A stretch of DNA of 6,663 nucleotides, taken from a virus (lineage: Duplodnaviria > Heunggongvirae > Uroviricota > Caudoviricetes). Numbering within the stretch: position 1 is the stretch's first letter; the number at the start of each line of letters is the position of its first letter. Both the position numbers and the translations under genes were made by a program. Positions 1 to 6,663 of this stretch are shown here, in pieces. The notes beneath the pieces are model-generated. The model searched no databases and was not told the DNA's origin. It worked only from the letters and a program-made list of their open reading frames with translations. The stretch lies in IMG/VR virus record IMGVR_UViG_2648501669_000009, positions 1-6,663 of that record. One strand, written 5' to 3'.

Positions 1-191
1 TTGTGCAGTGTGTTGAACGACGCCCATACCACGTCGTTATACAATTCAATAACTGGCTCAATTATTTTCCCGATTGCCCAGACAAAAATTAGAGGGGATA
101 TCGGTATCATTAACACGATAAACAGAATGAGAAACAGAAATTCTGTTGTTCTACTCTTTCGTGGATATTTTTTTCTGAATAATGTGACCAT
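1..191 (-). CDS. Partial CDS (first 63 codons, continues past window start): predicted small membrane protein
   Basis: Reverse-complementing 1-191 gives ATG at 191-189 and an open frame to position 1: MVTLFRKKYPRKSRTTEFLFLILFIVLMIPISPLIFVWAIGKIIEPVIELYNDVVWASFNTLH. It has a basic N-terminus followed by about 25 hydrophobic residues (one likely TM helix). It is absent from the ORF track because no stop lies in the window. AGGAGG (minus, 219-214) sits upstream, separated from the ATG by a GC hairpin. The start is uncertain (an ATG at 110 is also in frame). Confidence 0.4.
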   Translation of the reverse strand, partial: MVTLFRKKYPRKSRTTEFLFLILFIVLMIPISPLIFVWAIGKIIEPVIELYNDVVWASFNTLH

Positions 192-197
192 TCATTA

Positions 198-219
198 CCG
201 CCCTTTCGGGCGGCCTCCT
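198..219 (-). promoter_or_regulatory. Shine-Dalgarno AGGAGG plus a 6-bp GC stem with GAAA loop placed between the SD and the ATG at 191
   Basis: Plus strand 198-213 is ccgccctttcgggcgg (minus-strand RNA CCGCCC-GAAA-GGGCGG) and plus 214-219 is cctcct (minus AGGAGG). The linear SD-to-AUG distance is 22 nt, but about 6 nt if the hairpin folds. Confidence 0.35.
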
Positions 220-253
220 GATGTTTTGAGGGTGCAGGAATCCCTCCGGTTAA

Positions 254-280
254 GGATTTAATAAAAATCACTTCTGATTT
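254..280 (-). terminator. Weak hairpin with U-rich tail downstream of the 319-630 gene (possible partial terminator)
   Basis: Plus 265-280 is aaatca-cttc-tgattt, a perfect 6-bp inverted repeat with a 4-nt loop. On the minus strand it is followed by UUAUUAAAUCC. The stem is A/U-rich, so termination would be weak. Confidence 0.25.
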
Positions 281-318
281 AAATTTTCAGTGTTTTGTTG
301 CCAGGTGATTTATCGCCT

Positions 319-630
319 TTACGCTTCAGCCTTATTTCTCAGCCATACACAAACAGGACCATCTTCAGTGTCATGAATGGAACCAATGAACCAGCCATCG
401 CCCTCTGGTCGTTCCGGTTCCCATGCTGAAATATCAGGGCCATCTGCGTCCAGGTTAAAATCATCTTCATCCATAGTGCAGATAGTCCACTGAAGATTAT
501 TTGCCTCCATCCACGCGTTAAATTCCTCTGTGGAAATATATTCACGACCTGCGCAAAACTTTTCATACTCAGGATGTGTCCAGCAGCCATATTCATCACG
601 TACTACTGGTATTTCTTTAATTTCATTCAT
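319..630 (-). CDS. Hypothetical acidic protein, 103 aa (phage accessory; family not recognised)
   Basis: ORF MNEIKEIPVVRDEY...VWLRNKAEA. Its ATG at 630 overlaps the upstream stop in an ATGAATGA arrangement, with GGGAGA about 6 nt upstream. Very acidic and Trp-rich. Confidence 0.7.
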   Translation of the reverse strand: MNEIKEIPVVRDEYGCWTHPEYEKFCAGREYISTEEFNAWMEANNLQWTICTMDEDDFNLDADGPDISAWEPERPEGDGWFIGSIHDTEDGPVCVWLRNKAEA

Positions 631-877
631 TTCTGTTCTCCCACGTTTTCAGACTTTCACCACAGAACGGACAAAATGAAACCCGCACTGGTGATTTAGA
701 AAATTCACCGGAACGCAACATCACCAAATCAGGGCCGCGAGTTAAACTCTCATTCCAGATTTTGTATATCAGCAGACCTTTTCGCGTCGTGTATTCAGCA
801 TCATGCTCAAGGGATTTTGCCAGTGCCGTACACGGTTCTATCTTGTTGCCATTAATTTGGCATTTTGACTCACTCAC
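623..877 (-). CDS. Hypothetical Cys-containing small protein, 84 aa (putative zinc-binding)
   Basis: The track ORF 623-910 begins at a TTG inside the upstream gene. A GTG at 877-875 is preceded by AGGAGA plus a 6-nt spacer and overlaps the upstream TGA as GTGA, so it is the preferred start. The product (VSESKCQ...FCPFCGESLKTWENRNE) has Cys6, Cys16 and a C-terminal CPFC, a possible split zinc site. Confidence 0.6.
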   Translation of the reverse strand: MSESKCQINGNKIEPCTALAKSLEHDAEYTTRKGLLIYKIWNESLTRGPDLVMLRSGEFSKSPVRVSFCPFCGESLKTWENRNE

Positions 878-1341
878 TGGTTGTCTCCTTTGCGAATCTG
901 TTCCGCACAATGCAACAATGCTTCTGTCACTTCCTTAAGCGTTACAGTATCGGCATCATCCAGTTCTGCAACTTTTGCATGCCTGACAAACGCCGCGCGA
1001 AGCTCGTTAAACGCCACCGCCTGTATATCAGCCAGGAAAGCGTCAGTAGCTGGCGTTTCAGGCTTGAATCCATTTGCATCGCGTGGGCTGATGTCATCGC
1101 TTGTATAAATAAAGCAATCATCCTTAATGAATTTATTTAACCCCACATTCTCCACTGCCAGCGTCGCAAAATTAGCTTCCAGTTCTGCAATGCGTTTGCT
1201 TTGGGCTTCCCGTTCATCCAGCAGTTCCAACACAACCTGAGGTGTGACTTTCATGCGAAATGCCAGCAATTTTTGTGGTGTGGCTGCGATTTTTATTGCT
1301 TCTGCCACATCACGCAGTACCTGGTAATTAATGTTGCTCAC
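874..1341 (-). CDS. Coiled-coil protein, 155 aa, possibly Ead/Ea22-like
   Basis: The track ORF starts at ATG 1368 with no RBS. A GTG at 1341-1339 is preceded by AGGAGG (plus 1348-1353 cctcct) with a 6-nt spacer. The product (VSNINYQVLRDVAEAIK...ELEANFATLAVENVG...) has a predicted coiled-coil N-terminal half. The Ea22 resemblance is from memory only. Confidence 0.65.
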   Translation of the reverse strand: MSNINYQVLRDVAEAIKIAATPQKLLAFRMKVTPQVVLELLDEREAQSKRIAELEANFATLAVENVGLNKFIKDDCFIYTSDDISPRDANGFKPETPATDAFLADIQAVAFNELRAAFVRHAKVAELDDADTVTLKEVTEALLHCAEQIRKGDNQ

Positions 1342-1633
1342 TGGTTGCCTCCTGGAAAATAACTGCATGCCCCAGCTTCTCCGCCAGTGCCAGTTCCGCC
1401 TTAGCGCCTGCTGACCGCTGCCAGCCTTTCAGCATGTAAATCGCATCCACACAACGAATCATTGCCATGCAAATATCCATGTAGTGTGGCTGTGTCAGTC
1501 CGTCCGGAAGTACTGCCGGGTTTAAGACTGTATGCCCTTCCCGTTTCAGTTCCTCTTCCGCCTTGTGAAACGCCTCACGGTTGAAATTTTCATATCCCGT
1601 CATTGGACCGGCGATATAAACCCTCACCCTCAC
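1328..1633 (-). CDS. DUF4406-type protein (nucleoside 2-deoxyribosyltransferase-like fold), 101 aa
   Basis: The N-terminus MRVRVYIAGPMTGYENFN matches the YIAGPMTG signature I associate with the DUF4406 family. GTG start at 1633 with AGGAGG 8 nt upstream; it overlaps the upstream stop as GTGA. Confidence 0.8.
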   Translation of the reverse strand: MRVRVYIAGPMTGYENFNREAFHKAEEELKREGHTVLNPAVLPDGLTQPHYMDICMAMIRCVDAIYMLKGWQRSAGAKAELALAEKLGHAVIFQEATSEQH

Positions 1634-1947
1634 TCCTGTATCCTCCTGTCGAAATAAACATAGTTATTCACCGTGCGCAGCGGCATTTCGAGTTTTTCCG
1701 CTATCTCGCGACGAGAAATACCCTGCTCATGTAGCTTTCGTATCAGCTCAACACTGCTCCAGGGGATTTTTACCGACTGATGAAAATCACCTCGCAATAT
1801 CAGACTGATACCCAGTTCCCGCGCTTTTGTTCTTACTGCCACCTCCGTGCGACCAGTCAGTTTCCCGATATCTTTCACCCGCATGGTGCCAGCACACTGC
1901 CGGAGTATCAGAATTTCAGCCCTGCACCACTTCTTCCAGTTGCTCAC
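1630..1947 (-). CDS. Small DNA-binding protein with helix-turn-helix motifs, 105 aa (alternative start ATG 1884 gives 84 aa)
   Basis: The track ORF 1630-2034 overlaps the upstream gene by 80 nt. A GTG at 1947-1945 lies 5 nt after the upstream TAA and shares the GTGAGCAAC start context of the gene at 1341. HTH-like segments: GKLTGRTEVAVRTKARELGI and ISRREIAEKLEMPLRTVNNYV (NinH-like pattern). The start is not certain. Confidence 0.55.
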   Translation of the reverse strand: MSNWKKWCRAEILILRQCAGTMRVKDIGKLTGRTEVAVRTKARELGISLILRGDFHQSVKIPWSSVELIRKLHEQGISRREIAEKLEMPLRTVNNYVYFDRRIQE

Positions 1948-1952
1948 TGCTG

Positions 1953-2693
1953 TTACTCTCTGGTGGCAGTAATCTGTCGGAGAATATCCCGGTACTTGTT
2001 CAGCTCCCGCAGCGCGGCACAGACTCGCTCCCATTTCCGGATATCACTTTTCGCCCGACGCAGCTCGCGGTTTGCCTGTCGCAGCGATGGCAGAACCAGA
2101 TTATCCACTCGCTTCTCAAGCGGCTGCACAATGTCTGCCACAGTTTCTGTTTTAATATCTTCCTGTGTTGCAGCTTCCTGTACTGGTAACGCAACACATG
2201 CAGGCTGAGGAAAGGCTTTACCATCAGTTTCCGCTACCGATGCCGCTTTCGGCTCTGCTGGTAAATTACCGCCCGGCATGCAGTAGCGAAATTTACCGTT
2301 CTGGTTTACGCGTGCCAGCCGCCCCGTTGCGGTTACTACCGCCAGCGTGGAAGCAACCTTGCGAGTGCTGACACCGAACTTACCCGCCAGTTCCTCACAC
2401 GTTTTAGCTCCCTCCTGACCGATAAACTCAATCATCATGTCAGCGGTAACTTTTCGTTCGACCTCCCTGGTTAGCACATCCTGTACTTCAGATTGTGCTG
2501 GCTGCTCTTCGGCTACCCCTGATTCACCTTCGCCAGCCACACGCCAGGTGTATACGCTTTTATCAACGAAGCCAGCCTTTTTCAGTTCCCACAGCTCGTT
2601 CAGTACTTCTTCACGACTGATATCAAGTCGCGCAGCCAGCTCTACCGACGTGGCTTTTCCCATCGCTTTCAGTGCGTCAAAAACAGTCTCCAT
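1953..2693 (-). CDS. Tandem winged-helix-like protein with C-terminal coiled coil, 246 aa (phage early protein, function unknown)
   Basis: The track start (2744) overlaps the DnaC-like gene. The internal ATG at 2693-2691 has GGGAGG 8 nt upstream and sits 22 nt after the DnaC-like stop. Two similar segments ([30 protein letters not shown] and [34 protein letters not shown]) precede a basic, heptad-like C-terminus. Confidence 0.75.
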
Positions 2694-2715
2694 TAAAATT
2701 TCCTCCCGGTAAAAA

Positions 2716-3462
2716 TTACTTCTCAATACCTGGCTGACCAACATTCGGGCGCCAGCTCTCCCAGTTAAAATTCACCCATCGCCCGCCGTTCATGGTCATG
2801 CGATCCATAATCCGCTCGCCGAGCAATGTTTTCATGGCCTCATAGTTCAGGTTTGTCAGCATTCCCACGCTGCGCATCGACGCTGTCCGGCGATCAACAA
2901 TCTGGTGCAGTACCACCTGCTCGTTTTTCGTCTCGCGCTGAATGCCAATTTCATCAAGAACCAGCAGATCCACTTCGCACAGTTCCCGCAAAAATTTTTC
3001 GCCTGATTGCCCGTCGTCATAGCTGGCGTGTAGAGCACTCATAACATCAGCCACGGTAACCACAATCACTGTCTGGCCATCTTTCAGCAGGCGATTCCCG
3101 ATAGCCGCCGCTAAGTGGTTTTTCCCGGTACCAGGTTTTCCGCTGAATGCGAAATTTGTGCATCCGGTCATCAGTTCATCGGCGATGGATTTCACCTGGC
3201 TCAACGCGTATCGCTGGCCGTCATTCTGCACCTGGTAATTCGCAAACGAGCACTTGCGGTGCAACGGCTGGATGCCGGAGCGATTCAGAATTTTTTCCAC
3301 CCGCAACTGACGATTCTGGCGGTTGATCTCCTCGCAACGCTTCTGGCCTTCTGCAAGTTGCCACTCGCGCCACTCGTCCACTGTTCGGTATGGCGCGGTT
3401 ACATGCTGCGGAGCCAGCTTACGGATGCGTTCAAGAACACCGCCTGTCGCAATATTTTTCAT
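2716..3462 (-). CDS. DnaC-like AAA+ helicase loader (lambda P functional analogue; YdaV-type replication protein)
   Basis: Walker [16 protein letters not shown] and Walker B LLVLDEIG, 248 aa. The ATG at 3462 follows the O-like stop by 6 nt, with a GGGGG SD. Confidence 0.9.
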
Positions 3463-3468
3463 GCTTCG

Positions 3469-4416
3469 TTACCCCCTGAATCCCGGCGGAATTTCGGCGT
3501 CCGGCTCGGAAATATGATTCACGCAACGCTGTACAGGCGAACGCCCCAGACGAATAACCAGCTCATCCCATTTTTCGCGAAGCTTTGACGGGCTCATGAC
3601 GTTTTTTACCCAGAATGGATCCCGCTGTGCCCGACCAAACATTTCGCAAATTTGCCTGTGAGTTCTGCCATCAAGCATCCGCATTGTGCGCACGTCATTG
3701 GCCCATGCAGTCCAGTTGGGTTCTTTCGGTCGCATGATTTCGCCATCATCGCTGGCAGCCTGCTCGTAAAGACTCACGATTCGTCCCCAGATCCACTGCG
3801 CACACGCCAAATCTTCCTGGCTGCCCCACTGGCGTTTTTTCGCACTGAACACAACCGCGTCAGGGTGTCGGGTTAAAAAATCCTGTTCAGCCGTCTGCGG
3901 GTCCGGTTGCGAAGCGTCCGGACGAAAAGATCTTTTATCTGACGGATCAGGTTTTAATACTGACGGATCGGGGCCAACCATCGCCCCCCTAACCGGATGT
4001 TTTTTATCAACGGTTGATCCATCAAAATTTGAGGGGTCAACCGTTGAGGGGTCAATATTTGACGGGTCATTTTTTACCGGGTTAATTTTTCTTTTCGGTT
4101 TATATGCCTCACGCGCCGCCGCTGCTGCTGCTTCGAGTTTTTCCACATTAAGACGGTAGATATTGCTTTCATTACGCCCACCGACCTTACGTTCTTCCTT
4201 CGTCAGCCAGCCGTTCTTTTCCAGTTCTGCTATCGCAGCTTTAACCGTTGATTCACTCTTTGCCCCAATCTGACGACGAATGGTCTCCACTGCAGGCCAT
4301 GACACACCTTCGTCATTGCTGTAATCTGCAAGGCGAGCCATTACTGCCACCCTGGATAAGATCATGCCGGTGAAGGCGCACCCTTCCCAGACAAGACCAT
4401 GAAGCTTGCTGCTCAT
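3469..4416 (-). CDS. Phage replication initiation protein (lambda O-like: N-terminal winged-helix DNA-binding domain, repeat/poly-Ala linker, C-terminal domain)
   Basis: 315 aa. The N-terminal domain is HTH-like (VSWPAVETIRRQIGAKSESTVKAAIAELEKNGWL). The central region encodes EAAAAAARE and DPS repeats (DPSNIDPSTVDPSNFDGSTVD) that coincide with DNA iterons. It sits immediately upstream of the DnaC-like gene. GGAG SD 7 nt before ATG 4416. Confidence 0.85.
   Translation of the reverse strand: MSSKLHGLVWEGCAFTGMILSRVAVMARLADYSNDEGVSWPAVETIRRQIGAKSESTVKAAIAELEKNGWLTKEERKVGGRNESNIYRLNVEKLEAAAAAAREAYKPKRKINPVKNDPSNIDPSTVDPSNFDGSTVDKKHPVRGAMVGPDPSVLKPDPSDKRSFRPDASQPDPQTAEQDFLTRHPDAVVFSAKKRQWGSQEDLACAQWIWGRIVSLYEQAASDDGEIMRPKEPNWTAWANDVRTMRMLDGRTHRQICEMFGRAQRDPFWVKNVMSPSKLREKWDELVIRLGRSPVQRCVNHISEPDAEIPPGFRG
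3940..4074. repeat. Iteron-like direct repeats (core TGA[C/G]GG[A/G]TCA, at least 5 copies) inside the O-like gene, followed by an AT-rich tract: putative prophage replication origin
   Basis: Copies at 3940-3949 tgacggatca, 3961-3970 tgacggatcg, 4030-4039 tgaggggtca, 4045-4054 tgaggggtca and 4060-4069 tgacgggtca, the last three as tandem 15-bp units. Inverted repeats tcaacggttga (4008-4018) and tcaaccgttga (4037-4047). AT-rich tract about 4069-4105. Confidence 0.6.
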
Positions 4417-4440
4417 AAAAAAACTCCGAACACCGTGCTT

Positions 4441-4866
4441 TTAGTGCATCACCAAGGCATTTCCCGCCGGACCACCACGATTCATCTGATTGAAACCAGC
4501 GATCGCCACTGCGACAAAATCATCAGCGTCTCTCACCAGTCGTTCCCGCGTCTCCACCAGCTCCCGAAACCAGGCTGAACTGTGGCTGCGCATTCGGGCC
4601 ACCAGCAGAGGAGGCATTGCTTTTTCGATCGCTGGTAACAACGCCTGAATTTTTTTAACCGCATCAGGGGTGTCTTTCTCCACCCAGCGGAAAATTTTCT
4701 GAGTATTGCGAGCCAGGGCTTCCGGATGGCTGTCGTCATATAATTCCGGGAACGTCATACCCAGCTCAAAATAAGCCCGGGTTATTTCAGCTGCCGGAAC
4801 TTTTTCACCGTCCGGATGCGCCCAGGCATTCATCGCCATGCGGATGTGTTCATGCTTGATTTTCAT
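4441..4866 (-). CDS. ydaT: YdaT-family protein (CII-like regulator of Rac/CP-933P-type prophages), 141 aa
   Basis: N-terminus MKIKHEHI. Its ATG overlaps the ydaS-like stop as ATGA (4866-4863). Second gene of the rightward-early-type operon, directly before the O-like gene. Confidence 0.8.
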   Translation of the reverse strand: MKIKHEHIRMAMNAWAHPDGEKVPAAEITRAYFELGMTFPELYDDSHPEALARNTQKIFRWVEKDTPDAVKKIQALLPAIEKAMPPLLVARMRSHSSAWFRELVETRERLVRDADDFVAVAIAGFNQMNRGGPAGNALVMH

Positions 4867-5165
4867 GAATCAACTCCATCAGATAAGCATGCACTACAAT
4901 CACCTTCAGCATGAACTACATGTGTTTGCCCCAAACGAATGCCGCTCGCATACTCAGGCCAAATAAGCTCCCAATCATGGGGTCGTAGCTCCGCCCTACT
5001 TACTTGGCCTTCCGTCGCAGATTCGATCATAAGGGCGCGGGTTGGAGATATAGCTGCTCGTCCAGACGCCATTTGCGATAAGTAAGATGGCGATACACCA
5101 AGTCTGGCCGCGAATTTCTTAGCATCACCAACCCTCAATGATTTAATAAACTCTTTTAATGTCAT
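4863..5165 (-). CDS. ydaS: YdaS-family Cro-like HTH regulator, 100 aa
   Basis: HTH DAKKFAARLGVSPSYLSQMASGRAAISPTRALMIESAT. First gene transcribed divergently from the repressor gene. GAGGAAGG SD before ATG 5165. Confidence 0.8.
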   Translation of the reverse strand: MTLKEFIKSLRVGDAKKFAARLGVSPSYLSQMASGRAAISPTRALMIESATEGQVSRAELRPHDWELIWPEYASGIRLGQTHVVHAEGDCSACLSDGVDS

Positions 5166-5175
5166 ACCTTCCTCG

Positions 5176-5251
5176 GTTTAGTGTTTTTTTGTGAGTTTAG
5201 TGTTTAATAAACCATTAAGTCAAGTATTTGCTTGTTTAGTGATTACTAAAG
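5176..5251. promoter_or_regulatory. OR-like operator cluster: three 18-bp sites each starting GTTTAGTG
   Basis: Sites at 5176-5193 gtttagtgtttttttgtg, 5195-5212 gtttagtgtttaataaac (GTTTA-N8-TAAAC dyad) and 5234-5251 gtttagtgattactaaag, all in the 97-bp interval between the divergent ydaS-like and repressor genes. Confidence 0.5.
5194..5223 (-). promoter_or_regulatory. PR-like sigma70 promoter for the ydaS-ydaT-O-DnaC operon
   Basis: Minus-strand -35 TTGACT (plus 5218-5223), 18-nt spacer, -10 TAAACT (plus 5194-5199). The operator at 5195-5212 covers the spacer and -10. Confidence 0.4.
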
Positions 5252-5256
5252 ATAAT
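5228..5256 (+). promoter_or_regulatory. PRM-like promoter for the repressor operon; predicted leaderless mRNA
   Basis: -35 TTGCTT (5228-5233), 17-nt spacer, -10 GATAAT (5251-5256). The ATG at 5263 lies 6 nt after the -10 with no SD, so the transcript would start at or next to the start codon. Confidence 0.45.
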
Positions 5257-5262
5257 TACCGC

Positions 5263-5634
5263 ATGCAAAAAAAAGAAATTCGCCGTTTACGTCTCAAGGA
5301 GTGGTTTAAAGATAAAACTCTGCCACCCAAAGAGAAGAGCTACCTATCTCAACTAATGAGTGGGAGGGCCTCGTTTGGAGAAAAGGCTGCCAGAAGAATA
5401 GAGCAAACATACGGGATGCCGGAAGGGTATCTGGATGCGGAATACGCAGAACAACCGGAAGTTTCTCCACCACATGCAGGGTTAACGTCTAATCAACTGG
5501 AATTATTGCAGATTTTTTCAGCCTTCCCTGAGGATGAGCAACGCCAGATAATCAGCGAGTTAAAGCAGAAAAAAGAATCAATGGAAGATCTCATAGCGAG
5601 ATGGATTGCGGCGCAAAAATGCCGCCGCGCCTGA
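5263..5634 (+). CDS. paaR2: XRE-family HTH repressor (CI-like prophage repressor; PaaR2-type regulator of a three-gene TA operon), 123 aa
   Basis: The track ORF begins at GTG 5191, only 25 nt from the divergent gene. The ATG at 5263 leaves room for both promoters. HTH KSYLSQLMSGRASFGEKAARRIEQTYGMPEGYLD. Divergent from the Cro-like gene and followed by an antitoxin-toxin pair. Confidence 0.7.
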   Translation: MQKKEIRRLRLKEWFKDKTLPPKEKSYLSQLMSGRASFGEKAARRIEQTYGMPEGYLDAEYAEQPEVSPPHAGLTSNQLELLQIFSAFPEDEQRQIISELKQKKESMEDLIARWIAAQKCRRA

Positions 5635-5654
5635 GTTATAAAACCGGAGGAAAC

Positions 5655-5846
5655 ATGAATAGAGCCCTTTCACCAATGGTTTCTGAATTTGAAACCATTG
5701 AACAAGAAAACAGTTACAACGAATGGCTGCGTGCGAAAGTAGCAACGAGCCTTGCAGATCCGCGCCCAGCAATTCCCCATGACGAAGTTGAGCGCAGAAT
5801 GGCAGAACGCTTTGCTAAAATGCGCAAGGAACGGAGCAAGCAGTAA
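5655..5846 (+). CDS. paaA2: PaaA2-type antitoxin, 63 aa
   Basis: The track ORF starts at ATG 5601 inside the repressor gene. The ATG at 5655 is preceded by GGAGGA (5645-5650). The 63-aa product (MNRALSPMVSEFETIEQENSYNEWLRAKVATSLADPRPAIPHDEVERRMAERFAKMRKERSKQ) matches the length and character I recall for PaaA2. Confidence 0.8.
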   Translation: MNRALSPMVSEFETIEQENSYNEWLRAKVATSLADPRPAIPHDEVERRMAERFAKMRKERSKQ

Positions 5847-5847
5847 A

Positions 5848-6126
5848 ATGTTACCCGTGTTATGGCTTGAAAGCGCAGATACCGACCTAGATGATATAGC
5901 TAGCTATATTGCTCGTTTCGACATAGATGCGGCTGAACGCTTATGGCAGCGATTAAGGGGTTGTGTGCTGCCGTTATCCGAACATCCGTATTTATACCCA
6001 CCAAGCGACAGAGTACCTGGCTTGCGTGAGATTGTAGCCCACCCTAACTATATAATTCTATACCGCGTAACAACATCAAGCGTTGAAGTAGTAAACGTGA
6101 TCCACGCAAGACGCCAGTTTCCCTAA
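5848..6126 (+). CDS. parE2: ParE-family toxin (ParE2-type), 92 aa
   Basis: ATG 5848 lies 1 nt after the antitoxin TAA (TAAaATG). The product MLPVLWLESADTDLDDIASYIARFDIDAAERLWQRL...ILYRVTTSSVEVVNVIHARRQFP has a ParE/RelE-like layout. The longer track ORF from 5752 is an in-frame upstream extension overlapping the antitoxin. Confidence 0.85.
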   Translation: MLPVLWLESADTDLDDIASYIARFDIDAAERLWQRLRGCVLPLSEHPYLYPPSDRVPGLREIVAHPNYIILYRVTTSSVEVVNVIHARRQFP

Positions 6127-6155
6127 CTTTCACTACCAATAGAAACATAACAACC

Positions 6156-6187
6156 GCAACGACTTTATCAAAAGCGTTGTGTTTGTT
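6156..6187 (+). terminator. Weak putative terminator after the TA operon (tImm-like position)
   Basis: CAACG (6157-6161) pairs with CGTTG (6175-6179) across a 13-nt loop, followed by the U-rich gtttgtt (6181-6187). Short stem, so low confidence. Confidence 0.3.
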
Positions 6188-6197
6188 ACGCTCCGTG

Positions 6198-6238
6198 GTT
6201 TAGTTTTTACTTGACTTAAGTTTAATGTTTATTAAACT
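6198..6238 (+). promoter_or_regulatory. OL-like operator copies plus PL-like promoter for the early-left genes
   Basis: 6220-6237 gtttaatgtttattaaac matches the OR site 5195-5212 at 16 of 18 positions. 6198-6215 gtttagtttttacttgac shares only the left half. -35 TTGACT (6211-6216), 16-nt spacer, -10 TAAACT (6233-6238), the same hexamers as the PR-like promoter. Confidence 0.45.
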
Positions 6239-6417
6239 AAAAATACCAACCCACCCCGCCCCACAGAATGCAGGGCAATACTTCGAGTTACCAGGCAGTG
6301 GTCAGGGGTTAAGTAGCCAGCCCGAGGCGTAAGAACATGACGGCAGGGTTCAACTTTAATAACTATGCAGCAGGTTTTTGTTCCGCTACCCCGGCGTTAA
6401 GGGGAAATGAGGTCAGC

Positions 6418-6573
6418 ATGGATACTATCGATCTTGGCAACAACGAATCTCTGGTGTACGGCGTGTTTCTCAACCAGGACGGTACGTTCACCGCGATGAC
6501 GTATACCAAAAGCAAAACGTTTAAAACCGAATCTGGCGCGCGTCGCTGGCTGGAAAGAAATTCAGGTGAGTGA
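6418..6573 (+). CDS. Small early-left protein, 51 aa (I believe it resembles Rac YdaF, unverified)
   Basis: ATG 6418 with GAGG 5 nt upstream. Product MDTIDLGNNESLVYGVFLNQDGTFTAMTYTKSKTFKTESGARRWLERNSGE. The track start at 6337 has no SD and would give 78 aa. Confidence 0.6.
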   Translation: MDTIDLGNNESLVYGVFLNQDGTFTAMTYTKSKTFKTESGARRWLERNSGE

Positions 6574-6574
6574 T

Positions 6575-6663
6575 ATGGATTTCGACACAATCATGGAAAA
6601 GGCTTACGAAGAATACTTCGAAGGCCTTGCCGAAGGCGAAGAAGCTCTCAGCTTCAGTGAGAG
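6575..6663 (+). CDS. Partial CDS (first 29 codons, runs off window): small acidic early-left protein (possibly YdaG-like, unverified)
   Basis: ATG at 6575, 1 nt after the upstream TGA, with AGGTGAG upstream. MDFDTIMEKAYEEYFEGLAEGEEALSFSE... is open to the window end. Confidence 0.5.
   Translation, partial: MDFDTIMEKAYEEYFEGLAEGEEALSFSE

Follow-up and report, generated by a model that had tools for sequence, protein, structure and literature searches.

A widely shared leader with a putative split ribosome-binding site in the nin-like region of Rac/Stx-type prophages

At the left edge of the window (the whole 6663-nt stretch of DNA analysed here), a small DUF4014 gene is preceded by a leader that its occurrence in other genomes shows to be a portable cassette and a mosaic joint shared by unrelated prophage genes, properties that lay beyond what the reading of a single window could reveal. 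On balance, we think it probable that this leader works as a split ribosome-binding site like that of phage T4 gene 38, and that it travels on a linker for recombination in the nin-like region of Rac/Stx-type prophages. The gene is ordinary; its leader is previously undescribed but of a known type. The features concerned, all on the minus strand, are listed in Table 1.

Table 1. Positions of the features at the left end of the window, with the basis of each assignment or a remark
Feature	Positions	Strand	Basis or remark
Upstream gene, 103 aa, phrog_1372	319..630 (stop 321-319)	minus	Preceding cistron of the DUF4014 operon
Weak AU-rich hairpin, AAAUCA(280-275)-GAAG-UGAUUU(270-265), then UUAUU	265..280	minus	-2.5 kcal/mol
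Portable intergenic cassette, long form (about 72 nt)	191..262	minus	Genome distribution, homology breakpoints
Hairpin 1, GAGGG(246-242)/CCCUC(232-228), 9-nt loop	228..246	minus	-5.8 kcal/mol, pairing probability 0.4-0.7
Shine–Dalgarno sequence AGGAGG	214..219	minus	Sole Shine–Dalgarno sequence available to the DUF4014 start
Hairpin 2, CCGCCC(213-208)-GAAA-GGGCGG(203-198), six G-C pairs	198..213	minus	Folding, conservation
Spacer UAAUGA between hairpin 2 and start	192..197	minus	Sequence reading
DUF4014 AUG start	189..191	minus	Same N-terminus position among homologues
DUF4014 gene, 5′ 63 codons + 2 nt of 72	1..191	minus	Translation, Pfam, phrog, RefSeq
A7 run, DUF4014 codons 6-9 (AGA AAA AAA UAU)	168..174	minus	Length varies among phages

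The DUF4014 gene and its operon

A sequence-only reading of the window had proposed a minus-strand open reading frame (ORF) for a protein with a basic N-terminus and a hydrophobic helix, and this gene is real: from ATG 191-189 the frame meets no stop codon down to position 1 (63 codons, MVTLFRKKYPRKSRTTEFLFLILFIVLMIPISPLIFVWAIGKIIEPVIELYNDVVWASFNTLH), its product belongs to a Pfam family, and it is annotated in RefSeq. (It was missing from the program-made list of ORFs because the ORF tool leaves out frames that run off the window.) The match to PF13198 (DUF4014) extended over the entire model (1-72 of 72) and, at 89.9 bits (E = 1.4e-25), exceeded the cut-off of 23.2, for a query in which the 63 residues of the window were completed by nine C-terminal residues (NKINPYKEN) borrowed from homologous loci; the window ORF also matched phrog_1832 (E = 4e-45). 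Homologues are found in 933W (L0067), ArgO145 and phiSTEC1589, and the window protein is 86–93% identical to these and to an IMG/VR variant. In RefSeq, WP_000256992.1 ('DUF4014 family protein') has a start codon identical to that in the window. Leftward extension with a homology check had been recommended, and it emerged that just nine codons (NKINPYKES/N*) fall past the left edge: the window sequence itself stops at codon 63, and nine further codons lead to the stop in the Escherichia coli O103 RM8385 locus and in more than 60 other loci. Set beside DUF4014, phrog_1832 and 933W L0067, the window ORF is a member of the full-length type that differs solely in its truncation at the window edge. 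The gene is not new: it had already been annotated, and it encodes a small membrane protein with a single transmembrane pass.

The layout of the protein is a basic N-terminus (six lysines or arginines and no acidic residue among residues 1–16), one predicted transmembrane helix (approximately residues 17–40) and a short C-terminal tail, the single strongly hydrophobic segment being LFLILFIVLMIPISPLIFV (Kyte–Doolittle 19-residue mean 2.96). The C-terminal 31 residues carry three positive and four negative charges; one helix with such a tail is too common among small membrane proteins to mark out a holin. The start position is common to DUF4014 genes that follow the cassette (MVTLFRK/MTTLFRK) and to those with a conventional ribosome-binding site (VPTLFRK, from GUG). 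A little way into the gene, the A7 run is replaced by an A6 allele in 19 copies of a hairpin-anchored IMG/VR sample, in which the frame shifts after codon 7. What might the protein do? There was no match to DUF4014 in the PDB, no family at E ≤ 0.1 among the PADLOC-DB defence models and no meaningful match in NCBIfam, and the term 'DUF4014' was absent from the searchable literature; the database names 'sugar acetyl transferase inhibitor' and 'released from the phage upon host infection', attached to the family, are unsupported. The possible exclusion-type role raised in the sequence-only reading thus drew no match among the defence models. The suggestion made there that the product could be holin-like does not agree with the setting of the gene, which lies in an early-right nin-like operon between replication genes and Q and not in a lysis cassette.

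The operon runs YdaS–YdaT–O-like–DnaC-like–DUF1627–…–DUF4014, and the DUF4014 gene stands after the replication genes and before hokD, RusA and Q. The host element is a Rac/Stx-type lambdoid prophage, and the gene belongs to the nin-like part of its early-right operon. The annotations of mEp460 and RM8385 call the product of the preceding cistron (phrog_1372) hypothetical. Positions 1–886 of the window are 99.3% identical to the RM8385 locus (L124, which carries WP_000256992.1). The idea that the whole window corresponds to RM8385 was rejected: the match is limited to 1–886, the remainder being mosaic, with about 82% identity or no match. Calling over positions 1–1000 yielded neither a promoter nor a terminator on the minus strand and, on the plus strand, a single promoter-like site, at 817–844.

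It was also necessary to consider a plus-strand ORF at 1–261 (86 aa, TTG start), which, were it the real gene, would reduce the minus-strand frame to its shadow. This frame is open in all the homologues examined, and substitutions affect its third codon positions equally, although the codon-position test cannot separate the two frames, as they share third (wobble) positions. However, the plus-strand ORF has no Pfam match, its start is inconsistent, it reads open over unrelated flanks at different loci, and the TTG at position 1 reflects where the window begins. Its direction is opposite to that of the operon, and it has no plus-strand promoter-like site upstream in the window (that at 817–844 lies downstream), whereas the minus frame has a Shine–Dalgarno (SD) sequence, a conserved start, a Pfam model and a RefSeq annotation. 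The minus-strand gene has thus withstood the challenge from this ORF that the sequence-only reading had set as a test; the ORF is an antisense shadow frame, and we regard the plus-strand gene as effectively refuted, with a probability close to nil.

The leader and its predicted folding

The four elements that had been picked out in the leader by the sequence-only reading (an AU-rich hairpin, hairpin 1, the SD sequence and hairpin 2) all lie exactly where that reading had placed them. The AU-rich hairpin, taken at the time as a part of the leader (280-254), is present but belongs to the upstream module: it falls in the untranslated 3′ end of that module, outside the conserved cassette, and is limited to loci with the same upstream gene (mEp460, Rac-SA53). 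Hairpin 2 does lie between SD and AUG and is stable, but it does not abut the AUG as had been supposed, since six bases (197-192) intervene. The 5′ arm of hairpin 1, GGAGG(G), resembles an SD sequence and serves as a conventional one in other phages; at other loci a 5′ half-cassette is followed by UAUAUCA-AUG, which opens the gene MSNAQKVINAEKY.

Hairpin 2 has a predicted energy of -12.4 kcal/mol (-14.4 with the closing pair G214-U197), and when the recommended folding of the leader was carried out its pairing probability was about 1.0 in every one of the five contexts folded. The linear SD–AUG distance is 22 nt (G214 to A191); with the hairpin folded it becomes 6 nt, or 5 with the G214-U197 pair. 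The earlier proposal that folding would bring the two to a normal spacing is upheld by this arithmetic, and the same geometry recurs before three more unrelated families. The 111-nt leader as a whole has a folding z of -2.88, none of 200 shuffles folding as well, and the 16-mer that forms the hairpin is present once in the window against 0.06 occurrences expected. What speaks most strongly against chance is that this sequence has been conserved at thousands of loci. A scan of the whole window with the Rfam 15 covariance models gave no match at E ≤ 1, and the 16-mer was absent from the searchable literature.

Among 154 cassette copies the GGAG core is retained in 153, and the stem of hairpin 2 is intact (Watson–Crick or wobble) in 140. 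Across 45 distinct sequences that are approximately 96% identical, 96.1% of cells were paired, compared with 96.0% in shuffles (a comparison of low power), and the stem showed one compensatory pair (CCACCC/GGGUGG), about 12 mismatch cells and no better conservation than its flanks. Covariation cannot confirm the hairpin in a cassette family as young and as little diverged as this.

Two SD- and start-like motifs lie close to the DUF4014 start. The 3′ arm of hairpin 2 includes GGGCGGU, a mismatched SD-like motif 5 nt before the AUG, which could serve as an SD sequence if the hairpin melted. The spacer holds an out-of-frame AUG (195-193), opening a frame of only 14 codons; it is no conserved start, since GUG or GUU takes its place in dozens of cassette copies. 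Translation of a mini-ORF, with termination and reinitiation at UAAUG, was considered and rejected on these grounds, AUG 195 also being in frame with none of the downstream genes and the opened frames having no conserved length. A small ORF running through the cassette to UAA 197-195 was likewise dismissed, that frame having no start codon.

Some other identities for the structure were tried and discarded. A nut site consists of boxA and a GNRA-like boxB hairpin just downstream of pL or pR. The GAAA loop of hairpin 2 recalls a lambda-type boxB, but no boxA-like CGCUCUUA precedes it, and its position some 5 kb past the cro-like gene, as a single copy in the window, also speaks against a nut site. 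None of the known prophage sRNAs AgvB, AsxR, STnc100 and Sok was matched in Rfam, and AgvB, AsxR and the Pas sRNAs map elsewhere in the prophage; the known prophage sRNAs of EHEC and EPEC are found downstream of PR′ or beside lysis genes.

Distribution of the cassette and its mosaic joints

The window is homologous to Stx phages over positions 1–262 (with the breakpoint at 262–268) and to mEp460 over 191–700. The minimal cassette unit (approximately 31 nt) comprises UCAGGAGG, the hairpin and UAAUGA. This short form (SD, hairpin and UAAUGA) also stands alone, directly past the stop codon of another gene, and is free of the UCCU, UUCCU, CCCUC and GGAGGG segments; most long forms carry stop codons in all three frames (TGAATAATTAA). 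In complete genomes of E. coli, the cassette was found at 4683 places in 2638 of 5426 genomes (at most seven per genome), and it is present in 19 phage records. A species-level scan for more divergent copies in other genera found carriers only in E. coli, Shigella flexneri and Citrobacter braakii, besides one contig that bears the label Collinsella MAG; the DUF4014 loci recovered were all at least 90% identical. The cassette is restricted to Rac/Qin/Stx-type prophages of Escherichia, Shigella and Citrobacter, in which it occupies the nin-like region. Its contexts fall into 24 upstream and 13 downstream clusters, which are freely combined, and its orientation is that of transcription at every locus examined. 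Ten phage loci have two cassettes, in the same orientation and 1.06–1.7 kb apart. As a sequence common to many phages and lying between interchangeable genes, the cassette probably also acts as a homology patch for the reshuffling of accessory genes in this region.

Homologous recombination between phages and defective prophages is reportedly relaxed in its demands, and linker or boundary sequences at the junctions of lambdoid modules have reportedly been described, both in the modular theory of Susskind and Botstein and by Juhala et al. in 2000. Like such linkers, the cassette is a short conserved intergenic patch between unrelated genes, with homology breaking at its edges, and the modules around it combine combinatorially. 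It differs from them in carrying a defined (if predicted) translation-initiation structure, to which three-frame stops are added in most long forms.

A split ribosome-binding site and the competing readings

How are the genes behind the cassette translated? Starts were counted in 135 distinct cassette contexts, for ORFs of at least 45 codons. DUF4014 genes start 6 nt past the stem (22 contexts), DUF7167 genes 7 nt past it (41 contexts), and a phrog_660-like MAELTK/MTELTK family, together with one MQEIKE gene, 9 nt past it (36 contexts); in none of these four gene families was a GGAG-like motif found between stem and start. When the search was anchored on the protein instead, 60 of 77 DUF4014 genes had the cassette and 17 had a conventional AAAGGAGAGUGAU-GUG/AUG, in which GGAG is followed by 6 nt, an effective spacing equal to that of the folded cassette. 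From this geometry we infer that the upstream SD sequence is used and that the hairpin enhances translation. Hairpin 2 would stay folded inside the initiation complex and loop out 16–18 nt, shrinking a non-functional SD–AUG distance to a functional one; the cassette supplies the only SD of the DUF4014 gene; and the folded hairpin may also disfavour the out-of-frame AUG 195, which is merely 2 nt off the stem.

Split ribosome-binding sites are, to our knowledge, known from few genes, namely genes 38 and 25 of T4 together with thrS- and rpmE-like cases. As outlined in two accounts of the T4 sites, with mutational proof in both cases, folding reduces the spacing between SD and start from 22 to 5 nt in gene 38 and from 27 to 11 nt in gene 25 (PMC3014915, PMC7297116, where the primary work is credited to Gold, 1988; Nivinskas et al., 1999; Malys & Nivinskas, 2009). 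The DUF4014 leader resembles these in having a stable hairpin wholly between SD and start, a linear spacing that is too long (the same as in gene 38 and 5 nt shorter than in gene 25), a predicted folded spacing in the functional range and no alternative SD. It differs in being unrelated in sequence and in belonging to temperate lambdoid prophages rather than to a T-even phage. Moreover, the cassette is portable: it precedes at least four unrelated gene families and is present at thousands of loci.

Some cassette copies retain the hairpin without any use as a split site: the Q-like gene has its own GGAG past the stem, and other copies, for which bridging is impossible, precede a convergent gene or an insertion. 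Such copies would be expected if the hairpin were chiefly an element of RNA 3′ ends (a decayed intrinsic terminator, or a barrier to 3′-exonucleases that stabilizes upstream cistrons), with its position between SD and AUG incidental and DUF4014 translated poorly, or from GGGCGGU upon opening of the stem. In unrelated phyla the same core GGAGRCCGCCCGAAAGGGCGG, with its GC-rich stem and GAAA loop, has a longer stem (GGAGG or GGAGA pairing back with the 3′ flank) and a U-run, and is an ordinary intrinsic terminator, so AGGAGG could conceivably have originated within a terminator stem. Some copies in E. coli and in Citrobacter braakii (L130, L148, L186, L224) have U-rich sequence after the hairpin and then a convergent gene or no gene, and the cassette occupies the place that tR2–tR4 take in lambda, at the start of the nin region. 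However, the cassette has neither the stem extension nor the U-tract, and a start codon comes next; the sequence past the stem in the window is UAAUGAAU, where only 3 of 8 nt are U, which is not the U-rich tract of an intrinsic terminator, and, as noted above, no terminator was called on this strand. The starts 6–9 nt past the stem with no other SD, in about 100 of the 135 contexts, are hard to square with an irrelevant upstream SD, and the DUF4014 genes that lack the cassette have a strong one. We consider this explanation unlikely, though it is the alternative to which we give most weight. A purely neutral origin, in which the cassette is a recombination scar copied on by homologous recombination among prophages and its hairpin has no selected role in translation or RNA metabolism, would suit the narrow and recent distribution (Escherichia, Shigella, Citrobacter), the 96% identity without excess conservation of the stem, and the free combination of upstream and downstream contexts. 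It does not readily account for four gene families that rely on the cassette for their sole SD at a constant effective spacing, for a nearly invariant GGAG core, or for an orientation that always follows transcription in the loci examined, and it seems to us highly improbable.

Equally improbable, in our view, is that the long leader is a regulatory switch, in which the anti-SD-like segments UCCU (256-253), UUCCU (240-236) and CCCUC (232-228) compete with the SD-like GGAGGG (247-242) for the true SD sequence, and folding kinetics, temperature or a GGA-binding protein determine how well the following gene is translated. Predictions leave the SD mostly paired in the long leader of the window (unpaired probability 0.05–0.3), the long form conserves several SD-like and anti-SD-like motifs, and some changes in GAGGG/CCCUC are compatible with G–U pairing. 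But other changes disrupt hairpin 1 without compensation, even in common variants (GAUGG, 13 copies); the short form keeps SD and hairpin with none of the competing segments; there is no Rfam match; and masking of the SD varies with context (unpaired probability 0.1–0.9), with partners that differ between loci. Some folds pair the SD with the upstream UCCU or UUCCU, but robust sequestration by UCCU was rejected, as its prediction depends on context.

One may go further and suppose that the cassette is no passive scar but has been selected as a 'plug-and-play' adaptor, in which a structured spacer and the hairpin-split site, joined in most long forms by three-frame stops, ensure the translation of any promoterless accessory gene recombined behind it, and which also offers homology for Red/RecET-type swapping among prophages. 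We advance this as a speculation that is probably wrong. Were it true, the nin-like region would house a gene-cassette system analogous to integron arrays but run by homologous recombination, and the two-cassette arrays around modules of 1–1.7 kb would be its visible products.

The split site, as inferred, would amount to a standard part shared by several unrelated genes and occurring in roughly half of the complete E. coli genomes, and the cassette could provide a natural test bed for how a folded hairpin can fit between SD and P-site. It also pinpoints mosaic joints in the accessory region of Stx-, Rac- and Qin-type prophages, by which the exchange of prophage cargo may be traced. Finally, gene callers and start predictors that depend on ribosome-binding sites will mis-score the starts behind the cassette, because the SD is 22–25 nt away.

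The DUF4014 gene and its operon

The minus-strand frame that opens with the ATG at 191-189 and stays open to position 1 (63 residues) is almost certainly a DUF4014 gene. It matches the Pfam model along its full length (89.9 bits, model 1-72 of 72), is also a member of phrog_1832, and has counterparts in phage 933W (L0067) and, as annotated homologous 72-codon genes, in phiSTEC1589-Stx1c and ArgO145. RefSeq WP_000256992.1 ('DUF4014 family protein') begins at the identical start codon, in a locus 99.3% identical to window 1-886. The gene is no novelty, its family being already known; it had gone unlisted solely because the ORF tool omits frames running off the window. As homologues continue for just nine further codons (NKINPYKES/N) before their stop, the window lacks almost nothing of the gene.

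The sequence-only reading was right to see a membrane protein here, with a basic N-terminus (six K/R and no acidic residue among the first 16) and one strongly hydrophobic segment of 19 residues (LFLILFIVLMIPISPLIFV; mean hydropathy 2.96). Searches with the protein gave no match in PADLOC or PDB, and no informative match in NCBIfam. Two odd labels have been propagated, 'putative sugar acetyl transferase inhibitor' for DUF4014 (ArgO145, KY914478) and 'released from the phage upon host infection' for phrog_1832 (NC_049918); supporting evidence was found for neither.

The minus-strand operon of the window comprises, in order, YdaS (Cro-like), YdaT, an HTH_36 O-like initiator, an IstB/DnaC-like ATPase, DUF1627, an HTH protein, DUF4406, an Ead/Ea22-like protein, two small proteins, the leader and DUF4014, and in the closely related RM8385 prophage it goes on with DUF551, hokD, DUF968, RusA and Q. 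DUF4014 therefore belongs to the nin-like accessory region in the early-right operon of a Rac/Stx-type lambdoid prophage, outside any lysis cassette, so that the earlier 'holin-like' suggestion was not borne out; a holin or exclusion role is unsupported. The plus-strand ORF at 1-261, which had been considered as a possible conserved and expressed gene, was rejected as an antisense shadow of DUF4014: it found no match in Pfam, its open frame extends through unrelated flanks with a start inconsistent between loci, it runs against the operon direction, and it has no promoter-like site upstream of it within the window (the sole plus-strand site called, 817-844, lies downstream). A codon-position test cannot tell the two frames apart, because they share wobble positions.

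Leader folding and start-codon geometry

Each leader element in the sequence-only reading was found in place in the minus-strand sequence of window 280-181 (AAAUCAGAAGUGAUUUUUAUUAAAUCCUUAACCGGAGGGAUUCCUGCACCCUCAAAACAUCAGGAGGCCGCCCGAAAGGGCGGUAAUGAAUGGUCACAUU), except that the main hairpin does not stand directly before the AUG: six bases, UAAUGA, intervene, and contain an out-of-frame AUG (195-193). The main hairpin forms with a pairing probability of 1.0 regardless of the stretch folded. One copy of its 16-mer (CCGCCC-GAAA-GGGCGG) is present in the window, where 0.06 would be expected, and the leader fold has z = -2.88, with 0 of 200 shuffles folding as well.

Features of the leader and of the divergent and initiator regions (window numbering)
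Feature	Position	Strand	Remarks
AU-rich hairpin	280-265	-	marginal, -2.5 kcal/mol
Hairpin 1, GAGGG/CCCUC	246-228	-	-5.8 kcal/mol, P 0.4-0.7; weaker than main hairpin
SD, AGGAGG	219-214	-	
Main hairpin	213-198	-	-12.4 kcal/mol; -14.4 including G214-U197 pair
O-like initiator gene	3469-4416	-	
Near-perfect palindrome	4007-4047		arms TCAACGGTTGATCCATCAAA / TTTGAGGGGTCAACCGTTGA
147-aa ORF, repressor position	within 5191-6573	+	no Pfam match
81-aa ORF	5601-5846	+	could be antitoxin of ParE-like toxin
ParE-like toxin ORF	5752-6126	+	overlapped by 81-aa ORF
DUF1391 ORF	6337-6573	+	divergent region

We lean, by a modest degree, towards a split RBS as the translation mechanism of this leader, in which a hairpin separates SD and start codon and its folding shortens their spacing. 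The folded hairpin would cut the SD-AUG distance from 22 nt to 6 or 5 nt and would put AUG195 at just 2 nt from the stem, so that the in-frame AUG191 would be favoured. Such a mechanism is of a known class: in T4, structure shortens the distance from 22 nt to 5 nt for gene 38, very like the change envisaged here, and from 27 to 11 nt for gene 25, and in both genes destabilising mutations reduce initiation (PMC3014915, a review; PMC7297116).

The hairpin is stable and recurs, with a constant geometry, in front of different gene families. Across 135 distinct contexts, counting ORFs of 45 codons or more, the start lies 6 nt after the stem in DUF4014 (UAAUGA or UAAGAA; 22 contexts), 7 nt in DUF7167 (UAGUGAA, UAGUUAA, UAAUGAA or UAGCAAU; 41), 9 nt in a phrog_660-like MAELTK/MTELTK family and one MQEIKE gene (36), and 11 nt in a Q-like gene (5), the only one with a GGAG of its own between stem and start; the remainder are pseudogenes of the same families, insertions and convergent genes. 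When DUF4014 genes were retrieved by protein instead (n=77), 60 had the leader cassette (191-262, minus strand). The other 17, behind four different upstream sequences, had a conventional AAAGGAGAGUGAU-GUG/AUG, in which GGAG plus 6 nt equals the cassette spacing with the hairpin looped out. Of 154 cassette copies, 153 retain the GGAG core and 140 an intact six-pair stem (Watson-Crick or wobble). The structure-dependent translation proposed earlier is plausible and has gained comparative support; the upstream SD would be the one used, and the hairpin would enhance translation. In a Qin-type prophage of E. coli ATCC 8739 and Shigella (loci L125, L147), UAGUGAA replaces UAAUGAA, a single A-to-G change after which UAA is still a stop triplet (UAG) and AUG still a start-type triplet (GUG); this is probably coincidence, since other copies carry UAGUUAA.

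The main rival to a split RBS, namely that the element descends from a terminator and may still serve as a 3'-end or stability element, we consider unlikely. Some observations do weaken the split-RBS reading. The hairpin is kept where no bridging of SD and start is possible (the Q-like gene, convergent genes, insertions), and stem conservation is not above that of the flanks. Among the stem variants, C-to-U wobble changes are many, mismatches number about a dozen and a single change is compensatory (CCACCC/GGGUGG), and covariation over 45 distinct variants is uninformative (96.1% of cells pair, against 96.0% when shuffled). The same core does act as a terminator in unrelated phyla: a 21-mer, GGAGRCCGCCCGAAAGGGCGG (L134-L152), recurs in Chloroflexi, Acidobacteria, Oscillospiraceae, Xanthobacteraceae and other unrelated genomes, and in most matches the next bases pair back with GGAG (CCUC/UCUU) before a U-run, which makes it an ordinary intrinsic terminator there (one match, L151, is apparently within a coding region). 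In the window, however, the stem is followed by UAAUGAAU, and no minus-strand terminator was called in the region; the distant matches reflect convergence on the same highly stable stem with its GAAA cap. A regulatory switch, in which upstream UCCU/UUCCU masks the SD, seems improbable: the masking is predicted in the window's leader, but the unpaired probability of the SD shifts from 0.1 to 0.9 between contexts. No Rfam family matched the leader, and identity with the described EHEC/EPEC prophage sRNAs was rejected, as those map downstream of PR' or beside lysis genes. Both the 16-mer and the name 'DUF4014' were absent from the searchable literature.

A portable cassette at mosaic joints

The window is homologous to Stx phages over 1-262/268, to phage mEp460 over 191-700 (where the gene that follows is a different one, of 155 aa), and to 933W over 1-185 only. 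The first two ranges overlap at 191-262, which marks this stretch as a unit in its own right. Among 5426 complete E. coli genomes, 2638 contain it, at 4683 places in all (up to seven per genome); it is also present in 19 phage records and on at least about 120 contigs in each of two IMG/VR scans. When one genome per species was scanned, the unit turned up in E. coli, Shigella flexneri, Citrobacter braakii and one contig labelled as a Collinsella MAG; this 3-kb contig (L149, 'MAG: Collinsella sp.'), with a typical E. coli-type cassette and a DUF7167 gene, is probably a mis-binned enterobacterial prophage fragment.

Most copies of the long form start with TGAATAATTAA, in which, by inspection, each of the three frames meets a stop right behind the upstream gene. 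A short form consists of UCAGGAGG, hairpin and UAAUGA alone, and directly follows another gene's stop codon. The 5' half alone (…CCGGAGG-UAUAUCA-AUG) is the ordinary RBS of yet another gene: in L006, L017, L064 and L066 it (…UUAAUCCUUAACCGGAGG) directly precedes UAUAUCA-AUG and a gene beginning MSNAQKVINAEKY, so that the 5' arm of hairpin 1 works as an SD elsewhere. The full cassette resembles two RBS regions joined together.

Across 236 copies, upstream sequences fall into 24 clusters and downstream ones into 13, all freely combined. Ten phage loci (L003, from ArgO145, L026, L078, L160, L180, L198, L206, L241, L250 and L251) have two cassettes in the same orientation, 1.06-1.7 kb apart, with one to three genes as a small module between them; ArgO145 has three there, and DUF4014 follows the second cassette. 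As direct repeats, paired cassettes could delete or exchange the enclosed module. Free combination and pairing together identify the cassette as a mosaic joint of this genome region, and it is very probably a portable linker. Boundary sequences are a classical idea for lambdoid phages, which the cassette fits; what is unusual is its portability, its abundance and its double role as linker at mosaic joints. That it is a selected plug-and-play adaptor, both translating and shuffling accessory genes, we think distinctly doubtful.

In L140, L146 and L237, foreign sequence (GGAGCAGTCACACATCTG…) begins directly 3' of the cassette hairpin, and in L116 an IS1-like end (GGTAATGACTCCAACTTACTGATAGTGT) interrupts DUF4014 right after an A-run; all four look like insertions at or beside the cassette. 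The run itself, A7 (168-174, minus strand), spans DUF4014 codons 6-9. In the IMG/VR sample anchored on the hairpin, the run is one base shorter (A6) in 19 copies (e.g. L021, L066, L075, L123), 16 of them identical across the 240 nt compared; here the frame shifts past codon 7, and the remaining protein is in frame with the cassette's own AUG, but behind a UAG. For A6, a widespread pseudogene allele, a homopolymer sequencing error and a -1 slippage site (A AAA AAU) are all conceivable.

Origin candidate and immunity region

The palindrome within the O-like initiator gene has 20-nt arms that are 90% complementary, separated by 1 nt. By analogy with lambda, whose ori sits inside gene O, it is a candidate replication-origin element. 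On the plus strand, 5191-6573 runs divergently from the YdaS/YdaT operon, and within this immunity region its ParE-like and 81-aa ORFs would form a toxin-antitoxin pair.

Follow-up and report, generated by a model that had tools for sequence, protein, structure and literature searches.

The translation-initiation leader of ead/Ea22-like genes recurs as a gene boundary in lambdoid prophages

Two successive gene junctions of a prophage operon carry nearly the same 17 nucleotides, which raises the question of whether this sequence is a linker for recombination, a cassette for translation initiation or a repeat without meaning. The DNA analysed (hereafter the window, 6,663 nucleotides, positions 1 to 6,663 of the IMG/VR record IMGVR_UViG_2648501669_000009) is the early-right operon of a Rac-like lambdoid prophage, encoded on the minus strand in the order cro/ydaS-like, ydaT-like, O-like, DnaC-like, DUF1627, HTH, DUF4406, ead/Ea22-like, 84-aa and 103-aa genes. 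In agreement with a previous sequence-only reading, we found the motif CTCACTGGTTG[T/C]CTCCT at 873-889 (CTCACTGGTTGTCTCCT) and at 1337-1353 (CTCACTGGTTGCCTCCT), and no further copy in the window at up to 3 mismatches. Its reverse complement is AGGAG[A/G]CAACCAGTGAG (the linker is also written AGGAGGCAACCAGTGAG), which on the coding (minus) strand gives AGGAG[A/G]CAACCA-GTG-AG. The proposal that this corresponds to an SD, a spacer and a GTG start could be confirmed, both GTGs being in frame with predicted ORFs (877..875 with ORF 623-910, and 1341..1339 with ORF 874-1368).

The two copies bracket one gene (874..1341, minus strand, 155 aa, GTG start), which forms a cassette between them and belongs to the ead/Ea22-like family. 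Indeed, Pfam PF13935 (Ead_Ea22) matches its residues 2-63 (E 8e-10, 39.9 bits, gathering cutoff 27), its N-terminus VSNINYQVLRD fits the family head VS[KEN]I[DN]YQALRE, and its orthologue in the related locus L001 is annotated as an ead/Ea22-like family protein. At the second copy (1337..1353, minus strand), the SD AGGAGG (1353..1348) and the spacer CAACCA precede the GTG (1341..1339) of this gene. The upstream DUF4406 gene (1328..1633, minus strand; Pfam PF14359, E 1e-37) runs through the same bases in another frame (..QEATSEQH-stop), the linker together with the Ea22 head providing its last 7 codons; its 3' end is native only as far as CAGGAGG, after which other relatives go on with other spacers and genes. 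At the first copy (873..889, minus strand), AGGAGACAACCA codes for the canonical ead/Ea22 tail ..IRKGDNQ, with the stop TGA at 876..874, and at the same time supplies the SD and spacer that precede the start (GTG, 877..875) of the 84-aa gene (623..877, minus strand), a gene of unknown function whose product begins VSESKCQ and to which PGAP also gives 84 aa in L001. This gene overlaps the 103-aa gene (319..630, minus strand) by ATGAATGA (623-630), which is another type of junction, and forms with it a module (about 195-877) seen behind several different upstream genes.

The longest ORFs would start at 910, 1368 and 2034, and these starts had been called wrong. We reached the same conclusion, because the PGAP reference annotation of the nearest relatives takes the same GTGs, while the upstream contexts differ or carry in-frame stops. 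An in-frame TGA lies 5 codons upstream of the GTG of the 84-aa gene in 41 of 80 relatives, the GTG starts, that of the ead/Ea22-like gene included, match both the PGAP and the GenBank annotation of the closest loci, and in 84 of 133 linker contexts no other start codon lies in frame before the GTG. The HTH DNA-binding gene (1630..1947, minus strand, 105 aa) starts at the GTG 1947..1945, and the DUF4406 gene at the GTG of the overlap at 1630-1633. For the DUF1627 gene (1953..2693, minus strand; 741 nt in L001 according to PGAP), the true start is probably the ATG at 2693 rather than the longest-ORF ATG at 2744, with a GGGAGGA SD read from the sequence 8 nt upstream and the same Pfam outcome for the resulting 246-aa form. 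For annotation purposes, the starts would thus be set at GTG 877, 1341, 1633 and 1947 and at ATG 2693.

Four consecutive genes of the window begin with GTGAG. The GTGA overlaps and the products starting with VS that had been described before are both present in the sequence, the ead/Ea22-like stop lying over the start of the 84-aa gene at 874-877 and the HTH stop over the DUF4406 start at 1630-1633. Genes with overlapping stop and start codons (ATGA or GTGA) in polycistronic operons can be coupled by termination-reinitiation. The junctions of the window resemble such coupled genes by these overlaps, by an SD AGGAG(G) that lies 6-7 nt before the GTG within the coding sequence of the upstream gene, and by the weak GTG start. 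In contrast, the DUF4406/Ea22 junction is a 14-nt overlap (1328-1341) rather than a GTGA overlap, and no SD-sequestering structure is predicted. RNA folding at the junctions revealed no SD-occluding structure (z -1.0 to +0.3), and a hairpin or another RNA element was rejected since the folds are no better than those of shuffles. Translational coupling between such genes of the window is plausible.

Within the window, the statistics are only suggestive of a non-chance 17-mer pair. This particular pattern was found twice in 0 of 200 shuffles of the window, some 17-mer pair at up to 1 mismatch was found in 8% of dinucleotide shuffles, and a second, unrelated 16/17 pair (2965 and 3788) lies inside genes. 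Decisive support was obtained outside the window. The exact 17-mer is present in at least 120 IMG/VR contigs, and among the matches listed all 134 enterobacterial occurrences are located at stop/start gene junctions; one match (GC 0.69) does not follow this pattern and looks like chance. Likewise, 80 loci picked independently via the 84-aa protein (0.46 Mb) contained 19 copies compared to 1e-4 expected by chance. The search of related prophage DNA that the sequence-only reading had called for thus returned the motif far above chance. A scan of genome_contigs with the 17-mer, which gave 120 matches in Cryobacterium, Paraburkholderia, Streptomyces and diverse MAGs, was discarded as evidence on host range because about 140 chance matches are expected in 596 Gb.

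A third junction had been proposed to be related to the linker through a shared 11-mer, GTTGCTCACTG. This 11-mer is present at 1333-1343 and at 1939-1949, but the relationship did not hold. Relatives of the HTH gene have only GTGAG in common there, the start of the HTH gene shares only CAGTGAGCAAC with the Ea22 start, and the relatives start with GTGAGTGGC (7 of 9 contexts) behind a CGGTGA overlap, so that the resemblance is a matter of chance and specific to this lineage. Moreover, exact 11-mer direct pairs are common (19 in the window and about 8 in shuffles) and the 11-mer is not significant. The site at 1939-1949 was therefore rejected as a linker copy.

By looking at what surrounds the 17-mer, we found that it heads ead/Ea22-like genes in 102 of the 135 occurrences listed from IMG/VR and that it is the commonest translation-initiation leader of this family, composed of a perfect or near-perfect SD, a spacer of 6-7 nt, the GTG and the first bases of a Ser codon. 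About 10 other families found in enterobacterial context (DUF7446, DUF7739, PAPS reductase and the 84-aa gene among them) also start on it, bringing the downstream families to about 11. The upstream genes that end inside the linker represent at least 10 unrelated families, including Ea22-like, DUF2737, DUF4406, DUF1627, DUF7446 and the 84-aa gene, and the same cassette is found behind different upstream families with the exact linker each time. Among the 135 occurrences listed, 91 upstream tails read ..RKGG/DNQ-stop with a GTGA overlap, and 38 use the EATSE frame, in which the tail is ...EATSE(Q/R)x-stop with a 14-nt overlap. In a sample that is unbiased with respect to the leader, since Ea22 heads were chosen by the coding pattern IDYQALRE, the exact leader was found in 30 of 68 contexts and about 16 more had it at up to 2 mismatches; the same Ea22 head also occurs with quite different leaders (TGAAGGATGGCGAGAAT and GGGTGATGTGACATGAA). 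Most loci with the linker have a single copy. In HK620 it is present with 1 mismatch at hkaH/hkaG (ead), and lambda ea22 likewise begins with GTGAGC. Hence, the recurrent junction motif is real and sits at gene boundaries as had been claimed, but it is the native leader and tail end of the ead/Ea22-like family and no general operon linker.

The first copy illustrates how such a leader may come to precede another gene. The 84-aa gene starts with GTGAGTGA in 69 of 80 relatives and with GTGAG in 73 of 80, and this GTGAG is kept under several unrelated upstream sequences. The GTGAG within 873-889 thus belongs to the 84-aa gene itself, and the leader and this gene share only 5 nt at their joint. 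The first copy is the tail of the Ea22-like gene and would once have led an Ea22-type neighbour located downstream; it is now fused at GTGAG to the unrelated 84-aa gene that itself starts with GTGAG. The second copy (1337-1353) is the leader of the resident Ea22-like gene.

Comparison of prophages sharing only one flank indicates that similarity ends at the edges of the motif. In pairs with the same left and unrelated right flanks, it collapses at +17 to +20 in 257 of 449, and in the converse pairs (same right, unrelated left) at -1 to -6 in 223 of 362, these being counts of pairs and thus non-independent events. Loci chosen via the 84-aa gene have 60 homology endpoints at window positions 871-880. 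In addition, we identified pairs of loci that differ only by the presence or absence of one cassette flanked by two linker copies, namely L065 and L151 (241 nt), L020 and L152 (256 nt), and L073 and L063 (1237 nt); in these pairs the linkers are intact and the outer flanks are 88-99% identical. The corresponding precise loss of the Ea22 cassette (DUF4406-linker-84-aa gene, predicted as TTYCAGGAGRCAACCAGTGAGTGARTC) had no match in IMG/VR. The E. coli strain 88-3493 (H16) was considered as such a deletion and rejected, as a different cassette of 51 aa is found there. We also rejected a target-site duplication of an inserted element as the source of the linker pair, because the copies extend into different conserved flanks (tail versus head) and the linker is single in most loci.

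Taking all our observations together, we propose, with a probability of about 0.75, that the linker is the RBS and GTG start of the ead/Ea22-like family, reused as a boundary for the swap, gain and loss of single genes. Given that Ea22-type genes often lie in tandem or in cassette arrays, the same bases also code for the end of the upstream gene. Whichever genes lie next to it, the linker would preserve a strong RBS together with a stop/start overlap, so that swapped genes would still be expressed. Its short direct repeats, shared by different prophages as well as inside one prophage, could also offer a crossover place for Rad52-type recombinases (RecT, Red-beta, Erf) or RecA, by which single cassettes would be exchanged, inserted and deleted with reading frames intact. 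Both the role of the linker as homology for recombination and translational coupling across it are inferences. The conservation of the linker alone proves no recombination role, as the SD, the upstream coding sequence and the start codon impose a triple constraint. Red-beta and RecT can work with homology that is short or diverged, and minimal efficient pairing takes 23-27 bp for Red-beta and 31-34 bp for RecA (PMC3945230). With 17 bp, the linker is below these lengths; for efficient homologous exchange, the conserved tail or head next to it would have to take part, and these are missing in many contexts. Likewise, when the leader first became joined to a foreign gene such as the 84-aa gene, the two shared only GTGAG, and this must have been an illegitimate or microhomology event. 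The recombination linker and the initiation cassette that the sequence-only reading had opposed to each other both fit, the former with the mosaic joints and cassette variants and the latter with the SD, spacer and GTG, and they are not mutually exclusive. We regard as rather doubtful a bolder version, in which the Ea22-type leader has been selected as an exchange site embedded in the RBS. Rac-, P22- and HK620-like prophages would then have an accessory-gene region that functions as a cassette array without integrase, where phage recombinases of the single-strand-annealing type insert, delete and shuffle single promoterless genes between linkers with the products staying coupled, and the tails ..RKGGNQ, ..EATSEQx and Ea22 K/R-G-E would be linker footprints rather than functional protein motifs.

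Among the other explanations, the Hendrix model of illegitimate recombination followed by selection is possible, although clearly less probable than the proposed reuse of the Ea22 leader. According to this model, joints form anywhere, survivors keep an RBS and a start at gene boundaries, and the 17-mer descends from one successful Ea22 junction. The 5-nt joint of the 84-aa gene with its own GTGAG, the other leaders of the same Ea22 head and a length under the published minimal pairing lengths (PMC3945230) all agree with it, as does the other cassette of E. coli 88-3493, whose joints lie immediately after AGGAGGCA and at the ATG that starts the 103-aa gene. Less easily accommodated are the linker-flanked cassette pairs, whose 88-99% identical flanks are the signature of crossing-over at short direct repeats, and the exact linker found every time the same cassette follows a different upstream family. 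Both accounts are partly compatible, in that illegitimate joins may make cassettes and homologous exchange may spread them. A purely functional cassette, with the whole 17-mer selected for translation efficiency through its SD, spacing, GTG and reinitiation after UGA and no role in recombination, we consider unlikely. The perfect AGGAGG SD, the 6-nt spacing, the GTGA overlap in 91 of the 135 occurrences listed and the four consecutive GTGAG starts would be expected from it; however, the spacer CAACCA is identical across unrelated neighbours, and we know of no requirement for it in initiation. The Ea22 head also works with other leaders (TGAAGGATGGCGAGAAT, GGGTGATGTGACATGAA), which argues that the exact sequence is inherited and not required. 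Moreover, no conserved RNA structure is predicted, and breakpoints at two edges as well as linker-flanked indels would be left unexplained.

A dedicated site-specific site with its own enzyme, such as an integron attC-like or homing site, is very improbable. Like integron arrays, the loci present small, promoterless and unrelated genes separated by a recurring boundary element, with presence/absence polymorphism. Unlike attC, the linker is no imperfect palindrome: we detected no inverted repeat or hairpin character at the motif, no significant fold and no integron-type integrase among the proteins of the window. Also, breakpoints are not confined to one fixed phosphodiester bond but occupy the two edges and reach into the neighbouring head and tail, and RBS plus coding sequence fully explain the motif. 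The exchange of cassettes would presumably rely on general or phage recombination. Finally, a meaningless repeat could draw on the shuffles with a 17-mer pair at up to 1 mismatch, the intragenic pair at 2965/3788 and the frequent 11-mer pairs, but for the 17-mer its probability is next to nil, as it is refuted by the junction copies in at least 120 IMG/VR contigs and in the independently chosen loci. For the 11-mer at 1939-1949, chance is the best reading.

Short conserved boundary sequences have been put forward as recombination sites in lambdoid phages, as related in PMC2327257 and PMC3029335 with reference to Susskind and Botstein 1978 and to Clark et al. 2001 (J Mol Biol 311:657, HK620). 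The linker is a clear new example of these sequences, combined with ordinary GTGA overlaps; it is real and of a kind already known. It is conserved in many prophages, lies at gene boundaries and has non-homologous flanks with joints abutting it. As described in these accounts, boundary sequences are likewise short, shared by many phages, found at gene or module boundaries between non-homologous flanks and proposed as a focus of homologous recombination. In contrast to them, what is exchanged at the linker is one small accessory gene and not a functional module, and the linker consists of an RBS, a start codon and upstream C-terminal codons in two frames. Its cassettes also recall the morons of lambdoid phages (Juhala et al. 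2000, as cited in PMC2327257), which are accessory genes in one phage that are missing from a close relative. Morons, as presented there, lie between genes with their own promoter and terminator, whereas the linker cassettes lack both and are built into the operon by overlapping stop/start junctions.

The finding leaves the general picture of lambdoid phages unchanged and its significance is modest. It nevertheless provides a concrete and abundant test case for mosaic joints made by homologous exchange at boundary sequences versus illegitimate recombination filtered by selection, and recombination assays could readily make use of the cassette indels flanked by linkers. It also offers an explanation for short C-terminal peptides common to unrelated prophage proteins, which are coded by the junction DNA of the next gene. 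Ead/Ea22-like proteins (PF13935; lambda Ea22, P22 Ead) have a conserved N-terminus, a coiled coil and variable C-terminal domains, as well as a conserved C-terminal K/R-G-E tripeptide whose significance is called unknown (PMC7093339, PMC10834534). The gene at 874-1341 resembles them by the family head, starting with GTGAGC as in lambda ea22, and by a conserved short tail. It differs by its position in the early-right operon past the replication genes, instead of the exo-xis region, and by its tail, RKGDNQ-stop versus KGE-stop. The same explanation can be extended to the K/R-G-E tail (PMC7093339), as the sequences suggest that both RKGDNQ and KGE may be imposed by junction DNA, that is, by the SD of the next gene (AAAGGAGAGTGAgATG in HK620 and AAAGGAGACAACCAGTGA here).

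Judging from Pfam scans, the minus-strand genes of the window are the early-right operon of a Rac-like lambdoid prophage: a YdaS/Cro-like gene (4863-5165), a YdaT-like gene (4441-4866), an O-like gene with HTH_36 (3469-4416), a DnaC/IstB-like gene (2716-3462), a DUF1627 gene (1953-2693), a gene for a small HTH protein of 105 aa (1630-1947), a DUF4406 gene (1328-1633) and an ead/Ea22-like gene (874-1341; PF13935, E 8e-10), with ORFs of 84 aa (623-877) and 103 aa (319-630) on the same strand. Reading the window directly, we found the 17-mer reported earlier at two of these junctions, CTCACTGGTTGTCTCCT at 873-889 (copy 1) and CTCACTGGTTGCCTCCT at 1337-1353 (copy 2), and no further copy with up to three mismatches. 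On the minus strand both copies read AGGAG[A/G]CAACCA GTG AG, that is, a Shine-Dalgarno (SD)-spacer-GTG unit, hereafter the linker.

The GTGs at 877..875 and 1341..1339 share the frame of the long ORFs 623-910 and 874-1368. The GTG starts proposed by the sequence-only reading are identical to those annotated in the two nearest annotated loci, E. coli STEC383 (annotated by PGAP) and phage Rac-SA53, both of which call the 84-aa protein, a 14-nt overlap between ead and DUF4406 (1328-1341 in the window) and DUF4406 in a 4-nt overlap; the 105-aa HTH gene is also called in STEC383. The GTGA overlaps at 874-877 and 1630-1633 are likewise present as claimed. For DUF1627, too, the longest-ORF start (ATG 2744, which would give a 29-nt overlap with the DnaC-like gene) is probably incorrect, the start being 2693: a GGGAGGA SD lies 8 nt 5' of this ATG, and the equivalent ATG is the PGAP start in the nearest relative. 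The feature amends how this region is annotated.

For the 17-mer, statistics inside the window are only suggestive and outside evidence is needed, some 17-mer pair with at most one mismatch arising in 8% of dinucleotide shuffles. A second, unrelated 16/17 direct repeat, CAGATCCACT[T/G]CGCACA, at 2965-2981 (DnaC-like gene) and 3788-3804 (O-like gene), is probably due to chance because its two copies read in different frames, and indicates that meaningless repeats of such length do arise here.

Scanning IMG/VR for the exact 17-mer gave at least 120 contigs, nearly all with the motif at enterobacterial gene junctions. Among the 135 occurrences in the loci retrieved, only one, on a contig of GC 0.69, looked like a chance match. 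The 17-mer headed ead/Ea22-like genes beginning VS[KEN]I[DN]YQALRE in 102 cases; the others headed about ten unrelated families in an enterobacterial context, including DUF7446, DUF7739, a PAPS-reductase protein, the 84-aa gene and several unknowns. In 91 of the 135 the upstream gene finished within the 17-mer, overlapping by GTGA and carrying the tail ..RKGG/DNQ; in 38 it continued across the 17-mer in a different frame, overlapping the next gene by 14 nt and ending ..EATSE(Q/R)x. At least ten families end in this way, including Ea22-like, DUF2737, DUF4406, DUF1627, DUF7446, the 84-aa gene and a zinc-finger protein (CxxC). Since the same family is found with and without the linker-encoded tail, the conserved unit is DNA and not peptide: DUF2737 ends ..WRKGGNQ at the linker and ..WRSGKK in HK620, DUF4406 ends ..IFQEATSEQH, ..IFQEVGSEY or ..IFQEKTQ, and DUF1627 ends ..ITATRE or ..AQLCQEATSEQD.

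We then sampled Ea22 heads, the conserved gene starts, through a degenerate coding pattern for IDYQALRE. The exact 17-mer was the leader in 30 of 68 unique contexts and about 16 more were within two mismatches, the rest having unrelated leaders; it is therefore the family's commonest leader haplotype and no requirement. Conservation of the head at the DNA level extends about 35-45 nt past the GTG. A second sample, 80 loci found through the 84-aa protein, held 19 copies of the 17-mer against 1e-4 expected by chance, so that the motif is indeed commoner than chance in relatives. The 84-aa gene starts with GTGAG in 73 of these loci and with GTGAGTGA(A/G)TC in 69, and this GTGAG persists below several unrelated upstream sequences. 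In 58 the junction reads ..GGAGGtggtgcgGTG or nearly so, and 41 of these have an in-frame TGA five codons 5' of the GTG. Together these data indicate that GTG 877 is the real start, that the 84-aa gene is the native owner of the GTGAG in copy 1, and that AGGAGACAACCA represents the canonical Ea22 tail or leader.

Sequence comparison shows strong mosaicism in region 300-2100: 80% coverage is reached by no E. coli genome (best, 78%), the best match in the phage collection covers 52%, and matches end close to gene junctions. Homology endpoints of the 84-aa-gene loci peak at 871-880 (60) and at 191-200 (56). The latter peak adjoins a GC-rich hairpin, CCGCCCTTTCGGGCGG (~200-216), and the site near 191-240 probably represents a terminator, marking the opposite edge of the 84-aa/103-aa gene module.

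Mosaic joints abut the motif, which is common to unrelated neighbours. Pairs were compared among 145 unique linker contexts. Of 449 pairs sharing the left flank but unrelated on the right, 257 lost similarity at +17 to +20 and most of the others where the Ea22 head ends; in the converse pairs it ended at -1 to -6 (223/362). Moreover, cassettes are gained or lost between linker copies. Nineteen locus pairs differ by one cassette exactly between two copies, with outer flanks 88-99% identical, for instance a DUF7446 cassette of 241 nt (L065 vs L151), one of 256 nt with an 84-aa-type gene (L020 vs L152) and one of 1237 nt (L073 vs L063). Such variants are what crossing-over between short direct repeats, or double exchange at shared linkers, would be expected to leave. 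In E. coli 88-3493 a different small cassette separates DUF4406 from the 103-aa gene; it is joined directly after AGGAGGCA on one side and at the ATG of the latter gene on the other. In several IMG/VR contigs (loci L018, L048, L076, L085 and L114) the Ea22-like gene behind DUF4406 stops after 16 codons (VSEINYQELRQVKEKA, then stop); these look like decayed cassettes because only linker and head remain.

The earlier interpretation, recombination linkers at mosaic boundaries or a shared initiation cassette, thus largely holds for the two 17-mer junctions but fails for the third, at the HTH gene start. The 11-mer GTTGCTCACTG shared by 1333-1343 and 1939-1949 is not significant, since the window contains 19 exact 11-mer direct pairs against ~8 in shuffles. 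In its relatives the HTH gene overlaps DUF1627 by CGGTGA and starts GTGAGTGGC, GTGAGCAAC is found in the window lineage only, and the likeness to the Ea22 start comes down to GTGAG plus four lineage-specific bases, which rules this junction out as part of the linker. GTGAG starts four consecutive genes (HTH, DUF4406, Ea22-like and 84-aa), which fits GTGA stop/start overlaps, here or in relatives; overlaps of this type are routine.

The linker would keep expression going through its strong SD and termination-reinitiation at GTGA, and would offer homology for RecT, Red-beta, Erf or RecA; no RNA structure was predicted at any junction. Short or diverged homology is a substrate for phage recombinases of the Rad52-like type; Red-beta pairs efficiently from 23-27 bp, and 5-13 bp suffice for RecET at low frequency (PMC3945230, PMC2327257). 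On its own the 17-mer is borderline in this respect; together with the neighbouring tail (CTTCGCAAA) or head it makes 25-60 bp. First-time joins to foreign genes must have arisen through illegitimate recombination or microhomology, because only GTGAG is in common.

The linker agrees with the "short conserved boundary sequences" proposed as recombination foci in lambdoid phages, as this concept is cited in PMC2327257 and PMC3029335 (Clark et al. 2001; Susskind and Botstein 1978), and is present with one mismatch at hkaH/hkaG (ead) of HK620. Having neither hairpin nor integrase, it is not integron-like. It is a clear, well-populated example of an already known kind of feature.

The linker also accounts for conserved C-terminal peptides of upstream proteins. 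The K/R-G-E tail of Ea22 proteins, a conserved tripeptide of unexplained significance (PMC7093339), is possibly explained likewise, by the SD of the next gene. Lambda Ea22 (L403, ~5845-5860, minus strand) and HK620 HkaG (L124, 2785-2800, minus strand) both end ...ATCAAAGGAGAGTGAGAT, the tail being encoded by AAAGGAGAGTGAGAT(G), a next-gene SD sequence. In HK620, AAGGAG is the SD of hkaF, whose ATG lies one base past the stop; the lambda junction is orphaned, its downstream gene being missing.

Elsewhere in the window, a 15-nt unit (TCAAAATTTGAGGGG and variants; 4007-4069) recurs about four times in the O-like gene, encoding a repeated DPSN/DPST peptide, together with a 20-nt palindrome at 4007-4047; by analogy with lambda ori, these look like replication-origin iterons inside an initiator gene. 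On the plus strand, a three-gene module (5263-6126), divergent from the cro-like gene, encodes a 123-aa protein without a match in the Pfam scan, a PaaA2 antitoxin (PF21217) and a ParE toxin (PF05016), resembling the prophage toxin-antitoxin system paaR2-paaA2-parE2. Possible operators are the TTTAGTGTTTAATAAA-type repeats found at 5188-5250 and 6213-6236.

Follow-up and report, generated by a model that had tools for sequence, protein, structure and literature searches.

A 101-residue protein encoded in the early operon of an Escherichia coli prophage may be a 2′-deoxynucleoside 5′-monophosphate N-glycosidase with the nucleotide pool as its target, a reading to which we assign a probability of roughly 45%. 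The protein belongs to the DUF4406 family. Its gene lies in the window, by which we mean the whole 6,663-nucleotide stretch of viral DNA analysed here (IMGVR_UViG_2648501669_000009:1-6663). Below we set out the gene and its operon, the family and its fold, the residues expected to form the active site, and the genes that accompany DUF4406 in other phages, and we weigh the alternative functions against this evidence.

The DUF4406 gene within the early operon

The window comes from a lambdoid, Rac-like prophage of E. coli and covers its immunity and early-right region, with the early genes on the minus strand. A repressor-side module is encoded on the plus strand (5191-6126). On the minus strand, an unbroken, co-directional array comprises, in order, a cro/YdaS-like gene (4863-5165), a YdaT/CII-like gene (4441-4866), an O-like initiator (3469-4416), a DnaC-like loader (2716-3462), DUF1627/YdaW (1953-2744), a LygF-like helix-turn-helix (HTH) DNA-binding protein (1630-1947), the DUF4406 gene (1328-1633) and an Ead/Ea22-like gene (874-1341). 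Two small phage ORFs occupy 319-910 on the same strand. On the minus strand, no terminator-like site was found from the cro-like gene through to the last gene of the array.

The DUF4406 coding sequence begins at a GTG, ends at a TAA and is supported by the ORF list, Pfam, PGAP, the dN/dS analysis and the AlphaFold2 model; translation gives MRVRVYIAGPMTG at the N-terminus of its product. The start codon overlaps the TGA stop of the upstream HTH gene in the sequence GTGA (1630-1633, minus strand), and a Shine-Dalgarno-like AGGAGG (1642-1647, minus strand) can be read 8 nt 5′ of the GTG. The GTGA junction was kept in all 80 related IMG/VR prophage loci. In these, either a LygF-like or a DUF977 gene lies upstream, two unrelated kinds, and the overlap persists with both. 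The AGGAGG is present at similar spacing in nearly all of the related junction types, occasionally with one base changed. A further in-frame GTG, at 1627, is frequently lost among the related loci by mutation or deletion and is thus not conserved, which identifies the first GTG as the start. PGAP annotation of NZ_CP182374, a 98.4%-identical E. coli genome, gives the same 306-nt coding sequence, which overlaps its neighbours by 4 nt and 14 nt as it does here. The preliminary description of this DNA had proposed this reading frame, its GTG start and its translational coupling into the early operon. All three hold up: PGAP calls the same coding sequence, the first GTG is kept at related loci, and the GTGA overlap joins the gene to a tight array that contains the O-like and DnaC-like genes and is free of terminator-like sites.

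The IMG/VR locus scan returned near-identical E. coli prophages only, and it served to examine the start codon and selection rather than diverse genomic context. In an alignment anchored on the YIAGP motif, 51 distinct alleles of the DUF4406 gene gave a dN/dS of 0.07–0.09 (about 0.08), with no stop codons and no disrupted copies. Strong purifying selection acts on this gene.

The genes on either side probably start later than their longest ORFs would indicate. The upstream gene, identified by a Pfam HTH match, by PGAP as a 318-nt "DNA-binding protein" and by lygF of Rac-SA53, probably starts at the GTG at 1947 rather than at 2034 (longest ORF 1630-2034). The downstream Ead/Ea22-like gene (Pfam PF13935), which overlaps the DUF4406 gene by 14 nt in the PGAP annotation, probably starts at the GTG at 1341 (longest ORF 874-1368); an AGGAGG lies 6 nt 5′ of this codon, and the match to PHROG 368 begins at residue 10 of the long ORF. 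Both shorter starts agree with PGAP in the related genome and with the beginnings of the PHROG matches.

Several other features of the region were recorded. The cro-like and CII-like genes (4441-5165, minus strand) match Pfam "YdaS_toxin" and "YdaT_toxin"; their position suggests that they are early regulators rather than toxins. The plus-strand trio at 5191-6126 opens with an HTH-type ORF that has no Pfam match (5191-5634); a PaaA2 "stability determinant" (PF21217; 5601-5846) follows, and then a ParE toxin (PF05016; 5752-6126). In its make-up the trio is like PaaR2-PaaA2-ParE2, a toxin-antitoxin system of E. coli prophages, and it is also annotated in NZ_CP182374. A DUF1391 ORF (PF07151, E 3.8e-27) at 6337-6573 on the plus strand is typical of the left arms of Rac/Qin-type prophages. 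In the closest complete genome, beyond the extent of the window, the DUF4406/Ead block is followed on its 3′ side by a Ser/Thr kinase and PP2C phosphatase pair on the opposite strand (L002:3405-4899), and the same region carries a Hok/Gef gene and then DUF968, RusA and Q.

Family membership and modelled fold

The protein matches Pfam PF14359 (DUF4406) with an E-value of 1.4e-37 and 128.4 bits against a cut-off of 22, over profile positions 2-91 of 91, and PHROG 355, "nucleoside 2-deoxyribosyltransferase", at 1.6e-48. A search of NCBIfam with the same protein gave no match. All of the family-invariant residues are present: the YIAGP...G motif, F22, P43, Y51, W71 and the S-x-G-A-x-x-E motif, conservation having been counted over two sets of 75 and 54 diverse homologues.

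DUF4406 is a common and already catalogued prophage gene. Of 5426 complete E. coli genomes, 1224 (22%) contain DNA of at least 80% identity to it, nearly always on the chromosome, and these copies are annotated "DUF4406 domain-containing protein". The closest named phage locus is in Rac-SA53 (KU052037), where "rac19, hypothetical protein" has 96% amino-acid identity to the window protein and the gene order, ydaU, ydaV, ydaW, lygF, rac19, ead, is that of the window. From PF14359 members such as rac19 the window protein shows no substantive difference; it is one of them. At a threshold of E ≤ 1e-3, an exhaustive HMMER search recovered 12,269 representatives of clusters built at 50% identity. By tblastn, the window protein located the family in 327 phage records, and a mycobacteriophage member used as query located it in 614. 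A Pfam scan of 54 longer homologues revealed almost no informative fusions; the HTH, DUF551 and DUF7768 domains that it did find are probably gene-calling artefacts or unrelated fusions. The contigs encoding distant homologues were short and added no context.

AlphaFold2, given 75 homologues, produced a model with a mean pLDDT of 92.5 and a pTM of 0.85. The predicted structure is a four-stranded beta/alpha domain with strands at residues 4-8, 35-37, 64-67 and 90-93 and helices at 15-31, 48-59 and 75-87. Foldseek comparison of the model with the PDB placed nucleoside and purine deoxyribosyltransferases first (2A0K, E 1.8e-5; 6QAI, 8PQT, 6EVS and 7O62), followed by DNPH1, MilB and BcmB, with TM scores of about 0.72 on the query length. 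The family profile matches TbPDT at E 7.7e-4. A sequence search of the PDB with the single protein found nothing; what could be learned came from the profile and fold searches. These fold and profile matches establish that the kinship to deoxyribosyltransferases and to dNMP and NMP N-glycosidases is real.

On the model, the protein is a minimal member of the nucleoside 2-deoxyribosyltransferase (NDT) superfamily, with four strands and about 95 residues in the Rossmann-like alpha/beta fold that NDT, DNPH1 and MilB have in common. It stops 8 residues past the fourth strand, and the matched targets are 125–160 residues long. The C-terminal segment that completes the active site of the partner subunit, and that supplies a second phosphate or base ligand in DNPH1 and NDT, is absent. 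DUF1937, represented by the structural-genomics protein APC5043 (PDB 1T1J), shares 17% identity with the window protein and adds no functional information.

The preliminary description had placed the gene in DUF4406, naming an HMM search as the check, and had related the family to deoxyribosyltransferases and dNMP N-glycosidases while calling its role in phages unknown. The full-length PF14359 match confirms the first point, and the profile and fold matches to TbPDT, DNPH1, MilB and BcmB support the second. As to the third, a literature search on DUF4406, PF14359 and DUF1937 found three papers that name DUF4406, none that names DUF1937, and no functional study.

Predicted active-site residues and the Asp/Cys split

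Residue equivalences were taken from three alignments, made with HMMER against TbPDT, with HMMER against BcmB and with hhalign against human DNPH1, whose query sequence was checked against the PDB chains. All three agree, and the equivalences rest on weak alignments (E 0.03–0.2) together with the fold match rather than on three-dimensional superposition. The catalytic triad of DNPH1 consists of Y24, D80 and E104, and the 5′-phosphate is bound by S98 (PMC10603095).

Three of the corresponding positions are strongly conserved in DUF4406. Tyr6 (codon 1616-1618, minus strand), at the end of strand 1, aligns with Y24 of DNPH1 and Tyr6 of DmtZ; this position is Tyr in 66 and Phe in 7 of the 75 diverse homologues. 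Glu80 (codon 1394-1396, minus strand), the predicted catalytic nucleophile, aligns with E104 of DNPH1 and with the catalytic Glu of TbPDT and BcmB, and is conserved in 74 of the 75. Six residues before it, Ser74 (codon 1412-1414, minus strand) aligns with S98 of DNPH1, a Ser of BcmB and an Asp of TbPDT, and is invariant in both sets (75/75 and 54/54; 129 sequences). NDT-type transferases hold the 5′-OH with an Asp or Asn at this place, and 5′-monophosphate hydrolases have a small uncharged residue there (PMC12884076). The transferase-type Asp/Asn six residues before the nucleophile is not present in the window protein, which has Ser74 instead. The Tyr is held to exclude 2′-OH (ribose) sugars, as stated in PMC12884076 with reference to Sikowitz 2013.

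The fourth position departs from the superfamily pattern. The canonical general-acid Asp/Asn, expected 8 residues ahead of the conserved Asp that leads into the next strand, is not present; all three alignments put Cys55 (codon 1469-1471, minus strand) at this place, opposite D80 of DNPH1. Of the 75 diverse homologues, 53 have Cys and 9 have Asp at position 55, and Cys stands there in 95 of 95 close homologues. D53 was considered as the catalytic Asp and rejected: it is conserved in only 38 of the 75, and the three alignments place Cys55 at the position in question. The preliminary description had made conservation of the catalytic site a test of its assignment, and the outcome is divided, with the nucleophilic Glu and the Tyr kept and the general-acid Asp replaced by Cys55 in this clade.

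Fourteen additional phage proteins show how position 55 is distributed. Asp is found in 9 of the 14, usually within a Y-L-R-R-D-L motif, and most actinophage, Pseudomonas-phage and Rhizobium-phage proteins are of this kind; the exceptions among Arthrobacter phages are Abidatro (Ala) and Tophat (Gly). The E. coli protein and the members from Vibrio and Aeromonas phages have Cys55 within Y-M-x-I-C-M, and the lone Oceanospirillum-phage member has Gly. As judged from these alignments, DUF4406 splits into an Asp55 type, with the full predicted Tyr-Asp-Glu triad, and a Cys55 type. The replacement of the general-acid Asp by Cys55 means that base specificity or leaving-group chemistry probably differs from that of DNPH1 and of the Asp-bearing DUF4406 relatives.

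Partners in other phages and candidate functions

Across about 15 phage loci, the DUF4406 gene lies within early replication and recombination modules, and a dNTP pyrophosphohydrolase is its recurring partner. In Redno2, gp158 is a fusion of DUF4406 with a PRA-PH/MazG domain, and gp159 belongs to PF18909, the dATP/dGTP diphosphohydrolase N-terminal domain family. PF18909 proteins are also encoded next to or near DUF4406 in Cjw1 (gp114) and MalagasyRose (gp54), and a PF04447 dATP/dGTP pyrophosphohydrolase gene lies immediately upstream of DUF4406 in Pseudomonas phage AUS531phi. MazG-like genes are found two genes from DUF4406 in Courthouse, with a Pfam PRA-PH match just below the cut-off (E 4.2e-4; 21.1 bits against 21.3), and in Jams, by record annotation only and with no Pfam match. 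Fold matches in BFVD include entries named [quoted passage not shown]. This association of the relatives with dNTP pyrophosphohydrolases points to nucleotide-pool metabolism. The fusion and adjacency partners all belong to loci of the Asp55 type, and no dNTP pyrophosphatase neighbour was seen in four Cys55-type contexts (E. coli, Vibrio phage Her, Aeromonas phage 56 and Rac-SA53).

Some of the GenBank names at these loci are in error. Courthouse gp159 (L083:2477-2857), annotated "MazG-like pyrophosphatase", was considered as a MazG fusion and rejected: it contains only DUF4406, the actual fusion being that of Redno2. Abidatro gp53 (L093:1977-2363), "deoxycytidylate deaminase", likewise contains only DUF4406, and Cjw1 gp114 (L090:2327-2806) and Redno2 gp159 (L092:2723-3208), both recorded as "endolysin; inhibits RNA polymerase", are the PF18909 proteins described above. 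Separately, DNA methyltransferase or Mom-like genes occur within about 2 kb of DUF4406 in several unrelated phages, which may be chance in early regions, and in Oceanospirillum phage PD0307 an Nmad5 "nucleotide modification associated" protein is encoded directly upstream of DUF4406.

If the protein is a dNMP N-glycosidase, the best supported of the functions considered here, its chemistry can be sketched from the residues described above. A published phage precedent for such an enzyme is DmtZ, described below. Tyr6 would position Glu80, hold the dNMP and exclude substrates with a 2′-OH; Ser74 would accommodate the 5′-phosphate; and Glu80 would attack C1′ to release the free base, after which the enzyme-bound deoxyribose 5-phosphate would be hydrolysed. 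Made from the early-right transcript together with the replication proteins, the enzyme may cut back or sanitise one dNMP species of the pool while replication proceeds. Against this reading, the sequence comparisons set Cys55 at the acid position, pyrophosphatase partners confined to the Asp55 clade, and the missing C-terminal extension. The related hydrolase DNPH1/Rcl (2′-deoxynucleoside 5′-phosphate N-hydrolase; PDB 4P5E, 8QHQ and 4FYH) has about 20% identity to the window protein. It has a Ser phosphate ligand six residues before the nucleophile, for which Ser74 is the apparent counterpart. In contrast, its shielding loop, its E55/H56 helix and its helical extension with S128′ are absent from the window protein, which has 101 residues to the approximately 145 of DNPH1 and aligns Cys55 with D80.

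The preliminary description had put forward a counter-defence role. An enzyme of this kind would destroy nucleotide-derived immune signals, for example cyclic oligonucleotides and isomers of cADPR, or else an alarm ligand like m6-dAMP. We regard this as unlikely, and nothing in the analysis spoke directly for it. PADLOC gave no match, a result that says little either way because PADLOC covers defence systems and not anti-defence proteins, and a literature search found no report of DUF4406 as an anti-defence factor. No known anti-defence gene was seen as a neighbour, the relatives associating instead with dNTP pyrophosphatases and replication genes, and the presence of the gene in the prophages of more than a fifth of complete E. 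coli genomes also counts against such a role. By analogy, the conserved Tyr6 would exclude 2′-OH sugars, which disfavours cyclic-ribonucleotide and NAD-derived signals as substrates. A narrower form is conceivable as conjecture, since a dNMP-type alarm ligand does exist: m6-dAMP activates PUA-Cal-HAD (PMC12871103).

A true nucleoside 2′-deoxyribosyltransferase, swapping bases between deoxynucleosides for salvage, is what the name of PHROG 355 and many GenBank records would imply, and it finds further support in the best Foldseek matches, which are NDTs and PDTs, and in the conservation of Tyr6 and Glu80. We nevertheless consider it quite improbable. The Asp that binds the 5′-OH in these enzymes is replaced by an invariant Ser, as in the 5′-phosphate-specific hydrolases, the C-terminal segment that closes the site is absent, and the record names are homology transfers, several of them plainly wrong. 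The Lactobacillus and Trypanosoma NDT/PDT enzymes and the CMP N-glycosidases MilB and BcmB share with the window protein the fold and the S/D-x-G-x-x-x-E nucleophile loop; the transferases differ in having Asp at the Ser74 position, and MilB and BcmB have Phe in place of the Tyr, giving ribo specificity as cited in PMC12884076.

Much the same low probability attaches to a phosphodeoxyribosyltransferase of the DmtZ type, which would move deoxyribose 5-phosphate from a dNMP to another base and so remodel the pool beyond hydrolysis. DmtZ, from Z-genome phages (Gordonia phage Ghobes, Arthrobacter phage Wayne), is a dAMP hydrolase/phosphodeoxyribosyltransferase that acts after a dATPase (PMC12884076). 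It demonstrates that such chemistry exists in phage enzymes of the NDT superfamily, the predicted substrate class is the same, and its place beside or fused to a dNTP pyrophosphatase is like the arrangement of the Asp55-type DUF4406 proteins. However, DmtZ has no Pfam match, five strands, about 145 residues and an Asn as general acid, and it serves the synthesis of 2-aminoadenine DNA, whereas the window prophage has no PurZ-type context. A further point against this possibility is that non-canonical bases are not known from lambdoid E. coli phages.

It is similarly hard to credit that the protein has kept the fold and lost full catalytic competence, acting as a non-catalytic nucleotide-binding sponge or regulator. 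The change of the general-acid Asp to Cys55, and the minimal domain without the partner-subunit segment, would fit such a role; however, Glu80, Ser74 and Tyr6 hardly vary among the thousands of clusters, and Cys55 is conserved among close homologues rather than drifting. Least probable of all, in our estimate, is that the Cys55 clade of enterobacterial, Vibrio and Aeromonas phages constitutes a distinct enzyme type, a minimal NDT-fold N-glycosidase bearing a thiol where the general acid would be and suited to modified or other unusual dNMPs, such as methylated dNMPs from degraded DNA, whose removal would blunt sensors like PUA-Cal-HAD and sanitise the pool as well, a role with which the recurring DNA methyltransferase genes near DUF4406 are compatible.

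The finding of a DUF4406 gene in this prophage is not in itself news, since such genes are annotated routinely in databases; public annotation already covers this very gene, its family and the tie of that family to the superfamily. What the present analysis adds are the checks of start codon and selection, the residue-level reading of Ser74 and Cys55, the division of the family into Asp and Cys clades and the tie between the Asp clade and dNTP pyrophosphatases. Any relevance of DUF4406 to anti-defence is speculative. The split at the general-acid position yields a concrete hypothesis open to mutagenesis. DUF4406 is very widespread, forming over 12,000 clusters when grouped at 50% identity, and is present in hundreds of phage genomes and about one-fifth of complete E. 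coli genomes; if its members are dNMP N-glycosidases, they would add a base-removal step to the toolkit with which phages reshape nucleotide pools.

Follow-up and report, generated by a model that had tools for sequence, protein, structure and literature searches.

A DUF1627/YdaW-family gene and a tandem-HTH gene in the ren slot of a Rac-type Escherichia coli prophage

Two genes directly 3′ of a helicase loader

The window, by which we mean the whole 6,663-nucleotide stretch of DNA analyzed here, comes from an E. coli prophage of the CP-933P/Rac-type lambdoid kind, and some part of it is matched in 4817 of 5426 complete E. coli genomes. In its early-right operon, two minus-strand genes lie directly 3′ of a gene for a DnaC-type helicase loader: ORF1, encoding 246 aa (1953..2693, including the TAA stop), and ORF2, encoding 105 aa (1630..1947, including the TGA stop). 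A sequence-only reading of this DNA had placed two such genes behind a helicase loader, and the upstream gene (2716..3462, minus strand) indeed matches NF009043 (E 3.4e-153) and phrog_50 (E 1.2e-85). The loader gene and ORF1 are separated by 22 nt, ORF1 and ORF2 by 5 nt (CAGCA), and the ORF2 stop overlaps, as GTGA, the GTG start of a minus-strand DUF4406 gene (1328..1633; nucleoside 2-deoxyribosyltransferase-like; Pfam PF14359, E 1.4e-37; phrog_355, E 1.6e-48). A promoter/terminator scan returned sites no more numerous than expected by chance and none, terminator-like sites included, between 1300 and 3500, and Rfam matched no RNA family in the window. ORF1 and ORF2 are probably translationally coupled. 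We propose that they are co-transcribed from the early-right promoter with the cro-like, YdaT, O-like and DnaC-like genes, and that they stand at the head of the equivalent of the ren/nin region.

Both genes are real protein-coding genes. The ORF1 reading frame runs from ATG at 2693 to TAA at 1955-1953, on the minus strand and at the place where a 246-aa protein had been read from the letters, and direct reading shows a Shine-Dalgarno sequence, GGGAGGA (2700..2706, minus strand), 7-8 nt 5′ of the start. All full-length homologues begin with METV..., and the 246-aa form is therefore correct; a 263-aa version from ATG 2744 was rejected because it overlaps the DnaC-like gene and its extension is not conserved. 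ORF1 is 100% identical to a catalogued E. coli protein (P0001) present on 72 contigs.

ORF2 begins with GTG at 1947, exactly 5 nt after the ORF1 stop as the sequence-only reading had it, and ends with TGA at 1632-1630. Its start is GTG, its Shine-Dalgarno-like motif is weak, and some public records hold 84-aa or 93-aa forms (P0126, P0131, P0158, P0215), but we consider it very improbable that ORF2 is no real gene or that only an 84-aa form from ATG 1884 is made. Of 39 distinct homologous DNA sequences, 33 keep the GTG, preceded at a distance of 8-12 nt by a GGAGA/GAGAG motif, and in many homologues the TGA stop of ORF1 overlaps it as GTGA. Comparison of homologues with the window gives a dN/dS of about 0.1-0.25 across the whole ORF, indicating purifying selection, and in codons 2-21 pS greatly exceeds pN. 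Moreover, a conserved N-terminal segment, W..W.RAEI.ILRQCAG, lies 5′ of ATG 1884; its W..W.RAEI motif, which forms helix 1 of the first HTH domain, is conserved out to Vibrio phages, and in the AlphaFold2 (AF2) model this domain is complete only with residues 9-18. Where the locus is identical, public annotations also have the gene at 105 aa. A 134-aa version from ATG 2034 was rejected, as homologues never extend there and the extension overlaps the upstream gene.

Families and domain architecture

ORF1 belongs to the DUF1627/YdaW family. It matches Pfam PF07789 (DUF1627) with an E of 3.5e-87 and 290.4 bits, against a gathering cut-off of 28.1, the whole model (1-155 of 155) aligning to residues 91-241, and it matches phrog_630 over residues 1-245 (E 3.8e-122); the DUF1627/YdaW protein search gave 2452 matches. 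The AF2 model bears out the earlier description of a tandem pair of winged-helix-like segments with a coiled-coil tail. Winged helix 1 (WH1; aa 1-52, 2538..2693, pLDDT 94-97) has an H-H-H-E-E topology, winged helix 2 (WH2; aa 81-140, 2274..2453, pLDDT 94-96) follows, and the C-terminal DUF1627 ‘tail’ (aa 201-246, 1956..2093, pLDDT 83-95) contains helices at 204-233 and 235-245, all on the minus strand. The two winged helices and the long helix spanning 204-245 are modeled with pLDDT >90, and the linkers are disordered and acidic. The Pfam alignment covers WH2, the linker and the tail.

In an alignment of 40 representatives (22-78% identity), WH1 is the best-conserved block of the family, with a motif of 15 letters near the N-terminus and W50 at its end, and the tail keeps P202, R212 and an EIRRTK-like motif. 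ORF1 carries both the N-terminal winged helix with this motif and the conserved tail motif, as full-length members do. The tail also occurs with one or both winged helices missing (P0281, P0340, phrog_1888). Two further proteins, which join the N-terminus of a replication protein to a DUF1627 tail (P0272, P0242), look like deletion fusions in decayed prophages, and we set them aside as functional evidence.

Charge differs between the parts of ORF1: WH1 carries a net -1, WH2 +4 and the tail +7. Across the 40 homologues the median for WH1 is -2, and its recognition helix is acidic. Because this acidity holds across the family, the sequences make DNA binding by WH1 unlikely. Foldseek searches of the PDB with the ORF1 model returned generic winged-helix proteins only, with no match at E <1e-3, and profile searches gave weak MarR/ArsR-type matches. 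WH2 also drew a weak profile match to ADAR1/ZBP1 (E 7e-6 to 1e-3), with Foldseek likeness at the generic winged-helix level. The hallmarks of a Z-alpha domain, in ADAR1 numbering, are two recognition-helix residues, Asn173 and Tyr177, and one wing residue, Trp195; in the alignment, the Asn and Tyr positions are Ser115 and Val119 of ORF1, and a Z-alpha assignment was rejected.

The small gene had been read as encoding an HTH protein. The HTH fold stands, although the AF2 model has two such domains, not one, both with pLDDT >90: a strongly basic domain 1 (aa 9-45, 1813..1923; helices 9-18, 24-31 and 35-45) and domain 2 (aa 63-104, 1636..1761; helices 63-74, 79-85 and 90-104), on the minus strand. 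Residues 1-52 have a net charge of +8, with a family median of +7, and the whole protein has a net charge of +9 and a pI of 10.2. ORF2 is a member of PHROG 323 (‘transcriptional regulator, D5-like’): residues 4-104, spanning both HTH repeats, align to positions 146-248 of the 319-position phrog_323 profile (E 2e-23), and the same profile is matched by relatives from D6, Vibrio, Serratia and Mu-like phages. With phage D6 orf90 (63% identity over 103 residues) and a 183-aa Mu-like prophage protein of this PHROG, ORF2 shares the repeat pattern W-x3-E...GRT..AV / G.S..EIAEKL. PHROG 323 members differ in having two or three HTH repeats and in their contexts, which are P1-like, the Mu-like early region, P2-like beside gene A, and lytic phages. 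The 136 ORF2 homologues are named ‘DNA-binding protein’ by their sources.

Foldseek placed ORF2 among tandem-HTH DNA binders (2LVS, DUX4, Pax, Tc3), with no PDB match at E <1e-3. The best PDB match, both by profile (E 2.6e-5) and by fold, is 2LVS, the CRISPR-repeat-binding protein Cbp2. Like ORF2, Cbp2, the paired domain, DUX4 and Tc3 transposase are built from two three-helix HTHs joined by a short basic linker within ~105 residues. The match is nevertheless weak (Foldseek E 0.027, TM 0.35; 22% identity), and Cbp2 is archaeal and shares no context with ORF2; the likeness is one of design, not of family. BFVD yielded only uncharacterized phage proteins and the DNA-binding domains of HNH endonucleases and transposases. 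The second HTH gave marginal Pfam matches to Sigma70_r4_2 (29.3 bits, cut-off 25.7) and HTH_23, confined to residues 71-98. A sigma-70/ECF sigma factor was rejected, as only residues 74-98 match Sigma70_r4_2 and region 2 is absent; TIGR02937 scored 16.1 bits against a cut-off of 42.9.

For ORF1 and ORF2 together, PDB sequence and profile searches found only generic HTH/winged-helix matches or designed repeat proteins, and no NCBIfam family was matched above cut-off. The sequence-only reading had called both products DNA-binding and uncharacterized. Both do have DNA-binding-type folds, with no clear homology to a non-DNA-binding family, although calling ORF1 simply DNA-binding is an assumption. 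Neither has a characterized relative in Pfam, NCBIfam, PHROGs, PADLOC, the PDB or BFVD, but they are not new: the two genes are correctly described as members of already catalogued families, and they constitute no new kind of system.

YdaW, Ren and the slot behind the loader

YdaW of the E. coli K-12 Rac prophage (DUF1627, PHROG 630) is of the same family as ORF1, with a full-length match of 290 bits; YdaW-family genes occupy the same position after a DnaC-like, YdaV-type loader, and the WH1-WH2-tail architecture of ORF1 is that of full-length YdaW homologues. K-12 ydaW itself is a truncated remnant whose match is confined to residues 1-154 (67% identity), beyond which it is fused to rzpR (loci L086 and L087), whereas the copy in the window is intact. 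Our literature search found no functional study of YdaW/DUF1627, which is mentioned only in lists of uncharacterized transcription factors, in a single screen for retron blockers and, close to Pas sRNAs, as a marker gene. Genes of this family are common in E. coli prophages, so assigning them a function would annotate a very common gene.

In a survey of gene neighborhoods, 146 of 149 loci had a DUF1627 gene directly 3′ of the gene for the helicase loader, at a gap of 25-46 nt. The loader was DnaC-type in 72 loci and of the unrelated lambda-P type in 74. Of 77 loci scored for the slot after DUF1627, 57 had a Ren-like gene there, 17 an ORF2-type gene and 3 something else, and Ren-like and ORF2-type genes occurred together at one locus only. 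ORF2-type and Ren-like genes thus alternate in the position behind DUF1627. An ORF2-type neighbor is lacking at most DUF1627 genes, and ORF2 is missing from all 12 loci found by scanning a species-representative genome collection with a 14-sequence subset of the DUF1627 alignment. Conversely, P1-like, Mu-like, P2-like and Vibrio phages carry ORF2 relatives that are not accompanied by DUF1627. The idea of the two genes as a linked pair therefore does not hold as an obligate unit, each gene occurring without the other. Conservation of the winged-helix and tandem-HTH pairing in distant phages was likewise rejected, as the winged-helix gene upstream of the ORF2 homologue in Vibrio phage 1.123.O is unrelated to DUF1627 (hhalign probability 0.5%). 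The fixed order of a loader of either type, DUF1627, and then a Ren-like or tandem-HTH gene offers a starting point for functional work.

The same position in lambda is occupied by ren, directly 3′ of P in the pR operon (PMC3640518), and Ren-like genes in general are the first or second gene 3′ of the helicase loader in that operon; lambda has no DUF1627 gene. The analogy to the lambda ren/nin region drawn from gene order alone proved closer than expected: a Ren-like gene is the usual occupant of the ORF2 slot, and WH2 aligns with the Ren family (hhalign probability 91.5%, ORF1 residues 85-141; phrog_142, E 1.9e-5, residues 79-137 only). BLASTP of ORF1 against lambda Ren gave no significant match (E 0.5). 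Ren proteins (PHROG 142) are 96-146 aa long, with one winged helix and a C-terminal ECR...G..R motif, whereas ORF1 has an extra winged helix and the DUF1627 tail. Full membership of ORF1 in the Ren family was rejected because the conserved ECR...G..R motif has no counterpart in it. The fold of ORF2 is unrelated to that of Ren, and ORF2 does not match PHROG 142 at all.

Possible functions of ORF1 and ORF2

There are several functional possibilities. The best explanation overall, which we advance tentatively, is that ORF1 and ORF2 are non-essential early genes in the ren slot, and more likely host-acting than core replication or late-gene factors. They would be dispensable accessory factors of early lytic development, and their host target could lie in Ren-type escape from exclusion or from toxin-based defense. 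Their accessory nature is suggested by the occurrence of DUF1627 behind two unrelated loader types, by its absence from lambda, and by the lack of ORF2 in the species-representative loci. An action on the host is suggested by a screen in which over-expressed K-12 ydaW was one of several prophage genes able to block RcaT, the toxin of retron-Sen2; this result comes from a preprint (10.1101/2020.06.22.160242) and concerns the truncated allele, 67% identical to ORF1 over residues 1-154. Ren is reportedly involved in escape from Rex exclusion, a role said to go back to Toothman and Herskowitz in 1980. By contrast, the WH2-Ren likeness spans only a generic winged helix of ~57 residues, and the alternation of ORF2-type and Ren-like genes may come from mosaic recombination at the borders of genes and not from shared function. 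In 74% of loci a DUF1627 gene is accompanied by a Ren-like gene, so the two are not redundant. If ORF1 and ORF2 are counter-defense or exclusion-escape factors, they would help to make sense of the ren slot of lambdoid phages, which is poorly understood.

At the molecular level, ORF2 probably binds DNA, and we infer that, acting as a monomer, it would use its two HTH domains to engage a composite site. Against this, no candidate DNA target sites turned up in the window. ORF1 probably binds both nucleic acid and a protein partner, possibly for escape from exclusion. In such a scheme, WH2 and the basic C-terminal helix would contact nucleic acid, the acidic WH1 may engage the partner, and the C-terminal helix, which is amphipathic, may also serve self-association.

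Alternatively, ORF2 and perhaps ORF1 could be sequence-specific regulators of downstream nin-region, late or host genes, a role that has been shown for the neighboring YdaT, although for ORF1 and ORF2 we regard it as unlikely. The basic tandem-HTH architecture of ORF2, the ‘transcriptional regulator’ label of PHROG 323, the marginal Sigma70_r4_2 and HTH_23 matches and the MarR/ArsR-type matches of ORF1 are all consistent with regulation. However, the PHROG label is a prediction and not an experimental result (the NCBI name is only ‘DNA-binding protein’), tandem-HTH modules of this kind are likewise found as the DNA-binding part of HNH endonucleases and transposases, and the WH1 recognition helix is acidic. 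In addition, promoter-like sites near the genes do not exceed chance, and a repeat search found no operator-like repeats near ORF1 or ORF2. The prophages in question have a Q-type antiterminator downstream, which already covers late-gene control. For this reason, of the three roles that the sequence-only reading had left side by side (replication accessory factors, late-gene regulators and exclusion factors), late-gene regulation is the least likely.

ORF1, with or without ORF2, might instead be a replication accessory that aids or modulates origin firing, helicase loading or replisome assembly for the prophage replication module, which we judge distinctly unlikely. The place of DUF1627 directly behind the loader gene, tightly spaced within one operon, favors such a role, as do the common use of tandem winged-helix proteins in replication and chromosome biology (one Foldseek match is ScpB) and the location of more distant ORF2 relatives beside a P2 gene-A-type replication gene and near a DnaD-like loader in Vibrio phages. 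Nevertheless, the roughly equal use of DnaC-type and unrelated lambda-P-type loaders argues against a specific loader partner, lambda replicates without DUF1627, and a Ren-like gene replaces ORF2 in most loci. Furthermore, PDB sequence and fold searches revealed no likeness to RepA/RepE-type initiators or to DnaD/DnaT.

Returning to host-acting accessory genes, a more specific and decidedly doubtful version would have DUF1627/YdaW and the gene behind it form a variable counter-defense cassette. Lambdoid phages would express this cassette along with their replication genes, and it would neutralize abortive-infection or toxin-based exclusion systems triggered by phage replication, RexAB and RcaT being examples, with ORF2-type and Ren-like genes supplying alternative specificities. 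In PADLOC, neither ORF1 nor ORF2 had a full-length match to a defense-system protein; the matches obtained were weak ones to HTH segments of Csa3/CARF models (E 5e-6 to 1e-2), and they cover the winged-helix stretches.

Two protein-coding genes at the head of the replication-to-Q region

The window comes from a CP-933P/Rac-type lambdoid prophage of E. coli, in which ORF1 and ORF2 are real genes at the lengths proposed in the sequence-only reading (246 and about 105 aa), as judged from start and Shine-Dalgarno signals, conservation of the ORF2 GTG and N-terminus, and dN/dS. ORF1 runs on the minus strand from ATG 2693 to TAA 1955-1953 (246 aa) and has a GGGAGGA Shine-Dalgarno sequence, read from the sequence, upstream of its ATG. 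ORF2 (minus strand, GTG 1947 to 1630, 105 aa) starts 5 nt past the ORF1 stop; in many relatives the two genes overlap there as GTGA. Of 39 distinct DNA sequences from homologues, 33 keep this GTG, which has a GGAGA-like motif upstream. Homologues also conserve the first 21 residues, which make up helix 1 of HTH domain 1 in the AlphaFold2 (AF2) model; dN/dS relative to the window is 0.1-0.25 across the whole gene, and non-synonymous change in codons 2-21 is far below synonymous change. Public annotations of ORF2 relatives vary (84, 93 and 101-105 aa), and the conserved start and codon-level conservation support the 105-aa form, the 84- and 93-aa versions probably being too short.

Upstream on the same strand lie a YdaS/Cro-like gene (5165-4863), YdaT (4866-4441), an O-like initiator with an HTH_36 domain (4416-3469) and a DnaC-type helicase loader (3462-2716); downstream are a DUF4406 gene (nucleoside 2-deoxyribosyltransferase-like, 1633-1328) and an Ead/Ea22-like gene, and a PaaA2/ParE toxin-antitoxin pair and DUF1391 occupy the plus strand. 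Public contigs with an identical ORF1 give a wider order of integrase, exonuclease, DicB, immunity region, replication genes, DUF1627 (the ORF1 family), the 105-aa gene, DUF4406, more genes, RusA, Q antiterminator and lysis genes. By this map, ORF1 and ORF2 open the interval that runs from the replication genes to Q, which in lambda is occupied by ren and the nin genes; gene order in both window and contigs agrees with the lambda-like placement first read from the sequence.

Architecture and relatives of the two proteins

ORF1 belongs, as a full-length protein, to Pfam DUF1627 (E 3.5e-87) and to PHROG 630 (E 3.8e-122), whereas K-12 ydaW is a truncated copy; relatives in phage records are named ‘YdaW family’, and E. 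coli proteins 100% identical to ORF1 occur on dozens of contigs. An exhaustive search of cluster representatives with ORF1 recovered 176 clusters, every one DUF1627-family. Two proteins from this search, P0272 and P0242, are chimeras joining a replication-initiator-type N-terminus (DUF1376 in P0272) to part of DUF1627, and probably arose when deletions fused genes in decayed prophages.

The AF2 model of ORF1, which drew on 40 diverse homologues, is confident in three regions with disordered acidic linkers between them: winged helices at residues 1-52 (WH1) and 81-140 (WH2), which bear out the two tandem winged-helix-like segments originally described, and a long C-terminal helix (204-245). The coiled coil proposed for this tail is less firmly placed, as an a/d-like hydrophobic pattern of about four heptads, read by eye, is compatible with one but does not prove it. 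WH1 is acidic throughout the family, whereas net charge is positive in WH2 (+4) and in the tail (+7); any nucleic-acid contact is most likely made through WH2 and the tail, and WH1 more closely resembles a domain for protein contacts. In the PDB, searches by fold and by sequence returned only generic winged-helix proteins (ESCRT-II, ScpB, SelB, Z-alpha, MarR/ArsR). In profile comparison the Ren-family winged helix aligns with WH2 at 91.5% probability, but ORF1 lacks the conserved C-terminal motif of that family and does not belong to it.

ORF2, described beforehand as an HTH protein, does have that fold and belongs to PHROG 323 (E 2e-23), and its AF2 model contains two three-helix HTH domains in a basic protein (pI 10.2). 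The nearest solved structure is Cbp2 (2LVS), a double-HTH CRISPR-repeat-binding protein, and then come DUX4, paired domains and the Tc3 transposase DNA-binding domain, every one of these matches being weak. The predicted viral structures that ORF2 resembles include many uncharacterised ~100-aa phage proteins and DNA-binding modules from HNH endonucleases. Its 136 close relatives, from Escherichia, Salmonella, Citrobacter, Enterobacter and Pluralibacter, carry the sole name ‘DNA-binding protein’. More remote relatives are present in phage D6 (P1-like), in a P2-like Vibrio phage beside the gene-A homologue, in lytic phages and in a Mu-like prophage, where the protein has three repeats and its gene precedes gemA and mor.

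Gene order and candidate functions

In the loci surveyed, the pairing of the two genes holds in one direction only. DUF1627 lies directly upstream of ORF2 in 80 of 80 IMG/VR loci retrieved with ORF2, which are close E. coli-type relatives and hence non-independent samples, but DUF1627 mostly occurs without ORF2: among 77 usable loci retrieved with DUF1627, the next gene is Ren-like (PHROG 142) in 57, ORF2-type in 17 and something else in 3, with all three genes in series at a single locus. No ORF2 relative was found in 12 species-representative genomes carrying DUF1627. Directly ahead of DUF1627 is a DnaC-type loader in 72 of 149 loci and an unrelated lambda-P-type loader in 74. Nor is the order of the Ren-like and DUF1627 genes fixed, since loci L088 and L089 (from Citrobacter braakii and a soil metagenome-assembled genome) carry a 109-aa Ren-like gene not behind DUF1627 but between it and the DnaC-type loader (4662-4991 and 4663-4992). 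Separately, the DUF4406 gene overlaps the ORF2 stop as GTGA. A DUF4406 gene comes next after ORF2 in about two-thirds of the related loci, and in phage D6 (L002 3390-4315) one lies immediately before the ORF2 homologue; the adjacency may be functional or may come from a mosaic block held in common.

The analysis establishes what each gene is, how its product is built, that it is coding and part of the operon, and where it lies; function is a proposal only. We favor a reading in which ORF1 and ORF2 would be non-essential early proteins with accessory roles, encoded in the ren slot, because the surrounding gene set is mosaic, DUF1627 is indifferent to loader type and absent from lambda, a Ren-like gene can take the place of ORF2, and the literature's only functional hint is a screen in which over-expression of K-12 ydaW blocked the retron-Sen2 toxin (preprint 10.1101/2020.06.22.160242). 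The main rival is an accessory role in replication, for which the fixed position of DUF1627 behind the loader argues. From its fold, ORF2 could plausibly be a transcription regulator. Late-gene regulation, among the options raised initially, is unlikely, as public contigs show a Q antiterminator further downstream.

Both families are already catalogued, with identical or near-identical sequences in databases, and ours is a correct, ordinary account of the two genes. What it adds is modest: YdaW has an acidic, basic, basic charge layout and a Ren-like second winged helix, Ren-like and tandem-HTH genes alternate in the slot that follows it, and the ORF2 start is corrected to give 105 aa.

Other features of the window

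At the immunity region, a paaR2-paaA2-parE2-like module (5191-6126, plus strand) comprises a 147-aa ORF with no Pfam match (5191-5634), a PaaA2 antitoxin (5601-5846, Pfam E 1.7e-19) and a ParE toxin (5752-6126, E 1.7e-16), in agreement with the toxin-antitoxin system reported from prophage CP-933P (PMC8630535); the ORF-finder starts overlap and are probably too far upstream. Within the O-like gene, a near-perfect 20-nt palindrome (4007-4047; arms 90% complementary, 1 nt apart) falls in the stretch coding for a repeated DPSNIDPSTVDPSNFDGSTVD peptide and probably serves as the prophage's origin of replication, much as ori-lambda does from within gene O. A 103-aa ORF (319-630, minus strand) matches no Pfam or PADLOC family; many related prophage loci carry it at 81-94% identity, and phage D6 has a version at 82%.

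Follow-up and report, generated by a model that had tools for sequence, protein, structure and literature searches.

A putative replication origin embedded in the O-like initiator gene of a Rac-like lambdoid prophage of Escherichia coli

The initiator gene and its surroundings

The window, i.e., the whole stretch of 6,663 nucleotides analyzed here, has the gene context of a Rac-like lambdoid prophage of E. coli. It represents only 6.7 kb of the prophage, which may be defective. At the locus of interest, a gene for an O-like replication initiator is followed, 6 nt downstream on the same strand, by a gene for a DnaC-like helicase loader, and all of the repeats discussed below lie within the initiator gene. 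The features are as follows, with the strand given where one applies:

2716 to 3462, minus strand: DnaC-like helicase loader gene, 6 nt downstream of the initiator gene (NCBIfam, Pfam, and PHROG)
3469 to 4416, minus strand: O-like replication initiator gene, 315 aa (open reading frame; PHROG 391 'replication initiation O-like', E 2.5e-112)
3541 to 3894, minus strand: C-terminal helical domain, aa 175-292, lambda O homologue (BLASTP and AlphaFold2)
3918 to 3936: mosaic joint (partial megablast hits covering query 1-468)
3940 to 3970: distal site pair, TGACGGATCA at 3940-3949 and TGACGGATCG at 3961-3970
3970 to 3988: degenerate relic GGGGCCAACCATCGCCCCC, with 3 mismatches to the 19-bp perfect palindrome GGGGTCAA-N3-TTGACCCC
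4007 to 4069: tandem iteron array, a palindromic lattice made up of four 15-bp units, coding DPSNIDPSTVDPSNFDGSTV
4069 to 4105: AT-rich tract (by composition; 75.7% AT, with A prevailing on the gene strand) that encodes aa 104-116 (AYKPKRKINPVKN)
4105 to 4416, minus strand: winged-helix N-terminal domain, aa 1-104, the presumed iteron reader (Pfam HTH_36 and AlphaFold2)

The initiator consists of a winged-helix N-terminal domain (Pfam HTH_36), a disordered linker, a lambda-O-type C-terminal domain, and a tail, EIPPGFRG. In the AlphaFold2 model, the N-terminal domain folds into four helices, a beta hairpin, and a further helix (pLDDT 68-87), and Foldseek and a PDB sequence search returned weak matches only, to winged-helix regulators of the MarR/PadR/PerR kind. 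Pfam assigned this domain to HTH_36 alone, not to the lambda O type (Phage_rep_O), and comparison of the family profile with the N-terminus of lambda O by hhalign detected no likeness (probability 0.05). By contrast, the C-terminal domain aligns with lambda O aa 155-270 (37% identity over 128 aa, E 5e-26, BLASTP) and with gp15 of phi80 (E 6e-27, BLASTP); in lambda, the C-terminal domain of O recruits the helicase loader. The product of the downstream gene matches NCBIfam PRK12377 (508 bits, cutoff 389), the DnaC equivalog (E 7.6e-91), Pfam IstB_IS21, and PHROG 50.

The gene is common. It matches 3278 of 5426 complete E. coli genomes, in 1515 of them at full length; the lysogen ETEC1746 carries the locus at 99.5% identity. 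The family counts at least 991 homologues and extends to phages of Shigella, Klebsiella, and Yersinia and to prophages of many Enterobacterales. In the genome records retrieved, it is annotated only as 'helix-turn-helix domain-containing protein', without an origin feature, and our literature search found no paper describing the origin of this family, nor one showing binding or replication.

The repeat array and adjoining sequence

The motif TGASGGRTCA occurs exactly at 3940, 4030, 4045, and 4060, four copies vs. 0.05 expected, a number reached in none of 200 shuffles. When one mismatch was allowed, a direct copy at 3961 (TGACGGATCG) and a minus-strand copy at 4015 (TGATGGATCA) were added, bringing the count to six vs. 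1.3 expected (again 0 of 200 shuffles). The first-pass annotation of this DNA had described five direct repeats of TGA[C/G]GG[A/G]TCA, three of them as tandem 15-bp units. These repeats are real, but only four are exact, the fifth (3961) being imperfect, and there is a sixth, inverted copy; counting that copy, the units spaced at 15 bp number four (4015, 4030, 4045, and 4060) rather than three. Tandem Repeats Finder reported a 15-bp period at 4022-4069 and a 30-bp period at 4007-4069, and the latter interval is the sole substantial tandem array that it found in the window.

The array can be read in two registers. In one, exact TCAA-N3-TTGA dyads start at 4007, 4022, 4037, and 4052; in the other, TGA-N4-TCA starts at 4015, 4030, 4045, and 4060. 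The two mutually reverse-complementary 11-mers that had been pointed out earlier are indeed present, at 4007-4017 (TCAACGGTTGA) and 4037-4047 (TCAACCGTTGA), and are two of the four TCAA-N3-TTGA dyads. The lattice is palindromic, and TGA[C/G]GG[A/G]TCA represents only one of its two equivalent registers, the other, TCAA-N3-TTGA, having at least as much support. TCAA-N3-TTGA is favored by an isolated 19-bp palindrome, GGGGTCAA-N3-TTGACCCC, which is intact in the relatives from Erwinia, Mixta, and Edwardsiella and of which the window carries the degenerate relic at 3970-3988, and by 15-17-bp palindromes on the same axis in distant relatives (subfamily 3), whereas TGA-N4-TCA is favored by the distal pair. 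Single-site sequences that lend themselves to a comparison of the registers are GGGGTCAACCGTTGACCCC and TTGAGGGGTCAA. Full 19-bp sites occupied side by side cannot be accommodated at a spacing of 15 bp.

On the gene strand, the distal pair reads GATCCGTCA twice and codes for DPS..DPS. No other part of the linker is as well conserved in DNA sequence among the family members, and its alignment includes invariant columns. GATC occurs near it at 3929, 3945, and 3966; an enrichment of GATC was considered and rejected, as the whole window has 18 vs. 23.8 expected and the repeat itself accounts for most of the local cluster (4 within 91 bp). Translation of the gene strand (minus) gives DPSNIDPSTVDPSNFDGSTVD for aa 117-137 and DPSVLKPDPS for aa 150-159, bearing out the earlier remark that the iterons are mirrored as DPS peptide repeats. 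The placement of these elements at or within the interdomain linker is also supported, since AlphaFold2 predicts aa 109-174 to be disordered (pLDDT <50) between the folded aa 1-104 and the helical aa 175-292.

An AT-rich tract had been noted at about 4069-4105, and it is the AT-richest 37-nt stretch of the gene and within the top 1.3% of the whole window. It lies N-terminal of the iterons in the window, as claimed; however, a layout reversed relative to lambda is not established thereby, because the tract codes for a conserved basic patch, KPKRK, and because the equivalent 40 nt in the relatives from Erwinia, Edwardsiella, and Morganella are 35-53% AT with the basic peptide retained, while most relatives have the AT-richest 36 nt of the gene C-terminal of the array, around the distal pair, as in lambda. 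In the window itself, AT content is 47% over the 40 nt C-terminal of the sites (distal pair included), 52% in the spacer immediately following the tandem array (3976-4006), and only 53% in the C-terminal-side stretch. Across the relatives compared, no AT-rich unwinding element was clearly conserved beside the array. The tract at 4069-4105 is thus best regarded as a candidate unwinding element for this lineage only.

Other origin signals were searched for. An exact DnaA box is present at 4139-4147, such that the order in the window (DnaA box, AT tract, iterons) is plasmid-like, but the box was rejected as a family feature, being conserved only in the E. coli alleles and lost outside. An oriC-type 13-mer at 3929-3941, with 2 mismatches, was rejected too, since matches of this kind show no enrichment (5 vs. 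3.3 expected). The Rfam search for known RNA families gave no match.

Conservation at the DNA level and exchange with the DNA-binding domain

The comparison set comprised 20 relatives, one of which (L015) is a truncated gene copy, and the array was found at the same gene position in every intact one. Carriers include the phages SfIV, phiP27, and YeP1, Klebsiella phages, and prophages of Erwinia, Mixta, Edwardsiella, Morganella, and Citrobacter. In these relatives, the arrays have 3 to about 10 units (2 to about 10 overall), and E. coli alleles with 2, 3, 4, and 5 units encode proteins of 305, 310, 315, and 320 aa, respectively. In the distant relatives L020-L022, the spacing is 33 bp.

Three patterns indicate that the constraint on the array is on DNA and not on the peptide. 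The serine codon is TCA in 46 of 57 [D/E]-x-S units but in only 44 of 374 cases in the rest of these genes (Fisher p 2e-26), and the codon preceding the unit serine has T as its third base in 39 of 57 cases vs. 16 expected, over 16 different amino acids; these codon statistics are inflated by descent or concerted evolution of tandem units, and collapsing identical units lessens the bias but does not remove it. Further, information content at unit third codon positions 9 and 15 is 1.17 and 0.86 bits, respectively, compared with 0.07-0.38 at the other third positions, reproducing the dyad. Finally, flipped units (TTGAGGGGTCAA vs. TTGACCCCTCAA) coexist in the same arrays and encode EGS, not DPS. 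Within units, the dyad positions alone are fixed across genera, whereas the center and spacer diverge freely.

In a DNA-first search, viral contigs were scanned for the lattice. Among the 119 loci found, a homologue of the N-terminal domain ends 72-103 nt upstream of the array in 110. Two further loci, L029 and L115, code for HTH_36 proteins that are very distant and unrelated in their C-terminal parts, and the same lattice follows the HTH_36 domain directly. For the non-coding lattices at L130 and L076, no link to an initiator gene could be made.

The sites also change with the domain presumed to read them. Relatives with N-terminal domains 71-100% identical to that of the window have TCAA-N3-TTGA sites, those at 55-67% identity have TCA(A/G)AATCTGA sites, and those at 51-62% identity have CCTCCAGAATCTGGAGG sites, so that the half-site shifts from TCAA to TCAG to CCAG, symmetrically in both half-sites. 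In addition, many E. coli genes match window positions 3469-3936 at 85-94% identity and beyond that joint have an unrelated N-terminal domain and different iterons. For example, E. coli Ec-U9-2 (L028) shares the C-terminal half but combines it with an unrelated N-terminal domain and, at the same position, with iterons of another sequence (CATCGGTTCAAAATG, about 5 copies at 23-bp spacing). YdaU of the K-12 Rac prophage, with a DUF1376 N-terminal domain, has yet another repeat. Based on the mosaic joint at 3918-3936, the swap in Ec-U9-2, and the subfamily-specific half-sites, origin specificity appears to travel with the N-terminal half of the initiator, the DNA-binding domain and the iterons being exchanged as one module.

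Comparison with known origins and interpretation

In lambda, the annotated iterons lie at O aa 117-145, and the iterons here likewise start at codon 117. Lambda has four dyad-symmetric sites, and the window has four tandem sites plus two distal copies; an A-rich tract adjoining the lambda iterons codes for KEKRK, comparable to KPKRK here. The two systems differ in spacing (20, 24, and 23 bp in lambda vs. 15 bp in a continuous palindromic lattice), in site sequence, and in the N-terminal domain, which in lambda is unrelated, or undetectably related, to the HTH_36 winged helix. They also differ in the helicase-loading partner (P in lambda, a DnaC-like loader here) and in the AT-rich region, which is C-terminal (right) of the lambda iterons but N-terminal in the window. 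The ori-lambda layout proposed in the first-pass annotation is strongly supported as to iterons in the linker of an O-like gene, whose C-terminal domain is of the lambda O type; an AT-rich region directly C-terminal of the iterons, as in lambda, is not present in the window. In-frame variation in iteron number is likewise shared with lambdoid phages, in that Stx phages have 6 iterons and 13 extra residues (PMC7466680), comparable to the 2-5 units of the E. coli alleles.

In gene 15 of phi80, whose product has the homologous C-terminal domain, four binding sites for gp15 are annotated; they lie at about aa 122-147 and are mirrored as the peptide repeats FPKTGK/FPKSG in a manner comparable to DPS here. 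The phi80 system differs in its lambda-O-type N-terminal domain, spacing of about 21 bp, AT-rich stretch on the C-terminal side, and P-like partner gp14. Near the joint, phi80 (AAAAGATCTTCGTCCG) and the window (AAAAGATCTTTTCGTCCG) are very similar. The window DNA resembles the right arm of the origin in lambda and phi80 over a short length only, in part in another reading frame, and this likeness is no more than a lead. In P22, the origin (rep_origin in NC_002371) is located at about aa 118-166 of gene 18, the same relative position within an initiator gene, where the iterons precede an AT-rich stretch; it illustrates the same modularity of domain plus origin, although gp18 has a lambda-type N-terminal domain and another C-terminal domain, shows no significant similarity to this initiator, and is partnered by the DnaB-type helicase gp12.

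The Rac prophage of E. coli K-12 (racR-ydaS-ydaT-ydaU-ydaV) has the same gene order, namely RacR-like repressor, YdaS, YdaT, initiator, DnaC-like YdaV, and DUF1627, and has been reported to carry an active origin, oriJ (PMC3945230). YdaU has the C-terminal tail ..IPPGFRG in common with the initiator here and its own mid-gene repeat (AAGCAGATGTTCAA, 4 copies), unrelated to the present array. Identity with the YdaU initiator was thus rejected, as only gene order and the C-terminal tail are shared.

Theta plasmids such as pSC101, P1, F, RK2, and R6K use winged-helix initiators that bind direct repeats beside an AT-rich region; their iterons, about 17-22 bp in length, lie in non-coding DNA at intervals of about two helical turns. 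The C-terminal domain of the plasmid initiators is a second winged helix, in contrast to the lambda-O-type domain here, and an iteron-plasmid origin of the pSC101/P1/F/RK2 type was rejected, because the iterons here are coding and the DnaA box is limited to E. coli alleles. The Eru replication types of Stx phages were also set aside as not relevant here; of these, Eru1 is described as a helicase plus primase-type (Toprim) module (PMC8044961).

Taken together, the homology to lambda O, the annotated iterons at the same codons, the conservation at the DNA level, and the change of the array with the N-terminal domain make it likely that the repeats are the binding sites of a prophage replication origin that lies inside its own initiator gene, as in lambda. 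From this sequence evidence, we infer both origin activity and binding of the initiator to the sites, and we likewise infer the register that would be contacted and the place of unwinding. In the proposed sequence of events, derepression would lead to leftward transcription from a cro-side promoter through the ydaS-like, ydaT-like, O-like, and DnaC-like genes. Dimers of the initiator would then bind, through the winged-helix domain, to dyad-symmetric sites, namely the four of the tandem array at 4007-4069 and probably the two distal ones at 3940-3970. The resulting nucleoprotein complex might destabilize an adjacent A+T-rich stretch, either 4069-4105 or the moderately AT-rich 3929-3975, while the lambda-O-type C-terminal domain would bring the helicase via the phage DnaC-like loader.

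Alternative explanations differ in what they leave of this reading. The initiator may bind the sites without their being the start of replication, for autoregulation, as a transcriptional roadblock, or for copy control by handcuffing, with the unwinding origin elsewhere in the prophage. The missing conserved AT-rich element beside the array, a 15-bp lattice unlike the roughly two-turn spacing of lambda, and the small part of the prophage that the window spans all fit this; however, we consider it improbable, given that the origin lies exactly here in lambda, phi80, and P22 (experimentally or curatorially annotated, with the same gene architecture), that the window has no other substantial tandem repeat, and that the array swaps with the DNA-binding domain, like origin specificity in lambdoid phages. 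It is also conceivable that a nucleic-acid hairpin or cruciform of the palindromic array, in mRNA or single-stranded DNA, is the functional element rather than protein sites, and 4007-4047 as single-stranded DNA does fold into a 41-nt hairpin (-19.6 kcal/mol, z = -7.7). Nevertheless, such a hairpin needs both unit orientations and is absent from relatives with units in the same direction, such as L014 and L029; with no Rfam match either, this idea is barely tenable, and the hairpin is more simply seen as a by-product of the palindromic lattice.

Two further explanations dispense with a DNA function or with selection. The repeats might be a protein feature, i.e., a low-complexity D-P-S linker that grew by in-frame duplication and was selected for its length, flexibility, or a short linear motif. 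That the region is predicted to be disordered, that all copies are in one frame, and that the copies in the window differ at third codon positions would be expected of such a linker, but one frame is ruled out anyway because the lattice contains TGA, synonymous positions of the dyad are conserved while others drift, and reverse-complemented units coexist in one array. Moreover, the dyad persists in DNA while the peptide varies (DPSNI, DxSKS, EPPESGG, GSNIE, STIDx), which makes a pure protein feature very improbable. We give equally little credence to neutral slippage or unequal crossing-over at a recombination hotspot (the mosaic joint), homogenized by concerted evolution without selection. 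Such a process would account for the variable number of units, from 2 to about 10, for the three 100% identical 33-bp copies in L021, and for a joint only 70 bp away, but not for the fixation across genera of dyad positions only, the same lattice in very distant HTH_36 proteins, or symmetric half-site changes that track the DNA-binding domain.

With respect to how an embedded origin of this kind might work, a more specific model is speculative and, in our estimate, rather unlikely to hold in full. Here, 4-bp half-sites recurring every 7-8 bp would make up the origin as a lattice with two-fold symmetry and a period of 15 bp (about 1.4 helical turns), on which the initiator would polymerize as a continuous filament on alternating faces, using either dyad axis, rather than forming a lambda-style wrapped O-some from separate 19-bp sites. 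Unwinding would be promoter-proximal, in the plasmid-like order of DnaA box, AT tract, and iterons, and the number of units (2 to about 10) would set both the strength of the origin and the length of the linker.

The textbook picture of lambdoid replication is unchanged by these results. The arrangement is a new example of the textbook plan, with repeats that are tighter and more symmetric than those of lambda. Knowing the start site together with its specificity determinant would help in predicting which cryptic prophages are able to replicate in place after derepression, a matter of importance for toxicity and lateral transduction, and which co-resident prophages are incompatible, and would permit the design of origin-initiator cassettes. 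In addition, the family offers a clean natural data set on the co-evolution of a DNA-binding domain with its sites, all within one gene.

Prophage setting and domain structure of the initiator

The window corresponds to the part of a Rac-like lambdoid prophage of Escherichia coli that governs immunity and replication, with the following genes:

5191-5634, plus strand, RacR/PaaR2-like repressor
5601-6126, plus strand, PaaA2-ParE toxin-antitoxin pair
5601-5846, plus strand, PaaA2-type antitoxin of this pair (E 1.7e-19)
5752-6126, plus strand, ParE toxin of this pair (E 1.7e-16)
4863-5165, minus strand, YdaS/Cro-like gene
4441-4866, minus strand, YdaT gene
3469-4416, minus strand, initiator (315 aa)
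2716-3462, minus strand, DnaC-like helicase loader
minus strand, DUF1627 and other early genes

In the immunity region (5191-6126, plus strand), the repressor gene is followed by the PaaA2-type antitoxin and ParE toxin genes, the order known as paaR2-paaA2-parE2 from an O157:H7 cryptic prophage. The prophage next to yccA in ETEC1746 has a locus 99.5% identical to the window, and the initiator gene was matched in 3278 of 5426 complete E. coli genomes, in 1515 of them at full length. The gene 3' of the initiator varies among the loci compared, being DnaC-like in the window, L003 and phiP27, DUF977 in L002, L027 and L028, PerC-like in SfIV, and a methyltransferase in 716R3 and P7641; therefore, the host loader must serve many such initiators.

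In the AlphaFold2 model (30-sequence alignment), aa 1-104 fold as a winged-helix N-terminal domain and aa 175-292 as a helical C-terminal domain, with disorder in between (aa 109-174, pLDDT about 30) and in the tail, so that the first-pass annotation was right to place the repeats in an interdomain linker. At the sequence level, genuine homology links the C-terminal domain to lambda O (E 5e-26, with 37% identity across 128 aa) and to phi80 gp15 (E 6e-27). The N-terminal domain is a winged helix of another kind (Pfam HTH_36), and hhalign found no similarity between it and the lambda O N-terminus. The tail (3469-3528, aa 296-315), ending in ..SEPDAEIPPGFRG, weakly resembles the DnaT C-terminus (NCBIfam E 0.006) and is common to K-12 YdaU, SfIV gp41, and Citrobacter and soil relatives despite differing central domains; this peptide may dock onto a replication protein of the host.

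A palindromic lattice with two registers

The motif TGASGGRTCA occurs exactly at 3940, 4030, 4045 and 4060 (expected 0.05; no shuffle reached four). Five direct copies had been counted earlier, of which these four are exact while the fifth, at 3961, has one mismatch; the same tolerance adds an inverted copy at 4015. Tandem Repeats Finder reports a 15-bp period at 4022-4069 and a 30-bp period at 4007-4069, and no comparable tandem array in the rest of the window. Together, the tandem units form a palindromic lattice (...TCAA nnn TTGA ssss TCAA nnn TTGA ssss...) in which two dyad axes alternate within each 15 bp. Two of its four exact TCAA-N3-TTGA dyads (4007, 4022, 4037 and 4052) are the mutually reverse-complementary 11-mers noticed previously, and the proposed peptide mirroring holds as well, the minus strand reading DPSNIDPSTVDPSNFDGSTVD at aa 117-137 and DPSVLKPDPS at aa 150-159.

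TGA-N4-TCA and TCAA-N3-TTGA are two registers of one array. Across 80 distinct units from 20 genes, information is high at T-G-A, T-C-A and the adjoining A and T, whereas the 4-nt and 3-nt centres carry little. Features of relatives argue for both registers: Erwinia, Mixta and Edwardsiella have an isolated perfect 19-bp palindrome, GGGGTCAA-N3-TTGACCCC, downstream of the array (degenerate in the window, at 3970-3988), with CCTCCAGAATCTGGAGG on the same axis in the most distant relatives, whereas the conserved distal pair (two copies of GATCCGTCA) fits the TGA-N4-TCA register.

Conservation and exchange with the DNA-binding domain

We fetched 20 relatives with N-terminal domains 51-100% identical, from phages (SfIV, phiP27, YeP1, and three Klebsiella or Escherichia phages) and prophages of Erwinia, Mixta, Morganella, Edwardsiella, Symbiopectobacterium and Citrobacter. 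The array, of 3 to about 10 units, lies right behind the N-terminal domain in all but one truncated copy. In this copy (L015:1501-1803, Edwardsiella hoshinae), the gene ends after the N-terminal domain (100 aa) and is followed by unrelated DNA with no array; it is a decayed copy. E. coli alleles of 305, 310, 315 and 320 aa have 2, 3, 4 and 5 units, respectively, and one member of the distal pair is gone in some. When viral contigs were searched for the lattice, 119 loci emerged, and at 110 of them the array follows the end of an N-domain homologue at a distance of 72-103 nt. Two further loci (L029 and L115) encode HTH_36 proteins that are very distant and unrelated in their C-terminal parts; they have the same lattice directly behind the HTH_36 domain, coding GSNIE or STIDx repeats. 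The same 15-bp TCAA-N3-TTGA lattice, with 4-5 units, is also present in two viral contigs unrelated to each other, one rich in GC and the other in AT (L130:7017-7095 and L076:3459-3530), where the DNA seems to be non-coding; an adjacent initiator gene was not identified in either.

Half-site changes are symmetric and track the DNA-binding domain, from TCAA...TTGA at 71-100% N-terminal identity to TCA(A/G)AATCTGA at 55-67% and CCAGAATCTGG at 51-62%, and the recognition helix shifts in parallel (..STVK.. to ..STVR.. to ..STVY..). Many E. coli genes share DNA with the window only from 3469 to 3936. One of these, L028, differs in having an N-terminal domain of unrelated sequence and, in the position of the array, about 5 copies of a different iteron, CATCGGTTCAAAATG, at 23-bp spacing with an A-rich stretch next, its sequence in common with the window starting at TTTTCGTCCGGA; a further, distinct repeat is found in K-12 Rac YdaU, where the N-terminal domain is DUF1376. 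Therefore, the DNA-binding domain and the repeats are exchanged as one module, which is classical lambdoid origin-specificity behaviour. At the mosaic joint (3918-3940), the gene strand AAAAGATCTTTTCGTCCGGA resembles the right-hand end of the AT-rich region in phi80, AAAAGATCTTCGTCCGAGA, and in lambda, AAAAGATTATTCGTCAGAGA (L023:545-575, L026:8765-8790), partly in another reading frame; a recombination joint or origin element that they share could explain this, as could chance.

Codon usage bears on whether the repeat is kept as DNA or as peptide; we regard a repeat maintained purely at the protein level as very improbable, and likewise neutral concerted evolution of the array. With units defined by protein ([D/E]-x-S inside the linker), TCA encodes Ser in 46 of the 57 distinct units but accounts for 44 of the 374 Ser codons in the rest of these genes (p 2e-26, which overstates independence because tandem units share descent), and the pattern recurs in different genera and in lineages independent of one another. 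In 39 of the 57 units the codon before Ser has T at its third position (expected 16), although this codon encodes 16 different amino acids. Dyad third codon positions hold 1.17 and 0.86 bits, others 0.07-0.38 bits, and reverse-complemented units occur within one array, switching the peptide from DPS to EGS. The hairpin as the functional element is the least probable alternative: the single-stranded fold of 4007-4047 is a 41-nt near-perfect hairpin (-19.6 kcal/mol, z = -7.7), and cruciform extrusion or mRNA structure is possible there; however, it is not conserved among relatives, and no Rfam family matched. That the sites serve only autoregulation or handcuffing is unlikely, if somewhat less so. 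We consider it probable that the repeats are initiator-binding origin iterons.

Layout of the probable origin and proposed mechanism

Lambdoid origins lie in mid-O, with iterons and an AT-rich tract, and in Stx phages the iterons number six and the protein is reported to be 13 residues longer (PMC7466680). In curated records, sites are annotated at about aa 117-147 of the lambda and phi80 initiator genes, and an origin feature at about aa 118-166 in P22, the same codons as here; in phi80 the sites likewise show up as peptide repeats. The AT-rich tract reported at about 4069-4105 is present, and is the AT-richest 37 nt in the gene (75.7% AT), with an A-rich gene strand encoding KPKRK, akin to KEKRK encoded by the AT-rich region of lambda. 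Its N-terminal-side position, described as reversed relative to lambda, is true of the window, but in Erwinia, Edwardsiella and Morganella the DNA for the same basic patch is no more than 35-53% AT. For most relatives, the 36-nt stretch of the gene with the highest AT content surrounds the distal GATCCGTCA pair (only 53% AT in the window), C-terminal of the array as in lambda, so the reversed layout would be at most a trait of this lineage.

The sole exact DnaA-box match (TTWTNCACA) in the window, TTTTCCACA at 4139-4147 (plus strand), is 34 bp past this tract within the NVEKLE codons, and would complete the order of DnaA box, AT tract and iterons found in plasmid origins. Only E. coli alleles have it exactly; Morganella and Edwardsiella depart from it at one position, and elsewhere it is lost. 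In phiP27 and the most distant relatives (L009, L021 and L022), the distal pair is GATCC(A/G)CAAG, the reverse complement of which, TGTGGATC(A/C), agrees with 7-8 of the 9 DnaA-box positions, unlike the distal version in the window, GATCCGTCA.

The roles of O, P and DnaB in lambda are established. By analogy, derepression would be followed by rightward-type transcription from the cro-side promoter across the origin, initiator dimers would occupy the lattice and the complex would melt an adjoining A+T-rich stretch, and the lambda-O-type C-terminal domain would recruit DnaB via the phage DnaC-like loader. A 15-bp period is about 1.4 turns, placing neighbouring sites on nearly opposite helix sides, and full 19-bp sites overlap; therefore, we speculate that the complex geometry is likely unlike that of the lambda O-some.

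Taken together, the element is probably an ori-lambda-type origin within the O-like gene, a known arrangement; the first-pass comparison stands for iterons in the linker, and for the side of the AT tract in this lineage at most. The DNA-binding module and its iteron type are without annotation in the genome records examined, and no description was found in the literature searched.

Follow-up and report, generated by a model that had tools for sequence, protein, structure and literature searches.

The 6,663-nucleotide window, i.e., the whole stretch of DNA analyzed here, carries on its minus strand two small overlapping genes of the ydaS and ydaT types, which raise the question of whether they form a toxin-antitoxin (TA) module or an early regulatory pair equivalent to cro and cII of lambda. 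The list of open reading frames (ORFs) places the pair at 4441-5165, exactly the limits given in an earlier note on this DNA. We consider it very likely that the window carries the genes for immunity and replication of a lambdoid prophage of the CP-933P type, in which the 100-aa protein is the Cro-equivalent YdaS and the 141-aa protein the CII-equivalent YdaT, rather than a TA pair. This reading is supported and already published (Casjens 2003; Jobling 2018; Jurenas 2021; Prolic-Kalinsek 2023; Wons 2025), and the work on Rac and CP-933P that the note mentioned does reach this conclusion (PMC8630535, PMC9986795, PMC11879457). Because the region is mosaic, no complete Escherichia coli genome matched the window at high identity over its entire length; the closest contig found was IMG/VR UViG_2671180847_000006, 99.87% identical over 4.7 kb.

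Table 1. Features of the window, with the observations on which each assignment rests.
Feature	Position	Strand	Basis
DnaC-like helicase-loader gene	2716..3462	-	NCBIfam PRK12377 3.4e-153, DnaC 7.6e-91; Pfam IstB_IS21 1.8e-20
O-like replication initiator gene	3469..4416	-	PHROG 391 'replication initiation O-like' 2.5e-112; Pfam HTH_36; 24 nt 3' of ydaT
ydaT-type gene, 141 aa, putative CII-equivalent tetrameric HTH regulator	4441..4866	-	ORF, Pfam, PDB, PHROG
YdaT operator OM, inverted repeat TTGATTTTCATGAATCAA, centered on the ATGA junction	4856..4873		exact TTGATT-N6-AATCAA match
ATGA start/stop overlap of ydaS and ydaT	4863..4866	-	read from sequence
ydaS-type gene, 100 aa, Cro-equivalent HTH regulator, first gene of the rightward (PR) operon	4863..5165	-	ORF, Pfam, PDB, PHROG
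Exchangeable immunity cassette (ydaS, OR, paaR2, paaA2, parE2, PL/OL)	4877..6245		mosaic breakpoints, partner/repressor co-variation
Divergent control region (OR), 97 bp, GTTTAGT-type operator repeats	5166..5262		bound by PaaR2 and YdaS in CP-933P
PR-like promoter TTGACT-18-TAAACT, for ydaS-ydaT-O-dnaC	5194..5223	-	consensus scan
PRM-like promoter TTGCTT-17-GATAAT	5228..5256	+	read from sequence; by analogy with CP-933P
paaR2-type repressor gene, 123 aa, CI equivalent	5263..5634	+	in frame with ORF 5191..5634
paaA2 antitoxin gene, 63 aa	5655..5846	+	Pfam PaaA2 PF21217 1e-19; NCBIfam RelB-family antitoxin 5.2e-24; PDB 3zbe/5cw7 5.5e-37
parE2 toxin gene, 92 aa	5848..6126	+	Pfam ParE_toxin PF05016 6.7e-17; PDB 5cw7_B 3.6e-59
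PL-like promoter TTGACT-16-TAAACT (6211-6238) with operator-like GTTTAGT/GTTTAATAA repeats	6198..6238	+	sequence scan

Comparison of the ORF order with the lambda layout confirmed that the pair occupies the positions of cro and cII (Table 1). ydaS and ydaT are the first two genes of an operon divergent from the repressor gene, and they lie directly 5' of the O-like and DnaC-like genes on the same strand, as the earlier note had stated. The ATGA overlap that it described is also present: on the minus strand, the ydaT ATG (4866-4864) and the ydaS TGA (4865-4863) have three bases in common, and a GGAG sequence is found 7 nt 5' of the ydaT ATG. Because of this overlap, translation of ydaT is probably coupled to that of ydaS.

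YdaS matched the Pfam families YdaS_toxin (PF15943; 3.9e-12, 46.2 bits) and HTH_3 (1.4e-06, 28.7 bits) and PHROG 35, 'transcriptional repressor' (6.9e-24). It is identical at 99 of 100 residues to PDB 8c7k, a 'Phage antirepressor protein Cro' that we take to be the YdaS of CP-933P. Direct BLASTP comparison with lambda Cro gave no significant similarity. The protein has the attributes of the Cro type, being a small XRE-type HTH protein encoded by the first divergent gene, with operator repeats in the 97-bp spacer. The YdaS of CP-933P binds operators that the repressor PaaR2 also binds, and it represses both PRM and PR (PMC8630535); carried over to the window, this suggests that its YdaS shares operators with the neighboring repressor.

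Over its full length, YdaT matched PDB entries 3c4r (6.4e-89) and 8bt1, the YdaT of CP-933P (3.6e-80); it also matched PHROG 163, 'CII-like transcriptional activator' (1.4e-45), and Pfam YdaT_toxin (PF06254; 1.4e-09, 38.7 bits versus a cutoff of 21). By our count, 137 of the 141 residues aligned with 3c4r, an entry with four chains, are identical, and overall identity is 99% to the E24377A protein and 84% to the O157:H7 CP-933P protein (8bt1). The recognition-helix residues N54, Q56, R60 and W61 are all kept. Among 24 YdaT members sharing 26-54% identity the first three never vary and W61 is kept in at least 90%, and Arg60 is singled out in PMC9986795. Those members came from an exhaustive representative search; a closer search, whose listed matches (at least 120 homologues) were all at least 80% identical, was for that reason useful for database names and not for diversity. 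The C terminus of YdaT is predicted to form a long helix with a hydrophobic core for a four-helix-bundle tetramer, placed at 98-129 in an AF2 model of low confidence. Of the helix-6 core residues I103, L110, V111, V114, F117, V118 and A121 (PMC9986795), five of seven are identical to those of CP-933P, and the two changes, I103L and V114A, are conservative. YdaT proteins 93-95% identical to this one are found at the cII position of inducible or isolated phages; those of Escherichia phage Tritos and vB_EcoS-640R1 are 95% identical.

The description of the 141-aa product as CII-like held for position and function but not for sequence. BLASTP against lambda CII yielded E = 2.2 over 18 residues, i.e., no detectable homology, no Pfam Phage_CII match was found in YdaT at E <= 0.01, and the YdaT site is an inverted repeat; the lambda-type CII site TTGC-N6-TTGC is absent anywhere in the window. 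YdaT and lambda CII are analogues and not homologues. A 'Q-I-x-R-W' likeness between the recognition helices of YdaT and CII, stressed in PMC11879457, was below BLAST reporting and was not counted as homology. The YdaT of CP-933P had no detectable toxicity and activated a PRE-like promoter (PMC8630535). It is a tetramer with HTH domains, and its footprint covers TTGATT-N6-AATCAA where ydaS and ydaT meet (PMC9986795). The published CII role of YdaT rests on reporter fusions in the defective prophages CP-933P and Rac.

A search of the window for TTGATT-N6-AATCAA returned a single exact match, versus 0.00 expected from 200 shuffles. It also conforms to the YdaT-family pattern (T/A)TGATT-N6-AATCAA over the ydaT start codon, and it is contained in a 134-bp segment (4827-4960) identical to the footprinted O157:H7 CP-933P sequence, in which the OM site was defined by DNase I footprinting and ITC (PMC9986795). 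Binding and activation of the leftward promoter have been shown for the CP-933P and Rac proteins (PMC8630535, PMC9986795, PMC11879457), and by extension the YdaT of the window would bind OM and activate a leftward promoter. We assign no coordinates to that promoter, PRE, because a consensus scan around OM gave no plus-strand candidate. The two papers differ on where the site lies relative to the promoter: 'downstream of PRE / covers the start' for CP-933P, versus a position some 190 bp 5' of the reverse promoter for Rac.

In the divergent control region, GTTTAGTGTTT occurs at 5176, 5195 and 5234 together with inverted partners, and 95 of its 97 bases are identical to those of O157:H7 CP-933P, whose spacer is likewise 97 bp long with an inverted-repeat consensus GTTTAGTAA (PMC8630535). 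The PR-like promoter, the position of which agrees with that of PR933P mapped by 5' RACE (PMC8630535), is probably functional in the window. Its PRM-like counterpart was missed by the consensus scan because only 3 of 6 bases of the -35 hexamer match. By analogy with CP-933P, for which a leaderless paaR2 transcript and an MQKKE N terminus have been shown (PMC8630535), transcription from it would begin at about the A of the paaR2 ATG and yield a leaderless mRNA. The repressor of the window also starts with MQKKE, and it matched PDB 7nkv, 'Phage repressor protein CI', over residues 1-71 (1.3e-39) and PHROG 5736 (1.6e-39). As reported for PL933P (PMC8630535), the PL-like hexamers are the same as those of PR. 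PaaA2 and ParE2 are encoded downstream of this PaaR2-type regulator, which makes up the three-gene paaR2-paaA2-parE2 arrangement. The pair identified by Pfam and by PDB 3zbe and 5cw7 is found across the operator, where the earlier note had located the true TA operon, and paaA2-parE2 is the sole real TA system in the window.

We compared 83 related loci, which is the new part of this analysis and provides independent support for the Cro/CII reading. YdaT proteins 84-100% identical were joined to 10 unrelated Cro-like HTH partners, from families less than 50% identical to each other, and each of the ten partner clusters corresponded to a single one of ten repressor clusters. The two apparent exceptions were a locus for which only a C-terminal fragment of the usual repressor was called and a locus with a different repressor. 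O-gene types assorted independently. Homology of the window to the heteroimmune relatives L006-L008 ends at 4876 and returns at 6246, which delimits the exchangeable cassette. The exchange of YdaT among partners that each track their own repressor is expected of Cro and CII, and not of a cognate TA pair. YdaT and its operator appear as a portable module common to many heteroimmune lambdoid phages, and paaA2-parE2 move inside the immunity cassette along with the repressor and the Cro-type gene. As this module travels over at least 10 immunity types, the YdaT of one prophage could act on others, and it could activate repressor synthesis, here also that of the TA genes, in heteroimmune co-resident prophages.

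Transposed by sequence identity from the near-identical CP-933P locus, for which it has been shown, the switch would operate as follows. PaaR2 and YdaS would compete for the operators of GTTTAGT type located between PRM and PR, the two divergent promoters, with PaaR2 turning off PR and PL and YdaS preferentially turning off PRM, which together would make a bistable switch. Firing of PR would co-transcribe ydaS and ydaT with the O-like and DnaC-like replication genes. The long C-terminal helix would then assemble YdaT into a 222-symmetric tetramer, whose POU-like HTH domains would bind the inverted repeat at 4856-4873 and activate the otherwise silent PRE. The PRE transcript, antisense through ydaS and running into paaR2-paaA2-parE2, would offer a second, repressor-independent route to repressor synthesis.

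The pairing data bear on the view of YdaS/YdaT as a type II TA system in which YdaT is the toxin and YdaS an HTH antitoxin that neutralizes it by direct binding and autoregulates the operon. A near-identical YdaT with 10 unrelated partners is incompatible with a co-evolving cognate neutralizer, and the partner tracks the repressor. The pair does consist of small, adjacent, overlapping genes with an HTH protein encoded by the 5' one, and YdaS matched HigA weakly, both as the antitoxin family TIGR02607 (1.3e-05, 24.9 bits, below the cutoff of 47.7) and among PDB entries (0.02-0.1). The TA assignment also has behind it the original RASTA prediction, as cited in PMC5917428, and the names 'YdaT_toxin', 'YdaS_toxin' and 'toxin YdaT family protein' in Pfam and RefSeq. 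However, YdaT does not have a known toxin fold but is an HTH tetramer that binds DNA at an operator that has been mapped (PMC9986795), the CP-933P protein is not toxic (PMC8630535), and a dedicated 2010 study, as cited in PMC5917428 and PMC9986795, saw no TA behavior. We regard this view as extremely improbable and largely refuted already. The pair might instead serve mainly as a 'toxin-repressor' addiction module in the lysogen, as proposed for racR-ydaST, with Cro/CII-like regulation being vestigial. racR is essential in Rac because ydaS and ydaT are otherwise derepressed (PMC5917430), Rac YdaT causes filamentation through rcsA (PMC11879457), growth slows when CP-933P YdaS and PaaR2 are overexpressed for long periods (PMC8630535), and the cassette, present in 583 of 5426 complete E. 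coli genomes, resides mostly in cryptic prophages. Yet the Rac authors themselves concede that toxicity is probably a by-product of regulatory activity (PMC5917430), CP-933P YdaT lacks it (PMC8630535), and the phages with 93-95% identical YdaT at the cII position are inducible or isolated ones. Operator, promoters and partner-repressor co-variation are kept, as for a working switch, and paaA2-parE2 already provide the addiction function of the cassette (PMC8630535), so that we find an addiction role very unlikely.

It is also unlikely, if slightly less so, that YdaT chiefly represses, forms a roadblock or regulates host genes, limiting ydaT-O-dnaC expression from OM or acting on host promoters. 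The location of OM would suit this role, as it overlaps both the start codon of ydaT and its ribosome-binding site, within the unit transcribed from PR; PMC9986795 repeatedly applies the word 'repressor' to YdaT and puts OM over or after the PRE start, and further sites bound by Rac YdaT lie in the ydaS promoter region and at the host rcsA promoter (PMC11879457). Nevertheless, in reporter assays the leftward promoter was activated, not repressed, by both CP-933P and Rac YdaT (PMC8630535, PMC11879457), mutation of the YdaT-box barely altered ydaT expression in Rac (PMC11879457), and the window has no second exact operator. The Cro/CII reading leaves room for some toxicity: this YdaT allele, 84% identical to the one studied, may be somewhat toxic when overexpressed, because derepression of the Rac YdaS and YdaT proteins, about 31% identical, is lethal (PMC5917430; PMC11879457).

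YdaT might in addition carry a C-terminal degradation signal and be an unstable regulator like lambda CII, although we consider this rather doubtful. In the crystal structure 8bt1 the final 15 or so residues, QMNRGGPAGNALVMH in the window, are disordered. Among 28 close alleles this tail is better conserved than the tetramerization helix, with 10% variable sites at positions 127-136 versus 48% in helix 6. The final residue is His in 15 of the 24 family members with 26-54% identity, preceded in 14 of those 15 by a hydrophobic or aromatic residue. Such an ending resembles the Lon degron of SulA (...SNLYH), in which Lon contacts Tyr19 and His20 (PMC8087443). Proteolysis goes unmentioned in the two YdaT papers, and searching the literature for links of YdaT to FtsH, Lon or a degron returned general protease papers only.

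The finding matters chiefly for annotation. Databases do label the pair as TA, as the earlier note had stated: the Pfam families are YdaS_toxin and YdaT_toxin, and the RefSeq name of the 141-aa product was 'toxin YdaT family protein' in every E. coli genome listed. This name, overturned by the experimental literature, persists in thousands of E. coli genomes and can mislead TA censuses. The further concern that the label hides the real TA operon was not borne out for current RefSeq, because paaA2 is correctly annotated there as a RelB-family antitoxin and parE2 as a RelE/ParE-family toxin. The YdaT homologue already goes by the name 'CII' in phage databases and in several phage records.

With type II TA pairs that have an HTH antitoxin, as in HigBA/RASTA-type predictions, the locus has in common two small overlapping genes, one encoding an XRE-type HTH protein. 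Unlike in such pairs, the protein presumed to be the toxin binds specific DNA sequences as a tetramer, the two partners are not inherited together, and the CP-933P proteins showed neither toxicity nor neutralization (PMC8630535). The likeness to lambda lies in the succession of repressor, divergent operators, cro-like, cII-like and O genes and then a helicase loader, in the repressor mRNA, predicted to be leaderless here too, and in the accessory genes after the repressor, rexAB in lambda and paaA2-parE2 here. By analogy, a tetrameric second regulator would in both cases activate a leftward establishment promoter at the cro/cII border. In contrast to lambda, YdaS and YdaT have no sequence similarity to Cro and CII, the YdaT site is an inverted repeat bound with 222 symmetry instead of the direct repeat of CII, and there is no room for nutR/tR1 between ydaS and ydaT because the genes overlap. 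Lambda has three operators, whereas the published control region of CP-933P has four 18-bp inverted repeats plus three overlapping operators.

The racR-ydaS-ydaT locus of Rac (E. coli K-12) has the same position, a tetrameric HTH YdaT and a YdaT-box, ATGATTCATGAAAATCAA, over the ydaT start codon (PMC11879457); its YdaT activates a reverse promoter feeding the repressor, and experiments have shown cross-activation between the Rac and CP-933P YdaT proteins (PMC11879457). However, Rac YdaT is only about 31% identical to that of the window, the Rac YdaS and YdaT proteins kill the cell on derepression and extend their action to the host rcsA promoter, and paaA2-parE2 do not follow the repressor. 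The differences from CP-933P (Sp12, E. coli O157:H7) are the 84% identity of YdaT, with most changes in the tetramerization helix and the nearest relative being of the 3c4r/E24377A type, and the mosaic flanking replication and accessory genes. Gene order, overlap, 97-bp region, predicted leaderless MQKKE start, OM and PL hexamers are all the same, YdaS is one residue off 8c7k, and PaaA2 and ParE2 match solved CP-933P proteins. The window is a clean additional copy of this characterized switch.

The ydaS and ydaT genes head a minus-strand operon, in which the genes of an O-like replication initiator and a DnaC-like loader follow after a 24-nt gap. The ydaS stop codon and the ydaT start codon share an ATGA tetranucleotide (4866-4863, minus strand). 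The ORF table and the sequence bore out to the base the extent of the pair (4441-5165) and the overlap described in the earlier note. Its placement of the pair as cro and cII, at the head of an operon divergent from the repressor gene and upstream of the O-like and DnaC-like genes, likewise holds, as the lambda order cI, operators, cro, cII, O, P is also that of the window. No terminator-like hairpin or obvious OOP-like element was found in the 24-nt gap (4417-4440) before the O-like gene.

Coordinates of genes and promoter-like elements in the window
Feature	Position	Strand	Basis or remark
Two ORFs	319-630, 623-910		no family match
Ead/Ea22-like protein	874-1368		prophage gene
DUF4406	1328-1633		prophage gene
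134-aa HTH protein	1630-2034		prophage gene
DUF1627	1953-2744		prophage gene
DnaC-like loader	2716-3462	-	NCBIfam PRK12377, 3.4e-153
O-like replication initiator	3469-4416	-	PHROG 391, 2.5e-112
ydaT-type ORF, 141 aa	4441-4866	-	ORF table
ydaS-type ORF, 100 aa	4863-5165	-	ORF table
PR-like promoter, TTGACT-18-TAAACT	5223-5194	-	points into ydaS
Repressor gene paaR2, 123 aa, N-terminus MQKKE	start 5263	+	ORF 97 bp upstream of ydaS, opposite strand
paaA2	5655-5846	+	Pfam PaaA2, 1e-19; PDB 3zbe, 5cw7
parE2	5848-6126	+	Pfam ParE_toxin, 6.7e-17; PDB 5cw7
PL-like promoter, TTGACT-16-TAAACT	6211-6238 (region 6198-6238)	+	same hexamers as PR
DUF1391	6418-6573		prophage gene

Inside the O-like gene (3940-4069), five copies of TGA-N-SS-R-TCA lie at 3940, 4015, 4030, 4045 and 4060, the last four 15 bp apart (8 strand-hits versus 0.47 expected), and a T-rich stretch (4070-4110) adjoins them. 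The array looks like origin iterons within the initiator gene, as in lambda.

The operator of YdaT has been defined by footprinting and calorimetry as 5'-TTGATT-N6-AATCAA-3' (PMC9986795). This motif occurs once in the window, at 4856-4873 (TTGATTTTCATGAATCAA), with 0 expected from 200 shuffles, and its centre lies on the ATGA junction. Alignment with an O157:H7 genome showed 4827-4960 to be identical base for base to prophage CP-933P, and the 97-bp control region between paaR2 and ydaS differs from that of CP-933P by 2 bases. The GTTTAGT-type repeats of this region agree with the published consensus GTTTAGTAA (PMC8630535). Operator-like repeats (GTTTAGT/GTTTAATAA) flank the PL-like promoter, fitting the published description of PL933P. 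A GATAAT at 5251-5256 lies 7 bases ahead of the A of the paaR2 ATG, a position that would suit the published leaderless paaR2 transcript. The three promoter-like elements agree with the published CP-933P map.

YdaS matches Pfam YdaS_toxin and HTH_3 and has all but one residue in common with PDB 8c7k, whose deposited name is 'Phage antirepressor protein Cro'. YdaT matches Pfam YdaT_toxin, PDB 3c4r (6.4e-89) and 8bt1 (3.6e-80), the last of these being a CP-933P YdaT crystal structure. YdaT shares 84% identity with its O157:H7 counterpart and 99% with the one in E. coli E24377A, and its PHROGs class is 'CII-like transcriptional activator' (1.4e-45). The N-terminal domain of the repressor matches PDB 7nkv, 'Phage repressor protein CI'. 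Together with the PaaA2 and ParE2 matches, all five immunity-region proteins thus have solved, named counterparts. By family, the two proteins are a YdaS and a YdaT, and the locus is of the CP-933P type.

In CP-933P, footprints of PaaR2 and of YdaS fall on the 97-bp region, and each protein represses both promoters, with opposite preferences; YdaT leaves PR, PRM and PL unaffected but activates a silent promoter where ydaS meets ydaT, it lacks toxicity, and the locus behaves as a bistable one (PMC8630535). The C-terminal helices of YdaT form the four-helix bundle that holds its tetramer together, and its HTH domains are POU-like (PMC9986795). The Rac protein, approximately 31% identical, binds ATGATTCATGAAAATCAA, a box of near-identical sequence lying over the start codon of its own gene, and activates a reverse promoter feeding racR, with cross-activation between it and the CP-933P protein (PMC11879457). 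Given the sequence identities between the window and CP-933P, we infer with high confidence that the same mechanism would apply to the window alleles, PaaR2 and YdaS sharing operators and YdaT turning on the border promoter.

The Cro/CII reading itself was already known, as the earlier note had correctly stated: it was argued from context by Casjens 2003 and Jobling 2018 (PMC5917428) and shown experimentally by Jurenas 2021, Prolic-Kalinsek 2023 and Wons 2025. We extended a set of 80 IMG/VR YdaT-encoding loci by the window, a phage record and two E. coli genomes and examined the gene upstream of ydaT in each, with junction counts for 83. YdaT was 84-100% identical across all these loci, and the core GATTCATGAAAATCA was present in 82 of 83 junctions. 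The left half-site differed in its first bases only (TTGATT, ATGATT, GTGATT or GGGATT); at 20 loci of the 83 (e.g., L026, L030 and L032) the right half-site was AATCAG, accompanied by a K4R change in YdaT. The fourth ydaT codon consists of the same bases as the right half-site, so that K4R turns AATCAA into AATCAG and coding and operator changes are linked.

The genes overlapping ydaT upstream, all small and HTH-regulator-like by inspection, fell into 10 clusters with under 50% identity between clusters. Each cluster pairs with its own repressor cluster. Two loci are apparent exceptions: in one, the usual repressor was called only as a C-terminal fragment, and the other has a different repressor. 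The O-gene type assorts independently. Homology of the window to heteroimmune relatives ends at 4876, three bases beyond the YdaT operator, and restarts at 6246. Thus, 4877-6245 behaves as an exchangeable immunity cassette in which ydaS, the operators, paaR2, paaA2-parE2 and PL travel together; ydaT and its operator form part of the adjoining module. In six of the 10 partner families (L001, L013, L014, L017-L022 and other loci), the upstream ORF shares 17 nt with ydaT and has the same C-terminal tail, ...IHENQA, encoded by the ydaT module in another frame, so that the partner C-terminus is made by the module junction.

This swapping is expected of an immunity-specific Cro and a shared CII, and is the opposite of what is expected of a cognate toxin-antitoxin (TA) pair. 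What speaks for a TA pair is gene size, adjacency and database names: Pfam has YdaS_toxin and YdaT_toxin, as the earlier note had said of databases. However, near-identical YdaT proteins are joined to 10 partner clusters, so that the TA reading fails on co-inheritance, and neither toxicity nor neutralisation is reported in the literature for the CP-933P proteins. The operator, the partner swapping and the CP-933P literature all support Cro/CII-like regulators as the better reading. The concern that mislabelling hides the genuine TA operon was borne out in part: RefSeq retains 'toxin YdaT family protein', but paaA2 and parE2 are annotated correctly there. GenBank MN652886 (Escherichia phage Rac, locus L085) carries swapped notes, with dicC as 'cII' and ydaT as 'cro', one more case of inconsistent labels for the pair.

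This is a common cassette: its ydaS-paaR2 core occurs in 583 out of 5426 complete E. coli genomes (coverage of at least 80%), mostly at 99% identity or more, and YdaT-related DNA in 3291 genomes. The YdaT family is small: a search of 1.84 billion representatives gave 76 clusters (50% identity). Four very long proteins of 642-1632 aa (P0184, P0185, P0186 and P0191) each contain 4-6 weak YdaT-like stretches, reflecting either unexpected repeated domain use or a chance or low-complexity match.

Membership of YdaT in the lambda CII family was ruled out: it has no Pfam Phage_CII match, BLASTP against lambda CII gave E = 2.2, and the lambda CII site TTGC-N6-TTGC is absent from the window. 'CII-like' therefore describes how YdaT works, not its descent. 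Unlike their lambda equivalents, ydaS and ydaT overlap, so that a nutR/tR1 element could not fit between them. The YdaT tail (residues 127-141; window 4441-4485) is disordered in crystal 8bt1 yet unusually conserved; among close alleles, variation at positions 127-136 is far lower than in helix 6, the tetramerisation helix, and RGG(P/S)xG(N/D) recurs as far as Rac. A C-terminal His is present in 15 of 24 diverse members, preceded in 14 of these by a hydrophobic or aromatic residue. Protein stability is not discussed in the two YdaT papers. The Lon degron of SulA ends in ...LYH, of which the last two residues are recognised (PMC8087443), and by this resemblance the YdaT tail may, hypothetically, be a stability signal; if so, such a degron at the C-terminus would round off the parallel between YdaT and the unstable CII of lambda.

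Follow-up and report, generated by a model that had tools for sequence, protein, structure and literature searches.

The closest described system is the cryptic prophage CP-933P of E. coli O157:H7 EDL933, in which a 97-bp intergenic region carries the promoters PR933P and PRM933P (Jurenas et al. 2021, mBio, PMC8630535). The PRM933P start obtained by 5' RACE was the paaR2 translation start, 5' RACE was 'in line with' the predicted PR933P, and PaaR2-His was expressed from a leaderless construct (PMC8630535). Edman sequencing gave the PaaR2 N-terminus as MQKKE, and the intact mass of 15,081 Da agreed with the short form of the protein (PMC8630535). Several complexes were seen in EMSA, and the DNase I footprints over both promoters were about 78 bp and continuous for PaaR2 and about 65 bp in two blocks for YdaS (PMC8630535). 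Four equally spaced 18-bp inverted repeats with the half-site consensus GTTTAGTAA were described, with IR1 on PRM, IR3 on PR, and one degenerate half in each of IR2 and IR4; IR4 falls inside the PaaR2 footprint, and three 'pseudosymmetrical operators', OR1-OR3, overlap IR1, IR3 and IR4 (PMC8630535). The authors stated that the precise binding sequences were still to be determined, direct and inverted repeats both being possible (PMC8630535). No later literature settling direct versus inverted repeat recognition by PaaR2 or YdaS was found, and operator mutagenesis of the CP-933P region is not reported in the literature.

Using gfp reporters, PaaR2 and YdaS were each found to repress both promoters, PaaR2 acting more strongly on PR and YdaS on PRM (PMC8630535). 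Low PaaR2 activates the weak PRM933P about 4-fold (PMC8630535). A further promoter, PL933P, lies with OL1-3 near the toxin-antitoxin operon, has the same hexamers as PR933P, and is repressed by both PaaR2 and YdaS (PMC8630535). YdaT activates PRE933P (PMC8630535), and its box was footprinted in CP-933P (PMC9986795). The CP-933P locus is bistable, PaaR2 forms octamers in solution, and there was no mitomycin C response (PMC8630535).

Like lambda, CP-933P has a weak PRM that low repressor stimulates, an OL/PL at a remote position, and an octamer-forming repressor. It differs in having four 18-bp sites of the GTTTA-N8-TAAAC type about 19-20 bp apart where lambda has three 17-bp sites, and a toxin-antitoxin pair in the place of rexAB. 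The Rac prophage of E. coli K-12 has the order racR-ydaS-ydaT; four RacR operators are reported for its intergenic region, and at its ydaT start lies an almost identical YdaT box. It differs in having several racR promoters and in that YdaT also binds the intergenic region, unlike in CP-933P (PMC11879457). Identity to the Rac counterparts is 26% for the CP-933P YdaS and 31% for YdaT (PMC8630535).

The window, that is, the whole 6,663-base stretch of DNA analysed here, carries the paaR2-paaA2-parE2/ydaS-ydaT immunity region of a CP-933P-type cryptic lambdoid prophage (Table 1). Its genes and their order are those of CP-933P/Sp12 of E. coli O157:H7, to which the locus is 99% identical and with which it has the PR, PRM and PL hexamers, the repeats, and the YdaT box in common; the published promoters were compared through the text statements of PMC8630535. 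Gene order and logic are also the same as in Rac. An interval of 97 bp, 5166-5262, separates the ydaS start (complement of 5163-5165) from the ATG at 5263, and 96 of its 97 positions are identical in E. coli O157:H7 strain Balcarce_24.2. The sole difference, which also separates the window from CP-933P/Sp12, is a G and not an A at 5261, two bases 5' of the ATG. Over 901 bases around the interval, many E. coli chromosomes, O157:H7 included, share 99.0-99.6% identity with the window. The operator region was found at at least 97.7% identity in 593 of 5,426 complete E. coli genomes and in identical form in none; the G at 5261 was absent from all 593. For the whole window, the best match among the complete E. 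coli genomes had 83% coverage and 87% identity, and the replication-gene side is, as judged from sequence, mosaic relative to the compared genomes, which is a further difference from CP-933P/Sp12. An Rfam scan of the whole window gave no family above threshold.

Table 1 Features of the window, with published names where these apply
Feature	Coordinates	Strand	Description
DnaC/IstB-like ATPase gene	2716-3462	-	
O-like replication gene	3469-4416	-	
ydaT	4441-4866	-	CII analogue, 141 aa; Pfam PF06254 YdaT_toxin, E = 1.4e-9
YdaT OM box	4856-4873		TTGATTTTCATGAATCAA; exact TTGATT-N6-AATCAA match; spans ydaS stop and ydaT start
ydaS	4863-5165	-	Cro analogue, 100 aa; Pfam PF15943 YdaS, E = 3.9e-12, and HTH_3
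ydaS Shine-Dalgarno (SD)	5167-5174	-	GAGGAAGG on - strand; read from sequence
Site 1, published IR4	5176-5193		GTTTAGTGTTTTTTTGTG; left half-site alone conserved; over predicted PR start region
PR933P, for ydaS-ydaT	5194-5223	-	-35 TTGACT (5223-5218), 18-nt spacer, -10 TAAACT (5199-5194)
Site 2, published IR3	5195-5212		GTTTAGTGTTTAATAAAC; perfect GTTTA-N8-TAAAC dyad, 0 mismatches; over PR spacer and -10
Published IR2 (weak)	5215-5232		ATTAAGTCAAGTATTTGC; mostly two back-to-back -35 hexamers
PRM933P, for paaR2-paaA2-parE2	5228-5256	+	-35 TTGCTT (5228-5233), 17-nt spacer, -10 GATAAT (5251-5256)
Site 3, published IR1	5234-5251		GTTTAGTGATTACTAAAG; dyad with 1 mismatch; fills PRM spacer
paaR2	5263-5634	+	CI analogue, 123 aa; RefSeq/phage Evi CDS start, homologue N-termini, published 5' RACE
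paaA2	5655-5846	+	Antitoxin, 63 aa; Pfam PF21217 PaaA2, E = 1e-19
parE2	5848-6126	+	Toxin, 92 aa; Pfam PF05016 ParE_toxin, E = 6.7e-17
OL/PL933P analogue	6198-6240	+	Dyads 6198-6215 and 6220-6237; TTGACT (6211-6216), TAAACT (6233-6238)
DUF1391 gene	6337-6573	+	

The regulator is PaaR2 itself, its residues 1-65 being identical to PDB entries 7NKV and 8C3K; entry 8C3L covers residues 1-57, and all three are titled 'Phage repressor protein CI' and were made from constructs that begin MQKKE. With paaA2 and parE2 directly 3' of the regulator gene, the window has the three-gene paaR2-paaA2-parE2 operon. Pfam gave no family for the 123-aa PaaR2, neither an HTH match nor the S24 autocleavage domain (PF00717), and the family placement was therefore made from the homologue search and the PDB; a PDB sequence search with PaaR2 returned only PaaR2 itself at E < 0.1, and the HTH was reported by the authors only through HHpred (PMC8630535). 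Since PaaR2 has no S24 autocleavage domain, the switch is not SOS-inducible. The ydaT product is labelled 'toxin YdaT family protein' in RefSeq. No sequence relationship between lambda CI or Cro and the window proteins was detectable by Pfam or PDB search.

Three 18-bp sites with a common start had been reported in the interval by the first-pass annotation, and this was reproduced: the window has exactly three copies of GTTTAGTG, at 5176, 5195 and 5234, always on the + strand and always inside the 97-bp interval, with a chance expectation of 0.18 and three copies reached in 0 of 200 shuffles. The repeat finder returned these copies as an 11-nt direct-repeat family and also paired 5188-5211 with 5227-5250 (24 nt). 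The description of 5195-5212 as the best dyad, lying over the spacer and -10 of PR, was likewise accurate, with no mismatch in the dyad and a TTGACT-18-TAAACT match in the promoter scan. The operator had been called tripartite; its three sites are IR4, IR3 and IR1, but the weak fourth repeat, IR2, was missed. IR2 was placed at about 5215-5232 from the equal spacing stated in PMC8630535, and its halves match the half-site consensus at 6/9 and 2/9 positions (2/9 for the right half), while the right half of IR4 matches at 3/9. The pattern GTTTAGTN6TAAAC with at most one mismatch was found in the window only at 5195, 5234 and 6220, the last being in the OL/PL933P analogue, whose hexamers are identical to those of PR. 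As expected for an OR of the lambda type, several dyads (5195, 5234, 6198 and 6220) overlap promoter hexamers, both promoters of the interval are covered, and a remote OL is present.

Within the interval, PR933P was the only sigma-70-like match of the promoter scan, at 9/12 positions, and its GTCAAG is kept in 24 loci. The -35 of PRM933P has 3/6 consensus positions and was therefore not listed by the scan; the promoter was placed by hand and by conservation, TTGCTT-N17-(C/G/T)A(A/C/T)AAT being conserved in about 30 loci. As far as its sequence goes, such a -35 fits a weak, activator-dependent promoter. The -35 hexamers of the two promoters are 4 bp apart. The divergent promoters of the first-pass annotation are therefore upheld, PR by the scan, PRM by reading and conservation, and both by the published 5' RACE (PMC8630535). 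As in lambda OR, a repressor gene and a cro-like gene diverge from one short interval with back-to-back promoters under shared multipartite dyad operators. On the ydaS side, GAGGAAGG ends one base from the ATG with its GAGG core 5 nt before the ATG, and the PR +1 is predicted near 5187, which would give a 22-nt leader carrying the ydaS SD.

On the paaR2 side, the six bases TACCGC lie between GATAAT and the ATG at 5263, the distance that had been noted earlier, and the ATG lacks an SD, as had also been noted: GGAG, GAGG and AGGA are all absent from the 20 nt before it. The gene thus has an AUG start with no SD at a functional distance, as a leaderless mRNA does. Transcription is predicted to start on the A of this ATG, seven bases past the final T of GATAAT, and this is the start found by 5' RACE on the O157:H7 sequence. 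Since PRM933P starts on this A, the paaR2 mRNA would have neither a 5' leader nor an SD, in the same manner as lambda cI mRNA from PRM, which begins at the AUG; the parallel drawn earlier with lambda cI thus agrees with 5' RACE on a 96/97-identical sequence (PMC8630535). We infer that the G at 5261 leaves the transcription start unmoved. The window variant may start at -2, in which case an mRNA with so short a leader (2 nt) would still act like a leaderless one. In an mRNA that begins at 5263, the first 35 nt are predicted to be unpaired (MFE -3.4 vs -6.7 kcal/mol for shuffles, z = +1.49).

The interval 5166-5262 is almost certainly the OR-type control region of a CP-933P-type prophage, with promoters and operators in common and a leaderless paaR2 mRNA. 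Start sites, N-terminus, footprints, and reporter regulation come from the published experiments on the 96/97-identical sequence, and this analysis contributes the sequence anatomy, the match to the published locus, and the conservation of the geometry across the family. Binding of the repressor to the region, which had been expected from the sites, is documented by the published EMSA and PaaR2 footprint on the O157:H7 sequence (PMC8630535). The observation made earlier is confirmed and its interpretation supported; operators, promoters and leaderless mRNA have already been known since 2021 for a nearly identical sequence, and nothing in them is new for the locus.

In operation, PR933P on the - strand would drive ydaS (Cro analogue) and ydaT (CII analogue), and the weak PRM933P on the + strand would drive paaR2 (CI analogue), paaA2 and parE2, with 18-bp repeats built from the half-site GTTTAGT(A/G)(A/T) overlapping both. 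We infer the assignment of individual repeats to PaaR2 or YdaS. From the anatomy, IR3 (centre about 5203.5) would block the PR -10, IR4 would cover the PR start region, and IR1 (centre about 5242.5, roughly -20 relative to PRM) would block PRM. The same stretch would be bound by PaaR2 and YdaS with opposite preference: PaaR2 would shut PR first and raise PRM at low level, YdaS would shut PRM first, and a bistable switch would result. Given -35 hexamers separated by 4 bp, low PaaR2 could activate PRM either through direct contact or by relieving competition from PR. The site centres, about 19-20 bp apart, would place adjacent dimers nearly on one face of the helix, a spacing compatible with cooperative binding by octameric PaaR2.

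For comparison across the family, one genome per species was scanned, and 61 loci encoding PaaR2 relatives were found in Gamma- and Betaproteobacteria, the start ATG being placeable in 59; L014 and the weak loci L062 and L063 were not counted, as no in-frame start codon could be assigned to them. A -10-like hexamer was defined as A at position 2, T at position 6, and at least 3/6 matches, and was counted position by position. Such a hexamer lies exactly 6 nt 5' of the ATG in 34 of the 59 loci (background 4.9% per position, about 3 expected), a count that overstates the number of independent events since the loci are related phylogenetically. Widening the distance to 5-7 nt gives 38/59 loci, and in none of these 38 does an SD core lie 4-10 nt before the ATG; GGAGG abuts the ATG in a few of them, too close to function. 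The 38 loci include enterobacterial, Yersinia, Proteus, Erwinia, Burkholderia/Paraburkholderia/Caballeronia, Pandoraea, Massilia, and Nitrosomonas members, and their repressors are of both kinds, short PaaR2-like and S24-bearing. Eight Pasteurellaceae/Orbaceae loci (L033, L037, L041, L047, L050, L053, L057 and L058) retain the TTGCTT - operator - TAAAAT promoter and have a leader of 19-28 nt, with GGAG or GAGG at 4-7 nt from the ATG in every case. The SD is thus present exactly where there is a leader and missing where the -10 abuts the ATG, a comparison that lends independent support to reading the mRNA as leaderless. An 11-nt perfect inverted repeat (5110-5120/5273-5283), seemingly non-random (4 of 2,000 shuffles), was also seen around the interval. 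It is absent from 23 diverged loci and is probably coincidental or lineage-specific.

The repressor could in principle be a 147-aa product initiated at GTG 5191 on a leadered mRNA from further upstream, with the GTTTAGTG repeats partly coding, and this is extremely improbable. GTG 5191 is the start in the mechanical longest-ORF listing (5191-5634), some metagenome gene calls carry the N-terminal extension (P0001, 150 aa; P0002, 144 aa), and the YdaT-dependent PRE933P transcript reads through the 5191-5262 stretch (PMC8630535). For PRM transcripts, however, the long form is refuted by the MQKKE N-terminus and the short-form mass (PMC8630535). The ATG at 5263 is the CDS start in all three annotated records inspected, namely, two in RefSeq (WP_001169686.1 and WP_122985828.1, 123 aa) and phage Evi, and strain TUM1880 has GCG in place of the GTG (5191-5193) with the 123-aa ORF intact. 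No SD precedes 5191, the sequence there being the complement of the ydaS SD. In 22 homologues, S24-peptidase forms included, the first Met aligns with 5263, and the extension is absent from all homologues below 90% identity in the alignment. The Met-5263 start is found in every aligned homologue below about 90% identity (Photorhabdus, Xenorhabdus, Providencia, Serratia, Salmonella, Cedecea, Mixta and Pantoea), in all diverged homologues at 40-50% identity, and in every aligned S24-peptidase homologue of roughly 210 aa. The suspicion that GTG 5191 was wrongly called as the start is thus well founded. As the PRE933P transcript carries the paaR2 AUG internally and without an SD, the 'CII-like' route may not make PaaR2 efficiently.

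With three exact direct copies of GTTTAGTG(T/A)TT, one conserved half each in IR4 and IR2, and both possibilities left standing in PMC8630535, the functional units might be tandem direct repeats ('OR1-OR3') read head-to-tail by a PaaR2 oligomer and not dimer-bound dyads, but this is unlikely in view of the diverged loci. The in-register consensus of 24 loci is aagTTtattaaacactAAaC..aa.GTCAAGtaTTTGCTTGTTTAG..aTTACTAATCAaAAT-N6-ATG, in which two dyads only are conserved, at the IR3 and IR1 positions, with GTCAAGTATTTGCTT between them; this middle part holds the back-to-back -35 hexamers (GTCAAG, the complement of TTGAC, then TTGCTT). Both halves of the two dyads (GTTTA...ACTAAAC) are kept, that of IR3 at the same position and that of IR1 as GTTTAG-N4-TACTAAT, whereas the 'GTG' needed for GTTTAGTG to form a direct repeat is not. 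The IR3 18-mer of the window is moreover the exact reverse complement of the same-position 18-mer in the Yersinia, Erwinia and Proteus loci, a change that is neutral only for a symmetric site. Taken as sequence evidence, the conserved dyads, the unconserved 'GTG' and the reverse-complemented IR3 favour dyad recognition over the head-to-tail reading, and this comparative result bears on a question unsettled in PMC8630535. The same consensus suggests that the ancestral operator was bipartite, and there is about an even chance that the operator is essentially so today, with IR3 and IR1 ancestral and IR4 and IR2 lineage-specific or auxiliary half-sites. IR4 is absent from the 24 diverged loci and its region is unconserved, and site 1 is thus specific to the CP-933P lineage; IR2 is conserved mainly as two -35 hexamers, and the right halves of both are poor matches to the half-site. 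Against this, the PaaR2 footprint in CP-933P is continuous and several EMSA complexes were seen (PMC8630535), which points to occupation of more than two sites in that lineage.

By a slight margin we favour the view that this is an old design, in which a PaaR2-type DNA-binding domain goes together with two dyads, a -10 placed 6 nt from the ATG and an obligately leaderless repressor mRNA. The domain may be common to short PaaR2-like and SOS-cleavable S24 repressors in Gamma- and Betaproteobacteria, Pasteurellaceae and Orbaceae may have converted to a leadered, SD-dependent form, and the CP-933P lineage may have added the half-sites IR4 and IR2. No family-level description of such a design was found in the literature. 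The comparative geometry and the split between leaderless and leadered loci are modest additions, and no comparative analysis of this kind was found in the papers on the locus. A reading of the sequence alone recovered a real genetic switch, with its leaderless repressor mRNA and a long ORF that had been mis-called, and the conserved 6-nt distance together with the dyads could help to correct start-codon calls in this repressor family. The S24-peptidase repressors of Serratia, Yersinia, Erwinia and Proteus, presumably SOS-cleavable from their PF00717 domain, have N-terminal parts of roughly 58 residues that are 57-85% identical to PaaR2, and their loci have the same two dyads, promoter hexamers, and 6-nt -10-to-ATG distance as the window, without an IR4-like third GTTTAGTG site. 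These proteins are about 210 aa long with PF00717 at the C-terminus, whereas PaaR2 has a short, unrelated C-terminal part; PaaR2 thus looks like the same DNA-binding domain joined to a different and shorter C-terminal part.

The paaR2 repressor gene, the CI analogue of this prophage, has no SD within 20 nt before its AUG (window 5243-5262), and on the transcript from the YdaT-activated promoter PRE933P, the activity of which was reported from a transcriptional fusion only (PMC8630535), this AUG would be internal and would likewise lack an SD in those 20 nt. The window carries G at 5261, position -2 of the leaderless paaR2 start predicted for this variant, while the aligned O157:H7 record has A. 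None of the 593 complete E. coli genomes carrying the operator region (at least 97.7% identity) was identical to the window over 5150-5280.

In related loci of Pasteurellaceae and Orbaceae (L033, L037, L041, L047, L050, L053, L057, and L058), a leader of 19-28 nt with a canonical SD is found upstream of the PaaR2 relatives, and the promoter and operator are unchanged; by sequence, these loci appear to be the leadered form within an otherwise leaderless family. For the Photorhabdus and Xenorhabdus loci (L003-L011, L017, and L018), where a TACTAATCACAAT element is located about 50 nt 5' of the ATG, no SD is evident before the ATG, and TATAAA is found 4 nt before it, the mRNAs may either be leadered without an SD or come from a second promoter.

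Further sites around the immunity region are listed in the table. The hexamers of the PL933P analogue, TTGACT and TAAACT, are the same as those of PR and are separated by 16 nt, compared with 18 nt in PR. The TTGATT-N6-AATCAA motif is the YdaT site footprinted in CP-933P (PMC9986795). The arms of the inverted repeat are approximately symmetric around the operator region, and a length of 11 nt was reached in only 4 of 2,000 shuffles. The repeat was not found in the 23 diverged loci examined and is therefore probably coincidental or lineage-specific.

Features of the window outside the operator region
Feature	Window position	Location	Sequence detail
OL/PL933P analogue	6198-6240	downstream of parE2	dyads 6198-6215 and 6220-6237
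YdaT operator OM	4856-4873	across ydaS stop and ydaT start	TTGATTTTCATGAATCAA; exact match to TTGATT-N6-AATCAA
Perfect 11-nt inverted repeat	5110-5120 and 5273-5283	within ydaS and paaR2 coding starts	GCGAATTTCTT / AAGAAATTCGC

PaaR2 residues 1-58 (window 5263-5436) share 57-85% identity with the N-termini of S24-peptidase (LexA/CI-type) repressors of about 210 aa from Serratia, Yersinia, Erwinia, and others (proteins P0060-P0118). PaaR2 thus looks like the DNA-binding domain of an S24 repressor in which the cleavable C-terminal domain was swapped for another part. The replication-gene side (window 1-4416) is mosaic when set against the E. coli prophages used for comparison. Over the whole window, no match was better than 87% identity at 83% coverage, whereas the immunity region is 99% identical, a pattern typical of lambdoid module exchange.

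Follow-up and report, generated by a model that had tools for sequence, protein, structure and literature searches.

The paaR2-paaA2-parE2 operon in the probable immunity region of a CP-933P-type lambdoid prophage or phage of Escherichia coli

The 6,663-nt stretch of viral DNA analysed here (the window) is best explained as part of a lambdoid prophage or phage of E. coli of the CP-933P/Sp12 type, whose immunity region carries the paaR2-paaA2-parE2 ('RAE2') operon; we give this reading a probability of roughly 95%. The three genes lie on a single strand (+) in the order R-A-E. They are paaR2 (5263-5634, ATG to TGA, 123 aa), encoding a CI-analogue repressor that also regulates the toxin-antitoxin (TA) pair and is translated from a leaderless message, paaA2 (5655-5846, ATG to TAA, 63 aa), encoding an antitoxin without a DNA-binding domain, and parE2 (5848-6126, ATG to TAA, 92 aa), encoding a ParE-family toxin. 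The gaps are 20 nt between paaR2 and paaA2 and 1 nt between paaA2 and parE2. A first-pass annotation of the same DNA had proposed these gene boundaries, which hold in both the open reading frame list and the raw sequence. It had also assigned the genes to the PaaR2-PaaA2-ParE2 family, and this is correct according to the PDB identities, the Pfam profiles, and the O157:H7 alignments. Every feature by which the PaaR-PaaA-ParE family is recognised in sequence was found: the toxin is of the ParE family and the antitoxin of the PaaA type, a PaaR regulator is encoded upstream of both, and the gene order and spacing agree. Judged by its sequence, at 98-100% protein identity, the locus is the PaaR2-PaaA2-ParE2 system itself and not merely of its 'type'.

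Cryptic prophage CP-933P of E. coli O157:H7 EDL933 (Sp12 in Sakai) has the same three genes in the same order and with the same spacing, and its OL/PL set, its ydaS-ydaT partner operon, and its YdaT operator are all present in the window. The sources on the CP-933P system are Hallez et al. 2010, as cited in PMC8630535, PMC8630535 itself, and PDB entries 3ZBE, 5CW7, 5CZE, 5CZF, 7NKV, 8C3K, and 8C3L. The window differs from the CP-933P/O157:H7 locus in ParE2 T18A, in PaaR2 E66/V67, in G5261, and in a DUF1391 gene past ~6407. The mechanism of the CP-933P copy probably carries over to the copy in the window, given the protein identity and the near-identical operator region.

The TA pair was assigned by both structures and profiles. 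Residues 2-63 of PaaA2 are identical to PaaA2 in PDB 3ZBE/5CW7 (E = 5.5e-37), and ParE2 is identical to PDB 5CW7_B at 91 of its 92 residues (E = 3.6e-59), T18A being the sole change. Profile searches of the two products had been proposed as a check of the family assignment, and both passed: PaaA2 matched Pfam PaaA2 (PF21217) at 1e-19 (70.7 bits, cut-off 27), and ParE2 matched ParE_toxin (PF05016) at 6.7e-17 (62.3 bits, cut-off 23) over profile positions 1-89 of 89. Codon 18 of parE2 (5899-5901) encodes alanine in the window and threonine in the PDB, O157:H7, ETEC1732, and phage Evi copies. Direct reading of the sequence also bore out two details noticed earlier. The 63-aa gene has a GGAGGA Shine-Dalgarno (SD) sequence of its own (5645-5650, +), 4 nt before its ATG, and a lone A (5847) separates the paaA2 stop codon from the parE2 start codon.

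The scans called neither promoter- nor terminator-like sites separating paaR2, paaA2, and parE2, and the sequence is thus compatible with their co-transcription and with repression of all of them by PaaR; both were found experimentally for the CP-933P copy according to PMC8630535, which cites Hallez et al. 2010. The promoter scan upstream of paaA2 found no internal promoter feeding paaA2-parE2. A promoter-like match inside parE2 (5867-5895) was taken as chance, since the scan called 5 sites in total against 2.4 +/- 1.5 in shuffled sequences. An attenuator between the repressor and the TA pair was also considered, at a GC-rich stem in the 3' end of paaR2 (~5607-5629), and it was rejected because the fold is no better than those of shuffled sequences (z = -0.68). 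Toxicity of ParE, its neutralisation by PaaA, and post-segregational killing have been published for a copy that is one ParE2 residue different (PMC8630535). In the same work, the antitoxin PaaA2 is a proteolytic substrate of ClpAP and ClpXP that lacks a DNA-binding domain, and the toxin ParE2 is an inducer of SOS that localises with the nucleoid (PMC8630535).

Residues 1-65 of PaaR2 are identical to the N-terminal domain structures PDB 7NKV/8C3K, and the full-length protein is identical to the O157:H7 copy at 121 of 123 positions. The two differences (E66 and V67 in the window, G and G in O157:H7) lie in the inter-domain linker, just beyond the crystallised N-terminal domain. In PHROGs, PaaR2 matches phrog_5736 'transcriptional regulator' (1.6e-39). 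The gene had been described as a 123-aa XRE-HTH gene; its size, position, and divergent orientation stand, while the XRE/HTH label finds no backing in Pfam, where PaaR2 matched no family at E <= 0.01 and hence neither XRE/HTH nor Peptidase_S24. The DNA-binding nature of PaaR2 is indicated instead by its identity to 7NKV/8C3K, by phrog_5736, and by the HHpred-predicted HTH and the binding experiments in PMC8630535. Because no Pfam family was found, classification of PaaR2 as an XRE or CI-family protein was rejected. PaaR2 functions like CI, yet it is no member of the CI family, as the S24 autocleavage domain is missing. The published CP-933P repressor likewise has no S24 domain and does not respond to mitomycin C (PMC8630535).

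The DicA model NF007257 aligns through its C-terminal part with residues 70-119 of PaaR2 (5470-5619; E = 9.1e-07), at 28.8 bits and far short of its cut-off of 101. The match is a hint that PaaR2 and DicA, the Qin prophage repressor, may have a C-terminal domain in common, presumably for oligomerisation. DicA occupies the same genomic position as paaR2 (PMC8630535), but the N-terminal domains do not match and no TA pair lies behind DicA.

An A8 run (5267-5274) follows the ATGC of paaR2. ETEC1732 has A7 at this site, with a frameshift after codon 4 (L001 12860-12880), and there PGAP calls a coding sequence shortened at its 5' end. The A7 may be a genuine repressor-null allele or a homopolymer sequencing error. 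Phase variation at the A8 run was considered and found no evidence: the matches in KS-NP019 and PSS-15 are 1 nt shorter, but these strains keep paaR2 intact and have the deletion in the T7 run of OR.

The OR region (5166-5262) contains PR933P, PRM933P, and GTTTAGT-type operator repeats, and the distance of 97 bp between ydaS and paaR2 is that published for CP-933P (PMC8630535). PR933P (-) was found by the promoter scan, with TTGACT at 5223-5218 and TAAACT at 5199-5194. PRM933P (+), with GATAAT at 5251-5256 as its -10 hexamer and +1 at 5263, was placed by its fit to the published transcription start. A promoter at 5228-5256 had been suggested from the sequence, and it agrees with this start, which falls on the first base of the paaR2 ATG. 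PRM is absent from the consensus scan list because its -35 hexamer is poor (3/6). There is no SD sequence before paaR2, and the GATAAT ends 6 nt before the ATG. In CP-933P the PRM933P transcript begins at the translation start of paaR2 and is leaderless like that of lambda cI (PMC8630535).

A divergent repressor and Cro-like gene, a common multi-operator region, and face-to-face promoters, as in lambdoid switches, are thus all found here. OR differs from that of O157:H7 by a single base, G5261 against A, two bases before the transcription start and the ATG. The published primers F-prom-PaaR2 and F-1-PaaR2 match exactly at 5166-5191 and 5263-5290, respectively. The footprints of PaaR2 and YdaS overlap within the 97-bp region of CP-933P, which contains four 18-bp inverted repeats and three pseudosymmetric operators (PMC8630535). 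Between strains, OR is almost invariant outside a T7 run (5184-5190), which is T6 in KS-NP019 and PSS-15 and TTTTCTT in phage Evi. Since the run sits between two GTTTAGT operator repeats, the operator spacing varies by 1 bp among strains.

On the other side of OR, and divergent from paaR2, lies ydaS (4863-5165, -), which encodes a Cro-analogue repressor of 100 aa. YdaS matches YdaS_toxin (3.9e-12), HTH_3 (1.4e-06), and P22_Cro (0.0068) in Pfam, and phrog_35 (6.9e-24). Its DNA binding has been published for the CP-933P copy by EMSA and footprinting (PMC8630535). The start of ydaT (4441-4866, -) overlaps the stop of ydaS, and it encodes a CII-analogue transcriptional activator of 141 aa that matches Pfam YdaT_toxin (PF06254, 1.4e-09) and phrog_163 'CII-like transcriptional activator' (1.4e-45). 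The function of YdaT has been published for the CP-933P copy (PMC8630535; PMC9986795). Both proteins go by the misleading name of 'toxins' in Pfam and PGAP, whereas the literature shows YdaS and YdaT to be Cro-like and CII-like regulators, respectively. The YdaT operator OM (4856-4873, TTGATTTTCATGAATCAA) lies at the ydaS/ydaT junction, next to PRE933P. It is an exact match to the published TTGATTN6AATCAA and the sole match in the window, with 0.04 expected by chance. A YdaT footprint on OM has been published (PMC9986795).

Downstream of parE2 there is a hairpin (6148-6188, +) that may be a weak terminator, in which case its position would make it the counterpart of lambda t-imm. The region 6120-6205 folds at -19.5 kcal/mol (z = -3.4 against shuffled sequences), and the stem arms of the hairpin are identical across the O157:H7 and ETEC1732 copies. 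The hairpin has no canonical T-run, and the terminator scan gave no call at 6148-6188. A weak terminator had been suggested here from the sequence. The hairpin itself is real, and 'weak terminator' is a fair wording since the T-run and the scan call are both lacking; the hairpin may act as one.

The hairpin is followed by the OL operators and PL933P (6187-6245, +), with TTGACT at 6211-6216, a 16-nt spacer, and TAAACT at 6233-6238, directed away from parE2. The hexamers of PL were the same as those of PR in the promoter scan. Repeats of 24-27 nt (D1, D2, I1, and I2) join 5165-5250 to 6187-6237 in direct and inverted orientation, and I5 is also common to OR and OL. These repeats, together with the PR-type hexamers at 6211-6238, indicate that the second operator and promoter seen by the first-pass annotation are real. 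A distant second operator set with a PL-type promoter is another feature of lambdoid switches, and it is conserved in O157:H7 and ETEC1732. In the CP-933P copy, PL is repressed about 100-fold by PaaR2 and YdaS (PMC8630535). An Rfam scan of the whole window at gathering thresholds found nothing, and thus no known sRNA or nut-like RNA around PL. Similarity to the O157:H7 prophage stops at ~6407, shortly before the SD sequence of the DUF1391 gene (6418-6573, +), which is the first gene downstream of PL and is common to ETEC1732. Beyond this joint, the O157:H7 sequence is unrelated and carries an ECs_2282-family gene on the opposite strand. The break is typical lambdoid mosaicism at a gene boundary.

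The way in which these parts work together has been published for CP-933P. Jurenas et al. 2021 (PMC8630535) and Prolic-Kalinsek et al. 2023 (PMC9986795) showed PaaR2 to be a leaderless CI analogue and YdaS and YdaT to be Cro- and CII-like, respectively, and in the latter paper paaA2-parE2 replaces rexA-rexB and PaaR2 replaces CI. The genes had earlier been placed in the rexAB slot from the sequence of the window, and PMC9986795 states this position outright for paaA2-parE2. The proposal that the immunity repressor doubles as the TA regulator is borne out in CP-933P, where footprints, promoter fusions, and 5' RACE demonstrated it (PMC8630535). There, paaR2, paaA2, and parE2 form an operon, PaaR2 and YdaS each repress PR, PRM, and PL, and at low levels of PaaR2 PRM is activated about four-fold. 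A PRE-like promoter, situated between ydaS and ydaT, responds to activation by YdaT, and the locus is bistable with both states inherited (PMC8630535).

In the window, on the pattern demonstrated in CP-933P, PaaR2 made from the leaderless PRM933P mRNA would bind the repeated operators in the 97-bp OR and at OL. It would repress PR (ydaS-ydaT) and PL, while its own promoter would be activated at a low dose and repressed at a high one. YdaS would contest the same operators, giving two heritable states, and YdaT on TTGATTN6AATCAA at the ydaS/ydaT junction would turn PRE on and open a second route into the operon. As paaA2 and parE2 would ride on the repressor transcript, a DNA-binding domain is unnecessary in the antitoxin. 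PaaA2, degraded by ClpAP/ClpXP, is expected to wrap ParE2 as an inactive complex. Upon loss of the locus PaaA2 would decay and ParE2 would be freed, leading to SOS and to cell death or arrest. In a plasmid test, the complete ydaST-RAE2 region was as good as ccdAB at stabilising an unstable mini-F, and the authors proposed that the TA pair is an addiction module guarding the immunity region against rearrangement or replacement (PMC8630535). Following their proposal, the module in the window is likely to be an addiction cassette that keeps the immunity region, and with it the prophage, from being deleted or replaced through recombination.

The layout resembles that of lambda in several respects. 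The repressor gene and a cro-like gene diverge from a region with several operators, the repressor message has no leader, and two passenger genes share the repressor transcript. Beyond the passengers lie a PL-like promoter and second operators, and a CII-like activator provides a PRE-like entry. However, there is no sequence similarity to CI, Cro, CII, RexA, or RexB, and the analogy with RexAB is only positional, the passengers being RexAB in lambda and a ParE-type TA pair in the window. Moreover, lambda has three operators where the CP-933P type has four inverted repeats, and PaaR2 is without the S24 autocleavage domain. Canonical parDE systems (RK2 ParDE, Caulobacter ParDE1 in PDB 3KXE, Vibrio cholerae ParDE2) likewise have a ParE-fold toxin and, just upstream, a small, labile, partly disordered antitoxin, and ParE2 has weak PDB matches to 3KXE (5e-05) and 6X0A (9e-05). 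Unlike in these systems, PaaA2 is without a DNA-binding domain and regulation falls to a separate repressor encoded upstream and to the phage switch, and the target of ParE2 is not established as gyrase (PMC8630535).

We considered whether the TA pair might have a role other than addiction. Transcribed with the repressor of the lysogen, paaA2-parE2 could form an abortive-infection or exclusion module with a Rex-like role, possibly alongside addiction. Prophage-borne type II TA systems often serve phage defence, which counts for this role, as does the position of paaA2-parE2 in the rexAB slot (PMC9986795). On the other hand, neither protein resembles RexA or RexB and their Pfam matches are to PaaA2 and ParE_toxin only, the PADLOC defence models gave no match to PaaR2, PaaA2, or ParE2, and no phage-exclusion phenotype is reported in PMC8630535. 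We consider a Rex-like role unlikely. In a truly inducible phage such as Evi, shut-off of PRM/PRE might exhaust PaaA2 and leave ParE2 active during induction, or the pair might exclude heteroimmune phages in a Rex-like way; we regard this as quite improbable. If true, ParE2 might make commitment to induction irreversible or damage host DNA metabolism in favour of the phage.

The first-pass annotation had further suggested that the operon couples toxin release to lysogeny, and this clause can now be weighed against existing negative data. The lysogeny switch would then govern toxin release: PaaR2 would be displaced, PRM turned off, the labile PaaA2 exhausted, and ParE2 freed, so that the toxin reports or enforces the prophage state. 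The TA pair lies on the repressor transcript and PaaA2 is protease-labile, and the operon is also found in the isolated coliphage Evi, where the lysis-lysogeny decision is real; these observations make such a coupling conceivable. However, it was tested and not seen with a plasmid reporter of the defective prophage CP-933P in single cells at steady state, in which both states showed transcription of the TA pair and SOS-positive cells made up 0.876% (ydaST-on) and 0.953% (RAE2-on) (chi-square P = 0.62; no different from construct-free cells; PMC8630535). Expression of the TA pair in the ydaST-on state is explained by PRE as a second upstream entry. Moreover, since PaaR2 is without an S24 domain and is insensitive to mitomycin C, SOS-triggered collapse of the repressor is not expected. 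Toxin release governed by the switch is therefore very unlikely; release of ParE2 occurs upon loss of the locus, as post-segregational killing, and not upon a flip of the switch. It is hardly credible that the pair is a plain two-gene parDE-like module with its own promoter beside an unrelated phage repressor and not part of a three-component operon: the strong SD sequence of paaA2 and a TA reporter that is on in both switch states leave room for some PRM-independent transcription, but the paaR2-paaA2 gap is just 20 nt, the scans of 5263-5655 called neither a sigma-70-like promoter nor a terminator, PaaA2 is incapable of autoregulation without a DNA-binding domain, and operon status and regulation by PaaR2 have been published (PMC8630535).

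With the RAE2 operon as the preferred reading, the locus is one already known in detail, as its structures, operators, promoters, lambda-like logic, and addiction phenotype have all been published. The cassette is also common. Of 5426 complete E. coli genomes, 633 carry a match to the 1095-bp segment 5166-6260 (595 with a match over >=80% of the query), nearly always as a single chromosomal copy per genome. The window therefore has scant value as a discovery, and the practical gain is a confident annotation, including features that annotation pipelines miss or mislabel. In public annotation PaaR2 is a 'hypothetical protein' and PaaA2 a 'RelB family antitoxin', and parE2 is unannotated in the phage Evi record.

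The closest complete genomes (99.5-99.6%) are those of porcine ETEC and STEC strains and UMNF18, and the cassette copies of O157:H7, O55:H7, and ATCC 25922 are 98.9% identical. In ETEC1732 the cassette lies in a lambdoid prophage beside ompW, with integrase, exonuclease, dicB, Q, RusA, and lysis genes. Escherichia phage Evi (LR597642), a coliphage isolated from infant faeces, carries the cassette at 98.4% with parE2 intact.

The remainder of the window (1-2744 and 2716-3462) is a lambdoid replication and early-gene module. The gene at 2716-3462 (-) encodes a DnaC-like helicase loader (NF009043, 3.4e-153). Within an O-like gene (3469-4416, -) there are three to four tandem 15-bp units (4007-4069, consensus TCAAAATTTGAGGGG), whose coding strand encodes a DPSN/DPST/DPSN/DGST peptide repeat. 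These units look like origin iterons within a replication-initiator gene, as in lambda O. Other open reading frames of the window, matched by position, are placed as the DUF1627, DUF977, DUF4406, and ead/Ea22-like genes of the ETEC1732 and O157:H7 prophages.
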